This document shows positions 1 to 64,000 of a DNA stretch of 64,000 bases, one piece after another. A program made the translations under genes and the position numbers. The first letter of the stretch is position 1; the number at the start of each line of letters is the position of its first letter. The stretch spans positions 64,001 to 128,000 of IMG/VR virus record IMGVR_UViG_3300029745_000341, one strand, 5' to 3'. A model generated the notes under the pieces. That model saw only the letters and a program-made list of their open reading frames with translations, was not told the origin of the DNA and did no database searches. Origin of the DNA: a virus. Its lineage: Duplodnaviria; Heunggongvirae; Uroviricota; Caudoviricetes.

Positions 1-1000
1 TCCATGCATCAACCATCTTATCGAAAAGATTATTGGTGACAACAAAATTAGCAGCAGCTACCGGATCTGACGAAGCTATTATCATATCTGCCTCCCTCTT
101 GGCTCCGGCTTTCTGATTTTTAGCTTCCTGTATCTGACTGTCAATACGATCAATAATATCCTTATTATCCCCTACTGATTTCTTTTTTGCTTCCAATGCT
201 CCTATGTGCCTATCGTATCTTTCTACATAAGACCCAATGTATTGACTAACCAAATCCGGATTACTGAACACCGGATTGGTGGCTGCCATGTACGATGCTT
301 CTATTCTCATCTGATTCCTCATATTTTCAGATAAGTTAGCAGACACAAAATTCCTTATCTGGGAATCTGTAAGTTCATCTACATTAACTTCTATAATACC
401 ACCAGTAGGATTACCTTTAACATCATATTCTGTTGTCTGAATCTTCTTGCCTTCGTTATTTTTCCTAAAGTCACTAACCAGCTTATTTATCTCCTTAGTA
501 TAATTGACATAAGGAGAATAATGAAGACCTCCTAACCTTGATCCTGCTTTACCATCCGACCTCCATTTGTAATAAGGATCCAAAGCATGCCATTCATTAA
601 TAGGAGAATAAAGTTCAGGATGATTCTGTTTTATAGATTCTATTTCCTTCATAACCCTCTTGCCTTCTTTTGTTCCGGCAATCGCGTTAATGACCGTATC
701 ATCTAACACCGAACTGATCTCTCCTTGTATGGCTCTCGTAACACCATCAGAAGAAAGATCCACGCCTTTGAATTTTTGATTGATGTTAGCAATCACACCT
801 GACATCTTATCTTCCATATAAGCACGGGCTTCAGGCTTATCTATTTCTTGACCCATAAGATAATCTACCTGGGTATAGATCTTTTCACGAGCAGCATCAA
901 CCTTCTGCTGTTTGTACATCATAACATCCTTAACAAGATCTATGTTGTAAGGACTAACATACGGGGCATATTGCCTTAGAATACTATATTGTGAAGCCAT
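1..1000 (-). CDS. Large virion cargo/ejection-type protein, N-terminal part (runs off the window)
   Basis: Absent from the ORF track because truncated. ATG at 998-1000 overlaps the upstream TGA (TGATG) and reads MASQYSILRQYAPYVSPYNIDLVKDVMMYKQQKVD. Function inferred from position only. Confidence 0.6.
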   Translation of the reverse strand, partial: MASQYSILRQYAPYVSPYNIDLVKDVMMYKQQKVDAAREKIYTQVDYLMGQEIDKPEARAYMEDKMSGVIANINQKFKGVDLSSDGVTRAIQGEISSVLDDTVINAIAGTKEGKRVMKEIESIKQNHPELYSPINEWHALDPYYKWRSDGKAGSRLGGLHYSPYVNYTKEINKLVSDFRKNNEGKKIQTTEYDVKGNPTGGIIEVNVDELTDSQIRNFVSANLSENMRNQMRIEASYMAATNPVFSNPDLVSQYIGSYVERYDRHIGALEAKKKSVGDNKDIIDRIDSQIQEAKNQKAGAKREADMIIASSDPVAAANFVVTNNLFDKMVDAW

Positions 1001-3843
1001 CAGCTATTTCTCCTTCTCTTTTTATATTTATCTTCTTCATCATCCTCCAAGCTCTTCAAATAAGGTGTAGAATAATCACCCATATTCATCACATCCTGAT
1101 TGCCTTGAACGTAAATAATTTGACCACTTGGAAGCATTCTCATATTCGGAGCTATGGATGCTATGGTATTTAATGAAGTTCGAACATTAAACTTATTCTG
1201 TATCTCGCTGTTTATACTGTCATAATAACGAGCAAGATTTTCATCCCTTATAGCCATAGCTTTCAACAACCCAGATTCATAACGTTGCCTTTCTGCTATG
1301 TTCTTATCATCTGTCTGAACATAAGCCATTTCATTGAATCTATCAGCTTCGTTTATTTGCCTTGCGTTATTGAAATTTACTTCATTAACGTACTTGGCTA
1401 TATTGCTTCCAGCTATGGCGTTCATATTAGCCAGAATAGCAGCCCGCTGGGAGTCGGGCACGTCACCTACTGCGTCTAACTGAGCCGATGTAGCGCGGTT
1501 GAGCTCGTTGATATACTGATCAGCAGATTGAAGAACTGGGTCTATTCTCGGAGCCTGATGTCTTTCCAGACCTTCTATCTCCAAGCCTGTATCGAGCGTT
1601 CTCAGCATCTCCGGGAAGATAGGACCGAACGCCGCCGGTCTGCCCTGTCCTTTAGGTCCGTTGTCTTCAACCACCTCCTCTGTATCGGTGTCGGTTGCAG
1701 TCGTAGGCGTACTTGCTTTCGGTTTTACCTCTATCCTTCCAGGAGATCCAATCTTAGGCGGTGTAAGGCCTGGTGCTATGGGACCGGCCTCAATAGGCTT
1801 CATTTCTGGTTTAACAGACTCAAGAACGAAGTCTATTTCCGGCATTAACCCACTATCTCTTAAAGCAACAAACTTATTATAATCGGAGCCCAGAATCTTC
1901 TTAGCGGCATCAGATTTATCACCAAATAAGTCAACATAATTCTTTATCCCTTTTTCGTTTAACAATCTTTTTTGCTCTGCCGAAACAACGTCCAACCCAT
2001 AATAAGAACGAGTAGCTGTTGTCTGACCAAACTTATCATCTACGGCAAATGAATTATAAGTCTGATTCCCTCCGTAGCTTCCGGCGTCCTGGCCCCAGAA
2101 TCCGTATTCATCTCTGAATTTCTTGGCTGCATCAGCATTCGTAATAGCGCCTACATCAGCTAACGCCCACAATGCATTTAATTGCCTGTTGTATCCTTTC
2201 TGGAAACCTTCTGTATCAAAATCACCATCCGTATTGTACTTGTTAGCCCATCGGTTTATGTCGAGCAAATTAGATACCGCCTTATCATTTACCCTGCCGT
2301 ATCCTAAATTGCTTCTATGTTGGAGATTCTGGTTGGCATTGACACTGGAATCAGGATTAAGAATCTGCTCACGACCACTAACATCAGATACAGTCATATT
2401 AAGAGTTCGTCCAAATAACTGATTGATAAGCTTATTGTAGCCGATAGCATTCTTTCTAAGTTCCTCCAGCTCCTTCTGAGTAGGTCCACCTTCAGCCATT
2501 TTTCTGGTTTGCTTAACATACTCGTCATATATCCAGTTCTTAGCATCTGATTCTGCAATATTAAAAGCCTTAGCTTGTTTCTTTACCTGATTCAGATCAA
2601 CAACCCCGCCATCCCTGAAAAAAGCATCCATCTTCTCGTTACGCTTAGATTCTTCCTGTTTGCCATAAACGATTTCAGCGAAAGAACGAAATTGTGCTTC
2701 AAGCTCGTCTATCTCTTTCTGGTTTTCATTGACGTACTTGGAAAGAATAGAAGCATTAAGATTAGATGTGTTTTTGTCTTTTACATCTTCATTTTTCTCT
2801 AATCTCTTATATACACGCTCCTGATCTTCGTACTTATCAGACAAACCAATCTTCTTCTTATATCGATCAAGGAGTGTAGCATACGTATCTTTTGACGTTG
2901 CCTTAATACCATAATTTTCTCTAACGTAAGAGGCAAACTCATCATCTATCTTACGATAATCGGAAACAATATAAGCCTCTGGCAAATCAACCGGAGTACC
3001 ACCATTTTCATGTCTGTCCCCTTTGGCTTCCATAGGCCCTACGGAGTCAGGAGTCAGCACGTACTCGCCTTTCTCTATCTCTACATTCGCAGCATCTTCC
3101 ATAGACTTGGGAAGAGGATAAATATATTCGCCGGTCATATCAGACGTATCCATCTTCTGACCGTTACCTAAATTCACGCCACCACCTTCACGTTCCCACT
3201 TGATGAATTGCTGACGACGCTCCTTGGCAAGTTTTTCCCTTGCAGCCTGCTCGTCTCTGCTGGCAGCATATGCAGCAGATGAAGCCCCCATGATATTACG
3301 AGTAAGACCTAATCCTAAACTAACACCAGACAAGGCGGCTTGAGCCACATTAGCACCTATCTTATTACCGGCTCTTATCCGACCAAGGCTTGTACCGAAC
3401 ATTTGAGCCCTACTTCCAAGATCAGGCGAATAATATGGCATAGTCATAGGATCAAGAGGATTACCATCTTGGGAACGTTTTTCTTTAGAGGAATCAGCAT
3501 CAACACCACCTAAATTCATTGCATTATCAACGACTGATTTCTCTACGTTTTTAACCATGCCCCTATTATCAGCGAGATATCCTGCATATCCTGCATCATG
3601 ATTTTCAAAAAACGGATCGGATGTAGGCATACTACTAAATGGATTTATCTCCCCCTCCTCTGTTTCTAAAGTCACATCAGAAGGCATATATATATTCTGA
3701 ATATCAGATTCACCCCATTTATTAACAGGCGTTCCATAATCAAGAATAGGCTGAGTAGAGGATACATTAATATCCTGTCTCTTATCCTGAACACTACCGC
3801 CAGGAGCGAATATCGGACGATTTTTTATGATTCGTAATCTCAT
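1000..3843 (-). CDS. Putative virion cargo/ejection protein
   Basis: Long helical, Ala/Gln/Asn-rich ORF with repeated xxGG motifs (FAPGG, EREGG, FRDGG, MAEGG). ATG 3843 preferred because the track GTG start overlaps the promoter motif at 3856-3865. Confidence 0.55.
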   Translation of the reverse strand: MRLRIIKNRPIFAPGGSVQDKRQDINVSSTQPILDYGTPVNKWGESDIQNIYMPSDVTLETEEGEINPFSSMPTSDPFFENHDAGYAGYLADNRGMVKNVEKSVVDNAMNLGGVDADSSKEKRSQDGNPLDPMTMPYYSPDLGSRAQMFGTSLGRIRAGNKIGANVAQAALSGVSLGLGLTRNIMGASSAAYAASRDEQAAREKLAKERRQQFIKWEREGGGVNLGNGQKMDTSDMTGEYIYPLPKSMEDAANVEIEKGEYVLTPDSVGPMEAKGDRHENGGTPVDLPEAYIVSDYRKIDDEFASYVRENYGIKATSKDTYATLLDRYKKKIGLSDKYEDQERVYKRLEKNEDVKDKNTSNLNASILSKYVNENQKEIDELEAQFRSFAEIVYGKQEESKRNEKMDAFFRDGGVVDLNQVKKQAKAFNIAESDAKNWIYDEYVKQTRKMAEGGPTQKELEELRKNAIGYNKLINQLFGRTLNMTVSDVSGREQILNPDSSVNANQNLQHRSNLGYGRVNDKAVSNLLDINRWANKYNTDGDFDTEGFQKGYNRQLNALWALADVGAITNADAAKKFRDEYGFWGQDAGSYGGNQTYNSFAVDDKFGQTTATRSYYGLDVVSAEQKRLLNEKGIKNYVDLFGDKSDAAKKILGSDYNKFVALRDSGLMPEIDFVLESVKPEMKPIEAGPIAPGLTPPKIGSPGRIEVKPKASTPTTATDTDTEEVVEDNGPKGQGRPAAFGPIFPEMLRTLDTGLEIEGLERHQAPRIDPVLQSADQYINELNRATSAQLDAVGDVPDSQRAAILANMNAIAGSNIAKYVNEVNFNNARQINEADRFNEMAYVQTDDKNIAERQRYESGLLKAMAIRDENLARYYDSINSEIQNKFNVRTSLNTIASIAPNMRMLPSGQIIYVQGNQDVMNMGDYSTPYLKSLEDDEEDKYKKRRRNS

Positions 3844-3911
3844 ACTATCTTTTTTCACAAAGATAAGAGAAACGAACGAGAAAATCCAACGTTATGGGAT
3901 ACGTTTAAAAA

Positions 3912-4931
3912 TCAATCATGTACGGCAGACAAACCGCCCGAATCAGGGTCGTACTTAAGACCGCATGCCCGGCGATAGTTCTTAAGCGCTCTCTTGTACA
4001 AAAACAGCACCGTCTTGGAAACTATTTTCTTCATAGATTTGGTTAAAACCTCTTCTGTTGAAACAGACATCAGGCAGCTATTCAAGAACGACCTGACATT
4101 GAAACCGAACAAGATCTTCACCATTTTTCTAAACGTTCTAAAAAGATATGATGCAGAAAGAGACTTTAACCCATTGCGAACCAGTCTCTTATTCAAATAC
4201 GAAACAGCCTTTTCAGATAGACAGAGCCTATTCTTTCCTTCGCTATCTACCTCTGATGAAAACCACGAATATAAAGTGGTAGGATGTTTCTTAAGGTGAT
4301 TGATGAAGGAAGTCATTATCCCTTCTTTTAAAGCCCTTTTGTGGGCTACGCATGCAGCAATCTTCTCTTCTCTTTTTAAAGAGCTGTCAAGGCATCTAAA
4401 CACCGTCCTATCGTCTCCGATGAAATACTGAGGACGTTCTTCCTTAAACTTAGCCCGGTATACAGCATATCCTTCCTTACGAAGCATGTCTATCTGAGAC
4501 CGGATATAGAACCTTACACACTTTTCTTCAGCCTCTTGCACGCTTTTAAGATAAGGAACTGACTTTCTCCCATATCGAAGATAGTCATAAACCATAGCTT
4601 CAATAAAGTCATTATATGGAAAGAATCTCCCAAATCCAAAGTTCCAAACTATGAAACATCGCACTCTATCTTTCCAGTAATCAGATATGAGAAAGTTGCT
4701 ACAATATCTCAACTTCCTGTCTTTCTGATAGAAATGATGAGTATGCTTATCATAAAATAGATTAAAATATCTCAAATTGCCTAAACACTGACCAGATGGA
4801 CGGCGTACTACATTATACCCTAAGTTGCTGAAGCTATTGTATATAACTTCTATCGGAGAGACCTGCTCTTTCTTGAAGAGCTTGTCGTGTAACTTGTGAG
4901 GATTCATTATTTCAGTTATTTTTGTCTCCAT
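3912..4931 (-). CDS. Basic hypothetical protein, possibly DNA-binding/replication-associated
   Basis: 339-aa Lys/Arg/aromatic-rich ORF with its own TATATTTG element (~4947-4954), next to a structured non-coding block. No catalytic motif recognised. Confidence 0.45.
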   Translation of the reverse strand: METKITEIMNPHKLHDKLFKKEQVSPIEVIYNSFSNLGYNVVRRPSGQCLGNLRYFNLFYDKHTHHFYQKDRKLRYCSNFLISDYWKDRVRCFIVWNFGFGRFFPYNDFIEAMVYDYLRYGRKSVPYLKSVQEAEEKCVRFYIRSQIDMLRKEGYAVYRAKFKEERPQYFIGDDRTVFRCLDSSLKREEKIAACVAHKRALKEGIMTSFINHLKKHPTTLYSWFSSEVDSEGKNRLCLSEKAVSYLNKRLVRNGLKSLSASYLFRTFRKMVKILFGFNVRSFLNSCLMSVSTEEVLTKSMKKIVSKTVLFLYKRALKNYRRACGLKYDPDSGGLSAVHD

Positions 4932-4986
4932 ATTGTTTGTTTAGTGCAAATATATGATTTTACATAAAAAGAAGAAAATGCACTGC

Positions 4987-5030
4987 CTTGTATCCGGTTT
5001 GAGAGAAATAGGATACAAGGTTTTTTATTT
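4987..5030. terminator. Hairpin / intrinsic terminator-like element
   Basis: CCTTGTATCC...GGATACAAGG inverted repeat followed by a T-run on the + strand. Confidence 0.5.
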
Positions 5031-5241
5031 TATGACGGTTTGGATAAGAGACGGGAAAATGACCCTGAACGTAACCGTCTGACCGTCAGGAGTGGGACAA
5101 CAAATCTTGAATTAAAACTACGCCTATAAATAGTCTCCGTTTTCCTTAATATTAAGACCATTTTTAATGATCTTACTCATTATATTATTTATATTATTTT
5201 ATATACTTTACCATTTATTCATATAATTGTTTGCAGTGAAT

Positions 5242-5420
5242 GAACTTAACGACCGAAGGGAGTTAAGTGAGTGAACGGATTGACAAATTACTTTTTTCGT
5301 CTATTGTATTGTTTGCCTAATTGTGTTAAAAGATTGAGTATCGTGACCGAAGGGAACGATGCGAAAAAACTTATAATATTTAAAAACGACTGAACCTATC
5401 GACTGAAGGGAGATAGGTGA
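5242..5420 (+). repeat. Three 29-nt hairpins GA-N7-GA-CY-GAA-GG-GA-N7'-GA
   Basis: Copies at 5242-5270, 5336-5364 and 5392-5420. Stems ACTTAAC/GTTAAGT, GTATCGT/ACGATGC and ACCTATC/GATAGGT differ in sequence but all pair. Confidence 0.85.
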
Positions 5421-5681
5421 TGGAGTGACGTTAATAATTATATTAGGTAGCCAGTGGAGAATTAGGCAGGCTGGTAGGCGAGACGGGCGTCCATGCCTGT
5501 CAGGACAGTGGAAGTACGTAGGTCTGTTCTGTTAAACAAAGGCGATGATAGTTCCATCCTTCACGAAATCGCACAGAAAAGCCGGATTATCTTGATGACG
5601 TTCTTCAACCTTCGGTATCCGTGTAACGAGTCTCAAATCCGGCTTCGCTTTATTAATATGAGGAAATAAAATAATATTGTT

Positions 5682-6788
5682 CTAATTATCGGTGACGCCT
5701 TTAATGCGAAGCTGAATATTGGGAAGCACGGCATTAATCAAAGCCATTTTCTTATCCTCTTCGCTTTCTTTTTCATGCTGTTTATACATCATGCTGTAAT
5801 CACTGTCATCACCATCCTTTTTCCCGTCTAACGTCAGTAAATGATTTATGATGTCCTTACCATACGTTTCAGTCCATGTACGGAATCTCTCTTCCTCGGA
5901 CTGTCTCTCCTGGGACGGGACTTCCGGGTTAGGAAGGGCGGCTGCCACTTCTACCTCTGGAAGTGTTACCGATGCTGCTATTTCAGCATCATCTCCGAAT
6001 CCCATTTGACCATACGAAGATACGGAATTTTCTTCAATTTCCAAACCAAGATTTTTAGCAACCTCCATAGCATAATTATAACGGTCATCGTTTCTTATAA
6101 CACTCTTATGAGGACGTCCTGCTCCTTGGTTCCAAGCTACTACAGCATCTTTCAGGTTATCGGCGTTCATAAAGTCCTGCCGGCTGTAGTTGTAATACCC
6201 TGGTCCTTCTTTTCCTTTTCTTGTGTATAAGAAATTAGAATATCCGGTTTTCCCTTCGTATTCATCAGCTAAAAACTCAAGTTGGTCTTTGAATGTTGGT
6301 GTAGAATGACCTTTCTTTTTGGCGTGCTTGAATAGCTTATCCATACGCTCATTATGCCATTGCTGTATGCCGTATGATGTTCTGTTGTCTCCGTATATGT
6401 CATCTTTAAGACCGGATTCAGCCATGAGATTACCTATGATAGCAAGCGCCTGTATCTTGGACATGCCGCGCTTATTAGTAAAGTATTCGTATGCTTCACG
6501 TTGTTTATTTACAACACCACCTTCTTCGTATTTCCTTACAAACCTTTTAGGTAAAGCCTTGTCATTATTTCGAAGAACACTACCTTTCTTAGGATCGTAT
6601 TTGATGCGTTCCCTTATTCTAAGAGGAACATCCCTTTCCGGTATGATGTCTTCCGCTATCTTTTTTCGGCTAAAATCATAATCATCCTTCACATCCAACA
6701 TACCAGCATCCGGATCCCATCTTACACTGAAATTCTTCAACGCACCTAATCCGGAAGCTTCGTTTACTTTTTTCAAAATTGTCACCAT
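5682..6788 (-). CDS. Phage tail-lysozyme-domain protein (probable C-terminal part of a frameshifted gene)
   Basis: AIIGNLMAESGL...SYGIQQW matches the Phage_lysozyme2-type motif. Overlaps the upstream ORF across an A6 run at 6768-6773. Confidence 0.7.
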   Translation of the reverse strand: MVTILKKVNEASGLGALKNFSVRWDPDAGMLDVKDDYDFSRKKIAEDIIPERDVPLRIRERIKYDPKKGSVLRNNDKALPKRFVRKYEEGGVVNKQREAYEYFTNKRGMSKIQALAIIGNLMAESGLKDDIYGDNRTSYGIQQWHNERMDKLFKHAKKKGHSTPTFKDQLEFLADEYEGKTGYSNFLYTRKGKEGPGYYNYSRQDFMNADNLKDAVVAWNQGAGRPHKSVIRNDDRYNYAMEVAKNLGLEIEENSVSSYGQMGFGDDAEIAASVTLPEVEVAAALPNPEVPSQERQSEEERFRTWTETYGKDIINHLLTLDGKKDGDDSDYSMMYKQHEKESEEDKKMALINAVLPNIQLRIKGVTDN

Positions 6789-7938
6789 ATACCTCTTCTC
6801 TAAATGGACTTACACCTTCATTTACTAAAATCCATTTTCCTGGATTTTCAAATATATTTTTATTTAGTTTATCAAGGACCTTCTTATAATCTCTTATTTT
6901 TCGTTTACTTTTTTCATCAGCGTCCTTATATGCCTCATCAAGCATGTTGTTCATATACTCTTTATCTAATAAAGATTGTATCAAAATAGCTTGTTCTTGA
7001 GGCAATCCTACATACTGAGCATCATCATCATCGTCATCAAAACGATACTTGCTCGCCGGTAATCTACTTATATCTCCATCAGTGTAAGCCTTCCACATTT
7101 TTTCTTCAAAATCTGTGGCTGTATCTTCCCCTGATCGCTCCCTATTAGGATCCAACATTCGTTTCACAGTAGGAATAAAATCGGCTATTAAACTAATAGG
7201 ATCAGTGTCTAATATTGGATTAACGGATTCATACCACTTATCAGGATCAGCGTTATTGGATATACCAACTGATTTTATATTCGAATCAGACACCCTGACC
7301 TTATCTCCGTCATATCCTCTACCTACATAACCTGTATCACCGTATTTTGCGGCTACATGACGAGCGTCTTCATACTTTGAATCATTAGTATCTTTTTCTA
7401 TAGATTCGTTCTCTACAGGCTTGTCTTCAATCAGGACATAGTTACTGTCATCATCCACCGTCCAGGGCTGGTCTGTCGGCGTAGAGAACACCCGGCGCTC
7501 GAAGGCACGGCGCTTCTTCTGGCCGCCCATACCTTTCTCGTTTTCATTGTGATTTATTTCTTTCACCGCCTTATCATAATCACCTTCTTTAAGGTATTTG
7601 AAAAGCATCGGGCTTTTAGAATACTCTGGTCCTCCTGTATTGTAAAACAAGCTAAACAAAGCATCTCTCTGATTATTGTTTAGATTTTTGAAATTAGGAG
7701 TTCTTCGTATAAATTCCGGAACAAACGTATTAACTACACCTTCAAATTCCTTATCGGCCTCTTCTACTGTTATACCATTCTTGTATTTTTTAAGAAGATG
7801 AGGAAGATGAAATCCGTACCCGATTGTTATATTCCCCTTCTTGTCGTCATATAATTCAGGCTCAAACTTTTCCCACGATTTCAAATATTTTAGTATATTT
7901 TCTGAGGGTTTCCAATCTGATTTATTCTTCTTTGCCAT
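6682..7938 (-). CDS. GH24 (T4-like) lysozyme-domain virion protein (N-terminal part)
   Basis: LKSWEKFEPELYDDKKGNITIGYGF (E-x8-D-x5-T) and NQRDALFSLFYNTG are GH24 muramidase motifs. Confidence 0.75.
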   Translation of the reverse strand: MAKKNKSDWKPSENILKYLKSWEKFEPELYDDKKGNITIGYGFHLPHLLKKYKNGITVEEADKEFEGVVNTFVPEFIRRTPNFKNLNNNQRDALFSLFYNTGGPEYSKSPMLFKYLKEGDYDKAVKEINHNENEKGMGGQKKRRAFERRVFSTPTDQPWTVDDDSNYVLIEDKPVENESIEKDTNDSKYEDARHVAAKYGDTGYVGRGYDGDKVRVSDSNIKSVGISNNADPDKWYESVNPILDTDPISLIADFIPTVKRMLDPNRERSGEDTATDFEEKMWKAYTDGDISRLPASKYRFDDDDDDAQYVGLPQEQAILIQSLLDKEYMNNMLDEAYKDADEKSKRKIRDYKKVLDKLNKNIFENPGKWILVNEGVSPFREEVYGDNFEKSKRSFRIRCVEEFQCKMGSGCWYVGCEG

Positions 7939-8341
7939 TTTTTTCTTCCTCTAAGAATCCAAACATTTCATCTGCGCAATTACCAACAAATCCGGCTATG
8001 TAAGCTGCGTGTTCATCTTCTCCCACCTTAAAGCCAAGAGACATATTACAATGTTGACATACCGACATAGCTGCATGAAATGATTCATGACATATGTTTT
8101 GTGTAGTCATATCATTCTCACTTTGAAAATTCCATAATAACTTAAAAGCTCTATCATCTCTCTTATCACGAACAAGATTCATAAAAGAGACTTCTGAATC
8201 TAAATCGCCTTCATCTCCCCATTCTCCTTCATGATCCAATTCTGCATTCTCAAAACGATCACACAATGTTTTGTAATCTAACCCTATGGTGATAATCAAC
8301 TTTAGTGGATATATCACAAAATCAAATTCTTTTTCTTTCAT
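7922..8341 (-). CDS. Hypothetical protein with HExxH (possible Zn-metallopeptidase fold)
   Basis: CHESFHA followed by DEHAAY. Confidence 0.5.
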   Translation of the reverse strand: MKEKEFDFVIYPLKLIITIGLDYKTLCDRFENAELDHEGEWGDEGDLDSEVSFMNLVRDKRDDRAFKLLWNFQSENDMTTQNICHESFHAAMSVCQHCNMSLGFKVGEDEHAAYIAGFVGNCADEMFGFLEEEKNGKEE

Positions 8342-8447
8342 TCTTTTTTTTCAACAAATGTAAACAAAATATCCGAAGAATGCCACCATTCATTCTCCGG
8401 CTTGTTATGATAAATCTCTTCTTATGAAAACAGTACGAATGTAAGAT

Positions 8448-10082
8448 TTAAATCTTAATCTTCTTAATTTCATCAATCATATTCTTATATCCGCAGAACT
8501 TGCTGTTAATAACATCGAAGATAGATTCTGACCAGCCAGCTATGTTCAAAATATTAGATCCTTTGTAAAACATCTCACTTCCATATCCTTGAATAGAAAT
8601 AGAAACGATTTTGCAATTTGGATTCACTTTCTTGAACTTTTTCAAAAGTTCAGCGAATTTACCATATTCATAATTGGAACTTTTTTCCCATACAATAGAT
8701 TCGCCATCTCCTATCTGCATATCTGAAATAACGTACAAGTTATCTACTTTTATCTTATCTTTGACGCACTTTTCCAAGAATGCAAAAAGACCGTTTTCAG
8801 TAGCACCACCGCATTCTTCTCCGGCAGTAAAAGATTTTTTGTTGTTCCATAAAACACCTCTGCTTCTATCATATTCGTAATTGATAAGTTTGTCACCAAA
8901 CATACCAATAAATATGTCAGGAAGCACAGATGCTATCATACAGCCAAACAAGTTACCAATGACAGCCGTATTTGTTTTGCTAAAGGCAGATACCTCAGAA
9001 GATCCTCCCATATCTCCACGTACAGAGCCAGAGTGGTCAATCAGGATAGCCGACCGCCCCTCCAATACCGGCAGGTTCTTGCAGGAGATGGTTATGGCTT
9101 TCTCCAACGCATCTAAAATCTTATATTTGTCACGCGCTGTTAATTTGGCTCGTTTCTTATCCGACTCAAATACAATATCATTTTTGGAACCATCAGTGCT
9201 CATATTTTCAACCTCTTTGAAAGCTGAAGCAAAACGGAAAGGAAGCATCTTAGAATTAAGTACCTTCTCTTCTATTGTGAGCTGCCTACAAACTTCATCT
9301 ATTTGATCAGGTGCGTATTTGATTATGTTTACAAGGTTACGAACCATATTAAAAATAGGCATACCTTTTACATTAGAAACCACGTCCCGAATAGCGCCAC
9401 CTAAAGCTTCTTTCTTTTCCTTATTGTCTTTCTTATCCTGTCCGGCTTTAGACATTTCTTTTTCAAGAATCTTGCTTTCGTATAATCCAGACAAAGACCG
9501 ACCTTCTATAAGGTACTGGAAAGCCGTTTTGTTAGCCTGATTGCCTTTAGGGTGAAATAAGTTTACGAGGTCAACCATAGTAATGACCCTACTGTCCATC
9601 TTGTACTTGTCAATCCGATACGGATCAAGACCTTCCAAAGCCGTCTTAAATCCTTTCTTAATAGCGCTGGATATTCCTCTTAACTTCTTTGGATTTTTGT
9701 CGTTAAGAGCCGCATAACAGCCAAGGATTTCGCTCATATCATCAGGACGCATAATGATCTTGTTATAGAACCTTGAAGCCCATTCCTTACCCGATGCTTT
9801 GCTGGCAAGGACAGAAGCCATAAGATGCGTTACCGACCTAAGCTTTCCTTCTTTCCTGACATACAATGCTGTTTGTGCTCCGAAATACGGATCTACCTGA
9901 TCCATAAGGTTCTTAATTCTTTCTACTTTATCTTTTTCTTTCTCATAATAAGAATCGGATAACATAGTAGTCATTACCGTAGCTACCAACTCTTCTTCTG
10001 CGTTAGGCTTATACGCCTTCTCTCCCATGTGATTCACGATCGTAGGTTTAACACCTTCATCCTTTTTGTTAAACTTTCCCAT
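8448..10082 (-). CDS. rsr: Ro60/Rsr-like TROVE-domain RNA-binding protein with C-terminal vWA domain
   Basis: TROVE hallmarks (VNHMGEKAY, DSYYE, ALYVRKEGKLRS, RPDDMSE, DLVNLFHPK, MVRNLVNI, SKMLPFRFASA) and vWA MIDAS (LIDHSGS, GGAT, ISDMQ). Adjacent Y-RNA-like genes support the call. Confidence 0.92.
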   Translation of the reverse strand: MGKFNKKDEGVKPTIVNHMGEKAYKPNAEEELVATVMTTMLSDSYYEKEKDKVERIKNLMDQVDPYFGAQTALYVRKEGKLRSVTHLMASVLASKASGKEWASRFYNKIIMRPDDMSEILGCYAALNDKNPKKLRGISSAIKKGFKTALEGLDPYRIDKYKMDSRVITMVDLVNLFHPKGNQANKTAFQYLIEGRSLSGLYESKILEKEMSKAGQDKKDNKEKKEALGGAIRDVVSNVKGMPIFNMVRNLVNIIKYAPDQIDEVCRQLTIEEKVLNSKMLPFRFASAFKEVENMSTDGSKNDIVFESDKKRAKLTARDKYKILDALEKAITISCKNLPVLEGRSAILIDHSGSVRGDMGGSSEVSAFSKTNTAVIGNLFGCMIASVLPDIFIGMFGDKLINYEYDRSRGVLWNNKKSFTAGEECGGATENGLFAFLEKCVKDKIKVDNLYVISDMQIGDGESIVWEKSSNYEYGKFAELLKKFKKVNPNCKIVSISIQGYGSEMFYKGSNILNIAGWSESIFDVINSKFCGYKNMIDEIKKIKI

Positions 10083-10111
10083 TTGTTGTTGTTTTCTTTA
10101 AAGTGTTATAC

Positions 10112-10142
10112 AAAAAAAGCAGTGATATTACTACCACTGCTT
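10112..10142 (-). terminator. Intrinsic terminator between the RNA cluster and the TROVE gene
   Basis: Minus strand AAGCAGTG-GTAGTAATAT-CACTGCTT running into a U7 tract. Confidence 0.75.
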
Positions 10143-10172
10143 GAAAAAAAAAATATATCAAAATGAATACTC

Positions 10173-10302
10173 AATGAGGGAAAAGCTGAAGTTAGTGTAA
10201 ACAATGAAATAATGGATTTGAACCATCGACCTATACTTTAAAAGAGTATCGCTCTATCCATCTGAGCTAAATTCGAAGTAACTAACCCCATCACCACTCA
10301 TT
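10173..10302 (-). ncRNA. Y-RNA-like RNA carrying a non-permuted tRNA-Lys(UUU)-like domain
   Basis: Outer stems AATGAG/CTCATT and TGGGGTTAGT/ACTAACTTCA enclose a D arm (GCTC AGATGGATA GAGC), anticodon arm (ATACT CTTTTAA AGTAT) and T arm (GATGG TTCAAAT CCATT). No CCA. Confidence 0.8.
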
Positions 10303-10320
10303 AGTTTTTATATATTTCAA

Positions 10321-10445
10321 ACAGAGGAAAAACGGAGCCGGACAAAATGAAAATATTGGATTCGAACCAATGAAAAGTATTATTACAGAATACCGCGTTA
10401 TCCACTACGCTAATTTTCGAAGTAGCCGAACTCCTCACCATCTAT
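10321..10445 (-). ncRNA. Y-RNA-like RNA carrying a non-permuted tRNA-Tyr(GUA)-anticodon domain
   Basis: Outer stems ATAGA/TCTGT and GGAGTTCGGC/GTCCGGCTCC enclose a D arm (GCGT AGTGGATA ACGC), anticodon arm (GTATT CTGTAAT AATAC), T arm (ATTGG TTCGAAT CCAAT) and acceptor-like GAAAAT/ATTTTC. No CCA. Confidence 0.8.
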
Positions 10446-10458
10446 ATATTTTATTAAA

Positions 10459-10592
10459 ACAGGGAGAACCTGGAATGTGTTTTAATATGAAAGGAGGTTT
10501 TGATCTACCAACTGATCTAATTTTTCTTACATGAAAAATATAGGACTCGAACCTATGACACAAACCGAAGTATCACCTTCCATCACCACTGT
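10459..10592 (-). ncRNA. yrlA: YrlA-type Y RNA (circularly permuted tRNA mimic)
   Basis: Order is T arm (ATAGG TTCGAGT CCTAT), closed acceptor stem (ATTTTTC ATGTAA GAAAAAT), D arm (GATC AGTTGGTA GATC), on a long terminal stem upstream of a Ro60 gene. This is the YrlA architecture. Confidence 0.85.
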
Positions 10593-10622
10593 CTTACATT
10601 ATAATCTCTCTTGATTACGATG

Positions 10623-10653
10623 CAGATATAGACACTAAAATATGATTTACAAA
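10623..10653 (-). promoter_or_regulatory. Putative Bacteroidota sigma-A promoter for the Y RNA-Ro60 unit
   Basis: Minus strand TTTG-N19-TATATCTG, one mismatch to TTTG-N19-21-TAnnTTTG, ~30 nt upstream of the first RNA. Confidence 0.5.
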
Positions 10654-10738
10654 TTAAAATGATTTAAAATGTATTAATTTGGATAAATAAATGTAGTGAA
10701 TAACATAAGGTGATTATACACAACCTTGTACTTAAAAG

Positions 10739-10774
10739 TATTACCCTCTACTTGCTAATAGGCAGAGGGTAATA
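10739..10774 (-). terminator. Hairpin closing the large tail gene
   Basis: TATTACCCTCT...AGAGGGTAATA inverted repeat immediately after the stop at 10780. Confidence 0.6.
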
Positions 10775-10779
10775 CGATA

Positions 10780-13700
10780 TTATCTATTCTTAATCTTATC
10801 TTCGAAAATCAACCACTGGAATATAATTTTCCGGCTGCTAATTACTTTCTTTATCCTCATCAGCATCCAACTTCCTCTTAACCTATCCAGCCATGACCGT
10901 CTGAAATTAAGAGCATCAGGATTAACTGACTTATTTATATCGTTATCGTCCTTGATCCAAATAGGGGTATCTGACCGGTCATCGTCAACCCTGTTGAAGA
11001 AGTCATTTAACTTATGTCTTCTATATACCTCGGTATCCAGGACCTCAGTATAGTCGCCTACAATCTTCGGATACGATATACGTTGCGCTAAATTATTCTT
11101 TTCTTCTGGAACAAGATGAATTTCACCTGAGTTGTTTGTGTCGTTGTAGATAGTTATCGTATCTAAACCTACTTTCCTGTCAAGAGTGTAATTCACATCA
11201 TCGACGTATTTCCTTGCATCAAGCTCGTATTCTACAGAAGCCAACGTAGAGCCATTATATTTCTCTTTTATCGGCACTTCTAATATAAATGGATATGTTG
11301 CTCCGTAGAATGTCTGGAAGCTCTTATTCGTCAGCAAATGACTCCATAAGCCGCCTTCTTTGCCTGATGCCGGGAAGTTTATTCCTGTCTGGAAATATTG
11401 TTGCTGTTCTATATAATAGTCAGGACAGAACGAATAATAAGAAATCCATTCTTGCTTCAGACACGAATATCCGATAGTGAACGATACATCTTTAAAATAC
11501 TGTTCGTCTTTTAAAGATATTTCCTTATCGTTTGACAACACCTCTGTTTCATTGTATAAGAACCTTCCACCATCATATTTGTAATATGCCGGGTTCTTAA
11601 CAGGTATATAATCTTTTTTCGTGATAAGTACCCTCTTATACCGATTATCCCATCCAAGAGACAGACCAAGACCGATAAATTTATTGTCTGTATCTTCTTC
11701 TGTCATCTCTGTACCAGTTAAGATATTAGTTATTCCGTATCTAAGAATCTTAAACGGAAGATGACGCTTGAGCCAATGTCTGATACCTACACTAAGTTCC
11801 TTGAGATTACGTCCGTTCGGATCGGTCATAAACACTTGTGCTCTTTTAGTATCTACCCAGAAGTGACCAAATTCTGAACTAATTATTTCAGTGCTCTGGG
11901 TTCCAGAATAACCGAGGTCGGTCGTGTTGTACTCCAGAGGCCGGGACGCGAACAGACCGCCGGTGCCCATCTCAGCCTGCCCAGGGGAGGTGCGCTCCTT
12001 GATTACATCTATGGCGTTATGGAGTGAAACCTGATCCTCGAACCTGACAAGAATCTGATTAGACTCGATACGCTTCATGTGAATAAGCTTCCCGTTGCTG
12101 GTTGGAAACTCATGATAGTCCATAGGCTTGTACGTTAGCCACGGATCTGTTTGACTGTTTTCAGATACGTCAGCCCTACTCCATATAACACCATTAGGTC
12201 GCTGGTAAGCACAATCATAAAAACGACGTTCGTATGTTGCCGGCAATACATTAGGTGTCAATGTCATTCTTGATGAATAGATAGGACTTATCTTGTAATC
12301 ATTGTCCCTATGGATAGATACGTTCTTTTCTTGTGTCCACCAGGCAAAATCACCATGAGCCGGATAAAACCATTCATGAGGCTCTACTCCTTCTAATCGG
12401 AAATTGCAGTTTATTTCCGATTCTACGAGGAATTGAGGAATACCATAAGACCACAGATAGAATCTACCATCCACGTATTTCTTAGCCTCGTTCTCACCAT
12501 TTAAATTATACAAACTTTTTCTGTTTGGATAAAAAGAATACGTTCCTTTGCTTGATGATGTCCAGCTATTAAAACGTTCGTTGTCAGTATGCTCAAGCAT
12601 ATCTTCTCCAGTATCGTAATTAACGAAATACTTGGGAAATCCGACATTTCGGTAATCATTGTAAGCAAATGGTATCATATCCCCTATACCAAAAGCAGTA
12701 TTATAAAAAAATGGGAATTTCCGTTTCATGGAAAACCTCGATATGTAGGTGTCACCGCCAAACAGCGGTTGTTTCCCTCCTTGGAAGAATCCACATCCTC
12801 CGACTGATATCCATTTGATGTCTTCTATAGCTCCATACTGATCGGGCCTGTACCGCATAAGCTTCATATATGGAGAACAGATATAAGACAACATCTTCGT
12901 TCTTTCAAAAGATTCTTTAGACCCGGCATCAGAAGCCATGATAACAGGGTCATGGATACGACTTGTATCATATACCTGAGCCTGCATAGGATACGATACG
13001 AGATACTTTGAATTTAAGATACTCGTATCAGGATCCTTTTCCCCCGGATCTCCAAAAGACAAGAACATAGAAGATTCTCTATCTATGTTATTTATAAACA
13101 AGAAATCTTTTGAAGCGTTTTGGTTATCATCACCCACATCTTCTCCAGTAACCCAAGATGATGTCGTAGACGGGTCGGATATGGGGTACATACCTGATTT
13201 AAGACTCTTGGTGTTAGCCAATCCCCTTAATCTGTTTTGTTCGTATGGAGCCGTATCATCGAAGCCCATCATGCTATTATAGTAACCTACAGACGTGTAG
13301 TAAAAAGCATGGTTTCTTCTTGGGCCATTGTTTATGAATGTCGTGAGCCAATCATATCTGTACTTACCATACAATACCGGTCTTTTAGCAAGCGTATCAG
13401 ATATGGTGGCAATCATTGAAGCGAATATCATTGCCATATTGATATTACCTATCACACCTACATACGCAGACGTAGAACGGTTCATAAGCTCTTCCGCTAT
13501 CTGATAAGCTATGGTGGCCGTAGATTCGATGTTAGCCAACGTAGCCGCCATCTTATATGATTGTTTCCCTAAGATAGTCCATTTGGGATGATCTTCAACC
13601 TCATCAAAGTTTCCTACAGACATTCCCCTTATAAAACCTTCTATAGCTACCTCCGTAGGGGTTTCAGGTTTATTGAAATAAATATCAGGAGAACTAAATG

Positions 13701-16700
13701 CATACCAAACGTTTCCTCTTCTGAAAAATGGGTGGGTTATAAACGATACCCTTTTTTCAGTTGCGTAATTAAAAGAGTCATCCGATAAATCATTATACGG
13801 ATAATTAGGATACAGATTAAGATTCGAGTTTTGACCTGAATACCTGTACATATCGTAAGCTATTCCGGTAGCTATAACAGAACGATTAAGACGTCTGTCA
13901 CCTCTATATATCTCATAGCCTGTAACCATATCTCGCTGCTCTTTGGTTATCAATCCGGAATCTACAGCAAAATCAAGGAAGACGTTAATCATATCCTCGT
14001 CTACTAATATTCCTATAGGATAAATATCGGAAGGAACATCATAAGACCTAACATCCCGGTTCATGAAAAGCATATGATCGTTGTCCGGGAACTTATAATG
14101 CCGGATAGGTTGTTGGCAAAAGACGGTACTGGTATCTACCGTACCATATTTATGACCTTTAAAAGACATCATTCCCTTGTCATCCGTAGAAGGGGAACCG
14201 TAGTATTCAGTAAGCTTGGATACGATATTGTCGTAAGCTTTCTTGGAATTGCCTTCATAACCATGATCACTTATCTTAACCTTACTGCTGTCATACAGTT
14301 CAAAATTAGCAGGATACTTCTCAGACGATTCCCAGTAAGCGAAATCACCGTACTTGTATTTCCTTGGAGCACAGTTTATGGGACGATCCCCGCATATTGT
14401 ACACTGGCTGGCGTATTCCACTGTGGCCCTTAACGATATTTCTTTTGCCCGTACATTTATCCTGTCTATTTCCTTTTCTCTGATACCAAAAATATAGGGG
14501 TATATAGTTTTACCAAGGACGTAAGATGTGCCTACCAAACCTCTTGACGGATTCTTACTGTTCTTCTCTTCTCCATCGTCTTTGACCTCACAGAAATCAA
14601 TTTGTCGGACGGTAAAAATCCAAGGGCATGATACGATAGGGCAGTCTATGGCTACATACAATCCATCAGGGTACTTATCGAAGAAAGATTCGCCTATGTG
14701 CCCAAAATAAGGACGGGATGCTCCAACAATAACATAATTATCGCCTTCATCCATGACCTTCTCCCAATCAAAGTTGAGATCATCCTTATCTATCTTCCTA
14801 TTGCTTCCCTTGTATCTTGGATCTAATGATTTCCAGAAAGAAAGACGGACATATTGTGTGGACACAGCATCCATAAGACCATCTATTTTACCCAAAGATT
14901 CCAGATAAAGAACTTTGTCCTTGGCCAGGAAATCAGGATCATCCCATTCTTTAGGTCTTGTAATATGAAGGAAACGGGCGTTACGAAGCACGCATTTCGT
15001 AAACCTCCATACCAACAACTCTGATGTAAACATCGTAGAACCTTTAACATTTTCAGGAATAAGAGCGCCTACGTTATTGTCAGCTAAATTAGCATAAGAG
15101 TCCCAGGTCCATCCATCTCCGTAATCTCCTTCTGGAACGTAACCGGTATCAAGGAAATTATATGAATAATCATCTATCTTCTTCTCTATCTCAGGCCAGG
15201 TGTCCCTTATCAGGGCTCCAGGCGCTATCCTTGACCTGTAGGCGTCGTTGTGGATAGTGCTCGAAGAACGTCCAGCTCTCCAATCTGGGAGGCATCTTCC
15301 ATTAAAACAAACCTTCCCCTCTTCATCTTCTTTATCGTTATTCCACACATCATTCATAAGAAGGTATGCTCCAAGAAGTGTAGAAGATGACTGGAATGAG
15401 TTATAATCGCTTCTGGCAACAGTAGGATTAAGACAAGGCTCTTCTATAAAACATCCGCAAGTACACGGCATAGAATCCAGAACATAAATAGCTTCGGCTA
15501 TAGACTGTAATATAACAGACGGTTGTAACAGAGAATCGTAAACAGCGCACGCCTTGGTTCCGTCATCACCCGACCAGTATCCAGCCCAATGACCGCCATC
15601 TTCGTCATCGGCAAAGAAATACTTGTCCATGAACTCTATCATTTGCTCCTGTAGTTCCCAGTTAAATAACACAGAATACTTATCCTGCTTTTCACCGCCG
15701 GTAGTATATAGGTAGTCGGTAGATACGTGTTCCATATCCTCAAGCTCCTTATACGTATATTCTTCACGGAAACCCACAATACGATCTACCGGAGCTGTAA
15801 TAAGCGAATACTGGCGGTGCGCATCAGTACACTCGGCTCCAAACTCAGGAGCCTCGATACTATCTATAGCTTCTTTTTGTTCCTCCGTATTAGGATCGTC
15901 AGGGTCTCCGTAGCTGTTGAATATATCGCATATTTCGTTGGCAGCAGCATTATTAGGTTCTTCTGTAGCGGTATTACATGCGATGTCTTTTATATTAGAT
16001 GAAAAATAATTAATCACCTCATCTATTATAATCTGACTTCTGAATGTAAAACTAACGTTTGTATAAGTTTTAAAATCATTTTGCAATGTTATGGTTTGAC
16101 CGATAGTAGCCGGATTCTTACATTCTTCTTGTCCGGTTTCTTCATCATCAAAATCCTTCGGATATCCTGCCGTATTATAATACTGCCACTTAAATTTACG
16201 CTCTTGCCCTGAACAAGGTGGAGCATATTGGTTTATGGACTTATATACCCTATCGGTATCCTTATTTTCTATTTCTGCCGCAGCATCTTTATAAGGGGGA
16301 GGTATTAACACAAATGCTGGAGTTTTGTAACCGTTGGAGCACTTGAAAGAAATAGCAAACGGATATACTTCATTTCTCATATACCCCACATACAATGAAC
16401 AGGCATTACCGTCCTTATACAGATCTTCGTGGGCTACCGATGCCTGCCATTGAAGGAAGTGTCCCATGAGGGAAACTACAGGCTGTAAATTCCATTCTTT
16501 TTCCGCCGTAAGACCATATTGGAGAAGACGATTCCCGACAGCTACAATCCCCCTTGATGTGTTATATACAGGTTTTTTTAAGGATATGTGTTCGAATGTC
16601 GTACGTTTGTTATTAAGATCCGAATAATACAATATAGTCTTTTCTGATACAGGATGAATACCTTCTACAAAATAGTCGACAACCGGTTGGGTTTCTCCGT

Positions 16701-17643
16701 TGTATCCTACTGTGTTTTGAATGATAACAACCTTAAAATACTCAACTTGACGATCTATGTTAGATACGACAAACCTAATACCTAAATTAGTACGTTCTCC
16801 CCATTTGCCATCTTTTTGAGTAATATACTGTTCATCGAATATAGGTACAGGATTAGTAGGATTAGAATAACTTCCAAGCTCGTTTCCAAACTCGTCACAA
16901 GGAGCCACAGTAGCCTGATAGACGCCTGAGCGTAGGCTGCCCCCGTACTCTATCTGAGCCGGCTCTATGCACATGGGTTTGAGTAGCGGAAACACCCTAA
17001 GTTTCTCACATGCCAGAAAACAACCATTCTCCTGCATGAACTTTTTCCTATCGTATTCTTTATCGCATATCTTATACCCATGATAATGATACCATATATC
17101 ACCTTCATCATCAGGAGTCAGAGCCTTGTCTACAATAATATACCTGGGAGGATTATGATCGTCAGTCCAGTAAATACATTTCCCACATTTCTCTGTCTTT
17201 ATTTCTATGGTTTTTATAGGATGGTAGATAGAGAACTTAAGGCACGGATCTTGCTCGTTGTCTTCAAGCAGGGTTTTCATGCCAGAACACAACGACTCCG
17301 ATCCTTCTACCATAGATTCTATATCAGAATCAGACAAGATACTTGTGTCGGATTCAGGCTTAAAATAAGTTATTTTAGATACGCCTGTTTCAGGATTTGT
17401 TATAAAAAAATAGATATTGCCTGAAGTAAGATCATTCTTATAACCAATAACTTTAAATCCATCGAAATCAATGCATTTAAGATTACTGTGCTCGTTAGAT
17501 CTCATCCCAACATTACCGTCCTCGGATTCGATGTTGGCATTCAAGGCAAACGTATAATGCTGACCCGTAAGACTCGACGGATGCAGATCGCGATTCATGC
17601 CTGTTTGAGGAACCGCTATGTTTCTGTTATCTTCTGCTGCCAT
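10780..17643 (-). CDS. Very large tail stabilisation/hub (muzzle-like) protein
   Basis: ~2,287 aa from ATG 17643. N-terminus GMNRDLHPSSL...YTFALNANIE and C-terminus GYSGTQS...FWVDTKR, WISYYSFCPDYY, RLRGSW resemble crAss-like stabilisation proteins. Position precedes the cargo genes. Confidence 0.65.
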   Translation of the reverse strand: MAAEDNRNIAVPQTGMNRDLHPSSLTGQHYTFALNANIESEDGNVGMRSNEHSNLKCIDFDGFKVIGYKNDLTSGNIYFFITNPETGVSKITYFKPESDTSILSDSDIESMVEGSESLCSGMKTLLEDNEQDPCLKFSIYHPIKTIEIKTEKCGKCIYWTDDHNPPRYIIVDKALTPDDEGDIWYHYHGYKICDKEYDRKKFMQENGCFLACEKLRVFPLLKPMCIEPAQIEYGGSLRSGVYQATVAPCDEFGNELGSYSNPTNPVPIFDEQYITQKDGKWGERTNLGIRFVVSNIDRQVEYFKVVIIQNTVGYNGETQPVVDYFVEGIHPVSEKTILYYSDLNNKRTTFEHISLKKPVYNTSRGIVAVGNRLLQYGLTAEKEWNLQPVVSLMGHFLQWQASVAHEDLYKDGNACSLYVGYMRNEVYPFAISFKCSNGYKTPAFVLIPPPYKDAAAEIENKDTDRVYKSINQYAPPCSGQERKFKWQYYNTAGYPKDFDDEETGQEECKNPATIGQTITLQNDFKTYTNVSFTFRSQIIIDEVINYFSSNIKDIACNTATEEPNNAAANEICDIFNSYGDPDDPNTEEQKEAIDSIEAPEFGAECTDAHRQYSLITAPVDRIVGFREEYTYKELEDMEHVSTDYLYTTGGEKQDKYSVLFNWELQEQMIEFMDKYFFADDEDGGHWAGYWSGDDGTKACAVYDSLLQPSVILQSIAEAIYVLDSMPCTCGCFIEEPCLNPTVARSDYNSFQSSSTLLGAYLLMNDVWNNDKEDEEGKVCFNGRCLPDWRAGRSSSTIHNDAYRSRIAPGALIRDTWPEIEKKIDDYSYNFLDTGYVPEGDYGDGWTWDSYANLADNNVGALIPENVKGSTMFTSELLVWRFTKCVLRNARFLHITRPKEWDDPDFLAKDKVLYLESLGKIDGLMDAVSTQYVRLSFWKSLDPRYKGSNRKIDKDDLNFDWEKVMDEGDNYVIVGASRPYFGHIGESFFDKYPDGLYVAIDCPIVSCPWIFTVRQIDFCEVKDDGEEKNSKNPSRGLVGTSYVLGKTIYPYIFGIREKEIDRINVRAKEISLRATVEYASQCTICGDRPINCAPRKYKYGDFAYWESSEKYPANFELYDSSKVKISDHGYEGNSKKAYDNIVSKLTEYYGSPSTDDKGMMSFKGHKYGTVDTSTVFCQQPIRHYKFPDNDHMLFMNRDVRSYDVPSDIYPIGILVDEDMINVFLDFAVDSGLITKEQRDMVTGYEIYRGDRRLNRSVIATGIAYDMYRYSGQNSNLNLYPNYPYNDLSDDSFNYATEKRVSFITHPFFRRGNVWYAFSSPDIYFNKPETPTEVAIEGFIRGMSVGNFDEVEDHPKWTILGKQSYKMAATLANIESTATIAYQIAEELMNRSTSAYVGVIGNINMAMIFASMIATISDTLAKRPVLYGKYRYDWLTTFINNGPRRNHAFYYTSVGYYNSMMGFDDTAPYEQNRLRGLANTKSLKSGMYPISDPSTTSSWVTGEDVGDDNQNASKDFLFINNIDRESSMFLSFGDPGEKDPDTSILNSKYLVSYPMQAQVYDTSRIHDPVIMASDAGSKESFERTKMLSYICSPYMKLMRYRPDQYGAIEDIKWISVGGCGFFQGGKQPLFGGDTYISRFSMKRKFPFFYNTAFGIGDMIPFAYNDYRNVGFPKYFVNYDTGEDMLEHTDNERFNSWTSSSKGTYSFYPNRKSLYNLNGENEAKKYVDGRFYLWSYGIPQFLVESEINCNFRLEGVEPHEWFYPAHGDFAWWTQEKNVSIHRDNDYKISPIYSSRMTLTPNVLPATYERRFYDCAYQRPNGVIWSRADVSENSQTDPWLTYKPMDYHEFPTSNGKLIHMKRIESNQILVRFEDQVSLHNAIDVIKERTSPGQAEMGTGGLFASRPLEYNTTDLGYSGTQSTEIISSEFGHFWVDTKRAQVFMTDPNGRNLKELSVGIRHWLKRHLPFKILRYGITNILTGTEMTEEDTDNKFIGLGLSLGWDNRYKRVLITKKDYIPVKNPAYYKYDGGRFLYNETEVLSNDKEISLKDEQYFKDVSFTIGYSCLKQEWISYYSFCPDYYIEQQQYFQTGINFPASGKEGGLWSHLLTNKSFQTFYGATYPFILEVPIKEKYNGSTLASVEYELDARKYVDDVNYTLDRKVGLDTITIYNDTNNSGEIHLVPEEKNNLAQRISYPKIVGDYTEVLDTEVYRRHKLNDFFNRVDDDRSDTPIWIKDDNDINKSVNPDALNFRRSWLDRLRGSWMLMRIKKVISSRKIIFQWLIFEDKIKNR

Positions 17644-17723
17644 TTTATAACTGTTTGTCACAAAGATAGCAAAAGAGATTTAATCATGGATTTCTAAAGT
17701 AGGTGAAGAAAAGAAATACATTT

Positions 17724-18233
17724 TCAGTCTCCTACTTTATCGACCACACCTACATAAAAATCGGGGATAGGATTATCATTGAAATTTCTTATTTGAATAT
17801 CAATATAATTATAGAAATAATTATCAACTGGATCCATTATCGTCACATTACTTTCTAAAACCCCGTCTTTGTATGAATACAGTTCCTCATGTTCGGAATC
17901 AATGTAAAAAATATATCTTGGTAAATCCTGGGTATTAACTGTTAGATGATTATTAAACAAACTGCATTTAGAATGATCAGCAGACAGAAGTAACAATAGA
18001 AATGTATATGAAGACTTATCTCTTATTATAATATCACGATTAGATGATACATTAGACAAAACTTTGGATAAATCAAATTCTCCAAAACTTATCTTGAATT
18101 TCTTTCTTCTTATTGGAGTTATATATACTGGACTATTAACTACAATATTATTCCATTGAAATTGACTTCCTTCCATTACAGGAGAGAAACAATTACCCAT
18201 CGCCATATTAACATTTTCAAATCTTCGTCTCAT
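17724..18233 (-). CDS. Hypothetical protein (MRRRF N-terminus)
   Basis: 169-aa ORF sharing its N-terminal motif with neighbours. Confidence 0.55.
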   Translation of the reverse strand: MRRRFENVNMAMGNCFSPVMEGSQFQWNNIVVNSPVYITPIRRKKFKISFGEFDLSKVLSNVSSNRDIIIRDKSSYTFLLLLLSADHSKCSLFNNHLTVNTQDLPRYIFYIDSEHEELYSYKDGVLESNVTIMDPVDNYFYNYIDIQIRNFNDNPIPDFYVGVVDKVGD

Positions 18234-18242
18234 AACATCTAC

Positions 18243-18986
18243 TTACGATTTATATCTTCTACCCCTAATTAACACAGTACCATCACCGCCGGCTCCGGCA
18301 TAAACCATAGAGTATCTGACGCCGCCTCCTCCGCCGCCATAACCTCCGCCTCCTTTACCGGACCCGTTTGTTGATCCTCCTGTGCCAGATCCTTCACTGT
18401 AATCAGATATTCCTCCTTGGAATACTACTCCGGTGTTAGTTTCTCCACTCCCACCACCGGCATTTCTTTTACCGCCGGATTCTCCAAAATCTCTGGTAGT
18501 ATGACCTTGACCTTTAATTACTCCAAATTCTTCTCCATTTGTGTCTCCACCATCTGAAGCGCCATCTTGTGTATATGACGAACCTCCGGCACTACCACCA
18601 TCTCCTCCCTTATATTTATTAGCGCCCTTTCCGCCATTTGCTCTATAAGACGAACTCATGAATTGAGAATAACCACCATCTTTACCAGGAGAATTTTGTT
18701 CGGCTTGATAAACTTCTGCTCCTCCTTTTCCTACTGTTATAGAAATAGATTGACCGGGTTTTACAGCAATAGCTTCTCCGTCTTTCCAGCCCTTGCTATC
18801 AGACTTGAAGGTCTTGGTATAACCACCTCCCCCGCCGGCAGAGCTGCCACTGCCTCCTCCACCAACTAAAAAGACATCTACGGAAAAACAGCCATCAGGA
18901 ACTACCCATGTGTAATTGCCGGCCGGATAAAACCTTATGATAAAGTCTTCAAGCTCCCTATTTTTTATCAAGAAACGACGCCTCAT
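18243..18986 (-). CDS. Glycine-rich tail-fibre-associated domain protein (MRRRF N-terminus)
   Basis: GNYTWVVPDGCFSVDVFLVGGGG...GGGGGY...ISITVGKGG...GAGGDGTVLIR is the typical phage Gly-rich domain. Confidence 0.7.
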   Translation of the reverse strand: MRRRFLIKNRELEDFIIRFYPAGNYTWVVPDGCFSVDVFLVGGGGSGSSAGGGGGYTKTFKSDSKGWKDGEAIAVKPGQSISITVGKGGAEVYQAEQNSPGKDGGYSQFMSSSYRANGGKGANKYKGGDGGSAGGSSYTQDGASDGGDTNGEEFGVIKGQGHTTRDFGESGGKRNAGGGSGETNTGVVFQGGISDYSEGSGTGGSTNGSGKGGGGYGGGGGGVRYSMVYAGAGGDGTVLIRGRRYKS

Positions 18987-19065
18987 AATATACTAAGGAT
19001 TATCTCCCCCCCCCATATATATAATAAATTACTGTAAATCATATAATTATATTTAACACATATAA

Positions 19066-19527
19066 TCAAACAAATACAAAGAAAGAGTCATTAGAATAAA
19101 GACTGGTATCCTTTGCATATGTCATACAATCAACATCCTCATCTGCATTTTGTATAAGGTTTCTCTTGCCATCATAATTATTAGAAAACATAAAAACATA
19201 TTTTCTATTGTTTATCTGAAACCTATATATAATGCCATGTTGTTTACTTGGAGCAGGAGTTGGATTAAATTTGATAAATATAGCATTACTTCTCCTTTCT
19301 ATAACCTCAAAAGAAACTATACTCTGAGTATGAATGTTAAAACATGACCCTTGCCTAAGCTGATTCAATACATTATTAACCTTATCTGGGCTAACTGTAT
19401 CGGATTCATCTTTACTCATTAAATCAAGCACCTCAAAATAAGTATCATGATCGGTATCAATTTCAACACAATGATAAATGGCTTCATTACCAGATCTCTG
19501 TTCCTTAAAATATCTTCTCCTACTCAT
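19066..19527 (-). CDS. Hypothetical protein (MSRRRYF N-terminus)
   Basis: 153-aa ORF overlapping the upstream stop. Confidence 0.55.
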   Translation of the reverse strand: MSRRRYFKEQRSGNEAIYHCVEIDTDHDTYFEVLDLMSKDESDTVSPDKVNNVLNQLRQGSCFNIHTQSIVSFEVIERRSNAIFIKFNPTPAPSKQHGIIYRFQINNRKYVFMFSNNYDGKRNLIQNADEDVDCMTYAKDTSLYSNDSFFVFV

Positions 19528-19981
19528 AAAAATACTCCTTCCGATAATAACCGAGGAAACTAAACCCTTCCGACTCCTTCCTCAAAACATCATGCCGATT
19601 CCAATACTTTTCTAAGTCGAAAGCCTCTCTTTCGAATACGATATTATGATATGCCTTATCATGATCGCGATATATGCACAACCTAATCAGGTACTCAATT
19701 AAATACCATGCATAATATAAAAATATCGGAATAAGAGATAGCCACAGCATCCACCATCCTACATTACCGAATAAGAGACACAATCCTATTGTAAGCAATG
19801 ATATAAACATACCAAAACAAAACATTGTATGATACTGATTGCAATGTGCCTCCTCATGATATTCGGCTCTCAATGATATACTATCACGTTCGGTAAATAC
19901 GGCTCCAAATAACATAATTGTTTTGTAGCCGTCAATGAACGTAAATAACTTAGCTATTTTTGATTTATAATATATTTTCAT
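19520..19981 (-). CDS. Membrane protein with HEEAH motif
   Basis: Two hydrophobic helices, HEEAHCNQY and FEREAF (Zn-peptidase-like). Confidence 0.55.
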   Translation of the reverse strand: MKIYYKSKIAKLFTFIDGYKTIMLFGAVFTERDSISLRAEYHEEAHCNQYHTMFCFGMFISLLTIGLCLLFGNVGWWMLWLSLIPIFLYYAWYLIEYLIRLCIYRDHDKAYHNIVFEREAFDLEKYWNRHDVLRKESEGFSFLGYYRKEYFYE

Positions 19982-21095
19982 TGCTAAAAAATATTTTATA
20001 CCAATTGCATAAAGTCAAAAACTCAATAGGAGAATTAACTTCATCCCATTCCCATTCCTTAAGGTAGGACTCTAAGCTGCTTCTATCAACGTCTTCACAT
20101 CCATGAAGAAAAACCAGATGAGGCATAAATAGCTCTCCCCCTTCCAAAGACTTGTTAAACTTATTAACCAGCCTCTTTCTAAACTTAGGACCGTACCATG
20201 ATTTTTCATTTGTAGATCCAAGACAATAGTAAGAATTGTTTTTAACCTTAATACCAAACCATTTACATACGTATGGATGATATACTCTATCTGCTAAGAA
20301 TATAAATGGCTTATACCATAGGCAATGCCAGAATGTACTGCACTCGCCTCCGAACTTCTTAAAAGCCCATCTGAACCCTCCAGAGAAGTACCAGTTGTTA
20401 GCACCTCTCTTAACCTTAACTTTGTATTTAAGATTCTTGTTACGGTTGCTAACCCTATCCCACGGCTTGACCTTATCGGTATCCATATCAGGAAGGAATG
20501 TCCAATGATGAAGCAAGGCACTGTAATAAGGATTGTATATCTTGTGTCTGTTTCTAATAACATACTCAAAAATATCGTATCCTGCTTGCCTGGCTTCTTC
20601 AAATCCTTTTTCTGACAAGAAAGCTAATATAGGAGCCAGATTCCAGATCTGATCTTGTGAAGTGAATGGGGAGAAGCATGGATCTTCGTCTTTCAACTCT
20701 ATACCATTAGTGTACCCGGAACTTATCTTGGTAAGACCGAATTTGCTTGCATCTTTGCTATGGATATCGTCTCTTAAAAAAAATCCTTTTTCGAATTTGA
20801 AATAAATACCTTTATTGCTATTAAAAAATAGATCATAAGTAGTATCGGCAAGACGAGTAAGCACCAGTATCGCATTACGAACATCATCTTCTGTCTTGTT
20901 ACCAAGAATCATTTCCGTATATACAAACTGAAGATACTGGGCCAGGTTAATGGTTCCGTCGCCGACCCAGCCTACCCTGTTCTTCACCGACGACAGTGGG
21001 ATGCACGAGGCCTGCTCTGTGTAGCTGGAATCATAAACGAAATCCCTATAGAAGACTTCTTTTATCTTATCGTATTTACTCCACAGATCTTCCAT
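19965..21095 (-). CDS. Hypothetical protein
   Basis: 376-aa ORF packed in the operon. Confidence 0.6.
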   Translation of the reverse strand: MEDLWSKYDKIKEVFYRDFVYDSSYTEQASCIPLSSVKNRVGWVGDGTINLAQYLQFVYTEMILGNKTEDDVRNAILVLTRLADTTYDLFFNSNKGIYFKFEKGFFLRDDIHSKDASKFGLTKISSGYTNGIELKDEDPCFSPFTSQDQIWNLAPILAFLSEKGFEEARQAGYDIFEYVIRNRHKIYNPYYSALLHHWTFLPDMDTDKVKPWDRVSNRNKNLKYKVKVKRGANNWYFSGGFRWAFKKFGGECSTFWHCLWYKPFIFLADRVYHPYVCKWFGIKVKNNSYYCLGSTNEKSWYGPKFRKRLVNKFNKSLEGGELFMPHLVFLHGCEDVDRSSLESYLKEWEWDEVNSPIEFLTLCNWYKIFFSNENIL

Positions 21096-21099
21096 GCCA

Positions 21100-21999
21100 T
21101 TACCCTATTACGATTACACAATCTCGTTTTTCTTTATTGTAGACCATCGTACCCATCTTAGTGTACAAACCTTTTATATTTTGGTAATTGGTTTCACCAT
21201 GAGCCAAAACGTTGGTAGTGATACTGTCGGAGTAAACTTCTTCGCCGCCTTCGTTAATGAAGTTAAATCCTTGTTTAACCATCTCTCCTCCGAGGTAGGC
21301 TGTAAAAGACACAACGACATTTCCTCGCCCTCTATTTCCATACCAATTACCATAGATATCAGCATTGATATTAGGCTCCGACTCGTCCATGCCCGGCGCT
21401 GATAGCAAGGTCTTCATCTTAATAAGTGCCCCTTCGAGTCCTGACTGCATGTTATCACCACCATAAATAAGGTAATCACCTACCTGTTGTTGGGTAGTAG
21501 CCCACTGCTTACTCCATCCAACGTATTTATTATCTACATCCGAGATGCCTGTATTGGTGAACCCAGTTGCAGTATCAAAATCAGAACCGTCTTCTGATTC
21601 CCATCCGTATCTAAGAACAAGATAATCGAACTCAGGAATTACAACGACCTGCTCGCCGGCAGCTTGTGTGATTGTAACACTCTTACTCTCTCCACCAGCC
21701 GTTACCTTAGCTACGCCTCTACGATCTTCAGCTACCGGATTAGGGCCGGCTGTGAAAATGATGTTTGCCGGTCCTACGCCTCTCATTTTGTCGGCAGTTA
21801 CTATTTCGCTTGCACTAACTTCTAACATTTTGTTTATTTTTTTTAATATTTCGAATACGTATATCCAACTCGACAAAAATACTATTGGGCAGTACATTGT
21901 CTCTACCAAACTTGCATCTCCTTTAAATTGCCTGATTGACCAAACAATCATAGATGCAATAACGCCAGACAAGTATATAAATAAAACTACCTCAATCAT
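21100..21999 (-). CDS. BACON-like domain protein; the first ~55 codons may be a separate small membrane ORF
   Basis: FTAGPNPVAEDRRGVAKVTAGGESKSVTITQAA is BACON-like. Internal ATG at 21828 follows an A8 run. Confidence 0.6.
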   Translation of the reverse strand: MIEVVLFIYLSGVIASMIVWSIRQFKGDASLVETMYCPIVFLSSWIYVFEILKKINKMLEVSASEIVTADKMRGVGPANIIFTAGPNPVAEDRRGVAKVTAGGESKSVTITQAAGEQVVVIPEFDYLVLRYGWESEDGSDFDTATGFTNTGISDVDNKYVGWSKQWATTQQQVGDYLIYGGDNMQSGLEGALIKMKTLLSAPGMDESEPNINADIYGNWYGNRGRGNVVVSFTAYLGGEMVKQGFNFINEGGEEVYSDSITTNVLAHGETNYQNIKGLYTKMGTMVYNKEKRDCVIVIG

Positions 22000-22892
22000 A
22001 CCATTTTAAGTATATCGTCAATAACTGGATACGCCTTAGTATATATCTCAAACTCAGCACGGCGCCGTCTAAGAGGTTCGTACATGCCTTTCAATGTCAT
22101 ACCCATCATCTTAAGTTCGGTCTTAGCATTTTTCAGCTTAACCAAATCTTGCTGTGCATACAACTTAAATAAATCGGCAGCACCTTGTGCTTCTCCATTA
22201 TACATCAGTTCCTCAAAGAATCTCATCTTTACAAAATTATCTACATAATCCAAAACCAGGCCTTGAGGCGTATCTGGTATAATTATATTAGATTCTCCGT
22301 CAAAGGGAAGAGACCGATACTGCATGTAAATAGGTCCATCGAAATTAGCATACAGGAATCCGTTTACGATATTTATCTCATACGGACTATCCTTTATTGC
22401 TTTATTCCGGCATCTACTCAAACAAGAATCACGAAGCATAGGCTTAGCAAGACCTAACATTACCGGCCGGTCATAATAGCAACGAACTTCATGATCGCGA
22501 TCATGAACATTGATATAAAATTTTTCAACTATCACTTTCTCGCATTCGTCTTTACAACATTCATCGCAAGAACACCACCTATAACTTCTTTCGGTACGTT
22601 CTTTCCAGGCTATTGTATTTTGAAGTTCTGGTATCACCGTATCACCTTCCGGCACCTCATATCCTTTAAAATCGCATTTAAAAGCCAGAATAAGATCAAA
22701 GTAATCACCAGGCATACGGGCCTGCCCTCGCTTGACATCCACTACCGCTTCTTTGCGCATAGTAATATCGCCTCCAAACTTCTTCAGGGCAATTTCTACC
22801 CATTTGTAGATGGATACCTCATCTATCAGATCACGCTTGTCAAATGATCTTAAAGACGATTTTAACTCTATGATATAATTTTCGACTGTCAT
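21996..22892 (-). CDS. Putative tail ring/tubular structural protein
   Basis: 298 aa with own promoter motif at 22933-22942. Resemblance to crAss-like ring proteins is by eye only. Confidence 0.45.
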   Translation of the reverse strand: MTVENYIIELKSSLRSFDKRDLIDEVSIYKWVEIALKKFGGDITMRKEAVVDVKRGQARMPGDYFDLILAFKCDFKGYEVPEGDTVIPELQNTIAWKERTERSYRWCSCDECCKDECEKVIVEKFYINVHDRDHEVRCYYDRPVMLGLAKPMLRDSCLSRCRNKAIKDSPYEINIVNGFLYANFDGPIYMQYRSLPFDGESNIIIPDTPQGLVLDYVDNFVKMRFFEELMYNGEAQGAADLFKLYAQQDLVKLKNAKTELKMMGMTLKGMYEPLRRRRAEFEIYTKAYPVIDDILKMV

Positions 22893-22975
22893 CTCTTAAA
22901 AAAAATGGAGGACAGGAAACAAACCTGACCTCCACAAAGATATGAATAATATAACTAACATCCTATTTTGAAGAT

Positions 22976-23929
22976 TCAAAAGTTATGGCCTTCAAACTTG
23001 CCATAGTTTAGAAACGTATTTCTACATTTCCCTTTTATACCATTAAGTGTAACTTCATATCCGGCTCCTGTCATGTAGATGGTTTGCTGATTAACTCTTT
23101 CCCCGGAATATTTGTCAACAAAATATGATCTGTAAACACCAAACTTATTTTTGACAATATCACTGTACAGCTCCCATCTACCCTGCCCATTTCTGAACAT
23201 GAACTTGACTTCCTCAAGAAACAAACGAAGATTCTTTTCTGCGATGATGATTCCATTCTGCTCAAGCTTCTTCGCCACATCTCTGATTAGCCACATATTT
23301 TCATGATCAACCTTCTTAAATGACTCTGCAAACTCCACATCGGGACGCTGCTCTTCTATGGTCTTAATCGCCTGCTGTCTCTCCGCCTCTGCTTGTGCTC
23401 TCTCGGCTATGGCTCTATTCTTAGCATCAATCTCATCAGCTAATGCTCTTAATGCAGATGGATAGTCTTTCGGTGTTATAGAATAGGAACCGGTTTTTCT
23501 TATAGAGGGTAGGACTTCAGATGTTACCCATTTCTTGAATTTTTTAGCAAAATCCATCTTTGATCCAAAAATTAGGCTATACAGTCCAGACTCATTGATT
23601 ATCAGTATTTTAGTGTTTGGAGTGTAGGGACGGAACGTTTCGTTCCACCCTTGAGTATCAGGTACTTTCATTATTAGTCTATCATCTTCATCAACGTGAT
23701 CCCTTATCGCTTTTCTCGGATTAGTGTACCCTAAAAATGAAGCTATAGGAGATCCTATAAAATACGGTTCTTCGTCAATAATAATAATTTTTAGCTCTCC
23801 AAAATCTGAATTTTTGAAAGATGATACGGTTTTAACCTCTTTGCTAAATTCCATTTCGTTGGATTCCGACGTCAAAATAATGTTACTGTTCTTCGCATTG
23901 TTTTGAAAATTGCTTACATTTGTTCCCAT
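22976..23929 (-). CDS. BRO-N / KilA-C (ANT) antirepressor-family protein
   Basis: FKNSDFGEL...LGYTNPRKAIRDHV...INESGLYSLIFGS...FKKWVTSEVLPSIRKTGSY, then PKDYPSALRALAD...LIRDVAK...MTGAG. Confidence 0.9.
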   Translation of the reverse strand: MGTNVSNFQNNAKNSNIILTSESNEMEFSKEVKTVSSFKNSDFGELKIIIIDEEPYFIGSPIASFLGYTNPRKAIRDHVDEDDRLIMKVPDTQGWNETFRPYTPNTKILIINESGLYSLIFGSKMDFAKKFKKWVTSEVLPSIRKTGSYSITPKDYPSALRALADEIDAKNRAIAERAQAEAERQQAIKTIEEQRPDVEFAESFKKVDHENMWLIRDVAKKLEQNGIIIAEKNLRLFLEEVKFMFRNGQGRWELYSDIVKNKFGVYRSYFVDKYSGERVNQQTIYMTGAGYEVTLNGIKGKCRNTFLNYGKFEGHNF

Positions 23930-24031
23930 AATAGGAATTTTACTTTTTATATCCGCCAGCCTGAGAAGGTAGACGGATATGCAAATATAGCGATTAACCT
24001 ATATCAATAAAGGGTAATCGCTATATTTTTT

Positions 24032-24526
24032 TTACATGTTCCTATGATTGAGTTCTCGATCTTCGAAAACTCTCTTAATCTGGAAATCTTTAAACACTCT
24101 TCTTTTAGCAAGTATTTCATTATACATAAATCGGTATCTTCGTCCTTTATTCATTTTAACCCTTAACTTCTTTTTCAAGCTATCTTGTATTACAAAATGG
24201 TAATATCTTTTAGAGTCTGCGAAATCCATAGCCAGGTGGTTGTAGAGGTAGCCGTTGGTTCCGAGCCTGCTCACGATGTCCAGGTCCCGCCTGACGGCAA
24301 AGCGCTGCCCCGGTATAAGTACATGGCATAAGTATCCTACGTTATCTACGTAAACACCGGCATCAGCTTCCACATAATGTTCTGATACGGTTTTCCATAT
24401 AATAGACAACAGCCTTAAAACCTCCCCTCTGTCTCTTATCATGCCTTTCTTAAAACCATTCTTTCTCTTCATAAGACGATGGTAGTAAGCTGCAAAATAC
24501 GGTGATTGTATTGATGTTCTTTTCAT
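24032..24526 (-). CDS. Basic protein, possibly HU/IHF-like
   Basis: Very basic. Helix then GVYVDNVGYL loosely resembles the HU/IHF core. Confidence 0.4.
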   Translation of the reverse strand: MKRTSIQSPYFAAYYHRLMKRKNGFKKGMIRDRGEVLRLLSIIWKTVSEHYVEADAGVYVDNVGYLCHVLIPGQRFAVRRDLDIVSRLGTNGYLYNHLAMDFADSKRYYHFVIQDSLKKKLRVKMNKGRRYRFMYNEILAKRRVFKDFQIKRVFEDRELNHRNM

Positions 24527-24597
24527 GTCACTAAGTTTATATAAAAATGGGTCTTGGTTTTACAACTAAGACCCAAATAAAGATAAATAATATTTTG

Positions 24598-25302
24598 TTA
24601 TTGAACAATTTGACTTTTCTGATTGGAATCAAGATTCGGATTTTCATCGACAGGAATCTGTAGCCTGAATGCTACTTCCTTTATCGTCTCTGCCACTACA
24701 TATTCGATCAATTTAATAGGGCAGATAAATTCGTATTCCCATTCAGACTCACACCCTTTAGGTGTAGGATCGCAGGCCATTAACTCCAGCGCCTTCTTTC
24801 TTCTTGTTGTAAAGAACTCTACGTTAATAAGCTCTATATGAAAATCCGGTATATAAATATAGTCGTTTTCTACATAATAAAAAGGACGCCGTTCTTTAAC
24901 GTATTTAGCATACGGTCTTTTTTGTTCATTACGATACGACTTTATTTCAGCGAACTTAAAAAATATGGTGTTATCTACGTTAGTCACCTTGGTAATAGCC
25001 GGTCTAAGGGCAGAATAAAGAAGTCCTGGAAGTTTATGCTTTGACCGCATAAGTGTATTACATAACGCAAATTCGGCATCGCAGCAAACTATTTTATCAA
25101 CTTCAATCATCTCCAGGCAAGTAACGTAAGTTAGGAGCCGGCGGTCGCCAAATAACGTCCCGTCATCCCACCTCTGGGCTGTATAAGATTCGGCTTTAGT
25201 TCTACCGATATTCAATATCCATCTCCGACTAACATGCGAATCTTTGTCAAGGGCATGAATACCGTTTACGACTCTTGATACAAATTCACCATTAGTGATC
25301 AT
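24598..25302 (-). CDS. Putative tail ring structural protein
   Basis: 234 aa. Resemblance to crAss-like ring proteins by eye and context. Confidence 0.45.
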   Translation of the reverse strand: MITNGEFVSRVVNGIHALDKDSHVSRRWILNIGRTKAESYTAQRWDDGTLFGDRRLLTYVTCLEMIEVDKIVCCDAEFALCNTLMRSKHKLPGLLYSALRPAITKVTNVDNTIFFKFAEIKSYRNEQKRPYAKYVKERRPFYYVENDYIYIPDFHIELINVEFFTTRRKKALELMACDPTPKGCESEWEYEFICPIKLIEYVVAETIKEVAFRLQIPVDENPNLDSNQKSQIVQ

Positions 25303-25688
25303 GCTCCCCTCCTTTCTTTTGCTCTTGATTCTCTTGATTTAGCATTCAAGATCCTCATATAAATATCTCTTTCACTCATGCCGGATATGGTTTTTATAGC
25401 CTCATCCAACATAACTTTCGTATATAAAGGTTTAGGGAATCCCTTTATCTTAACCGGATCAGGAACTAACTTCGCCTTCCGATATTCATAAAATCTTTTA
25501 GAAATTACATTAAGATAAGAAACAGCCTCTTCTCCGGTATAGTACTTAGCCGGATTAGCAAGCTGCGTCCATGTCTCAAGATCGTTGGCTGTGAGATGAT
25601 CGCATTCCCCGCTTAAAAACATCTCCTTTATCTTATCGCATACCGCCGCACCGCTTTTACGCAGCGTCTCTGTCAGAATTTCTTTCAT
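25299..25688 (-). CDS. Putative HTH DNA-binding protein
   Basis: YYTGEEAVSYLNVISKRFYEYRKAKLVP is an excisionase/MerR-like HTH pattern. Confidence 0.6.
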   Translation of the reverse strand: MKEILTETLRKSGAAVCDKIKEMFLSGECDHLTANDLETWTQLANPAKYYTGEEAVSYLNVISKRFYEYRKAKLVPDPVKIKGFPKPLYTKVMLDEAIKTISGMSERDIYMRILNAKSRESRAKERRGA

Positions 25689-26073
25689 TTTCAAAACATC
25701 CTGTTTTAAATCTTAAAACAATAGGGGCAATGATTATCAGAAGAGTAACAGCCATAACAGACCACACTACGATATTGTGTTCAATAGGCATCTCAATATT
25801 AACCGTAACCCATTCTACACAGATATTAAAAATCATGCTATAGATCAATAACCTATGCCATATACAAAACCTGAACATTCTTGAAAAAGCCAAGAGAAAT
25901 AGGTCCCATGATAGAGAATGACCTAATATCGGATACAGCCAATTAGTGATACTAAAAGGATAAAACTCATCAAAAATGCTGGCTAACATAATAACCTGCA
26001 TCAACACAGGATAATACTTCACAAACGTCACACAGACATTCCTTTGCCCTTTACTAATAAAATTGTTGCTCAT
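25657..26073 (-). CDS. Small multi-pass membrane protein
   Basis: 138 aa with about four hydrophobic segments. Confidence 0.6.
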   Translation of the reverse strand: MSNNFISKGQRNVCVTFVKYYPVLMQVIMLASIFDEFYPFSITNWLYPILGHSLSWDLFLLAFSRMFRFCIWHRLLIYSMIFNICVEWVTVNIEMPIEHNIVVWSVMAVTLLIIIAPIVLRFKTGCFENERNSDRDAA

Positions 26074-26096
26074 AATATGTTGTTGTTATGTTACTA

Positions 26097-26125
26097 AAAT
26101 GGGGAAGGTGATCAGCACCTTCCCC
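26097..26125 (-). terminator. Intrinsic terminator
   Basis: GGGGAAGGTG/CACCTTCCCC stem with an A-run on the + side (U-tract on minus). Confidence 0.7.
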
Positions 26126-26135
26126 TGGTTTTCAA

Positions 26136-26258
26136 TCACTTTTTAGTGCTCGTCTTCTTTCTTTTCATCTTGCCTCCAACACTACCGCCTTAGCGCATTT
26201 TAGGTTTGTCTTTCTTATCGACTTCACCACCCTGACGAGCTTTCTTTTTACAAGCCAT
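26136..26258 (-). pseudogene. Small Lys-rich ORF with one in-frame TAA
   Basis: Reads MACKKKARQGGEVDKKDKPKMR*GGSVGGKMKRKKTSTKK*. TAA at 26190-26192 sits where the repeat predicts Gln (CAA). Followed by a terminator. Confidence 0.6.
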
Positions 26259-26347
26259 GATACTAAAAATTTAAAATTGAATGATGTGCAATATTAATCA
26301 TTTTTATTCTAATAGACAATACTTAAAACACAATATTATAATCCAGC

Positions 26348-26394
26348 ATAATTAGCAAGGGGAGGGAATTTAGTTCTCTCCCCTTGCTAATTAT
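26348..26394 (-). terminator. Strong hairpin after the DUF5977/BACON gene
   Basis: ATAATTAGCAAGGGGAG...CTCCCCTTGCTAATTAT. Confidence 0.65.
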
Positions 26395-29300
26395 GCTGGA
26401 TTAAGATCCATTTGAGAATAAGCGTATTTCAAAGTACCATTTTCATCACCACACTCAGCTCCATCTACGATAAAGTTGTAAGAAGCAGGAGATTCATTAT
26501 ATACATTGAAAACACCACCTTTCTTGGAGATATTTTGTTTTTCATACTTCCTAACAGTAGCGGTCTTATACACTTTGCCTTCGTAAGACACGTTTATAGT
26601 TCGTATATACCATGTAGTATCTCCATTCTCATCTCCAGAATGAACATATCCTGCCAATATACCACCCATTACAGCCCCGAAATACGAACAAGAGCTTCCG
26701 GATTGTTTTCTCTGGGTTGTTGTTCCGATGCTTATAGTAGCTCCAGATATCTCACGATAATCAGCATCCACCACCTTAATATCACAGGTGTAGATTCGGA
26801 TATTTTCATTTTCATCACCAGTCCATTCGAATCCGGCAATACACTTACCGGCGCCAGGATTATAAGAAACATTATCCCTCCTATATGTAGCCCAAGAGCC
26901 GTTTTTCAATGTAATATGCGCCGGAACAGGTTTAGCCTCTGCCTTTCCTTCTTGGTTGACTGTTATGTTAACAGTCTTCCCAGACTCATTTTGCTTCAAT
27001 GTCACAGTGCCACTTCTGGAAGATGAAGAGCTGTTTGCGGATGAGATTATTACAAATGAATAATCATAACCTGACAAAACAGGACAACTTACTCCTGATG
27101 GTTTTTCTGTAACTTCTGTAACCCAACTTGGCTTAGATGATACAGTGTATCCTATCTTACTTCCATTCTTTTTACTTTTTAATTGAATACATAAATATGA
27201 GTTATTTGCACCTCCATTTGCATCGGCATTCCAAGTGCTTTGGTTGGCACTAAACTCATAAGTGGCAGCAACAGCCTGTGTAATGTTAACGTTAACAGTT
27301 TTCCCTGATTCATTTTGGACGAAAGTAATAGTACCGGAACGAGAAGAAGAGGAAGAGTTAGCTGTCATAGTAATTTTAGCAAGCATACTCGTAGATGTCT
27401 GGTCTCTATAATCTACAGAACACCAATCAGGTTTAGATTGCACACTATATCCAATATACGATCCACTTTTGGTACTTGTAATAGTATATTGTATAGTTTG
27501 TGCTTCACCTGATCCAGACCATACTTTACCAGTTGTTCCATCTACAAACTCAAAGACATATGGCGCATATCCGCATTTTCCAACTTCATATTCGTATTTG
27601 TAGTCGGCATTACCACAATCATCATAACGAACGTATTTAACTTGATCATTCTTACATCCATTTTCTTGCCAAGAACCGTAAGATCCGCAATTACAGCAAT
27701 TCCTACAACTTACAGAATATTGACGATCTATGCTACCAGAGCAGCTATCACGATAAGCATCATACTGAGTATGACCTACGCAATCTCCTGTTCCGTAATA
27801 AGACCAGTCTGTACAAGATTCTCCACCTCCATTAACCCATCTTGTGTTGTTGTAAGAAGAAGAACATGGATTGGTGTCACGTTGTTGCTTCTGAGACGTA
27901 CAACCGTCGCAACGGGTGCTTCCGGTATCAGACCAAGAAGGTGTTGTGCTATCAGCTACGCAATCACCGTTTTTGTTAGCTACTGCCTGACCTTGGGAAT
28001 TTACAGCATCTTGAGCCTTCTTATTAGCATCAGCTTGACTGATATTGGACGTAAATGGACCACCTACTTGGTCCTGGGTTACGGTAACAGACGAACCATG
28101 CTGACAGCTTCCGCAATTGTTTCTGGTGAAGACCTTACTTGCCTTACCGGTCCAAGTACAAGTTCCCTGCGCGTCAGCAAGAGCCTGACCCTGCTGTTCG
28201 ACGGCAGCCTGAGCCTTGCTATTTGCGTCTTCCTGACTTACGGTAGACGTAAAAGGACCGCCGGTTACATCATCCTGATCTATGGTAACCTTAGATCCGA
28301 CACCGCCGTCAGCACACTGTTTTGTAAATTCCTTGCTATATGTTCCGGTCCAGGTACATACCTTATCTCCACCTTCTACCCAACGTTCATTTTCTCCACC
28401 ATAGCATTCGTTGGTATTAACCTGTTTTTTATAGGATTTACCACCTTCGCATTTGGTTTCAAGTGGTTCCGAATCTTCCCATACAGGATCGGTGTTATCT
28501 GTTTCACATGTTCCGTTCTTGTTAACATAAGCCTGGCCTTGGGCTTCTACGGCTTCCTGAGCTAATCTATTTGCTTCTTCCTGGCTTTCATTAGAATAGA
28601 ACGGTCCACCTACCATGTCTTGTGTTACGCTCATCGGAACACCATGCTGACATGATCCGCAATTGTCTTTTGTAAACTGCTTGCTATATACGCCTACGAA
28701 CCTACATTTACCTTTTTGGTTAGCAATAGCCTGTCCTTGAGCTTTAACAGCTTCCTTAGCCTTATTATCAGCATCCTCTTGACTTACGAAAGAAGTAAAA
28801 GGATTGCCTTCAACATCAGCTTCACTTACCTCTACTTCCGTTCCTGAATCTGGTATCTCACAGTCGTTCTTCTGGAACGTTTCTGTGTAATGACCGGTCC
28901 AGCTACAGACCTTATTCCCGCCATCTACCCAACGTTCTTGATTGTGAGTTTCAGAACATTCGTTAGTATCACGTTGCTTTTTCTGAGACTTACCTTCATT
29001 ACATCTAAGTTCTTCAGGAACAACGTCTTCCCATACAGGATCGGTGCTAAGTGGCGTACAGTTACCGTTTTTATTAACATAAGCCTGGCCTCCTTCTTCT
29101 ACGATCCTACGAGCTTCTGCGTCTGCCGCCTCCTGGCTTTCTGTAGACGTAACAGGACTACCGTTAACCATTTCGGCCGTAACTTCCATTTCTACGCCCT
29201 TATGACAAGCTTCACATTCAGGGACGAATTTCTTGCTGTAATGACCGGCATAGACCGTCATATTCTCGCAATTACCCTTACTGTTAGCAATAGCCTGTCC

Positions 29301-30902
29301 TTGTTCTTTGACAGCAGTCTTAGCCTTGTTATTGGCATCATCTTGACTTACAGTGGATGTAAATGGGGCACCCACTACATCTTGTTCGGTTACAGTAATC
29401 TTAGATCCTGTCTGACCTTCATTACAATCGTTTTTGGTAAATTCTTCACTGTATTTACCAGTCCACGTGCAATGTCCGTCCCGGTTGGCTATGGCCTGGC
29501 CCTGCTGCTCGACGGCAGCCTGAGCGAGCGCGTTAGCCGCCTCCTGGCTTTCGTATGAAGTAAAAGGACCACCGGTTACATCGTCTTGGTCTACTGTTAC
29601 CTGCGAACCTACGCCTTCTCCTTCACAATTGTCTTTTGTGAATACCTTGCTATATACACCAACAAATTGGTTTTTATCTATGCAAGTACCTTTCTTATTA
29701 GCAAGATCTTGTTTCTGTTCTTCCATAGCGGCCTCGGCCAACGCGTTAGCTGCCTCCTGGCTTTCCCTTGATACAAAAGCATCTGGGTATCCGGCAAGAT
29801 CCTTTTCAGTCAAATCAACGAAGCTTCCGGTCTGAGATTCGGCATCGCAATCATTTTTCTGAACACGAGCCGAAGCCTTTCCAACGAAATAATTTGGATC
29901 AGTAACGCATTCTCCATTCAGGTTGGCTTGTTCCTGACCGTTTTTCTCTATATCATCAAGAGCTTTCTGATCAGCATCTTCTTGACTTACGTCTGATGTG
30001 TATTTACCAGCTTCTACTGTGTAAGTGTAAGGAGCTCCGATAAAACCATCTTCGCAGTCATTTTTATAAAATACTTTTGACTTCTCTACATTATACCATA
30101 AATTTGTTTCACATGTACCATGCTCATTAGCATAACCTGGACCTTCAGCTTCCAAGGCATCCAAAGCCTTCTGATTAGCATCCTCCTTAGAAACAGAAGA
30201 AGAGAAGCGGCCGGCTTCTACAACGTACTCTACCATAGATCCAACTTCAGTCACTTCACAATCTGTCTTTTGGAACATCTTGGATTTCCTGTCATTGTAC
30301 CATTTTATGGTATTGCAAGTACCATGAGAATTAGCATAGTCTTGACCTTTGGCATTCAACTCAGCTTCAGCCTTACGGTCAGCATCTTCTTGGCTTATGG
30401 TAGAAGAAAATTGCCCGGCTTCGATCGTCATCGTAACCAAACTTCCTTCTTCGGTATCAGGATCGCAGTCGTTCTTTCTAAACGACTTTGATTTCTTGAC
30501 ATTGTACCATAATATGGTTATACAACGACCATGCTCATTAACCCAGTTCTGACCATTTTGCTCAATATCTCTCATAGCCTTGTCATCAGCATCAGACTGA
30601 GATATGATAGACGTGTATTTTCCGGCCTCAACAACGTACTCAAGCTCTTCCCCTTTCTCTGTCTCAGGATTACATCCTTCTTTTGTAAAAAGAGCCGACT
30701 GTCTTTTATTTCTATAAACTACCTGTTCTTTTTTTTTATGAACTACCGTACATTCTTCAGATACGCTACCATCCCTGGAAGACACTCTTATCTTGACACT
30801 TCTGTTGGCACCAGTATCATTTTCATCAAAGTAAACATTAACCTTACTGTTAAGACCGCCTTCTTTCTTATCTATGTTCGCCCAACAATTATCTACTTTC
30901 AT
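26391..30902 (-). CDS. DUF5977-repeat / BACON-domain adhesin-like virion protein
   Basis: 12 copies of a ~65-aa unit (F.K.DC...G..V.V.....FTS..SQ.DA...A......GQ..AN..G.C), Cys-rich inserts and two C-terminal BACON-like units (KPDW...ANSSSSSRSGTITFVQNESGKTVNVNITQ). Confidence 0.75.
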   Translation of the reverse strand: MKVDNCWANIDKKEGGLNSKVNVYFDENDTGANRSVKIRVSSRDGSVSEECTVVHKKKEQVVYRNKRQSALFTKEGCNPETEKGEELEYVVEAGKYTSIISQSDADDKAMRDIEQNGQNWVNEHGRCITILWYNVKKSKSFRKNDCDPDTEEGSLVTMTIEAGQFSSTISQEDADRKAEAELNAKGQDYANSHGTCNTIKWYNDRKSKMFQKTDCEVTEVGSMVEYVVEAGRFSSSVSKEDANQKALDALEAEGPGYANEHGTCETNLWYNVEKSKVFYKNDCEDGFIGAPYTYTVEAGKYTSDVSQEDADQKALDDIEKNGQEQANLNGECVTDPNYFVGKASARVQKNDCDAESQTGSFVDLTEKDLAGYPDAFVSRESQEAANALAEAAMEEQKQDLANKKGTCIDKNQFVGVYSKVFTKDNCEGEGVGSQVTVDQDDVTGGPFTSYESQEAANALAQAAVEQQGQAIANRDGHCTWTGKYSEEFTKNDCNEGQTGSKITVTEQDVVGAPFTSTVSQDDANNKAKTAVKEQGQAIANSKGNCENMTVYAGHYSKKFVPECEACHKGVEMEVTAEMVNGSPVTSTESQEAADAEARRIVEEGGQAYVNKNGNCTPLSTDPVWEDVVPEELRCNEGKSQKKQRDTNECSETHNQERWVDGGNKVCSWTGHYTETFQKNDCEIPDSGTEVEVSEADVEGNPFTSFVSQEDADNKAKEAVKAQGQAIANQKGKCRFVGVYSKQFTKDNCGSCQHGVPMSVTQDMVGGPFYSNESQEEANRLAQEAVEAQGQAYVNKNGTCETDNTDPVWEDSEPLETKCEGGKSYKKQVNTNECYGGENERWVEGGDKVCTWTGTYSKEFTKQCADGGVGSKVTIDQDDVTGGPFTSTVSQEDANSKAQAAVEQQGQALADAQGTCTWTGKASKVFTRNNCGSCQHGSSVTVTQDQVGGPFTSNISQADANKKAQDAVNSQGQAVANKNGDCVADSTTPSWSDTGSTRCDGCTSQKQQRDTNPCSSSYNNTRWVNGGGESCTDWSYYGTGDCVGHTQYDAYRDSCSGSIDRQYSVSCRNCCNCGSYGSWQENGCKNDQVKYVRYDDCGNADYKYEYEVGKCGYAPYVFEFVDGTTGKVWSGSGEAQTIQYTITSTKSGSYIGYSVQSKPDWCSVDYRDQTSTSMLAKITMTANSSSSSRSGTITFVQNESGKTVNVNITQAVAATYEFSANQSTWNADANGGANNSYLCIQLKSKKNGSKIGYTVSSKPSWVTEVTEKPSGVSCPVLSGYDYSFVIISSANSSSSSRSGTVTLKQNESGKTVNITVNQEGKAEAKPVPAHITLKNGSWATYRRDNVSYNPGAGKCIAGFEWTGDENENIRIYTCDIKVVDADYREISGATISIGTTTQRKQSGSSCSYFGAVMGGILAGYVHSGDENGDTTWYIRTINVSYEGKVYKTATVRKYEKQNISKKGGVFNVYNESPASYNFIVDGAECGDENGTLKYAYSQMDLNPA

Positions 30903-31668
30903 TCCTAATCCTCCATCTTAAATTTTCAGGATTTGTACTTACGTTGATTACCTCCGGTGATCCATCTGAATCAAGATCAACAACATCCTTGTCCAGGTGA
31001 ATCTCCTCCTTATCCACAGACTCGCATTCAACTATTTCAATAACATAATCTTTTATATTACTTTCTATACTTAACTGCGTGCTTGTTTCATCACCCTCAA
31101 TTTGTTCAAATTCCTTATCCAATTTAATGTAAGGAACGACCTTTCCAGGCTGATAAATAGGAATCAGTACACCATTTATAGTTATGTTCTCATTAACTTC
31201 ATTCCCATCCTCATTACCAGGCATGGAAACAATCATCGAAACCTGGAACGTGTCTTCAAGACCCGGATCACCAGGGAAACCATAATCAAGCCTAATATCA
31301 TTGACATCAATATTTAGACCAGAAGCGGTGGTAAATGCCTTTATAACACCCTTTATACCACTATCTCCTGTAATAAGGGCATTGATAGAAGCGGCGTTGG
31401 TAGTAATAAGGATCTGCTTATCTCCACCAGATATAGGGAACTCCAGCCTACTAACCGACACTTCTGTGATCTTAATACCTTTTTGCTTGAAAGTAATGGC
31501 TTTCATGCTTTCGGTATCGGACTTCTTCACAATTCGGATAGTGATCCTATCTTCCCTTCCTTTCCAAGATGGAGCATCGAAATTCATTTTATCACGACCG
31601 ACACCTTCCTTCTTATCTGAGGTAAGCCAAGAACCATCATCCATCTTATATATTCTTTCTTTGCTCAT
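30889..31668 (-). CDS. BACON/Ig-like structural protein
   Basis: WLTSDKKEGVG...WKGREDR...ITFKQKG pattern. Confidence 0.55.
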   Translation of the reverse strand: MSKERIYKMDDGSWLTSDKKEGVGRDKMNFDAPSWKGREDRITIRIVKKSDTESMKAITFKQKGIKITEVSVSRLEFPISGGDKQILITTNAASINALITGDSGIKGVIKAFTTASGLNIDVNDIRLDYGFPGDPGLEDTFQVSMIVSMPGNEDGNEVNENITINGVLIPIYQPGKVVPYIKLDKEFEQIEGDETSTQLSIESNIKDYVIEIVECESVDKEEIHLDKDVVDLDSDGSPEVINVSTNPENLRWRIRNESR

Positions 31669-31683
31669 AATAACCCTCCTTCA

Positions 31684-32070
31684 TTAAAGTGTCAGTTCCC
31701 ATTCAACGCCATCATCTACCACAACCTGTACCGTAGCCGTACCGCCTGTGGCTTCAAATGTTATGTCAGTAGGAATAACATCAAATATCTCTTGTACGCC
31801 AACACATCCTAAGCCGCAGATAATATCCTTAAACCATTCCTCTTTAGCGTATTTTTTAAGAACTTCTTTAAAGAACTCACGAAGCCAATCTGAATCAATA
31901 GATTCCTTAAGTATGGTTTCTATTATTTCCTTAAGCCAAGATTCGTGCATTTCCTCTTTCAGAATCTCTTTAATAAGCTCGACAATGGTTTCTTTATCTA
32001 ACTTATCAGAAGGCACAGAGCCATCAACGAGATTACCCCCACATATAAATCCTTTGCATTTTTCTGCCAT
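31684..32070 (-). CDS. Hypothetical protein with helical repeats
   Basis: Repeated WL.E....ILK units. C-terminus PTDITFEATGGTATVQV is BACON-like. Confidence 0.55.
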   Translation of the reverse strand: MAEKCKGFICGGNLVDGSVPSDKLDKETIVELIKEILKEEMHESWLKEIIETILKESIDSDWLREFFKEVLKKYAKEEWFKDIICGLGCVGVQEIFDVIPTDITFEATGGTATVQVVVDDGVEWELTL

Positions 32071-32086
32071 TTCTTATCCTCCTAAA

Positions 32087-32509
32087 TTAACAATGGAACC
32101 CATAAGAACTATTTGCTTCTTCTCGGTACACAACCCTCACTTCAGCAAGTTCATCCTGTTGACACATATCCCGGCAGAACCTAACAGTACGACCCTGGAC
32201 TTTATACATATCAGAAGGTACGACACCCCCGCAATAAGATACAAGCAAAATCTCTGCCGGATCTTTCTTTAGAACCACATGAGAAGTACCGTCAAACACT
32301 TCTGTATTGACAGATCCACTTACGTTAATAGCCCTTGAAACGTATTTAGCTAAATTAGCTAAAGCTCCGTCTAAAGGCATACCATGATACAAACCAGCTT
32401 CTTCTATAGTTTCTCCATCATAGAATATGTTAGAAGAAGGAATATTGCAATGATGCGGGCGTTCGCACCCACCATGACTGCCAAAACAACCGTTACCTGT
32501 TATTGCCAT
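32087..32509 (-). CDS. Cys-containing hypothetical protein
   Basis: 140-aa ORF in the operon. Confidence 0.55.
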   Translation of the reverse strand: MAITGNGCFGSHGGCERPHHCNIPSSNIFYDGETIEEAGLYHGMPLDGALANLAKYVSRAINVSGSVNTEVFDGTSHVVLKKDPAEILLVSYCGGVVPSDMYKVQGRTVRFCRDMCQQDELAEVRVVYREEANSSYGFHC

Positions 32510-32771
32510 TGTTACTCAAAATATTTATTTTTTGTTTTAAAAATTCTATTTCCCTATCCTGGTATTCCATACGGCATATCATTGCATTGATTAAAGCCGT
32601 AAGATCAGATTTCTTAGCCAGACTGAAGTAGCCAGCGTTGATGCCGTCCGCACAGTACACGCAGTTCGTGCAGGTGTATCCGTCCGGGCATGGCACCGGC
32701 GTCTCGTCCACATGTGGAACATATACGTGTTTGCCACTTAAATCCTTACCAATTTGTGCACTCTTTCCCAT
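32493..32771 (-). CDS. Cys-rich hypothetical protein
   Basis: ATG at 32771 (MGKSAQ). CPDGYTCTNCVYC and a C-terminal coiled coil. Confidence 0.55.
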   Translation of the reverse strand: MGKSAQIGKDLSGKHVYVPHVDETPVPCPDGYTCTNCVYCADGINAGYFSLAKKSDLTALINAMICRMEYQDREIEFLKQKINILSNNGNNR

Positions 32772-33099
32772 TTTGAAGTTGTTTTTCGAGTTTTTCAACC
32801 CTTTGTTTTAAAAGCGTATTTTCTTCAACCATCCTATCCAAAAACTTATCTATGTTTTCGAAAACCAGTTCTATATTATGTATAACCTCATTATAAGGCA
32901 TACCTGGAGTTAATTTGGATATGAATGTCTTGCATCCTGTATAATGAATGCAATGATCGCTTAAATGACCATACGGGCAATCGCATTCTTTTGGAAGAAT
33001 TTCGCAATTGTCCGTACAGTCATTACACGGATCAGACCCGATACAGATATTAGATCTCAGAATATCAGGTCTGTCATCTTTACAAGTGTTACAATTCAT
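32746..33099 (-). CDS. Cys-rich hypothetical protein
   Basis: CDCPYGHLSDHCIHYTGC and a C-terminal coiled coil. Paralogous-looking to its neighbours. Confidence 0.55.
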   Translation of the reverse strand: MNCNTCKDDRPDILRSNICIGSDPCNDCTDNCEILPKECDCPYGHLSDHCIHYTGCKTFISKLTPGMPYNEVIHNIELVFENIDKFLDRMVEENTLLKQRVEKLEKQLQNGKECTNW

Positions 33100-33157
33100 G
33101 ACTTTCTTTTTTTTGGTGCAAGATAATAATTTTCATTCACACCATCACAATAAGAAG

Positions 33158-34556
33158 TCAATCAATGTATTCCAAGCGGTTAGTGCTGCCTTTAAAAACG
33201 TATCCGCATCTGTTTTCTATCTCTACATCGGTAATAGGGAGAATAGCATCTTTGCCATAAGTAAGTTCGCATTTTGAAATAAAATTTACTATACCTTGAT
33301 AATTACCATGAAATTCCCTTGCGAGTTTCCTGCCGGTAGGAATCCCTTCTTTATTGGTTTCAGGAATACCTATCAAGCACTTTATCCAGTTTGGTTCATT
33401 CTTGTTATTGCTTCGTATTTCATAGTTCACGATATCAAATACAATACCTTCAAGGTTCTTTACATCGATGCTGTCCGCATCCATTTTCTTATCAATACGA
33501 ATCGTGCTTGTTAAATCTCGTAATTTCATGATATTTTCTATTTTTGACATTAATGAATAACTGTCACAGTGTTTTAAAAGACCGAAATAAGAAGACCAGC
33601 TTTCATTTGTAATACACTTCTTCGCGTCTTTGGCTACCCTCTTCCTTATTGTCACATAACCTTTATTGTGTTCAGATACGCCTTTGTTATTACGGTGGAA
33701 AACATACCCGCAAAAATCAAGAGGTATATCCATGTCTGTTATAATACAAGTATGCCTTTTAGATCTTATCTTAAGCTCATACCACCAATAATTCTTAATC
33801 CTCCATTTGGCAGTATTAGCATCCTCCTTAGTATAGAAAGCAAGGAAATTATCGTCGGCATATCTCAATGAAAAAGGAGCTATTCTTTTTGCAAGATCAT
33901 CAAAATCTTTCATAAGGAGATGATGAATGAAAGGGCTTGTAGGGGTTCCTATAGGTAGCTCTCCAGATACGAAACTTACGTCTATTACAAAATCTATAAA
34001 CTTTTTATTTGAAATAAAGTTCTTAAGTACTTTTCTAAACACTTTGTCTTTTACATGGTTATAACATTTACGTTGATCTATAACCAAACAATACTTCAAA
34101 TCAAGTCTATCATAATAAACGTGCTTCATCTTTTTAATAAGAGACCTTGATTTAGACGATGCTGTTATGCCAAATCCAGGCTTACAATTAAGACCATTCA
34201 TATTATCCTTCTCATAATACAAAGGACCTAACTTTACTAAAACAAGATGCTGATAGATTCTGGTGGTAAGATCCGGGCTGTTTATTTCACGAACCTTACC
34301 ATTCTTGTTTTCTTTTTACAAGTTTGCGATATTTGATTTTGCTAACATAAGTACCATCTAAATACCATTCATACAATTTTAACGAATTACCATCAAAATC
34401 AGAATTAAAATTAACAACATCATTCTTTTTAGAATGGTTTTTAAATGCTGCTTCGCATGCTTCTCTAATATCATTCAAACTTATATCTATATAGTTTGAA
34501 ACTGATTTCAGTTGTGGGCTAATGACGGGCTTACGGCCGTCGCGCATCTCTATCAT
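33158..34556 (-). pseudogene. DGR reverse transcriptase, split by a 1-nt frameshift at 34313-34317
   Basis: IDQRKCY, GELPIGTPTSP, LRYADD and LDFCGY motifs. Removing one A from GTAAAAAG joins ...KYRKLVK to ENKNGKVREINSPDLTTRIYQH, the conserved RT N-terminal block. Confidence 0.9.
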
Positions 34557-34651
34557 ATTTTTATCATATAACCTCATACGCTTGTCTTTTATTGATTCTC
34601 CACTCCTGGGAAAGATTAAAAAGAATATACCCAATTTTTTTAGCCCACACA

Positions 34652-34761
34652 GGGCAAGGCCACAATTGTTGCGATTCGTATTAGAAGTGGCGTTATTCGC
34701 ATTCAGATTACGAGGCGAGCAATTGCCATTGTTCGCATTACCGCCGAAACGAGCAGCCAAT
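34652..34761 (-). repeat. DGR template repeat (TR)
   Basis: 110-nt ungapped match to 35116-35225, rich in AAY codons. All 16 mismatches are at TR adenines. Confidence 0.97.
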
Positions 34762-34903
34762 TCTTTTTAACCTCTTTCTCAACCGTTATTTGCTATTTCA
34801 GAGGTCAGATCCCAATGTAAGACTTGTTAGCAGACTAACGGATTTCATTGAATAGATTTTTATTGTTTATAATGTTAACTATCTCTGTTGTCTAATGACA
34901 TTG

Positions 34904-34935
34904 CAAATGTATGTATAATATTTTATAGCTACAAA
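34904..34935 (-). promoter_or_regulatory. Bacteroidota-type promoter for the TR-RT transcript
   Basis: Minus strand TTTG (34932-34935)-N20-TACATTTG (34904-34911). Confidence 0.7.
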
Positions 34936-34988
34936 ACAATTTGTATTAAATATTTTAAATTTTTGTTTTGTAGCTATAAAATATTATA
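34914..34988. repeat. Perfect 26-bp inverted repeat with a 23-nt spacer
   Basis: TATAATATTTTATAGCTACAAAACAA (34914-34939) and its exact reverse complement (34963-34988). Confidence 0.9.
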
Positions 34989-34998
34989 TTAACAAGAT

Positions 34999-35081
34999 AC
35001 GGCTGCGCCGTGATATAGTATAAAAGGCTGCGCCTTAGCGCTGCGCTTATGATGGCTGCGCCATCAATGGGTTGCACCCAT
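34999..35081 (-). repeat. Tandem mini-hairpins with 3-nt loops downstream of VR
   Basis: Minus strand ATGGGT-GCA-ACCCAT, TGATGGC-GCA-GCCATCA, AGCG-CAG-CGCT, AAGGC-GCA-GCCTT, ACGGC-GCA-GCCGT. Confidence 0.85.
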
Positions 35082-37138
35082 CAAACCTGCGGTTGACTGG
35101 CGTCTAATAACAACTGGGCAAGGCCACAAAAGTTGCGATACGAAATAGAAGTGGCGCTAGCCGCAGACAGATAACGAGGCGAGCAATTGCCAAAGGACGC
35201 ATAACCGCCGAAACGAGCAGCCAATCTGGACTTTATACCGACAGACGAAGCCCAGTTGCAATTGTCCCATGCATAAAAACATTCTCCTGTTCCGATACTT
35301 CCCCCTTTTTTATCCTTCCATCCGGTATAAGGAATACGGTGTAAAGCATAACTATTTCCTAAATTTTGGGTAGTTGCTATCTTTTTATATTTAGATTCAA
35401 AATTAAAAACCTCACCATTATTTATAGTAGACCTTTTCTCATATGTCCATTTCTTTTGATCTGGCTCTATATAAATATCAATAGTATTACCTATTCGAGT
35501 GACATTAGGATCATTTAAACAAGTCCCTACCTGTTCGTATCCTCCTCCACAATACCTAAAGACGTCTCCAGACAGATTCATACCATCGTATAAAGACATC
35601 CTTAAAATAACTTCCAAATCAAATTCTGCCGGTTCGTCATTTTCGTTTAAGTCCGATATGGTACCAGTCATTTCCTTAAACACAATAACATTCATATGGC
35701 CTTCAGCCATACTCTTGGCTCCCTGGACGTTCTTATACCAGTATTTTCCTCCATAAAAATCAAACTCTGATCCTTCTTCTACGCCTGTTTCAAATGCAAA
35801 AGAAGCCGCCATCTGACTTTCCATGCACTGTTCTTTAGGATACTCTGAATTTATGAGGTTAGAAAAATTAGTTGTTTTAGTAGGTTCATAATGGATAATA
35901 GAAGCATTTGTAGCCCATACTCCATACAGCCACGACTCTTCTCCTTTTTTACGGTATTTCACTCCTCCACATTTGCGATAATTGACATCATTACCTATTC
36001 CGTTATTACTTGATATTCCAGAACCGAAAGTGTCTGGATTAACCAAGTATTTAGTACCGTACAGCATTTCAAGGTATATGATATAGGCATTCAAGGTCAA
36101 AAAACCACCTTCAGAAAAAGGATAAGAAGATTCAGGATCTACGTTATTAGCCCTCGAATACTTAGCTATATTGATTTGATTTGCGTCATTGCTCCTCGGA
36201 TAAGTTCTTCCATTTAGAAACATCGTGCAGGCGTTACCAACTCCGGCTCCGGATTTACAATTTGTTTCTCCCTCATACAAGAAAAAGAAAGATCTTGCCT
36301 TGGAGTCTACTGTACATACCGGTCCAGGAGATAAGGCTGTGGGCGGCAGCACAGGGCACGTCTGGCGCAGGTCAAGTCCGTCCAGCATAGGAACCGTGTC
36401 TGCGTCGTACACACCAGACCATATTTTCCCACTTTTTCCAACTACCTTATCAACTACATACAGACTCTTGCTACATCCTAAGAATATGCTATAATTCTTT
36501 GAAGTAGTCTCCCAAGGTCTTAAAATCCTTACCTCTGATCCTGATACATTATAAAGTTTTTGACCAATACCATACTCTTCGTAAAAAGCCTTGGCGTCAA
36601 ATGCTCCGGCATCACAATACTTATTTTTATGACCGTTATCCAAATACAGTTCCACATCGCATTCGGCTCTCATTTCCTCGGTTATACCCACCGTAGGAGC
36701 AAAATCTCCGTTTTCAAATCTAAGGAGATTATTCTTACGAAGCTTCCCGACCGGACGCACTTTGTCTCCGGTATTTTGAGTCATGTCTATAAGGTAAAAA
36801 TCCCAAGAAGGGAGAAGGCTTTTGTCGCCAACTGATTCCGTGGCTTCTGGAGGAAGTTGGTCCTCAGCCCAAGCGGATGCCGATCCTGAAGCACCTTCTT
36901 TAAGAACATTGAAAGTATTACCATCAGACAAAACAAAAGGCTCAGATTCCTCCCCTTTCTTCGATAAAAACTTTTCCCTTTTACCAACTTGATTAACGAC
37001 GATGTTCTTCTTAGCCTTATTCCCTTCATCGGAAATAGTGTAATTCAAAGTCGTATCAAGACCTTCATTTATTTCAGAAAACACCGACACCAGTTTATCG
37101 TTCTCACCTTCTGTCGGATTAAATTTTACGTTGCTCAT
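35081..37138 (-). CDS. DGR target protein, probable receptor-binding protein with a C-terminal C-type-lectin-like fold
   Basis: Ends in the VR (AARFGGYASFGNCSPRYLSAASATSISYRNFCG). NLSGDVFRY and RFGG resemble FGE/CLec DGR target motifs. ATG at 37138. Confidence 0.85.
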   Translation of the reverse strand: MSNVKFNPTEGENDKLVSVFSEINEGLDTTLNYTISDEGNKAKKNIVVNQVGKREKFLSKKGEESEPFVLSDGNTFNVLKEGASGSASAWAEDQLPPEATESVGDKSLLPSWDFYLIDMTQNTGDKVRPVGKLRKNNLLRFENGDFAPTVGITEEMRAECDVELYLDNGHKNKYCDAGAFDAKAFYEEYGIGQKLYNVSGSEVRILRPWETTSKNYSIFLGCSKSLYVVDKVVGKSGKIWSGVYDADTVPMLDGLDLRQTCPVLPPTALSPGPVCTVDSKARSFFFLYEGETNCKSGAGVGNACTMFLNGRTYPRSNDANQINIAKYSRANNVDPESSYPFSEGGFLTLNAYIIYLEMLYGTKYLVNPDTFGSGISSNNGIGNDVNYRKCGGVKYRKKGEESWLYGVWATNASIIHYEPTKTTNFSNLINSEYPKEQCMESQMAASFAFETGVEEGSEFDFYGGKYWYKNVQGAKSMAEGHMNVIVFKEMTGTISDLNENDEPAEFDLEVILRMSLYDGMNLSGDVFRYCGGGYEQVGTCLNDPNVTRIGNTIDIYIEPDQKKWTYEKRSTINNGEVFNFESKYKKIATTQNLGNSYALHRIPYTGWKDKKGGSIGTGECFYAWDNCNWASSVGIKSRLAARFGGYASFGNCSPRYLSAASATSISYRNFCGLAQLLLDASQPQV
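35116..35225 (-). repeat. DGR variable repeat (VR)
   Basis: At the 3' end of the target gene, with 16 A-to-N substitutions relative to TR. Confidence 0.97.
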
Positions 37139-37140
37139 TT

Positions 37141-37779
37141 TCAAAAATCAAATTTGCATTCATCAACAACAGGCTCGCATTTGGTATTTTCATTAACCCA
37201 TTTCATGCCCTCTTCTTCCAGTATCTTCTTAGCCTTTTCATTGGCATCATCAACGCTAATGAAAGACGTTACGGTACCAGCGTATATCCTCCTGTATTTC
37301 TCAGGGGCCTTCCATCCTTCCTTACAACGTTTACTAAACCAACCATGTTGATCTTCGTTGTAATAAACGGTTTTACATACTCCAGATTCGTTAGCGGCAG
37401 CCTGCCCTTCTTGCTCAAGAATCTTCGCAGCTTCGTAGTTGGCTATTTCGGTACTGAACTTAGACCATACACGCCCGGCCTCTACCACGTGATGTGTGGG
37501 TTGTTCTTGTTTTTGACCATCAGGACAATCATTTTTAAAGAAATCCCCTTCCTGTCTTGTGTTATAATATACCTCGCAACAGCCACCTACTTTATTAGCA
37601 TACAACGGACCTTCTTTCTCCGCAAACTCTTCCGCTTTCCTATCTGCATCATCCTGGCTTATATCCGAACAAAATTCAGCCTCATGAACGATAAACGTTT
37701 CTTCAGAACCAAGATCTTCCAGACAATCCGATTTCTTGAAAGCTTTTCTGTATTCTTTGTTGTAATACATCTTTTTCAT
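37141..37779 (-). CDS. DUF5977-repeat protein (3 units)
   Basis: Same repeat as 26391-30902. Confidence 0.7.
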   Translation of the reverse strand: MKKMYYNKEYRKAFKKSDCLEDLGSEETFIVHEAEFCSDISQDDADRKAEEFAEKEGPLYANKVGGCCEVYYNTRQEGDFFKNDCPDGQKQEQPTHHVVEAGRVWSKFSTEIANYEAAKILEQEGQAAANESGVCKTVYYNEDQHGWFSKRCKEGWKAPEKYRRIYAGTVTSFISVDDANEKAKKILEEEGMKWVNENTKCEPVVDECKFDF

Positions 37780-38027
37780 GACAAGATCTTATTAAGTTCT
37801 TCTTTAAATTTCTGAATCTCGTCCGGGCACAACCCGCATTCCCCTTCACATACGATTCTTCTCATACGATCTATTTTAAGAACCGTATCCATATCAGGCT
37901 TAATACCTACCTTATACTTATGATATTGTAGATACTGATCAGCCTTACATGCTATAAAACGATCAGCACACTCACATAAGTAAGATGAAGGGAAAAGAAT
38001 TTGCTGTGTACTTCCGGTAACTGCCAT
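37776..38027 (-). CDS. Hypothetical protein
   Basis: 83-aa ORF, translationally coupled. Confidence 0.55.
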   Translation of the reverse strand: MAVTGSTQQILFPSSYLCECADRFIACKADQYLQYHKYKVGIKPDMDTVLKIDRMRRIVCEGECGLCPDEIQKFKEELNKILS

Positions 38028-38028
38028 A

Positions 38029-38355
38029 TCACTTCACGGTAAAATACCTGGCGTATTCTTTATTTATGTATTCAGAATAAGTAGCAAGATCATCCGGATC
38101 CGGGCACTCGTTCTTCAAATTAACAATCCAGCCTCTTACCAGCTTTTGAATATCAGCATACCTTTTACTTACACCTCCTACAAACCTGAACTTGCGATGA
38201 AGGTCTATGATTTTCTTGTCCAATACAGCAAGTTCATCGTATTTCTGAATACAAGCCGCATTAGAATCAGCTTTAGGTGTCGTATTCGACTGAGGCTTTA
38301 TAGCCCTATTTCTATTAACAGAAGTAATATTACTTCTTCCACATCCACATCCCAT
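38029..38355 (-). CDS. Hypothetical protein (MGCGCG N-terminus)
   Basis: 108-aa ORF in the operon. Confidence 0.55.
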   Translation of the reverse strand: MGCGCGRSNITSVNRNRAIKPQSNTTPKADSNAACIQKYDELAVLDKKIIDLHRKFRFVGGVSKRYADIQKLVRGWIVNLKNECPDPDDLATYSEYINKEYARYFTVK

Positions 38356-38376
38356 AATTAACTTATATTTAATTTA

Positions 38377-39255
38377 TTATATTTTGCAACCACAATTTTC
38401 ACAATTATTGAGAACGTAAATCAATTTAGATGCTTTTTCGTATAATTGTTTTACATTTTCAAAATTCCCTAATCTCATATTGGCTTCAGCCGCAGCCAGC
38501 AGAAACTCTATTTCTTTTATTTTGTCAATAACGTCATCATCCTCATGATCGCATAACACAGTTGACCTGGCCCATATCTTATCTATGTTAAGACGGATCA
38601 GATCTGTTTTTAAATACTTTCTGTTAAATGAATAAGAGGAAGGACTGCCTTTTATGGTAATATCGTATATACCATCTTTTAGGTTTTCAAAATCATTTCC
38701 ACGACCTGGATTTATGCCAAGGGTCTTACTGTTGAATACATTCAACTGATTCTTACCAAGATAATAAACATACTTATTCTCGTCTTCAGGTGGCACAATC
38801 TCTATAATAGCCGGTCTGTCTGCCAGTATCCCCCATTCCGACTGATCGGCTATGCGAAGCGTTTTAGGGTTGTTGGTGCTTATAACCTCAAAATCAAGAT
38901 GGATGTTGTTCATACTCTCCTCCCATCCCATTCTGGCAAGGGAATCATCGTATCTGGCTGTTATATCAGCTCCCTCTACCTCAGTGCTATTAACACGTAC
39001 CTCGGTACCATTTATCTTGACTCCTACTATTTGGGCTACCAACGACTTAGCCATACCAAACATAGGAACAATGATTTCCCCGTTATAATCAGTTCCTTCA
39101 TTTGGATACTGTACTACTTCCGTCTTGTACAGGCCATCATTTCTTCTGGCTACTATTCTAATAACCATCTGATTTTCTACATCGTAGTCGGTCATTACTA
39201 TCCTGACATAGAAAATGTTATTTCTTATCTGTGGTAAAATATCGATATAATTCAT
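38377..39255 (-). CDS. Hypothetical structural protein
   Basis: 292 aa with promoter motif at 39270-39279. Confidence 0.55.
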   Translation of the reverse strand: MNYIDILPQIRNNIFYVRIVMTDYDVENQMVIRIVARRNDGLYKTEVVQYPNEGTDYNGEIIVPMFGMAKSLVAQIVGVKINGTEVRVNSTEVEGADITARYDDSLARMGWEESMNNIHLDFEVISTNNPKTLRIADQSEWGILADRPAIIEIVPPEDENKYVYYLGKNQLNVFNSKTLGINPGRGNDFENLKDGIYDITIKGSPSSYSFNRKYLKTDLIRLNIDKIWARSTVLCDHEDDDVIDKIKEIEFLLAAAEANMRLGNFENVKQLYEKASKLIYVLNNCENCGCKI

Positions 39256-39338
39256 AACTTACCTTTTTCCACAAAGATAAGTAAATGGGGTGATAAAAGT
39301 TTAAAATGTTGTGTATTAAATAAAATAGGACGTGATTA

Positions 39339-39791
39339 TTACCATATCCGATAATAGATTCCAGCGCCTAAGTAGGGGGAGAAGCCCTCGCGCCCAACCC
39401 CATACCCTGCCGTCAGTCCTATGCCCCAGCGCCGGCTCTTTTCGTATATTATTTCTTTTTTGTGGTAGATGATCATCGTGTCTAAATTAGGTCTGTATCC
39501 GCTTATAACAGCCCGATAATCATCTGTGTTGTATGTTTTTCTTTGTATAGGAATATTGATATAAACAGTGTCTTTTATCGTATCTTTTTCAACTATAGCA
39601 TCCATAGGGAAAGGTATTTCTACCTCCCCTACGTCAACTATATACTGAGGAACAGGAACAGGTTGGATAATGGTATCTATTACAGTATCTATTTTTATAT
39701 CGTATATTATTTCTTGTTTCTTGCATGTTTTACCAAACAAGAAAGATATAAAACACAGTAGAAGAACTCCTAACACATGCCTGGCTCTCAT
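39339..39791 (-). CDS. Membrane-anchored lysis-cassette protein (spanin-like)
   Basis: N-terminal TM, DTV/DTI repeats and C-terminal RWGIGLTAGYG...PYLGAGIYYRIW. Follows holin- and endolysin-like genes. Confidence 0.5.
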   Translation of the reverse strand: MRARHVLGVLLLCFISFLFGKTCKKQEIIYDIKIDTVIDTIIQPVPVPQYIVDVGEVEIPFPMDAIVEKDTIKDTVYINIPIQRKTYNTDDYRAVISGYRPNLDTMIIYHKKEIIYEKSRRWGIGLTAGYGVGREGFSPYLGAGIYYRIW

Positions 39792-40375
39792 TTTTTGCAA
39801 ACACATCTTTTACCCTCCTTATCTTCGTCTAAAAGTTCTTGTATATCACCGTTGTTAATACCTTCTTTAAGCTCTTCTCCGAATGGAACTTTTTGCCACC
39901 AACTTACTTTGCTAAAGAAATACTTAACACCTTTTACTATCATCAAATCAGGTGCAAGGTCGCCGAGGCGTTTGAATGCCATTCCACCGTATAATATTAA
40001 GGCGAATATCGTAATCCACTGAAGAAGCATGTCTATAAACTCTGGGGATTTATGCCCTCCCATAGACATAATAAGATCCATTCCGGATATGGTAAACAGC
40101 CCGAAAGAGCAGGCCGCGAACTCAAGAAGGATTTTCAAAACTCCAATTTCGCTTATGCATGTCAATATCTTAAAAGGCCTCTTTCTCTTTCTTCGGATAT
40201 AGCAGTGTTTGATACTTTTTATAGTAGCTAACAAAAGATTTATAGCTAATATAAACAATATAGAATATATAAGGTGGTGAATCTCCTGGAAATTCATCCA
40301 CAATGCTGATAATCCGGAAATGAGAAAAGCCCAGAAACTTTCTAAATTCATCCTTCCTACAAATCTGTAAGCCAT
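39788..40375 (-). CDS. Putative holin
   Basis: Multi-TM protein directly downstream of the endolysin. Confidence 0.55.
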   Translation of the reverse strand: MAYRFVGRMNLESFWAFLISGLSALWMNFQEIHHLIYSILFILAINLLLATIKSIKHCYIRRKRKRPFKILTCISEIGVLKILLEFAACSFGLFTISGMDLIMSMGGHKSPEFIDMLLQWITIFALILYGGMAFKRLGDLAPDLMIVKGVKYFFSKVSWWQKVPFGEELKEGINNGDIQELLDEDKEGKRCVCKK

Positions 40376-40376
40376 A

Positions 40377-40838
40377 TTAGAACATAGTTACTTTCTTGCT
40401 ACTTCCAAGAGAGTCATATACGTCAATATGGACCCAATTGGTACCTGATTCTAATCTAATGGGACAAGGAAGTAAATCCTGTGACTGAATTATTTTATTC
40501 CTTGTCTCTTCTGCCGTCATACCCTTGGCATCAAAATCGATGGCTGCCCCAAGCATATGAGGACTGATATACAAAGACCCTGATACGGTCTTGGATTTTA
40601 CTATGTCTGAGATATTGTTCCTAAACCCACGCTCATCAAACCTTCCGCCCGACTTCCAGGTATTAACCGTCATCGGAGTTTTCAAAATGTCTTTCCTTAA
40701 AACCAGTATCGTGTGAAGCAACTCAGTTCTTAAATACCTCCAGCAAAGATCTTTGTCTCTACCGTACTCTTTAGGACCAACTAATTCAACAATACTAAAA
40801 TACTGACTCAATTCTTTTATAATATCACTTCTTTCCAT
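40377..40838 (-). CDS. Endolysin, peptidase M15 family
   Basis: GFR...SPHMLGAAIDF...WVHID Zn-binding motifs. Confidence 0.85.
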   Translation of the reverse strand: MERSDIIKELSQYFSIVELVGPKEYGRDKDLCWRYLRTELLHTILVLRKDILKTPMTVNTWKSGGRFDERGFRNNISDIVKSKTVSGSLYISPHMLGAAIDFDAKGMTAEETRNKIIQSQDLLPCPIRLESGTNWVHIDVYDSLGSSKKVTMF

Positions 40839-40969
40839 AACTTAACCTTTTTCACAAAGATAATCAGAACCTTACCAAATATTAAAATAAGTAGAGTCTG
40901 GATTAAAGAAAAACCCCTGCATAAATAAATATACAGGGGTTATCCATAACATTAACAACAAATCACGAC

Positions 40970-42082
40970 CTAAACAACCCTTACATATCCTGCTGATACA
41001 AGATCAGAAAGATTCTCGTAAGCCAAAGGGATGCCTGAATCTCTTATGCAAAGATACTTAATTTCTTTGTCAATGTAATACTTTCCATTCTCTAAAATAG
41101 AATTATATACCCAAGGAATAGGATCGTCTATCGTACCTGAATGCTTTTCTTGAACAACCATATACAGGCTTTCAGTTCCACCTCCCTGACCAGGAACCCA
41201 GTCGGCTTGGAGATTGTGATTTTGCCTTACTTCAAACAGAGTCCAATCCAAATCCGAAGGTTTGTTTTTGCTACGGAAACGCTGCCCTTTTACAACAGCC
41301 GTGCCCATAGGAAGACCTTTGTCGCCGTAAACTCCATCCTTGTCCCAGATAGGGTACAATCCCTTTATCTTAAGAGCAAGATTCTGGTCGGTGTTTTCCA
41401 GCATAGCCGGCGTGTTGATCATCGCCCTCATGTACATAGCTGTAGCCTTCTCCGGATCATTGGCTTCAAGGATCTTATTTTTTTCTATGATCTGATCCTT
41501 TGTCCTTACCAACTTCTCAGGATAACCTTCATCCACTTTCATAGACTCAACTTCACTCCTGTCGGTTTTAGAAGTTATTTCCTTTTCTATGGCAGCAGTA
41601 CGATCGTTGCACTCAGATTCATATACATGCATTTCATTCATTGCCGTATTAGCAATATCAAGCTCGTATTCTGAATCTGCTACGGATACGGTGTATATCC
41701 CGCTTCCTTTTGCTACGTCAATATCGTTTTTAACCTTCTGTCTCATGCTGCTATTATACCATATCTGTTTACCATCCAAACTATAAGAACGAACGGCATC
41801 AGAATAAGCATATTCCCTGGCCTCAGAAACTTTCTTGTCCTTAGCCTTGGCAAGCAACTCCTCTTCAGTTGGTCCAGGAGGCTCCGGGTCAAGCTGCATA
41901 GCAATAACTTCTTTCACACTCGCATCAGGATTGTTTTGATGGAATTTTTCTTGATCGGAATCAAGTTGAACCCATTTCCCATCTAAGAAATCTTGGTAAG
42001 AATACCCTACTTCGTAAGAAGAGGAATCCAACTCGTATCCTTCCCAGTAAAAACCTTTTACGTTTTTATTTACATAAAGCAT
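40970..42082 (-). CDS. Tail-fibre-associated protein with a possible C-terminal carbohydrate-binding module
   Basis: LAKAKDKKVSEAREY...GYPEKL and HSGTIDDPIPW...GKYY...YLCIRDSG patterns. Confidence 0.5.
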   Translation of the reverse strand: MLYVNKNVKGFYWEGYELDSSSYEVGYSYQDFLDGKWVQLDSDQEKFHQNNPDASVKEVIAMQLDPEPPGPTEEELLAKAKDKKVSEAREYAYSDAVRSYSLDGKQIWYNSSMRQKVKNDIDVAKGSGIYTVSVADSEYELDIANTAMNEMHVYESECNDRTAAIEKEITSKTDRSEVESMKVDEGYPEKLVRTKDQIIEKNKILEANDPEKATAMYMRAMINTPAMLENTDQNLALKIKGLYPIWDKDGVYGDKGLPMGTAVVKGQRFRSKNKPSDLDWTLFEVRQNHNLQADWVPGQGGGTESLYMVVQEKHSGTIDDPIPWVYNSILENGKYYIDKEIKYLCIRDSGIPLAYENLSDLVSAGYVRVV

Positions 42083-42097
42083 ACTCTATCCTTTCTA

Positions 42098-43159
42098 TTA
42101 AGCTTGTTCACCCACTCTGATAACCAACTTATCATTGATATACCAGATACTTAATTCTATAAAACTGTTTTTAGGTACTACTACGCTATCGCCTGACATG
42201 CTCTGGAACTGGCCAGAGGTAGGAAGCGGCTGCGTGATGTCTGTGCCGGTGGTGTTGTTGACCCGCACCTGCCATTCCCTCCCAACATACTCAGAAGATA
42301 CGGTCATAGACAGATTCGTAGCAGAAGCGACGTTGGCTATGATATTATGAGCACCTTTTGGTAAATTTGCCAATGTTGTAACAACCTTAGGGGGCATAGC
42401 CATAAAATTCAAATAAGACAATATCGTATTAGACAACTGAACCATATTGTTCATAACCTCATATGTCTTATCTTGAATAACAACAAAAGTCCCCACCTGA
42501 ATTTGTATATCATATTCAGATGCGCCTACCGCTGAGTCGGCATTAGCAAATGAGGCAAATACTATTTTTAATTTAAAATTATTTTCAAAATCATTACCTT
42601 CTAAAAAATAATTCAAATAATAATAATCACCAGCTAACTTACCTAATGTGATATTATTATTGTATGCATCCAAAACTTTTGCAAACGAACCTTCATCAAG
42701 TGTTCCTGAATTACCTGAAAACATAGATAGATCAAGATAATTCGAATCTACTCCGGTACTTACCATACCAAGAGATTCAAGCACCTTACCACCACTTTCT
42801 TCAGTAACCAAAATATATTCGTTATACACGTTTTTGGTTTCTGTAGATGCCACATCATCTTTTACAAGATACATGACATTATCCTTCGCCTCTTCAACAG
42901 TAGGAAGTTTGCTAACAATCTGCTTCTTCCACCCTGCTGCCGATACAGCATCATCTATATACTTCTTGTTTACATAATCGCCCCATGTCATGTTACTAAG
43001 AAGAGTCTTGCTACCGTCTTGACTTCCGGCAGGGGGAGCCGGAATGAGGCCTCCCTTGCCCGACTCCGAACTTGTTCCAGGAGCGGCCTGCACCACATTC
43101 TCAAGTCTGGAATCAACCTCCAGACCTTCGAATTTACTGTTATAACCTACTTCTGCCAT
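42098..43159 (-). CDS. Putative tail fibre protein
   Basis: GGLIPAPPAG...LLSNMTW and IVSKLP...NVMYLV...YNEYI are common fibre motifs. Confidence 0.6.
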   Translation of the reverse strand: MAEVGYNSKFEGLEVDSRLENVVQAAPGTSSESGKGGLIPAPPAGSQDGSKTLLSNMTWGDYVNKKYIDDAVSAAGWKKQIVSKLPTVEEAKDNVMYLVKDDVASTETKNVYNEYILVTEESGGKVLESLGMVSTGVDSNYLDLSMFSGNSGTLDEGSFAKVLDAYNNNITLGKLAGDYYYLNYFLEGNDFENNFKLKIVFASFANADSAVGASEYDIQIQVGTFVVIQDKTYEVMNNMVQLSNTILSYLNFMAMPPKVVTTLANLPKGAHNIIANVASATNLSMTVSSEYVGREWQVRVNNTTGTDITQPLPTSGQFQSMSGDSVVVPKNSFIELSIWYINDKLVIRVGEQA

Positions 43160-43162
43160 TTT

Positions 43163-43381
43163 TTATTTCTTGTTAATTTTGTCCAACAATTTCTTGATCT
43201 GGTCTACGATGTCCATCACCGCGCCAACCTTATTTTTTACGTCCTCAACCTTCTGATCGATCTTAGAATCCAAAGCCTTTAAACGGTCTTCGTTTTTACG
43301 ATACACTAAATACAGGGCTAAACCGATGATTGCTATCGTAAGGATATTAGCCAAAACGCATCCGATTATTATTTGAAACAT
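43163..43381 (-). CDS. Small membrane-anchored coiled-coil protein
   Basis: N-terminal TM plus coiled coil. Confidence 0.55.
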   Translation of the reverse strand: MFQIIIGCVLANILTIAIIGLALYLVYRKNEDRLKALDSKIDQKVEDVKNKVGAVMDIVDQIKKLLDKINKK

Positions 43382-43466
43382 GATGATTATATGGTAGATA
43401 ACGCTACCACACGCTTTAATTATTCAACTTTTTACAAATATAGTAATTACCCCAACCATAACAAGA

Positions 43467-43739
43467 TCAAAGACGCTCGTCATTAACATCAGACACCCAT
43501 TCTTTAGATGAAAGAACAGATTCAAACTCAGAAGAAGGGCTGTCATATACCGGATACGGATATTGAGGTTCGTCATCAGCCTGCGTGTCTAAAGACTTAA
43601 ATAGAAGGTCATAATGTTCTACATGTAAAATAACTTTAGAGCCATCTACGCTCGCTCTTGGGCTGCCTATTCCTAATTCACGTCTCTTTTCTTCAGATAC
43701 GGAATTATATACTTCTTTTGGTATGATAATGAATTTCAT
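43467..43739 (-). CDS. Hypothetical protein
   Basis: 90-aa ORF. Confidence 0.55.
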   Translation of the reverse strand: MKFIIIPKEVYNSVSEEKRRELGIGSPRASVDGSKVILHVEHYDLLFKSLDTQADDEPQYPYPVYDSPSSEFESVLSSKEWVSDVNDERL

Positions 43740-43740
43740 A

Positions 43741-45843
43741 TTATTTTGCTTTTAAAGTTTGTAAATAGTTGTATGCTTTGATACATTCGTCTTTGGAAAA
43801 TACTTTATTCATATACAAAGCCATATTTTTAAATAACATATGACAAAACTCCGTACCTCCTTGTCCTCCGATATTTACTCCAGATGTTCCTTTATTTCCA
43901 TCACCGTATAATAAATCAACTTCATTCCAATTTTCATCATAACCCTTTCCTTTAGACGTTATAGCTTTAAATGTCATATAGTCAGTGATATTTTTCTTGT
44001 TTTCAAAAGTTGAATTTATCATTACAGTAGCACCTCTATTGTATCTATTTTGTATATATAAATGAGACGGACTATTTATACCAGCCACAGTATTATCTTT
44101 TTGAATGAATTTCCATTCACCTATAAATGTAAAATCTGCTTCGCAAACGAAAGTATTGGAAGATGCTATATCATCCACCCCATCAGTAACCATATAGCCT
44201 TCGTATTGAAATGGTAAGAGTTCTATGGTAACTGGGGTGGTTGGAAGATTTTCTGTTAAAGAAGATTGCAATGAAAACCCATATGGCTTATCAACAGGAG
44301 GTAAATCTATGGCATAGATTCCATCGGATGTATATGTGAGATCATATGTAGCGGCATAACCAAAAGCAAGAACATCACCTTCTGTCATGCCAGTAAGTTT
44401 AAACCGTAGTTTAATACCATTTACTAACGCTTTATTACCCCAAAAACACTTACCAATAGAATTAATAGGTATTCGTTTATCATGAGAAATATTATAGTTA
44501 TCAATAATATTCCATCCTCCACCTTCTATTTCTCCATTGGTTGCCTTAAATTCATTACCAAAATATTGATAATACAACCCATACCCGCTCCCTTCTGCAA
44601 ACCCAAAATTAGACAGTACAAGATCATTACCATTGCCCGTAATGTTGGCAATAGTAGCACGATCTTCGTCCTCGTTGGTCTTGCCGGTGACTGTCCATGC
44701 CTGGTCGGGGAAGAGCCAGGGATAGGTTTTGACGAAATAGTCTTTGATCTTGGTCAGTTCTTCTTCGGTGGCGTCGTGATCGAGAAATACAAGTTCCCAG
44801 ATAGCAGCGTTAATACAAGTTCCTACATTAGTTGGAGCTAATTTCCCAACATGTAGCACATCTGTTCCTTCAAAATTACCAGTTGTAATCGAAACACCAT
44901 TATAACTTTTAGATGTCTGATAAGTAAAGATGTGTGGTAAATCATTTTCACTCCCTATTGCTCCAAAAGATATAGGCTTATTAAAATGATCGGCTTGTAT
45001 ATTTCTATATTCTAACAAGAAGGCACCATTATTGATCCAATTCTTTACATTAGATACTAATCCTAATGCTCCTTCTCCCCTTGTAATCCACTGTCTCAAC
45101 GCCACAACCGTATATCCCTTTTCCTTAGTCAGAATAGGGAAGTTATCACAGACACCGTAATCGTCTACTCCGTCAAAGACGAGTGCACCGGGGTAGAGGG
45201 GAAGTTGTTCAACGGTAAGTTTAGATCCATACCATCTTTCAGGATATTTTTCTATAGATAAATAGAGAGCTTCTGCCAAAAAGTTAGACGGAATTATTTC
45301 ATACACACCATCTTCTGACATGTAAAAACGATTGCCCAATCGATCATCCAAAAAAGCATCGCAACCTTCTGGTATGCCTGTTACTTTTAAAACGCAAGAT
45401 TGACGTAATTTTATATTATGGTACAATAAACCCAATGAGACATTTTCTTTAAATGTTGCTGTTATTTTAATGCTGTTTCTTTCAAAATAAGCCGCCGTTG
45501 AATTTGTGCCCCACTCATCTATGTCTACAACATACCCGCCAATTCCGGACATCCCCTTCCAAGAGAAGTTTTTCAACTGTAGATCGTGTCCATTGCCCGT
45601 CTTATCAACCCATACGGGATTGGCAGCCATCTGTTCATTAGTGAGACCAGAAGCGGAATATCTGGCTACGATACCTTCTATATCCGGGAAGGAATCTGCA
45701 TTGCATGGCAGGTCTAATATCATTTTCGCATACTCCTTAAAAGGTATTGAAGTAGGTACATCATACCCTTTGGATATAAGGGCTTGCCTTATATCCTCTT
45801 TGGTATTTATGATCCTCATTAACTTATCTGATATGGTTCCCAT
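43741..45843 (-). CDS. Putative receptor-binding/fibre protein with two ConA/LamG-like repeats
   Basis: Duplicated TGNG.DL.L.NF...G.G...(F/T)DGVDD units, each with a variable insert. Confidence 0.6.
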   Translation of the reverse strand: MGTISDKLMRIINTKEDIRQALISKGYDVPTSIPFKEYAKMILDLPCNADSFPDIEGIVARYSASGLTNEQMAANPVWVDKTGNGHDLQLKNFSWKGMSGIGGYVVDIDEWGTNSTAAYFERNSIKITATFKENVSLGLLYHNIKLRQSCVLKVTGIPEGCDAFLDDRLGNRFYMSEDGVYEIIPSNFLAEALYLSIEKYPERWYGSKLTVEQLPLYPGALVFDGVDDYGVCDNFPILTKEKGYTVVALRQWITRGEGALGLVSNVKNWINNGAFLLEYRNIQADHFNKPISFGAIGSENDLPHIFTYQTSKSYNGVSITTGNFEGTDVLHVGKLAPTNVGTCINAAIWELVFLDHDATEEELTKIKDYFVKTYPWLFPDQAWTVTGKTNEDEDRATIANITGNGNDLVLSNFGFAEGSGYGLYYQYFGNEFKATNGEIEGGGWNIIDNYNISHDKRIPINSIGKCFWGNKALVNGIKLRFKLTGMTEGDVLAFGYAATYDLTYTSDGIYAIDLPPVDKPYGFSLQSSLTENLPTTPVTIELLPFQYEGYMVTDGVDDIASSNTFVCEADFTFIGEWKFIQKDNTVAGINSPSHLYIQNRYNRGATVMINSTFENKKNITDYMTFKAITSKGKGYDENWNEVDLLYGDGNKGTSGVNIGGQGGTEFCHMLFKNMALYMNKVFSKDECIKAYNYLQTLKAK

Positions 45844-46127
45844 TACACTTCCTCCCCATTTATGTAATCTAATACCTGACCTATGTCTCCGATGTCTGAT
45901 TTTATTGACTCTCCTTGAGAATGTATTTCAATAAGTTTCTGATATAAAGTGTTATCCCCTATACGATTCTTATCTGTAGCTTGTTCTTCGATTTTGGCTA
46001 TCGTATCAGGATCTTCGTACTTAACACCATCAGGACCATACCATTCGTCTGTTAAATTCGTGTATTTATGACGGACTGGAGTCGGTTTAGACTCCAGTGT
46101 TACTAAAAAATATTCGTTACAGCTCAT
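45843..46127 (-). CDS. Hypothetical protein
   Basis: ATG at 46127 (MSCNEY). Confidence 0.55.
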   Translation of the reverse strand: MSCNEYFLVTLESKPTPVRHKYTNLTDEWYGPDGVKYEDPDTIAKIEEQATDKNRIGDNTLYQKLIEIHSQGESIKSDIGDIGQVLDYINGEEV

Positions 46128-46138
46128 GACAATAAGAT

Positions 46139-47881
46139 TTAGTGGTTGCAACAATTACATCTACAAACTGTTCTCACGTAGCCAGAGGGAATAACCGCCA
46201 GCTCCGTCCCTACGGCTATCGCCGGGTCAGTGCTTTCCATGACCGTCAGCGCCATCTTGTCCACGTCAAGGTCATTGTCGTAAACGATTTCTCCCTCAAC
46301 GTAGATGCTCCCCGCATCAGAAACGTAGCAGTTTTTCACCTGTCTTATATGGCGCTGTGTAGCAGACGCAAAATCACACTCGATACTTAACCACCCTACC
46401 GGTATCTGATCAATATTGGATCCGATATTGTAATCAGGATCGGTTGTTTTAAGAACCATATGTCTCAATTCCCTTGTATTCCCGTATCCGTCCATTGTTA
46501 TGTATGTCCGGATCTGAACCTTGCCCTTTTCCGTCTTATAGCAGTTTTCTACTATTTCCGTGTCGGATGTAGTAGCATCAGGGAAATCACAAACAATACG
46601 CTGCCATCCTTCTTGTATTTTGCTGAATGTGGCGCCTCTTTGTATATCAGGGTCGGTAGTTTCTAAGACAATAAGATACTCGTCCCGGACACCTATTATG
46701 CTATCTACCGACCTATATCCACCAAGATGTATTTTACCACCAGGAGTAGTATAACATTCATCTACGGACATAATATGTCTTTCCGTAAGATCAGGAAAAT
46801 CGCATTCGGTTTTCGTCCATTCGTTAGGTATCTTATCTATTCTCGTCCACTGAGGATAGGCGTCGTCCGTTGTCTTAACAATATAATAATACTGTTCCCT
46901 TACACCAAGAACGGCATCAATAGCTTGATAACCTTTTATATTGACCTTGCCACCATCAGTCTTATAACATTCGTCCACTTCAACAATTTCCCTGTCCGTC
47001 ATGTCAGGAAAATCGCAGACCATCCTCACCCAATCTTCGGGAATGGAATCCAGCACGGTTCCTACCTTAATATCAGGATCAGTTGACTGAAGAACGGTAT
47101 AAACCTCTTCCCTGGCTCCAAGGATGTTATCTATGGCTACCAAACCTTCTACTTGAACTTTTCCTTTTTTAGTAGTGTAACATTCAAGAACGTAAGTTAC
47201 GTCTCGTTCTGTCATGTCAGGAAAGTCACAAACCATTCGAACCCAATTCTCTGGAATTAGTTTAAAAACATGGCCGGCAGGGAAATTATCGTCCGTCGAC
47301 TGAATAACGGTATAAATAGACTCCCTGATATTTATCTTATCATCTATGGCTTCCAATCCTTCTATTTCAACCTTACCATCCGGAGTCTTATAACATCTGT
47401 TAACGAATGTAATATCGCGTTCTGTCATATCAGGAAGATCGCAGTCGATCATAACCCACTCGTCCGGTATTTTAGTAAGAACCTTACCTACCGGATTATC
47501 CATGTCGGTACTGTCGGTAATTCTATGGGTTTCTTTAAGAACATCCATCTGATCGTTAAGAAGATACCAACTCCATACTTCAACCTTTCCACCAGGTGTA
47601 CGGTAACAGGTATTGAAATCTTTGATAACTTTCTCAGCTATGTTAATCCACTCCCATTCGGTTGTGGCCGGAATACCAGAAACAGGATGCTTCTTGCCTT
47701 CTTCGTCAAGATACCAATAACAGCCATTTAAGGACACAACCACTTGGTAGATTTTGTCCCCTATTTTTATACCGGATTTGCTGTCATCTACCGGTTGGGA
47801 GGAACCCCATTTTCCAACTATGTTGGTTATTTTATCAATGCCCCTACCAAAGGCACCGGATAAAAAATCCACGCCGTTCAT
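46139..47881 (-). CDS. Protein with seven ~71-aa tandem repeats
   Basis: Unit CY.T..GKV...G....D.....RE..Y.V..(S/T)TD....G.....IP..W....CDFPD.T.R. Confidence 0.7.
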   Translation of the reverse strand: MNGVDFLSGAFGRGIDKITNIVGKWGSSQPVDDSKSGIKIGDKIYQVVVSLNGCYWYLDEEGKKHPVSGIPATTEWEWINIAEKVIKDFNTCYRTPGGKVEVWSWYLLNDQMDVLKETHRITDSTDMDNPVGKVLTKIPDEWVMIDCDLPDMTERDITFVNRCYKTPDGKVEIEGLEAIDDKINIRESIYTVIQSTDDNFPAGHVFKLIPENWVRMVCDFPDMTERDVTYVLECYTTKKGKVQVEGLVAIDNILGAREEVYTVLQSTDPDIKVGTVLDSIPEDWVRMVCDFPDMTDREIVEVDECYKTDGGKVNIKGYQAIDAVLGVREQYYYIVKTTDDAYPQWTRIDKIPNEWTKTECDFPDLTERHIMSVDECYTTPGGKIHLGGYRSVDSIIGVRDEYLIVLETTDPDIQRGATFSKIQEGWQRIVCDFPDATTSDTEIVENCYKTEKGKVQIRTYITMDGYGNTRELRHMVLKTTDPDYNIGSNIDQIPVGWLSIECDFASATQRHIRQVKNCYVSDAGSIYVEGEIVYDNDLDVDKMALTVMESTDPAIAVGTELAVIPSGYVRTVCRCNCCNH

Positions 47882-47973
47882 ATGAAATTGATCTATTTCA
47901 AATTATTTTATTACAAAAAAGGGGGTGGAGGACCAGCCTCCTCCCCCTTGGGATATATAGAAAAAAAGGAAAA

Positions 47974-49962
47974 TCAAATCTTGCAGGGCTTGATATTTGC
48001 CGAAGCAGCTAACAAGTCCATAAGGTCTTGAATACCTTCGTGAGCGCCATACGGTACATGGAAGTGTACTGTAATATGATCATCAATTACCCTACCGAAG
48101 CCGTTAGAGTAACGTGCCGGCTTCAACGTTACTGAATAATCAGCATACGGAGCCAACAGATCTAAGCGGGTTTCTTCGTTGGTAAACATCCGTTCCATAA
48201 GTTCTTGGTGAGTCTTACGGAAATCGAAGAACATACGTTGTTCGCGTTCCTTATCCAGCAATTCAGCGCCGAGGTGAGTACGCGGAGCCCAGTGCTGTTT
48301 GTATTCGGTATGGATCGGGTTGAAGTACGTGCTGATAGCCTCGCGCTGTTCATCCGGATAACCGCCATTTACAGCAATACGAACAGATCCTTCTTGGAAT
48401 GTCAGACGGTCAATCAAACAGTCAGACGGAGAAATCATGTAGTCAATACCACGGAACAAGATACCGCATTTGCAGTTCTTAGGAAGCGGATCGGCGATAA
48501 TGGACTGATCTCCTGCTACGGCACCCAAACGTTTCCAGTTACGTCCACGATAAGATTCGGGAGCTTTAGATACGAAGAAGTCTTTGAAAATTTTATTGCA
48601 TTCGTCGCAAACCATGTTAGTAACGACCGTTGTTTTGAATTTATGTTGACATCCACCAGGTGTACCATAATCTTCGATTGTCAGATACGGGAATGCTGCC
48701 TGCAATTCTTCTTTAGCACTGTTACCACATTCATCATCCGGCAACGTGATTTCATAAGCTTCTTTCGAAATCTTACAAGAACCACATGCTTCCCAGCTAA
48801 CAGTAGTAACAGTAGGATTGCTACACATATCTGCTGTTTTAGCAACGAACGTTACTGTGGCAGTCGGATTGGTTTCTACAAATGCATCGATATCAGCCTT
48901 CGTCAGTTTCTTGCTTACGGCCACAGTGTACATACCTACGCCGCCATCCTGGGCTGCTGTTTTCTCGGCAGTGCTACTAACGGCATTCTTAATGCTTTCT
49001 ACTACAGTAGACTGATCAACACCATCATCCTCTAACGTTACGGCATAAATCAAACCGCCGTCTACCTTAGTATATCCGTCAGGGCACTCTTCGCAGCCTT
49101 TCATGATAGAAGACAACTTTTGAGTATAATCAGAAGGCTTACCACCTTCTTTCATCACCTGATATTTAGATGTAGAAAGATGACGTCCGACTCTCTTGAT
49201 ATCCAAACCAGGATAAGCAGCCTTAAGCTGAGCCAGAGCATAAGCATCACCGGTATCACACATTTCCATGCAATAGAAATTCATGTCGGTTTCCACCGGA
49301 GTTTTTTCCATTTCATTGCAAGAATGGATAGGATGGATTTCTACAAAATCACCTACCTTGCCACCACCTGCAATCGGCTGATTCTTGATACGTTCGATTG
49401 TTTTCAGAATAGCAGCCAAAATATCAACATCTTCGCAAGGATCACATTCTGAGCACATATCCTCACGACCCGGACAGTTTTCGAAAATGATGTAATCATC
49501 GATATTCACCTCACCCATCGGATAACCACGAAGCTCGAACAAACGGCCTGTCAACTTAATATGAATAGGGATACGATCACCTTTCCTTGCTGTAATAGCG
49601 GTACTGTCGTCAATTCCGTTATAACCGAAAATAACCTCATCTACTTTAATTTCTTTGCTCTTCGGAGCAGAAGCGTACACTTCTATAATTTCATCAATAG
49701 CAAACGTAGGTGTAGAGAATGATTTATCATCAGATACACGGTCGTTCACCATCTCATTACGTCCGATTCTGATCTGGAAACGTTGTTCGTCCTTACGATA
49801 TCCTTTCAAGTCTTTCAACGCTTTCAAACCATCTTTAGTCTGCTCACCATCCAAATCATAGATAGCGATCTGACCTTCTTGAAGCAACAAAGAATCTACG
49901 TCCGCCAACTTAGCGTGCGGAGGACAGATAATGTGTCTGTCATACGGTTTATGGATAGCCAT
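47974..49962 (-). CDS. Abundant structural protein (auxiliary capsid/decoration-like)
   Basis: 662 aa, three genes downstream of MCP, followed by a strong terminator (~47915-47949). Function inferred from position. Confidence 0.5.
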   Translation of the reverse strand: MAIHKPYDRHIICPPHAKLADVDSLLLQEGQIAIYDLDGEQTKDGLKALKDLKGYRKDEQRFQIRIGRNEMVNDRVSDDKSFSTPTFAIDEIIEVYASAPKSKEIKVDEVIFGYNGIDDSTAITARKGDRIPIHIKLTGRLFELRGYPMGEVNIDDYIIFENCPGREDMCSECDPCEDVDILAAILKTIERIKNQPIAGGGKVGDFVEIHPIHSCNEMEKTPVETDMNFYCMEMCDTGDAYALAQLKAAYPGLDIKRVGRHLSTSKYQVMKEGGKPSDYTQKLSSIMKGCEECPDGYTKVDGGLIYAVTLEDDGVDQSTVVESIKNAVSSTAEKTAAQDGGVGMYTVAVSKKLTKADIDAFVETNPTATVTFVAKTADMCSNPTVTTVSWEACGSCKISKEAYEITLPDDECGNSAKEELQAAFPYLTIEDYGTPGGCQHKFKTTVVTNMVCDECNKIFKDFFVSKAPESYRGRNWKRLGAVAGDQSIIADPLPKNCKCGILFRGIDYMISPSDCLIDRLTFQEGSVRIAVNGGYPDEQREAISTYFNPIHTEYKQHWAPRTHLGAELLDKEREQRMFFDFRKTHQELMERMFTNEETRLDLLAPYADYSVTLKPARYSNGFGRVIDDHITVHFHVPYGAHEGIQDLMDLLAASANIKPCKI

Positions 49963-50104
49963 AGCCTTATAATATTTTAAAAATTAATATTCTGTTATCT
50001 GTCTCAAAAATAGTGATAGTCATATAAGCAACAAAAAGCATTATGAATTAATTAATTCTTAATGCTTTTTGATAGTCTTTAATTTAGGATATGCCTTTCT
50101 TCTG

Positions 50105-50779
50105 CTACAAAGGAGATTGGACGTTGTTTGAATCTATTTGATAACGTCCGTATTCGCTTTCATTCAAAGCAAATTGCTTTTCAATCATGTTAAGGATAAT
50201 ACCAATTAATTTATCATCTAATTCAGGATCTATATCAGTTGAATTAGAACCATCGGATTTAATATATCCTTCGATGTCAACTTCCTTCGGATAGCGGTAA
50301 TATGTAAGGTAAACGGTGTCTACATCAAAACCAGACTTATACACCCTTACCGAATCTTCTCCTATTGTATAGAATGTTTCCCTAAAATCAAAATCAGGTT
50401 TGTTAAAAGAGTCGGCAAGAAGCTCATGCGGATTTTCGTTCTTAGCCTCCCACATGGTAAAATCAGTGACCGTGCATTCACCTTTGGTAAATACGCCTGA
50501 TATGTTTGAAAAAGAGAAGAAATCAGAAGGCAATGAAAATAAAATGCTTTCCGGATTATCTTTATCTCCTCTATCATCAAGTTCTTTCGAATACACAACC
50601 AGCTTTTGGATATAACGTATATCCTCTTCATTTTTCTTATCAAGGATATAACGAACAAGGCGGTTTTGTTCGTCATTAAAAAGCTGAACAAAACGTGCCT
50701 TGTCAAGTTTTATACCACCGTTGGTCATGTTTTCTTCAGCCTTCTGTAAGGCCCGGAGATAACAATCAACGATTCTCAT
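50105..50779 (-). CDS. Putative head-tail connector/ring protein
   Basis: LFSLPSDF...YLTYYRYPKEV...DPELDD resembles crAss-like connector proteins. Confidence 0.5.
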   Translation of the reverse strand: MRIVDCYLRALQKAEENMTNGGIKLDKARFVQLFNDEQNRLVRYILDKKNEEDIRYIQKLVVYSKELDDRGDKDNPESILFSLPSDFFSFSNISGVFTKGECTVTDFTMWEAKNENPHELLADSFNKPDFDFRETFYTIGEDSVRVYKSGFDVDTVYLTYYRYPKEVDIEGYIKSDGSNSTDIDPELDDKLIGIILNMIEKQFALNESEYGRYQIDSNNVQSPL

Positions 50780-50785
50780 AAATTA

Positions 50786-51871
50786 TTATTTTTTGTCAGC
50801 GTATTGATCAACATCGAAACCTTTCTCATCTTCCTTTTTCTTCTTGTCAGACTTAGTGCCTTCTATTTTTTTATGCTTGTTCTTTAAAGCGTTATACGCT
50901 TCCAGGACACGTGACTTAGTTTCTAACATCGACTTATTGGAAGCAAGAGCCATAGATGCAGAGATGGCGTCGGCGCCCAGGAGCTCGCCATTCAGATACA
51001 GTCCGTCGGTGTTGACGGTGACAGCCAGGCCCTCGATCATTTCCCTGATCATACGATGGAATTTAATCACCTGCATCCCTTCGGAAGATTCGTCGTCAGA
51101 TAAAAACCTTGAGCTTGCTTCTTTATACATGTCAACGTTCGTATTCTTGGCGTCAATCCAATTAGTGAATATGTATTGAACCATGCTCTGATCAAGCTCT
51201 ACGCTGTATATGATGTCAAGATACAAAAGCAGATCGTAGATGCTTTTTCTTTCAGCCTCAGATCCTTTCAGTTTGTTCATGAACTCATATAAAATATCAG
51301 CCTTATCAATCTGACGTTGTTTCCTGATATCTACGGCCGTAGTCTTGTCTTCTACACAATAATAAGATTCGACATACATCGGATTACCGTCTTCCTCTTT
51401 AGGGGTAAGAGACTTGGACAAAATAGCTATATACAGCTCAAATAAATCACGAACGTCATTAGTGTAGAACAAACGACCATCATACAAGTCTATTCTGTAA
51501 GAATCCCAGAAATCGAAATTCTTTTGGTCCAGGTCCTCATTGACAGTTTCTTCAAACGGATACCGAATATTCTTAATACGCATATCCATTTCATTCTTCT
51601 TGTCTTCAAGTGAGTAACCTTTATAACATGCTGAATTGATGAAGAAACCGGTATCATACACCCTAAGATCCTTATCCCATCCACAACAAGATACTGTCTT
51701 GTTCCCAGGGAAAGGAGTCTTGGAAATACCTCTTTCCTGATATCCGGAAGGAGCTTCTTCATCCATCTTACCTGTTATAACATAAATAGAGTCGGAATAT
51801 ATCTTCATTCCTCCTACGGTAGCCAGCAGTTTCTTAGACTCATGGCTTTCTTCAAAAATCTTTTTTCCCAT
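50786..51871 (-). CDS. Hypothetical protein following MCP
   Basis: 361-aa ORF in the head module. Confidence 0.6.
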   Translation of the reverse strand: MGKKIFEESHESKKLLATVGGMKIYSDSIYVITGKMDEEAPSGYQERGISKTPFPGNKTVSCCGWDKDLRVYDTGFFINSACYKGYSLEDKKNEMDMRIKNIRYPFEETVNEDLDQKNFDFWDSYRIDLYDGRLFYTNDVRDLFELYIAILSKSLTPKEEDGNPMYVESYYCVEDKTTAVDIRKQRQIDKADILYEFMNKLKGSEAERKSIYDLLLYLDIIYSVELDQSMVQYIFTNWIDAKNTNVDMYKEASSRFLSDDESSEGMQVIKFHRMIREMIEGLAVTVNTDGLYLNGELLGADAISASMALASNKSMLETKSRVLEAYNALKNKHKKIEGTKSDKKKKEDEKGFDVDQYADKK

Positions 51872-51899
51872 CTTTTTATATATCCTATGAAAACAAAAT

Positions 51900-51927
51900 T
51901 TGCGGCCGGTTTTAAAGCCGACCGCAA
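51900..51927 (-). terminator. Terminator after MCP
   Basis: TTGCGGCCGGTTT/AAAGCCGACCGCAA stem with an adjacent A-rich tract on the + strand. Confidence 0.65.
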
Positions 51928-51947
51928 GTTAATATTAAAAGTTATGA

Positions 51948-53648
51948 TCACAAAGAACTTGGTAACAATTCAATTGTTACGAACCGGCTGGTATCTTTTA
52001 CCCAACAAGCCGATACAGAGTGGCACCAGAATTGTTCTGACATACGAGGATGGCTGGATACAATTTCTTGAGCCGATACCCTGGATGACCATCTACCTTG
52101 TTCGTAACCCCACCACATAGAACCGATATCAGGCTTAACGTAGAATACGTTGCTGTTGATATTACCAATACGAGCTTCGGATGAAGCAGGGATGCCGGCG
52201 AATGCATTGGAATATTCAGGAGCGGTCAAATCTTCCATAATACATGAATATGATGTGATAGGAGTCATACCGTCTACCAACTGGCTTCTATCTACCATAT
52301 CAACGTAATCCAAAGAAGGTTCGTGTTCTACAATAACCTTACCAATACCCGGAATAGTAACACCCTTGATCTTTACAGGTCCTAATTCAAGAGCATCGTT
52401 TGATCCTGTTACCGGGTTATTGATGATACGTTCTGTACCCATAAGAGGAGCCAAAGCACCTAATTGAGCGAAGAACTCATCACGGAAGATTTCAACGATG
52501 TTCTTATAAGCCATAGCACCTACCTTGAATTTCATTACACGATTTTCAATCGGCATATCGCTACGACCACGGAAAATATAGTCGGCAGCAGCCAGGAAGT
52601 GTTCACGCTTGATACCGCCCGGACGTGCATATGAGATAACGAAACCACGGCGAAGTTGATGGTACAAACCTTCGTTTTTCATCAAAACACCATTATGACC
52701 CTTGACTCTACCTCCACGCATGAACATAAGTTCGTATGCTTCCATCTTAGCCAATTCAGCCAAACAGAACAAAGACACTGTATTGGCTACACGAGCTGTA
52801 CGCATATCAATGCTTCCGTCACCAAGACGAGAACCGATGATAGCATAACTTGCATCACCTCCTCTGATTTCAGAAAGCTGACGAACTTTCTGGTAAGCCT
52901 TGTCGATGAAATTCTGTGTACGTTCGTCCGCATAAGCCAAAGACTTAATACCGGCGTACATAGTCGTTTCACCTTCAACACCACGGTGTCCACCAAGCGT
53001 AAATTCACAAGTCATAGAACCAGCCTTAGAAGCACCTCCTACACCAGAGAACTGAGTAGAGAACTCACCAAGAACGTTTGTTACCTTCCAGTATTTAATG
53101 CCGGCGCGAAGCATGTCTTTCGGGAAGTATTTAGCACGAGAACGACCCCACAGCTTACACCAGTATCTCCAGTTTTCACCTTCTTGTTTAGGAGGACGCT
53201 CTGTAGAGATAAGAGCCTGGCAACCGTTAATCACATCGTAAGTAATAACATCTCCTTGTTTAAATTGTGCATTCAACACAATTTCGAAGAAGCTTTCATC
53301 AATACCGGGTTTTGCATATTTCAAAGACGTATCTTCTACTGTAACCACCTCATACGTTTCTGATACCGGAAGATCATAACGGAATGAACCATTGATACCA
53401 TTTACGGTAATAGTAGCATCCTGTTTGATCATACCCATATACATAGGCAGAGGATAGTTTGTAATGTTAGAAAACAACTCAAGCATACCCAGATGGTTCT
53501 TATCCGGATCTTCGTAGTACCAATCTTCTAAAGAGCTAAGATCGTGTTCTACGATACTTTGCTTAACGACTTTAGCGTCGGTATATCCAATCACCGTGTC
53601 ACCATTCATGGTGGCCGGGAAATTTTTTGTTAAAAGTACATTAGCCAT
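51948..53648 (-). CDS. Major capsid protein (crAss-like)
   Basis: 566 aa in the order terminase-portal-acidic scaffold-this gene, followed by a terminator. ELMFMRGG...EGLYHQL resembles crAss-like MCPs. Confidence 0.8.
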   Translation of the reverse strand: MANVLLTKNFPATMNGDTVIGYTDAKVVKQSIVEHDLSSLEDWYYEDPDKNHLGMLELFSNITNYPLPMYMGMIKQDATITVNGINGSFRYDLPVSETYEVVTVEDTSLKYAKPGIDESFFEIVLNAQFKQGDVITYDVINGCQALISTERPPKQEGENWRYWCKLWGRSRAKYFPKDMLRAGIKYWKVTNVLGEFSTQFSGVGGASKAGSMTCEFTLGGHRGVEGETTMYAGIKSLAYADERTQNFIDKAYQKVRQLSEIRGGDASYAIIGSRLGDGSIDMRTARVANTVSLFCLAELAKMEAYELMFMRGGRVKGHNGVLMKNEGLYHQLRRGFVISYARPGGIKREHFLAAADYIFRGRSDMPIENRVMKFKVGAMAYKNIVEIFRDEFFAQLGALAPLMGTERIINNPVTGSNDALELGPVKIKGVTIPGIGKVIVEHEPSLDYVDMVDRSQLVDGMTPITSYSCIMEDLTAPEYSNAFAGIPASSEARIGNINSNVFYVKPDIGSMWWGYEQGRWSSRVSAQEIVSSHPRMSEQFWCHSVSACWVKDTSRFVTIELLPSSL

Positions 53649-53670
53649 GAACGAAAAAATGTTTTAATTT

Positions 53671-54837
53671 TTAATCTATACTGATTTCATCGAACTTCAC
53701 ACCTTGAACTTGATCACCTTTATCATCTACCGGAGCCACCCTCTTGTCTTTATTTGTATGGCTGATGAGCTTATAAATTTTCTTTTTCTCATCAACTACA
53801 GCTTGATTCGACTTCTGTTTTATGAACTCTCCTGGGTTCATAAGAAACATAATCAAATCTGGCGCTTCTTCCGGATTCATCATCATCTCCCTTACCCTAT
53901 TAAATGCTTTGGTAATTCCGGGATTCGATTCAGAAGGTTTTAGGGCAAAATCAAGAGCTTTAGATACCATAGTGTCATTTAGCTGATACTTTGCCTGGAT
54001 AGAAGACTTAAGGTCTTTCTTATACCTTCTAAAATCTTCTGCATCCTTCGCCTTCTTTTCGGCAGCCTCTTTAGTACGTTGCTGGATAATATCATCCATT
54101 CTCTTATCAAGCTCAGCCTTGTACTTTATAGCCTTTGCTTCAACATACTCTTCACCTTTATTGATAATGCCTTTGAAAAACTCATCAGCTTCATCTTTAG
54201 GCAACCCAAGAAGATCAACATAATGGCGAACAATCTTTATCTGATCTGCTTTGTTTTCAATGTCAAGCTTTTCTATAGGAGCGACATTCGTATCATATTG
54301 CTTAAGAATATCAACGATATTCGCGCCGGCCTTATCAGCCTGGATAAGCTTCTTAGTAATATCAGAAACAGAGGTAACATCTATCTTATCCTTAACAATG
54401 TCCTCTTTCTGGCTTTCAAGGACTGTAGATAGTATGTCACACAACGAATCTTCTTTACTAAAATCAAGATCATTGATAGTAATCTCTTCGCCGTTTTCAC
54501 CGCTAAACACCACATCTTTCAAATCGGGAATGATTCCCCTTGAAGAAAGGGCATCCAATACTTTTCTGTAATTGATAACCGGGGTCTCTACCTGATCCTG
54601 ATTAACATCAACTACATTCTCTTCTCCTTTTTTATCCTCTTTAGGATCAGGAGTAGGGTCAACAACCGGCTCTTCTTTAATTTGAGAACCTTCTTCTACA
54701 GGCTTCTCATCTTTTTTAGCCGGTTCATTACCATTAATAGGCAGAATATCTTCTTCCCTATTATAAACATCATCAACCGGACCGATACTAAAAATATCGT
54801 CCAATTCTACTATTCCATTTTTTTCTAATTTTCCCAT
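53671..54837 (-). CDS. Putative capsid scaffold protein
   Basis: Acidic, Pro-rich N-terminus and coiled coil, between portal and MCP. Confidence 0.6.
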   Translation of the reverse strand: MGKLEKNGIVELDDIFSIGPVDDVYNREEDILPINGNEPAKKDEKPVEEGSQIKEEPVVDPTPDPKEDKKGEENVVDVNQDQVETPVINYRKVLDALSSRGIIPDLKDVVFSGENGEEITINDLDFSKEDSLCDILSTVLESQKEDIVKDKIDVTSVSDITKKLIQADKAGANIVDILKQYDTNVAPIEKLDIENKADQIKIVRHYVDLLGLPKDEADEFFKGIINKGEEYVEAKAIKYKAELDKRMDDIIQQRTKEAAEKKAKDAEDFRRYKKDLKSSIQAKYQLNDTMVSKALDFALKPSESNPGITKAFNRVREMMMNPEEAPDLIMFLMNPGEFIKQKSNQAVVDEKKKIYKLISHTNKDKRVAPVDDKGDQVQGVKFDEISID

Positions 54838-54905
54838 ACTGCAAAAATATTTAAATACCTATATTTCAGATAAAAAACTTATAAGTGTTTAATCTTCACT
54901 AAAAA

Positions 54906-54960
54906 TTAAATATCCCCAAATTTTATTAGAGATTTTCTAATGAAATTTGGGGATATTTAA
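54906..54960. terminator. Long hairpin between portal and scaffold genes
   Basis: TTAAATATCCCCAAATTT...AAATTTGGGGATATTTAA. Confidence 0.6.
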
Positions 54961-54963
54961 TCC

Positions 54964-57723
54964 TTAATTCTTATTGATTCCGGCTACATACCTTTTGGTG
55001 GCATCTTCCCTCGCTCGTTGAGCAAGCTCTTTGGATTTTAATTTTAACTCTTCCATTTTCATTCTCATTTCATCATCATGAAGTTTGGAATCGTTTTCAA
55101 TTTTCTTATCCTCTATCCTTTCCTTACTTTCTATATCAGCTTGCCTTACGGTCTGATCTGAAACAGAAGCCAGGAAGTTGAGGGAGGTGGCGTCACTCTT
55201 GGCGTCTGCCGCCCTGCCTGCCGCCTGGATCTTCTCTTGGAGTATCCTGTATTGACCTTTCTTGTCTTCCAAGGCAAGTTCATGCTGACGTTGCTTATCC
55301 TTCTCAGCAGCTTCAGCTTGTATCTGTTGCTGGTTAAGCTGCATCTGATTCTGTTGTTGCTGCTGCATCTGACGCTCATTGTATGCGCGAGTATTCCTTG
55401 CATTCTGTATAAGCTCTACCATAGAATCTGATGTGAAGATAGATGCAAGATCGTAAATATCGCCTCCGGCCGTATTTAGCTGCAACATGAAAGTTTTAAA
55501 TTTCTCAAGCTCATCCCTTTTCTTGGAATTAGATAATGCCTGAACACCAAGATGCCTTAGACTAAGACCGTCGGTTCCTATAGATAAGAATGCTCTGGTA
55601 AGGTCACTTTTTGTGTACATTACAGAAATATCCTTTCCTTCTTCCTGGCATTGTTGAGCAACAGCCAGATGAAGATCCAAAGCGCGTTTCTTGAAGTAAC
55701 CGAAGTTATCAAAGTATATCTGTGTTTGTAACATAGATGCTGTAACGCCCTGCTGGACCCCAGTGGCGGTCTCATACCTGTTGGGGCCATTAATTACTTG
55801 AGGAGTGATACCAACCATTTCAAAACACTTCATCCTCGACCATTCAGCAAGCTCCATTCTTGTTTTAAGCTGCTCTGTCTGGGATAAATCATAGACAGCA
55901 AACTGGTTGAAAGGAACACCACCTTTCGTGTTTTGAGATGAGGTATCTAATGTAAGAGCGCCTACAGACTTAGCTACATCAAGAAGATTAGCCCATATAT
56001 CAGCCACATCTTCACCCAAATCCTTGTATTCACTTGGAACCAGATTTATATCCCCTAAGAAGAATTTACCGATCTCCTTTTCAAGAATATTGTTTATCTG
56101 ATTTATGGAGAAATTATAAAATATTTGATACGGCTGAATCCTGTTAGCCATAGAAGTACCAATATATCCGGCAACGGGTAGAACAAAGTCATAGATGTTG
56201 CTATCCCCTTTTATCTGGTGATCAATAGGTTCTCCATCCAGATACAGGTTGTCCTGAGCGAGGGCACCTCCACTGATTTTAACCCCGTACCTTACCTGTG
56301 GAACATAATCTACGAAATAGGTATTAATCTCCGGGTTCTCCATTCCCTTACTCATGGTCCTGGTAATTTTCTTAATACCATTTTCCTGTAAAAAGTCCTG
56401 AAGAAGCTCGTCGGTTACCATTTCAGTAGTTACTAATCCGGTTTCAGTTTGGTAGGTAATTACATATACCTGAGCCGGGGATACCCAATATGATTCAGTT
56501 ACCTGATACAAATCACTACGAACATGCTCGTCGCTCAAACTCTGGGCGCGGTTATAATAATTACCATGCTCTAAATTTGGCATGAATCTGGTTCTGTGAT
56601 ATTCGTTGCCATTACTATCGTATCCGGTATATGTGCCGGCTGGAATACCGTAATAATCCTCATAAGCTTTTATAGAAGCATAATCATTATATCCTTTCCA
56701 AGGTATTACCTTATTCTGATATAACATCCCTACGCTCGCCGATTTGGATAAACTTACATAGCTTCCATTATCACCATTATGATAAGTGCCATTGAAATTA
56801 TCAGCACCTCCTATAAGCTTTTGCTTGTCTTTTGCCGTAAGAAGATGCCCCCACCTTACTATAATATCATTGGCAGTATAATAATGAACACGACCAATAT
56901 AATCCCCATATTGAGGATACTTGCTATCTAATGTCTTAGAATAAAACGTATTCAACGGAGACCATCTTTCCGGCTTATAATAGTCGTATCCTACATGATA
57001 ATTTCTAAAGCAACGACCGGTAAGAAGATAGTCGATGAAATTCTCAGTGTCTATCTCATCCATGTAAAAACGCCCCCTGTCCGCCTCAAGCGTATGAGAA
57101 CCCCATATAACCTCGGCAGTCTTCCATTTTGTATTCATGAAGTTCTCTATCTCAGGAGGGGTCATAGATGCTTTCACCTCTTGTATCTGTTGAGCATAAG
57201 CCTGCTTTTCTTCTTCGCTGGCAAAATTATTATAATCCGGATCCAATCCTCTATTTAATAACTCTTGCCTAACTCTTCTGTCCAATTCCTCTCTAATGTA
57301 ATTATAAAGAAGATTTTCCTTCGTGGCAGAATACTGATTCACTTCAGATTCGTCCAATCCAACTACATTATACTTGTCAGAAAGGTTGCCCAACCATCCT
57401 ACAAAAGCGTTTACGATCGTACCTATTATATCATAATGACGTAAGAATGATGGAATATTTACATTGTCCCTTATAGACTGAACATCCTTAAGATAAGGAA
57501 TTACATCTTTCAGTTCCATAAATGACAGCTTGCCTTCCATCATCCTATAAAAATCCTTGAACTTTTGGTTCTCATCAAGCTGCTTCAAACCAATCAATTC
57601 AAGAGAATCCATAGTGGCTTTAAACCACTCCTTGGTTTTTCTCTTGGTAGGTATAGCCTGCACCGGCAACCCTGAAAATACTCCTCTGGCCGGAAAAGCC
57701 TGATCTCTGTTAAAATACTCCAT
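54964..57723 (-). CDS. Portal protein (crAss-like)
   Basis: 919 aa directly downstream of terminase. LPVQAIPTKRKTKEW, RHYDIIG, GITPQ...ETATGVQQ and a Gln-rich C-terminal barrel. Confidence 0.82.
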   Translation of the reverse strand: MEYFNRDQAFPARGVFSGLPVQAIPTKRKTKEWFKATMDSLELIGLKQLDENQKFKDFYRMMEGKLSFMELKDVIPYLKDVQSIRDNVNIPSFLRHYDIIGTIVNAFVGWLGNLSDKYNVVGLDESEVNQYSATKENLLYNYIREELDRRVRQELLNRGLDPDYNNFASEEEKQAYAQQIQEVKASMTPPEIENFMNTKWKTAEVIWGSHTLEADRGRFYMDEIDTENFIDYLLTGRCFRNYHVGYDYYKPERWSPLNTFYSKTLDSKYPQYGDYIGRVHYYTANDIIVRWGHLLTAKDKQKLIGGADNFNGTYHNGDNGSYVSLSKSASVGMLYQNKVIPWKGYNDYASIKAYEDYYGIPAGTYTGYDSNGNEYHRTRFMPNLEHGNYYNRAQSLSDEHVRSDLYQVTESYWVSPAQVYVITYQTETGLVTTEMVTDELLQDFLQENGIKKITRTMSKGMENPEINTYFVDYVPQVRYGVKISGGALAQDNLYLDGEPIDHQIKGDSNIYDFVLPVAGYIGTSMANRIQPYQIFYNFSINQINNILEKEIGKFFLGDINLVPSEYKDLGEDVADIWANLLDVAKSVGALTLDTSSQNTKGGVPFNQFAVYDLSQTEQLKTRMELAEWSRMKCFEMVGITPQVINGPNRYETATGVQQGVTASMLQTQIYFDNFGYFKKRALDLHLAVAQQCQEEGKDISVMYTKSDLTRAFLSIGTDGLSLRHLGVQALSNSKKRDELEKFKTFMLQLNTAGGDIYDLASIFTSDSMVELIQNARNTRAYNERQMQQQQQNQMQLNQQQIQAEAAEKDKQRQHELALEDKKGQYRILQEKIQAAGRAADAKSDATSLNFLASVSDQTVRQADIESKERIEDKKIENDSKLHDDEMRMKMEELKLKSKELAQRAREDATKRYVAGINKN

Positions 57724-57739
57724 GAGCTATATGTTTTTT

Positions 57740-57749
57740 CACAAAGATA
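57740..57749 (-). promoter_or_regulatory. TATCTTTGTG promoter element (representative copy)
   Basis: Identical 10-mer at 3856, 17659, 22933, 39270, 40853 and 57740, each shortly upstream of a start codon. Contains the Bacteroidota -7 consensus TAnnTTTG. Confidence 0.8.
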
Positions 57750-57764
57750 GGTAAATTGTTCTAC

Positions 57765-60700
57765 CTATCTCATTTTGTAAGGGTTATGTCTTCTTACCGT
57801 AAATCCTTTGACCTGTTCCATCTTCTTGCGCTCTCTCTTCTTTTGATTCTCCTTCTGAGTCGTACTTTCAGGCATATAACCCATATCATCATAATACTTA
57901 GCCAGAAGAAGAGCGTGGCCGAAGGCTATGATACGGTCGGTGTTGGCCCCAGGGCCGAAGGCTATGATCTCATCAAGAAGTTCTATATCAGGGATACGGT
58001 AAATACCTTTCTGTGTTATTTCATTACCATCATCATCATACCCAACAACAACATCCTCCCAGCAATATTGAATAACGGTATTGAAAAGCATGCGCTGATT
58101 GGGAACCGTAGGAGCCAAACCGAGCTTGTTGTTCTGACGGGCGCCAGCACGGATAATCTTACCGGCAAGACGTTCGCCATCTTCCAGCAACATAAGCTGC
58201 TTATTTCGTCTCGTAAGATAAAATTCATACATTCGGTCGGCATTCTCCATAAGACACTTGGCTCCATACGCTTCTTGAAGTATTTCACAATTCCTACAAA
58301 AATCATCAGAAGATGGAGGACGTGATGCGTATGATGCTACTATGCAATAAGCAAATGGATCGTTGATTTTTACATATCTTTTAAGTACATAAAACGAACC
58401 AACAGAATCAGTATCAGCCTTGTCAGATTTATATGGGTCAAGCGATGAAACATAAGTGTAATCAAAAACACCTCCTTCTTCTGGTGGATCCTCATATATA
58501 ACAACAGGAGAATCTATGTTACCACCTTGAAACGGATAATCAGCAAGCTGCTTATCACTAAAATTATACCCCATTTTCATGCCGTCTATCTGATAAATAT
58601 CCACTGTTTTACCAGGCCTACCTTCTTCAAGAAGACGGCTTTTGTGCTTCAACGCATCTTCTACAGGGAACCTATTTACGTTCGTATTAAGGAAACAATC
58701 ATCTATAGACAAAGGAAATGCCATTCGTTCCTGGACGTATAAAGCTCTATCCTTTTTGACAAGTTCATCAAGACGTGATTTTATTATTCCAGTATTTTTA
58801 TCAAAGTCTGAAACTTTTATTTTTATCTTCTTAAGACCGGGAGCATTCTCTACTCCAAGATACTTATCAAGAGTCGTTTCTTTCTTTTCATACGCATGAG
58901 ACATCTGGGCTGGAACAAAGCATCCGGATTTACATATACGCCATGTTGGTTTAATAACTCTCTTATTTAGAATATCATAATTCATTATAATGAATCCATA
59001 TTCGTCCGGAGAGTTCATGATTTTCTGGGCATCTTGAGACTTTTCTACATTACCTCCAGTATTATGAGTTATAATACCATTTGCTATATAAGTGTGAGTA
59101 TCTGATGCAGTAAGATTATAGACTTTTCTTTCTCCTATAAAATCTATACCGTCTACATAATCCAATAATTTATTTCCATTGTTATCAATAGTCCATATAG
59201 CGTCTCCTTTTATCAGCTTACTTGCAGAAACATACCCATCATACAAAATATCCCTTCCATTTGGATATTCGCATTTTATAGGATGATCAAAGCTGCATTC
59301 CAATGTACGATTTGATTTTGTAGTAATTCTAAAACATGATTTGAATGAAGGAGGTTTTATCCATTCTATATTTTGACTAATGATTTTATGGTTTTCAACA
59401 TCGAATCCTATTATTCCATCTTCTTGTTTTAAATCCTCTATCCTACACGGTTCTCCGTTTGATTTATATACTATGGTTCCAGCACAACAACATCCCGCCA
59501 TCAAACAAACGCCCCTCATTCTACCATGCATCATATGAGCCGGCCTACCGGCAAGCCATGCCCCAAGCACCGGGAATTTACCTACCTCATCATATATAGA
59601 CGTATATGGAGTTCCACCTGCGGTCTTCAATGAGCCTCGTGTCTTTCCATCATCAACGTTGGTGATTCTTATTCTGGCATGAACATCACGTTGATTATTG
59701 ATGTTTCTTGTACCTAAAACAACTTCTTTAGTCCAGTCGTTACCGGTCCTGTTTATAGTAAGATAAGGAGGAAGATTATCAAGTCCAAACTCAAGATACT
59801 CTCCCATATTGGCAAGGTCTTCTTTACTTGCTCCAATAACATTATGCGTCAAATTGTACGTCATTGTAGCATTACGAGCCAGAAGAGAGCTCATTATGGC
59901 CGTATTATGAGTAACGATGTAATTGGTGGTCAAAAATAAATGAGAGTCATTATCAACGGTTATACAAGTGGCATGCTCCTTTCCGTATATCGATATGGAT
60001 CTTATTTTTAATTCCTTACGATTCCTTGATAGTATAAGTTTGTTCCCCTCCAATTTAGCATACCAACCTAAAGCCCAAAACATACGTTGTACAAAATTTA
60101 TGACATCCATGTCAATATGAGACAACGTAAGCTCTTCTTCTCCGGTTACTACGTTTCTGAAAGAACGAATGAAGTTTTCTATAAAATCTTTCTTTTGATC
60201 TATGGACGATCTTAGAAATTTCTTACAAATGTATTTATCAAAAAACATATCCCCACCATAGCCACCGAGATAAGCCGCCAGCATCGAGGCGTAGGCCGAC
60301 GGCGGAACCGGCAGCTTTGCCGTAGGGTAGTTCAGGGCCTCACCTACTGGAATAGACATACTCTTATAATCCAATCCGGCTATGGATCTAAGACTCCTAA
60401 CATGCCATTTTCCGCCATGATTGACACGCCATTGGTGATTTCCGCAACAAATAACGTTACGACCGTCTTCGAATACGACTCTGTAGGTGGTTACTTTTCC
60501 TTGAGGATAGACACCTACGACTTCTACTAAATTCCCTTTATCGTCATATATCTTATCCCCTACAACGATATTTCCTATCATCTTTTCCCGGTCCTCAAGA
60601 TAAAGTATCTCAGAGTCAAGAAGGGCTTTTCCAAAACGACGGCACCCGAACATGAATATTCCTTTATTCTCTTCTTCCGCCTGCTTTAGAAATTCGGCAA

Positions 60701-60965
60701 ACATCCATTCATTATCACGAAGCTGAGAATTTCCAGGAATACGATCATCTCCTACGTCAATCATCATCTTCCAGAAATTGATATGCCAATATAGCCAAGG
60801 ATGGATAAATACACCATTTATGGTAACACCGTTAAGGAGTTTCATAGCCTCATTCTCCCAGAATTGCTTGACATCATCGTCTTGCTCTTCATAAGAATAA
60901 AGGTCATTCCATAACGGAATATCGTTACCCATATTTATATAAAGTTCTTTACTATCAAAATTCAT
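57765..60965 (-). CDS. terL: Terminase large subunit with two inteins
   Basis: Walker A RRFGK|T, Walker B IYDEVGK, coupling motif AG|TGG and nuclease motifs SLDPY and DRIIAF. ATG at 60965 (MNFDSK). Confidence 0.93.
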   Translation of the reverse strand: MNFDSKELYINMGNDIPLWNDLYSYEEQDDDVKQFWENEAMKLLNGVTINGVFIHPWLYWHINFWKMMIDVGDDRIPGNSQLRDNEWMFAEFLKQAEEENKGIFMFGCRRFGKALLDSEILYLEDREKMIGNIVVGDKIYDDKGNLVEVVGVYPQGKVTTYRVVFEDGRNVICCGNHQWRVNHGGKWHVRSLRSIAGLDYKSMSIPVGEALNYPTAKLPVPPSAYASMLAAYLGGYGGDMFFDKYICKKFLRSSIDQKKDFIENFIRSFRNVVTGEEELTLSHIDMDVINFVQRMFWALGWYAKLEGNKLILSRNRKELKIRSISIYGKEHATCITVDNDSHLFLTTNYIVTHNTAIMSSLLARNATMTYNLTHNVIGASKEDLANMGEYLEFGLDNLPPYLTINRTGNDWTKEVVLGTRNINNQRDVHARIRITNVDDGKTRGSLKTAGGTPYTSIYDEVGKFPVLGAWLAGRPAHMMHGRMRGVCLMAGCCCAGTIVYKSNGEPCRIEDLKQEDGIIGFDVENHKIISQNIEWIKPPSFKSCFRITTKSNRTLECSFDHPIKCEYPNGRDILYDGYVSASKLIKGDAIWTIDNNGNKLLDYVDGIDFIGERKVYNLTASDTHTYIANGIITHNTGGNVEKSQDAQKIMNSPDEYGFIIMNYDILNKRVIKPTWRICKSGCFVPAQMSHAYEKKETTLDKYLGVENAPGLKKIKIKVSDFDKNTGIIKSRLDELVKKDRALYVQERMAFPLSIDDCFLNTNVNRFPVEDALKHKSRLLEEGRPGKTVDIYQIDGMKMGYNFSDKQLADYPFQGGNIDSPVVIYEDPPEEGGVFDYTYVSSLDPYKSDKADTDSVGSFYVLKRYVKINDPFAYCIVASYASRPPSSDDFCRNCEILQEAYGAKCLMENADRMYEFYLTRRNKQLMLLEDGERLAGKIIRAGARQNNKLGLAPTVPNQRMLFNTVIQYCWEDVVVGYDDDGNEITQKGIYRIPDIELLDEIIAFGPGANTDRIIAFGHALLLAKYYDDMGYMPESTTQKENQKKRERKKMEQVKGFTVRRHNPYKMR
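59061..59492 (-). mobile_element. Mini-intein (class 1, 144 aa) in TerL
   Basis: Starts CCCAGT, block B ECSFDHP, block F VYNLTA, ends IITHN|T. No endonuclease domain. Confidence 0.9.
59904..60626 (-). mobile_element. Ala-start, class-3-like intein (241 aa) in the TerL Walker A, with a decayed endonuclease region
   Basis: Starts ALLDSE with no N-terminal nucleophile. Trp in block B (CGNHQW), Cys in block F (ATCITVD), Thr in block G (IVTHN|T). Confidence 0.85.
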
Positions 60966-60972
60966 AACAAAA

Positions 60973-61311
60973 CTACTTATAAAACTTGTTCTTAGCTTCA
61001 TTCTTAACAAAAGACTGAATACCTGATACTGTTTGTCCTCCTTTTAGGCTTTTCTTGTTTTTGGCAGCCTCAAGCTGATTATAGACATCCATTATCCCAC
61101 ACATCTTAATATAAGATTCAGTCCATTGCATTAAGCTATCAGACAAGCTTTTTTGAAACCTAAATTCTTTCTCCCTCTTATCGGAATCTTCTATTTTATC
61201 CCAAGGGTTTTCAGATAGATAACGTTCTGCCTTATCTATCTGATCCCTTAGCACAAGAAGTTTCCGATCTACGTAAGAGACATCATCATTAGTCGGCTTT
61301 CTTACCTTCAT
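60973..61311 (-). CDS. Hypothetical protein upstream of TerL (small terminase candidate)
   Basis: 112-aa helical ORF. Function from position only. Confidence 0.45.
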   Translation of the reverse strand: MKVRKPTNDDVSYVDRKLLVLRDQIDKAERYLSENPWDKIEDSDKREKEFRFQKSLSDSLMQWTESYIKMCGIMDVYNQLEAAKNKKSLKGGQTVSGIQSFVKNEAKNKFYK

Positions 61312-61810
61312 TATTCACTATTTTTAAAAAATACTCATACTGAGACTTAAGCATATTAAACCTGTCTTCAAGAGAAGATGGATCAACACGATACTTGCAC
61401 ATGTTTTTTATTCCTTCCTCAACAGATTCTTCCTTGAACATAACAGAATCAGTATTATTGTCAACGTACATAATAAAATCTGATTCTCCGTCGTTTACTA
61501 TCCTGTCAAGAACCTTCTTGCTGTCATCATCTATGTTAAGATCATGACCGGCATTAATAGATAACCTGTAAACTGCCTTTATAGAAGAAGATACTTTCAG
61601 CATCTCTTGTTGATACAAGTTGGTCATAAACGACTTTTCCTCCAAATCAATAAAGTCTTCTAACTCTATGTTGTTTTCCTCATCCTTCTTCCTAATAATA
61701 TCCTTAGTTATCTCTTCCATCTCCTCTCCCACCTTATCTTGCGCAGACAGTAGATGGTTGTAATAAGAAATAAGATGTTTTATATCTGAATCAAAATCAA
61801 TCTTCTTCAT
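61289..61810 (-). CDS. Hypothetical protein
   Basis: ATG at 61810 (MKKIDF). Confidence 0.55.
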   Translation of the reverse strand: MKKIDFDSDIKHLISYYNHLLSAQDKVGEEMEEITKDIIRKKDEENNIELEDFIDLEEKSFMTNLYQQEMLKVSSSIKAVYRLSINAGHDLNIDDDSKKVLDRIVNDGESDFIMYVDNNTDSVMFKEESVEEGIKNMCKYRVDPSSLEDRFNMLKSQYEYFLKIVNNEGKKAD

Positions 61811-62078
61811 TGTCAAGAACCTTTTTATCATGAATAATAACGTCCATCAACTCTATTGATAAATTATAATCAGCCACTTCAAAAAGCTCGCTGTCTGTCA
61901 ACGTCCTTAAAAAAGAAACAGACAATCCTCTTTTCTTTGCAAAAGATCTAAGTACGGCATAGAGAATGTCTCCGGCAGAATAATCGGGGAGATCGTCACA
62001 AGATGCCTGCAACATAGAAAATAAGGACTTCCTTTTATCCTCGCATTGTAAATGCCTTGCTTTACCACATCCGCCCAT
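61797..62078 (-). CDS. Hypothetical protein
   Basis: 93-aa ORF. Confidence 0.55.
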   Translation of the reverse strand: MGGCGKARHLQCEDKRKSLFSMLQASCDDLPDYSAGDILYAVLRSFAKKRGLSVSFLRTLTDSELFEVADYNLSIELMDVIIHDKKVLDNEED

Positions 62079-62081
62079 AAC

Positions 62082-62819
62082 TTAACTTTTTTGAATTATA
62101 ATACCTTCAAAATTAAACGGAATTTTTTCCTCTTTTTTAGACCCATCTTTTTGATAGTGAACAGTCATGTGCTTTACGAATCTTCCTATTCCAAATCCTG
62201 CTGTATGTATCTCTATATTGAACTTAAAGTGACGGGAGTCTATGATATTCAAATTAGATGACGTACAACCACAAGATGTCTCTGATGCTGTTATCTTCAT
62301 ATCATGCTTCGACTCAAGAACAAATGAAAACCTTATACTGTTCCCTTTTTCTACTGGTTCGAAAATGATTTCAAATGATTTACCGTCTTTAGAGAGGTCT
62401 ATATTGTATTGCTTGTCATCTGTAGAAATAACATTAAATTCATCAGAATCCATTGTAATAAGTTCTAACCTGTTCCATCTTGACTTCTCATCATAAAAAT
62501 CAATAGAATACTGACGATCCATCCACGAAGGACGGGGAAGCCCCTCCCCAAGCGCACACTCCTCTGTCTTGCTCCAGGCCTTCTGCTTGATGAAGCACGT
62601 ACATACCGAACAACGATTTTTACCTATTTTCTTGCTTACGTACAAAGAAAGAGGAAGCATAGAGTTAGGGACGTTCTTGGTATTGAATTTACATCCCTCA
62701 CACTTTTCAAGACGTTCCTTGTACCAATTAGGATAATCTTCTTTTTTTCTTGGAAGTTTTTTTAATATCGTATCCATAAAAGCATCGTATATAACTTCCG
62801 CTTGCAAAATTTTTTTCAT
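62082..62819 (-). CDS. Zn-finger-like plus DUF1573-like domain protein
   Basis: CEGC...CSVCTC...C N-terminal half; KITASETSCGCT in the C-terminal half. Confidence 0.55.
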   Translation of the reverse strand: MKKILQAEVIYDAFMDTILKKLPRKKEDYPNWYKERLEKCEGCKFNTKNVPNSMLPLSLYVSKKIGKNRCSVCTCFIKQKAWSKTEECALGEGLPRPSWMDRQYSIDFYDEKSRWNRLELITMDSDEFNVISTDDKQYNIDLSKDGKSFEIIFEPVEKGNSIRFSFVLESKHDMKITASETSCGCTSSNLNIIDSRHFKFNIEIHTAGFGIGRFVKHMTVHYQKDGSKKEEKIPFNFEGIIIQKS

Positions 62820-62822
62820 GAC

Positions 62823-63272
62823 TTATCTGTTAAATTCCTGTTCTTGAATATTTTGTATTTCACTAAAACTATGACCCTTACGAGATTTAAAGATAGATAA
62901 TTTGTTGTGTTTTATCAACATATCCCCACCTTTTATCTCACCTGAGTCATAAGCATCTTTTATCATCCTTATCTTAATATCAAGGCACTGAAGTTCTTTT
63001 TCCTGATACTTAGATAATTTTTCTACCTTGGATTTAAGACGCTCAAGATTGTGTTTGCGCCTCTCCATCTCATGAAGATTACAAACCATATCACCCACAT
63101 ACGGGAACGATACAGACACGTTATCTGTGTACGTACATAAGTTATTGGCATAAGAAATACTGGCTCTGAAAACGTCACGTATTTGGTTTCGGTCGTAAAC
63201 GCCCCCGGTCTTATCCATCACATCATCTATAATATGTGACTCAAATGATATAGGGAAATCATTCTTCGGCAT
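62823..63272 (-). CDS. Hypothetical protein, possibly HU/IHF-like
   Basis: ATG at 63272 (MPKNDF). IIDDVMDKTG...QIRDVF...VSFPYVGDM loosely matches HU/IHF. Confidence 0.45.
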   Translation of the reverse strand: MPKNDFPISFESHIIDDVMDKTGGVYDRNQIRDVFRASISYANNLCTYTDNVSVSFPYVGDMVCNLHEMERRKHNLERLKSKVEKLSKYQEKELQCLDIKIRMIKDAYDSGEIKGGDMLIKHNKLSIFKSRKGHSFSEIQNIQEQEFNR

Positions 63273-63699
63273 CGGATTCAAAAGTTTTCTTTCTATAAAA
63301 TAAAGAAACCAACGCACATTGATCTCTTGAACCCTCCAATACAAAAAGACGGCGCATGTTCTCTATATCCGAGCACAAACACCTTGTCCTGTAATTCCCT
63401 TCACGGTCAATCAAAATACCACGCTTCTTCATCTCCGTATCCAAAACCGATACATATTGAAGATCGGTACTGAAACAATGAGAAAACTTCTTCTTCGTCT
63501 CATACGAATATCCAAACACAAAATAATAGGCAAGAAGATTTAAGTGCCTCGCATCTATGACATTCTTCTCATTGCCGGAAGCCATTAGGTATCCGTTATA
63601 AAACAGAAGTATCTTCTTAGCCATATCTACCGTATTGAAATAAGGTACTAAAAGCCTATAAGCCCTATTACTAACATCTTTATTATCACTTTCTTTCAT
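63259..63699 (-). CDS. Hypothetical protein (possible winged HTH)
   Basis: ATG at 63699 with promoter motif at 63716-63725. YVSVLDTEMKKRGILID pattern. Confidence 0.5.
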   Translation of the reverse strand: MKESDNKDVSNRAYRLLVPYFNTVDMAKKILLFYNGYLMASGNEKNVIDARHLNLLAYYFVFGYSYETKKKFSHCFSTDLQYVSVLDTEMKKRGILIDREGNYRTRCLCSDIENMRRLFVLEGSRDQCALVSLFYRKKTFESDAEE

Positions 63700-64000
63700 G
63701 AGATTATCGTTTTGATACAAAGATAAGGATTAAGGATTTATAAATTTAAAATTAACGTATTTTATGATAATAGATTCAGGGTTTGTCCCGATATTTGCAC
63801 TGTGACATTAAAAAATAAGTTCTTGTTGTTTGATTCTTGAATTTTATTTCTACATTTGTAGCACGTTACAGATGTAGAAATAAGATAAAATAAAAAACAA
63901 GAATATAAAATATTAAGTGTCTTGTTTTTTGTTGATTCTTGTTCTTCATCATCTGTAACGGGGTTTTGGAGATTATCCGCAAAAAGACACAAATCGGATG

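Follow-up and report, generated by a model that had tools for sequence, protein, structure and literature searches.

The window, by which is meant the whole 64,000-nucleotide stretch of DNA analysed, belongs to a 172,858-base record whose source genome is an epsilon crAss-like gut phage, with csAssE-Sib as an epsilon crAss-like relative. On the minus strand of the window lies an array of three RNA units sharing a 5' motif, in the order permuted YrlA-type unit, Tyr-GUA unit and Lys-UUU unit, followed by a Ro60/TROVE gene. The pattern GGUGA(U/G)G...UACUUCG, in its full minus-strand form, occurs at only these three places in the record. The features are listed below, with bit scores from the covariance model R1 described further on.

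8448..10082, minus strand: Ro60/TROVE protein, 544 aa (Pfam TROVE 5.5e-14; PHROG 850)
10110..10142, minus strand: hairpin resembling a terminator, with a U tail, separating the array from the Ro60 gene (z = -5.7)
10173..10302, minus strand: complete predicted RNA of the Lys(UUU) unit, made up of the scaffold and an unpermuted D-anticodon-T cloverleaf
10187..10196, minus strand: 3' strand of the middle scaffold stem, pairing with 10281-10290
10206..10210, minus strand: 3' strand of the acceptor-like stem, pairing with 10270-10274 at 4 of 5 positions and followed by scaffold
10233..10249, minus strand: anticodon arm, with loop CUUUUAA at 10244-10238, anticodon UUU at 10242-10240 and closing pair U31-A39
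10274..10282, minus strand: conserved junction GUUACUUCG, which contains YUAY and whose last G opens the acceptor-like stem
10289..10302, minus strand: 5' strand of the outer stem, which has a bulged U and the motif GGUGAUG and is the predicted Ro60 site, pairing with 10173-10180
10315..10451, minus strand: Tyr(GUA) sister unit, with cloverleaf at 10347-10419, 6-bp acceptor and short variable region (102.7 bits)
10452..10599, minus strand: permuted-cargo sister unit of YrlA type, in the order T arm, closed acceptor, D arm (38.9 bits)
10623..10653, minus strand: promoter-like pair upstream of the array

The Ro60 protein is 96.5% identical to the 'Ro sixty-related protein' of csAssE-Sib, and by profile it matches the phiLo Ro60 (9L5Y/9KOP, 3e-15), the nearest solved structure to this protein family. 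The Lys unit ends 90 nt before the TROVE reading frame on the same strand, within the 4 kb applied to YrlA RNAs. In the csAssE-Sib record the two tRNA-like units are annotated as plain tRNA-Tyr and tRNA-Lys, and a 99% copy is a tRNA-Lys in GenBank; the csAssE-Sib genome paper counts six tRNAs and proposes Bacteroides, Parabacteroides and Porphyromonas as hosts, and a term search of its main text returned no 'Ro sixty' (PMC11054128). The terminator-like hairpin shows a compensatory change in one printed variant (5 loci). Its portion at 10117-10142 (minus strand) contains CAGUGGU, resembling the 5' motif of the YrlA-type unit, and one may speculate that Ro60 binding at this hairpin could regulate read-through into the Ro60 gene. 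Upstream of the array, TTTG-N19-TAnnTTTG at 10623..10653 (minus strand) corresponds to what we take to be the Bacteroidota-type promoter consensus; the pair has one mismatch in the window (TCTG at 10623-10630, against the TTTG of nearly all relatives) and is exact in 13 of the 14 commonest haplotypes of relatives. A scan for sigma-70 promoters found 8 sites where 8.1 were expected, and the array had none of them. The junction motif of the Tyr unit also deviates in the window, at 10431 (minus strand), in a form found in 1 of 119 haplotypes, and given these two deviations the array may be weakened in this strain.

Several observations concern the record as a whole. Both of its ends look like a second, temperate-type phage, with small and large terminase, portal, a RecT-like protein and a toxin-antitoxin pair lying outside the window at G000:C1:167064-170608 and 770-7078 (L658, L659); because of these temperate-type genes and the 151-kb length of csAssE-Sib, the record may be nested or chimeric. 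An attachment-site role for the Lys unit is unlikely, since it lies at 74 kb of the 173-kb record, far from both ends. Within the window, at 5682-7938 (minus strand), two overlapping reading frames, one of 418 aa with a lysozyme domain and one of 368 aa with a tail-type domain, stand where csAssE-Sib has one tail lysozyme of 806 aa, possibly reflecting a frameshift in the source record. Of 21 RNA runs listed, the 4 examined held contigs with flat depth, possibly DNA.

The body of the Lys unit was called as tRNA-Lys(ttt) by ARAGORN at 10203-10276 (minus strand), and its core matched the Rfam tRNA model with 53.3 bits (E 1.9e-10); R1, whose seed includes the unit itself, gives it 115.8 bits. Its arms are canonical, with a D arm of 4 bp and anticodon and T stems of 5 bp each (the T stem including one G-U), a 7-nt anticodon loop and a 5-nt variable region. 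An earlier note on this DNA had described such arms, a CUUUUAA loop with UUU at 10240-10242 and an acceptor stem of GAATT/ATTTC with a mismatch, continuing into a scaffold, and the description was accurate in each respect: the acceptor-like stem, GAAUU/AUUUC, has five positions, one of them U·U. The two sister units and the wider family go unmentioned in that note. Measured as a tRNA-Lys gene, the unit has the arms and the anticodon, and pairs at only 4 of the 7 positions of a 7-bp acceptor, with U73 as discriminator where two host-like tRNA-Lys have A73; these two features count strongly against its being a translating tRNA. Positions 73-76 read UGUU, so that CCA is absent as the earlier note had said, but this is weak evidence alone because ARAGORN shows no complete CCA on the record's four ordinary tRNAs at 138 kb either.

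Outside this body, the flanks of the unit form two stems, a middle one of 10 bp and an outer one of 6+2 bp, with pair probabilities of 0.54-1.0, giving the long end-pairing stem with bulge and internal loop that marks Y RNAs as a broad class. The outer stem, whose 5' motif is common to all three array units, shows two-sided changes at 8 of 9 pairs. A stem comparable to the middle stem was found in all 32 non-redundant units co-folded singly, and it is poorly resolved in alignments (45-53% paired); the conservation of the junction GUUACUUCG is partly by construction, because the search patterns included this motif. Taken alone, the unit folds at lowest energy (-28.4 kcal/mol) into something other than the cloverleaf (-23.1), the pairs of which have probabilities of 0.03-0.11, and folding of the sequence by itself does not make the unit stand out (z = -1.17); because the lowest-energy fold differs, the cloverleaf rests on covariation in relatives. 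The earlier note's Y-type scaffold, beside Ro60, and its view of a body that is probably uncharged are both supported. The Lys unit is confirmed as a real feature, predicted to be a cloverleaf of tRNA-Lys(UUU) type enclosed by an outer stem that covaries.

Relatives beyond the close clade were collected from distant Ro60 loci and by RNA-pattern scans independent of Ro60, using patterns in which the junction motif and the first part of the D arm were set and the outer stem and anticodon arm left free. With R1, units scored 72-128 bits, seed members by construction, and ordinary tRNAs at most 67; the relatives comprise at least 43 non-redundant units, nearly always on Ro60-bearing phage contigs. 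Beta crAss-like phages, cr111_1 for example, carry the two-module RNA too, as do larger phages with a Ro60 of only 26-30% identity. In an alignment of 30 units, 27 of the 31 model pairs showed two-sided changes, including all five pairs of the anticodon stem; the covariation score was reached by none of 500 shuffles, and slid controls gave 0.15-0.27 against 0.71. A second, model-fitted alignment of 29 units, partly overlapping the first, gave the same result, the slid controls of the two together spanning 0.12-0.27. By the RNA pattern alone, 8 of 12 unit-bearing loci had Ro60 within 3 kb among the matches listed (the 12 being drawn from 80 full-flank loci among those matches), and TROVE was present in 12 of 15 whole records checked, the three misses being fragments 11-19% complete. 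Among the matches listed, Ro60 was also found at 15 of 135 other pattern loci, all 15 of which, judged by contig name or length, lie on contigs already counted as unit-bearing. At the level of sequence comparison, these results show a two-module anatomy and its link to Ro60.

The same searches set bounds on the family. A scan with the 72%-identical Ro60 P0024 returned the same close clade only, and INPHARED blastn with two units gave a full-length match only in csAssE-Sib. Bacterial units were found neither in 6 GTDB Ro60 loci nor in 5 Ro60-bearing Bacteroidales genomes, where 150 candidates were scored each and the best reached 66.6 bits, the level of tRNAs; the loci of crAss001, phage G, a Vibrio phage and HGTV-1 held no unit above 51 bits. 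In crAss001, downstream of TROVE gp96 (L185:4687-5122), lie unannotated GUUACUUC-bearing RNAs with T-arm or permuted cargo, at 33-38 bits, and this cultured phage is a tractable system for the scaffold. At L465:2462-3444 four units stand in a row before Ro60; two have His-like AUG and Asn GUU cargo, one carries a short hairpin and one is permuted in the manner of YrlA. Many of the larger-phage Ro60 loci (L268-L270, L273-L275, L277, L281-L285) carry only short (80-100 nt) or permuted units at 25-35 bits, and two of them have full units several kb off (L596, L578).

To see what the family keeps, 43 units of less than 80% similarity, taken from 95 matches listed, were parsed automatically, with a few wrong or 8-nt loops. 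The acceptor 5' strand in these listed units is 1 nt long in nine, 3 nt in one, 5 nt in two, 6 nt in sixteen, 7 nt in twelve and 8 nt in two, with one misparsed; seven perfect acceptor pairs occur in 8 of the 43, CCA at positions 74-76 in 5, and CCA together with a 7-nt strand in 1. The CCA status differs even between close relatives (L278, L287). U33 and a purine at 37 are each present in 41 of the 43 and A34 in only 2, and bases 36 and 37 agree by rule in 33 of 33 cases (G36-G37 19/19, U36-A37 14/14), while the variable region is 3-6 nt in 42. About 20 anticodons are represented (21 triplets parsed), with Gln-UUG in ten of the 43 listed, Pro-UGG in four and Lys-UUU and Asn-GUU in three each. 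Anticodons switch between near-identical units (Ile/Lys/Arg at 96-98% identity, Gln/Leu at 97%), and in a His/Ser switch on a 91% identical unit base 37 changes along with base 36; CUUUUAA itself is found on five different anticodon stems. In four units (L328:3696-3831, L300:2518-2653, L312:3699-3838, L333:2429-2564) the D arm is not preceded by an acceptor strand and the T arm is followed by a small hairpin, with the anticodon arm kept. Two others with CCA at 74-76 carry UCA anticodons (L328:1598-1737, L611:2406-2546) and would be called opal suppressor or selenocysteine tRNAs by tRNA finders. In terms of sequence, then, acceptor-stem length is shown to be unconstrained, with natural loop rules and anticodon switching; varying acceptor length and rare CCA, set against constant U33 and the 36/37 rules, mean that the family preserves its anticodon loop but not a chargeable end. 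A kept elbow and loop without a chargeable end argue against a translating tRNA for the family, and strongly so for the Lys unit.

Closer to the window, 267 loci with the anchor reduced to 137 distinct haplotypes, which are related and not independent. The Lys loop reads CUUUUAA in 126 of 130 parsed haplotypes (CUUUCAA in 3, CAGUUAA in 1), on two stem alleles with 118 and 8 haplotypes. Free drift of the loop in homologues, which the earlier note had named as evidence against its proposal, was therefore not seen, either here or on the five stems of the wider family. The mean minor-allele fraction of the unit is 0.012, equal in the loop and elsewhere, against 0.077 at third codon positions of Ro60; the Lys loop is thus not drifting freely, yet is no more protected than the rest of the unit. 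In the second slot, that of the Tyr unit, GUA is present in 112 of 119 haplotypes on three unlike stems (GCA in 5, GUU in 2), and in 66 of the 119 positions 32-33 have changed from CU to AG. That GUA is kept despite G33 fits reading of the anticodon by a protein better than decoding. With a wider anchor (141 haplotypes), Lys cargo was present in 136, Tyr-type cargo in 122 and YrlA-type cargo in 132; Tyr cargo was absent with the other two kept in 16, and Lys cargo was absent in 5. Cargo is exchanged and lost within the array of close relatives, as recombinants (Tyr cargo on Lys 3' scaffold) and cargo-less scaffolds reveal (L023:2276-2415, L053, L058, L435:3187-3274).

The earlier note had interpreted the unit as a decoy for Lys-specific anticodon nucleases, naming PrrC and AriB. 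The constraint on the loop agrees with this, but the Lys specificity is confined to this slot of a family with about 20 anticodons. For AriB, the exact loop proved not to be the relevant feature: the E. coli enzyme cuts in the stem, at U36AAUC/A41 (the slash marking the cut), U39A abolishes cleavage and Gln-UUG is not cut (PMC12409363). The Lys unit reads A39 G40 U41 and does not present this site. A39 is also absent from all 48 Bacteroidales tRNA-Lys(UUU) arms compared (34 G, 14 U; arms from 40 of 61 genomes), and because of this the commonest Lys allele (118 of 130) is not a faithful host copy; the minor stem allele has the host-like C31-G39. AriB-family genes were found in 29 of 151 Bacteroidales genomes, and 3 of 3 tested match PADLOC AriB. 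PrrC cleaves a bare 17-nt Lys stem-loop, prefers a weak stem and needs the wobble modification (PMC3014915). The Lys unit offers a CUUUUAA loop on a predicted 5-bp, not-too-stable stem with four A-U pairs, and a sequence context for modified U34 and A37. Of the two nucleases named, PrrC would thus fit better, because it takes a bare stem-loop with a weak stem, and the E. coli AriB site is missing (A39).

Something reads the elbow and the loop of the family's units. The best explanation, held tentatively and a little short of even confidence, is that the Lys unit, uncharged and docked on Ro60, serves as a decoy for nucleases reading the anticodon arms of tRNAs, or inhibits them competitively. 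The three units would be transcribed as one array, the outer stem would be bound by the neighbouring Ro60 at its predicted site, host enzymes would modify the unit, and nicked RNA would be stabilised by scaffold and Ro60 together. The target, the weakest part of the proposal, may be a loop-reading Lys nuclease of the PrrC kind; toward an AriB of E. coli type the unit could only be a non-cleaved binder. The sister units would widen the panel, with a GUA loop in the Tyr unit and the elbow only in the permuted unit.

This decoy explanation gains from the covarying anatomy, the Ro60 linkage, the unchargeable end, a loop under selection, the GUA kept with G33 in the second slot and the AriB-family genes of Bacteroidales. 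It gains also from two precedents: for YrlA the untested idea was put forward that it inhibits an anticodon nuclease by competition (PMC7790460), and phage Bas63 counters Ppl defence with a Ro60-like gene, with the suggestion by the authors that neighbouring tRNA genes may be Y RNAs (PMC11482910). It loses from the second precedent as well, since no sequence resemblance to this Ro60 could be detected in Bas63 gp130, and the Bas63 tRNA cluster holds no unit and lacks the scaffold. Further against it, A39 is the base of escape from E. coli AriB and is foreign to host-like arms, the commonest anticodon, Gln-UUG, is uncut by that enzyme, and published phage tRNA counter-defence is attributed to translating replacement tRNAs and not to decoys (PMC11555353, PMC12409363). 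The equal conservation of loop and remainder, the missing Tyr and Lys cargo of some haplotypes and a lowest-energy fold other than the cloverleaf also count against it, as does the consideration that the loop rules could be partly inherited from source tRNAs.

Among the alternatives, an unlikely one that nevertheless fares best is a tether or adaptor for RNA decay or repair, in which Ro60 would be joined to PNPase or an RNA ligase and the anticodon would guide the particle either to enzymes that handle tRNA or to ribosomes that have stalled at the codon it matches. Tethering to PNPase is the established role of Y RNAs (PMC4201824), the Ro60 and Yrl RNAs of phage phiLo bind and dampen host PNPase (PMC12135203), and the intact elbow, U33 and 36/37 rules would suit such an adaptor. 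However, a tether needs no anticodon and the permuted unit already offers the elbow, the RtcB and Rnl2-type ligase families had no match in the phage's own record, and the G33 alleles of the second slot fit decoding poorly.

An improbable reading is that Ro60 protects the unit as a precursor, which RNase P, 3' trimming and CCA addition would turn into a nuclease-resistant, translating tRNA-Lys. A YrlA of M. smegmatis with a 7-bp acceptor is indeed cut by RNase P and gains CCA (PMC4201824), and A39 is the escape base of T5 (PMC12409363). The record has no other tRNA-Lys(UUU) for its third most used codon, AAA (43.5 per 1000), and some listed units do have seven perfect pairs or CCA. The released Lys tRNA would however keep only 4 of 7 acceptor pairs and U73, nine of the 43 listed units have no acceptor strand to process, and Tyr, Leu and Ser anticodons occur without the long variable arm that bacterial tRNAs of these types carry. 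The last point also bears on another improbable reading, a sponge for host aminoacyl-tRNA synthetases or for TrmD, t6A enzymes or MnmA that would retune translation or stress signalling: units with Leu or Ser anticodons but no long arm would not be bound by synthetases, and a phage would gain little from lower charging of its third most used codon. In favour of the sponge, the 36/37 rules are the sequence contexts of the m1G37 and t6A37 enzymes, and most anticodons of the family presumably belong to anticodon-reading synthetases. Very improbable is that the anticodon arm is a relic of a tRNA gene ancestral to the Y RNA, with only scaffold and elbow of importance, for which the wide variation and switching of anticodons, the relic-like decay of CCA, the loss of cargo in some haplotypes and a few unnatural or 8-nt loops may be cited, against anticodon stems that covary at 5 of 5 pairs, A34 in only 2 of 43 listed units in AT-rich DNA, 36/37 rules without exception and a minor-allele fraction well below that of Ro60 third codon positions.

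In summary, as far as sequence can tell, the Lys unit is a real, unpermuted, anticodon-displaying Y-type RNA of a widespread phage family. No description of this family was found in the literature searched, of which Sim and Wolin 2018/2020, Burroughs and Aravind 2016 and supplement file 6 of PMC4201824 did not form part, nor in passages of PMC7824862, PMC12386605 and PMC12282133. The annotated tRNA-Lys and tRNA-Tyr of csAssE-Sib and tRNA-Gln of cr111_1 are probably not translating tRNAs, and misannotation of this kind affects inferences on codon usage and recoding, the two units with UCA anticodons being a case in point. With one scaffold and about 20 anticodons, the role of the tRNA module in bacterial and phage Y RNAs can be addressed directly by anticodon swaps. 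If the units are decoys, they are a second phage route against tRNA-targeting immunity, besides replacement tRNAs and repair enzymes. A broader proposition, possible and more doubtful than the decoy role of the Lys unit, is that Bacteroidota phages including crAss-like ones make a modular Ro60-RNA anti-defence particle with one handle and swappable, uncharged tRNA look-alikes matching the host tRNAs under attack; were it true, a decoy system against tRNA-cutting immunity would lie hidden in annotation as ordinary phage tRNA genes.

Among known systems, YrlA (RF02553) is alike in its position beside Ro60 on the same strand, its Ro60-type stem joined to a D/T-arm module and a YUAY-like junction. 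YrlA is permuted, with T before D, a closed acceptor and no anticodon loop (PMC4201824; Wang et al. 2018, 10.1101/312249). This order is seen in the sister unit at 10452-10599 alone, on the same scaffold, and at 10484-10583 that unit has an Rfam YrlA match that falls short of the gathering score (30 bits against 69; E 3e-4). The Lys unit differs, with D-anticodon-T order, a natural 7-nt loop and scaffold in place of the acceptor end; its GGUGAUG agrees with GNCGAAN0-1G of YrlA at 5 of 7 positions, short of the YrlA motif, and RF02553 gave no match to it at E up to 5. Yrn1 of Deinococcus radiodurans also has a stem-loop in the anticodon position, between D-like and T arms, but its loop has 6 nt and it possesses neither a full D arm nor a variable arm (PMC4201824), unlike the 7-nt loop, 4-bp D stem and 5-nt variable region of the Lys unit and the roughly 20 anticodons of its family. 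The b7a-tRNA of Burroughs and Aravind 2016 is said to resemble a true tRNA and to occur occasionally beside Rsr, and is described as a partner of band-7 proteins and RtcB (via the Discussion of 10.1101/312249); it may overlap the present family. In phiLo, a phage Ro60 is likewise accompanied by upstream Y-like RNAs, Yrl1 and Yrl2, which are hairpins with a CGAA motif acting on PNPase, and the word anticodon is absent from the main text of that paper (PMC12135203). Phage counter-defence tRNAs include T5 tRNA-Lys against PARIS, tRNA-Tyr against retron-Eco7 and tRNA-Lys against PrrC170 (PMC12409363, PMC11555353); the array resembles them in its Lys-UUU and Tyr-GUA anticodons and in A39, as in T5 tRNA-Lys, whereas they are thought to translate and the Lys unit has a defective acceptor stem set in a scaffold. 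Judged by its predicted structure, the Lys unit works like a Y RNA and stands outside both YrlA and the tRNA genes.
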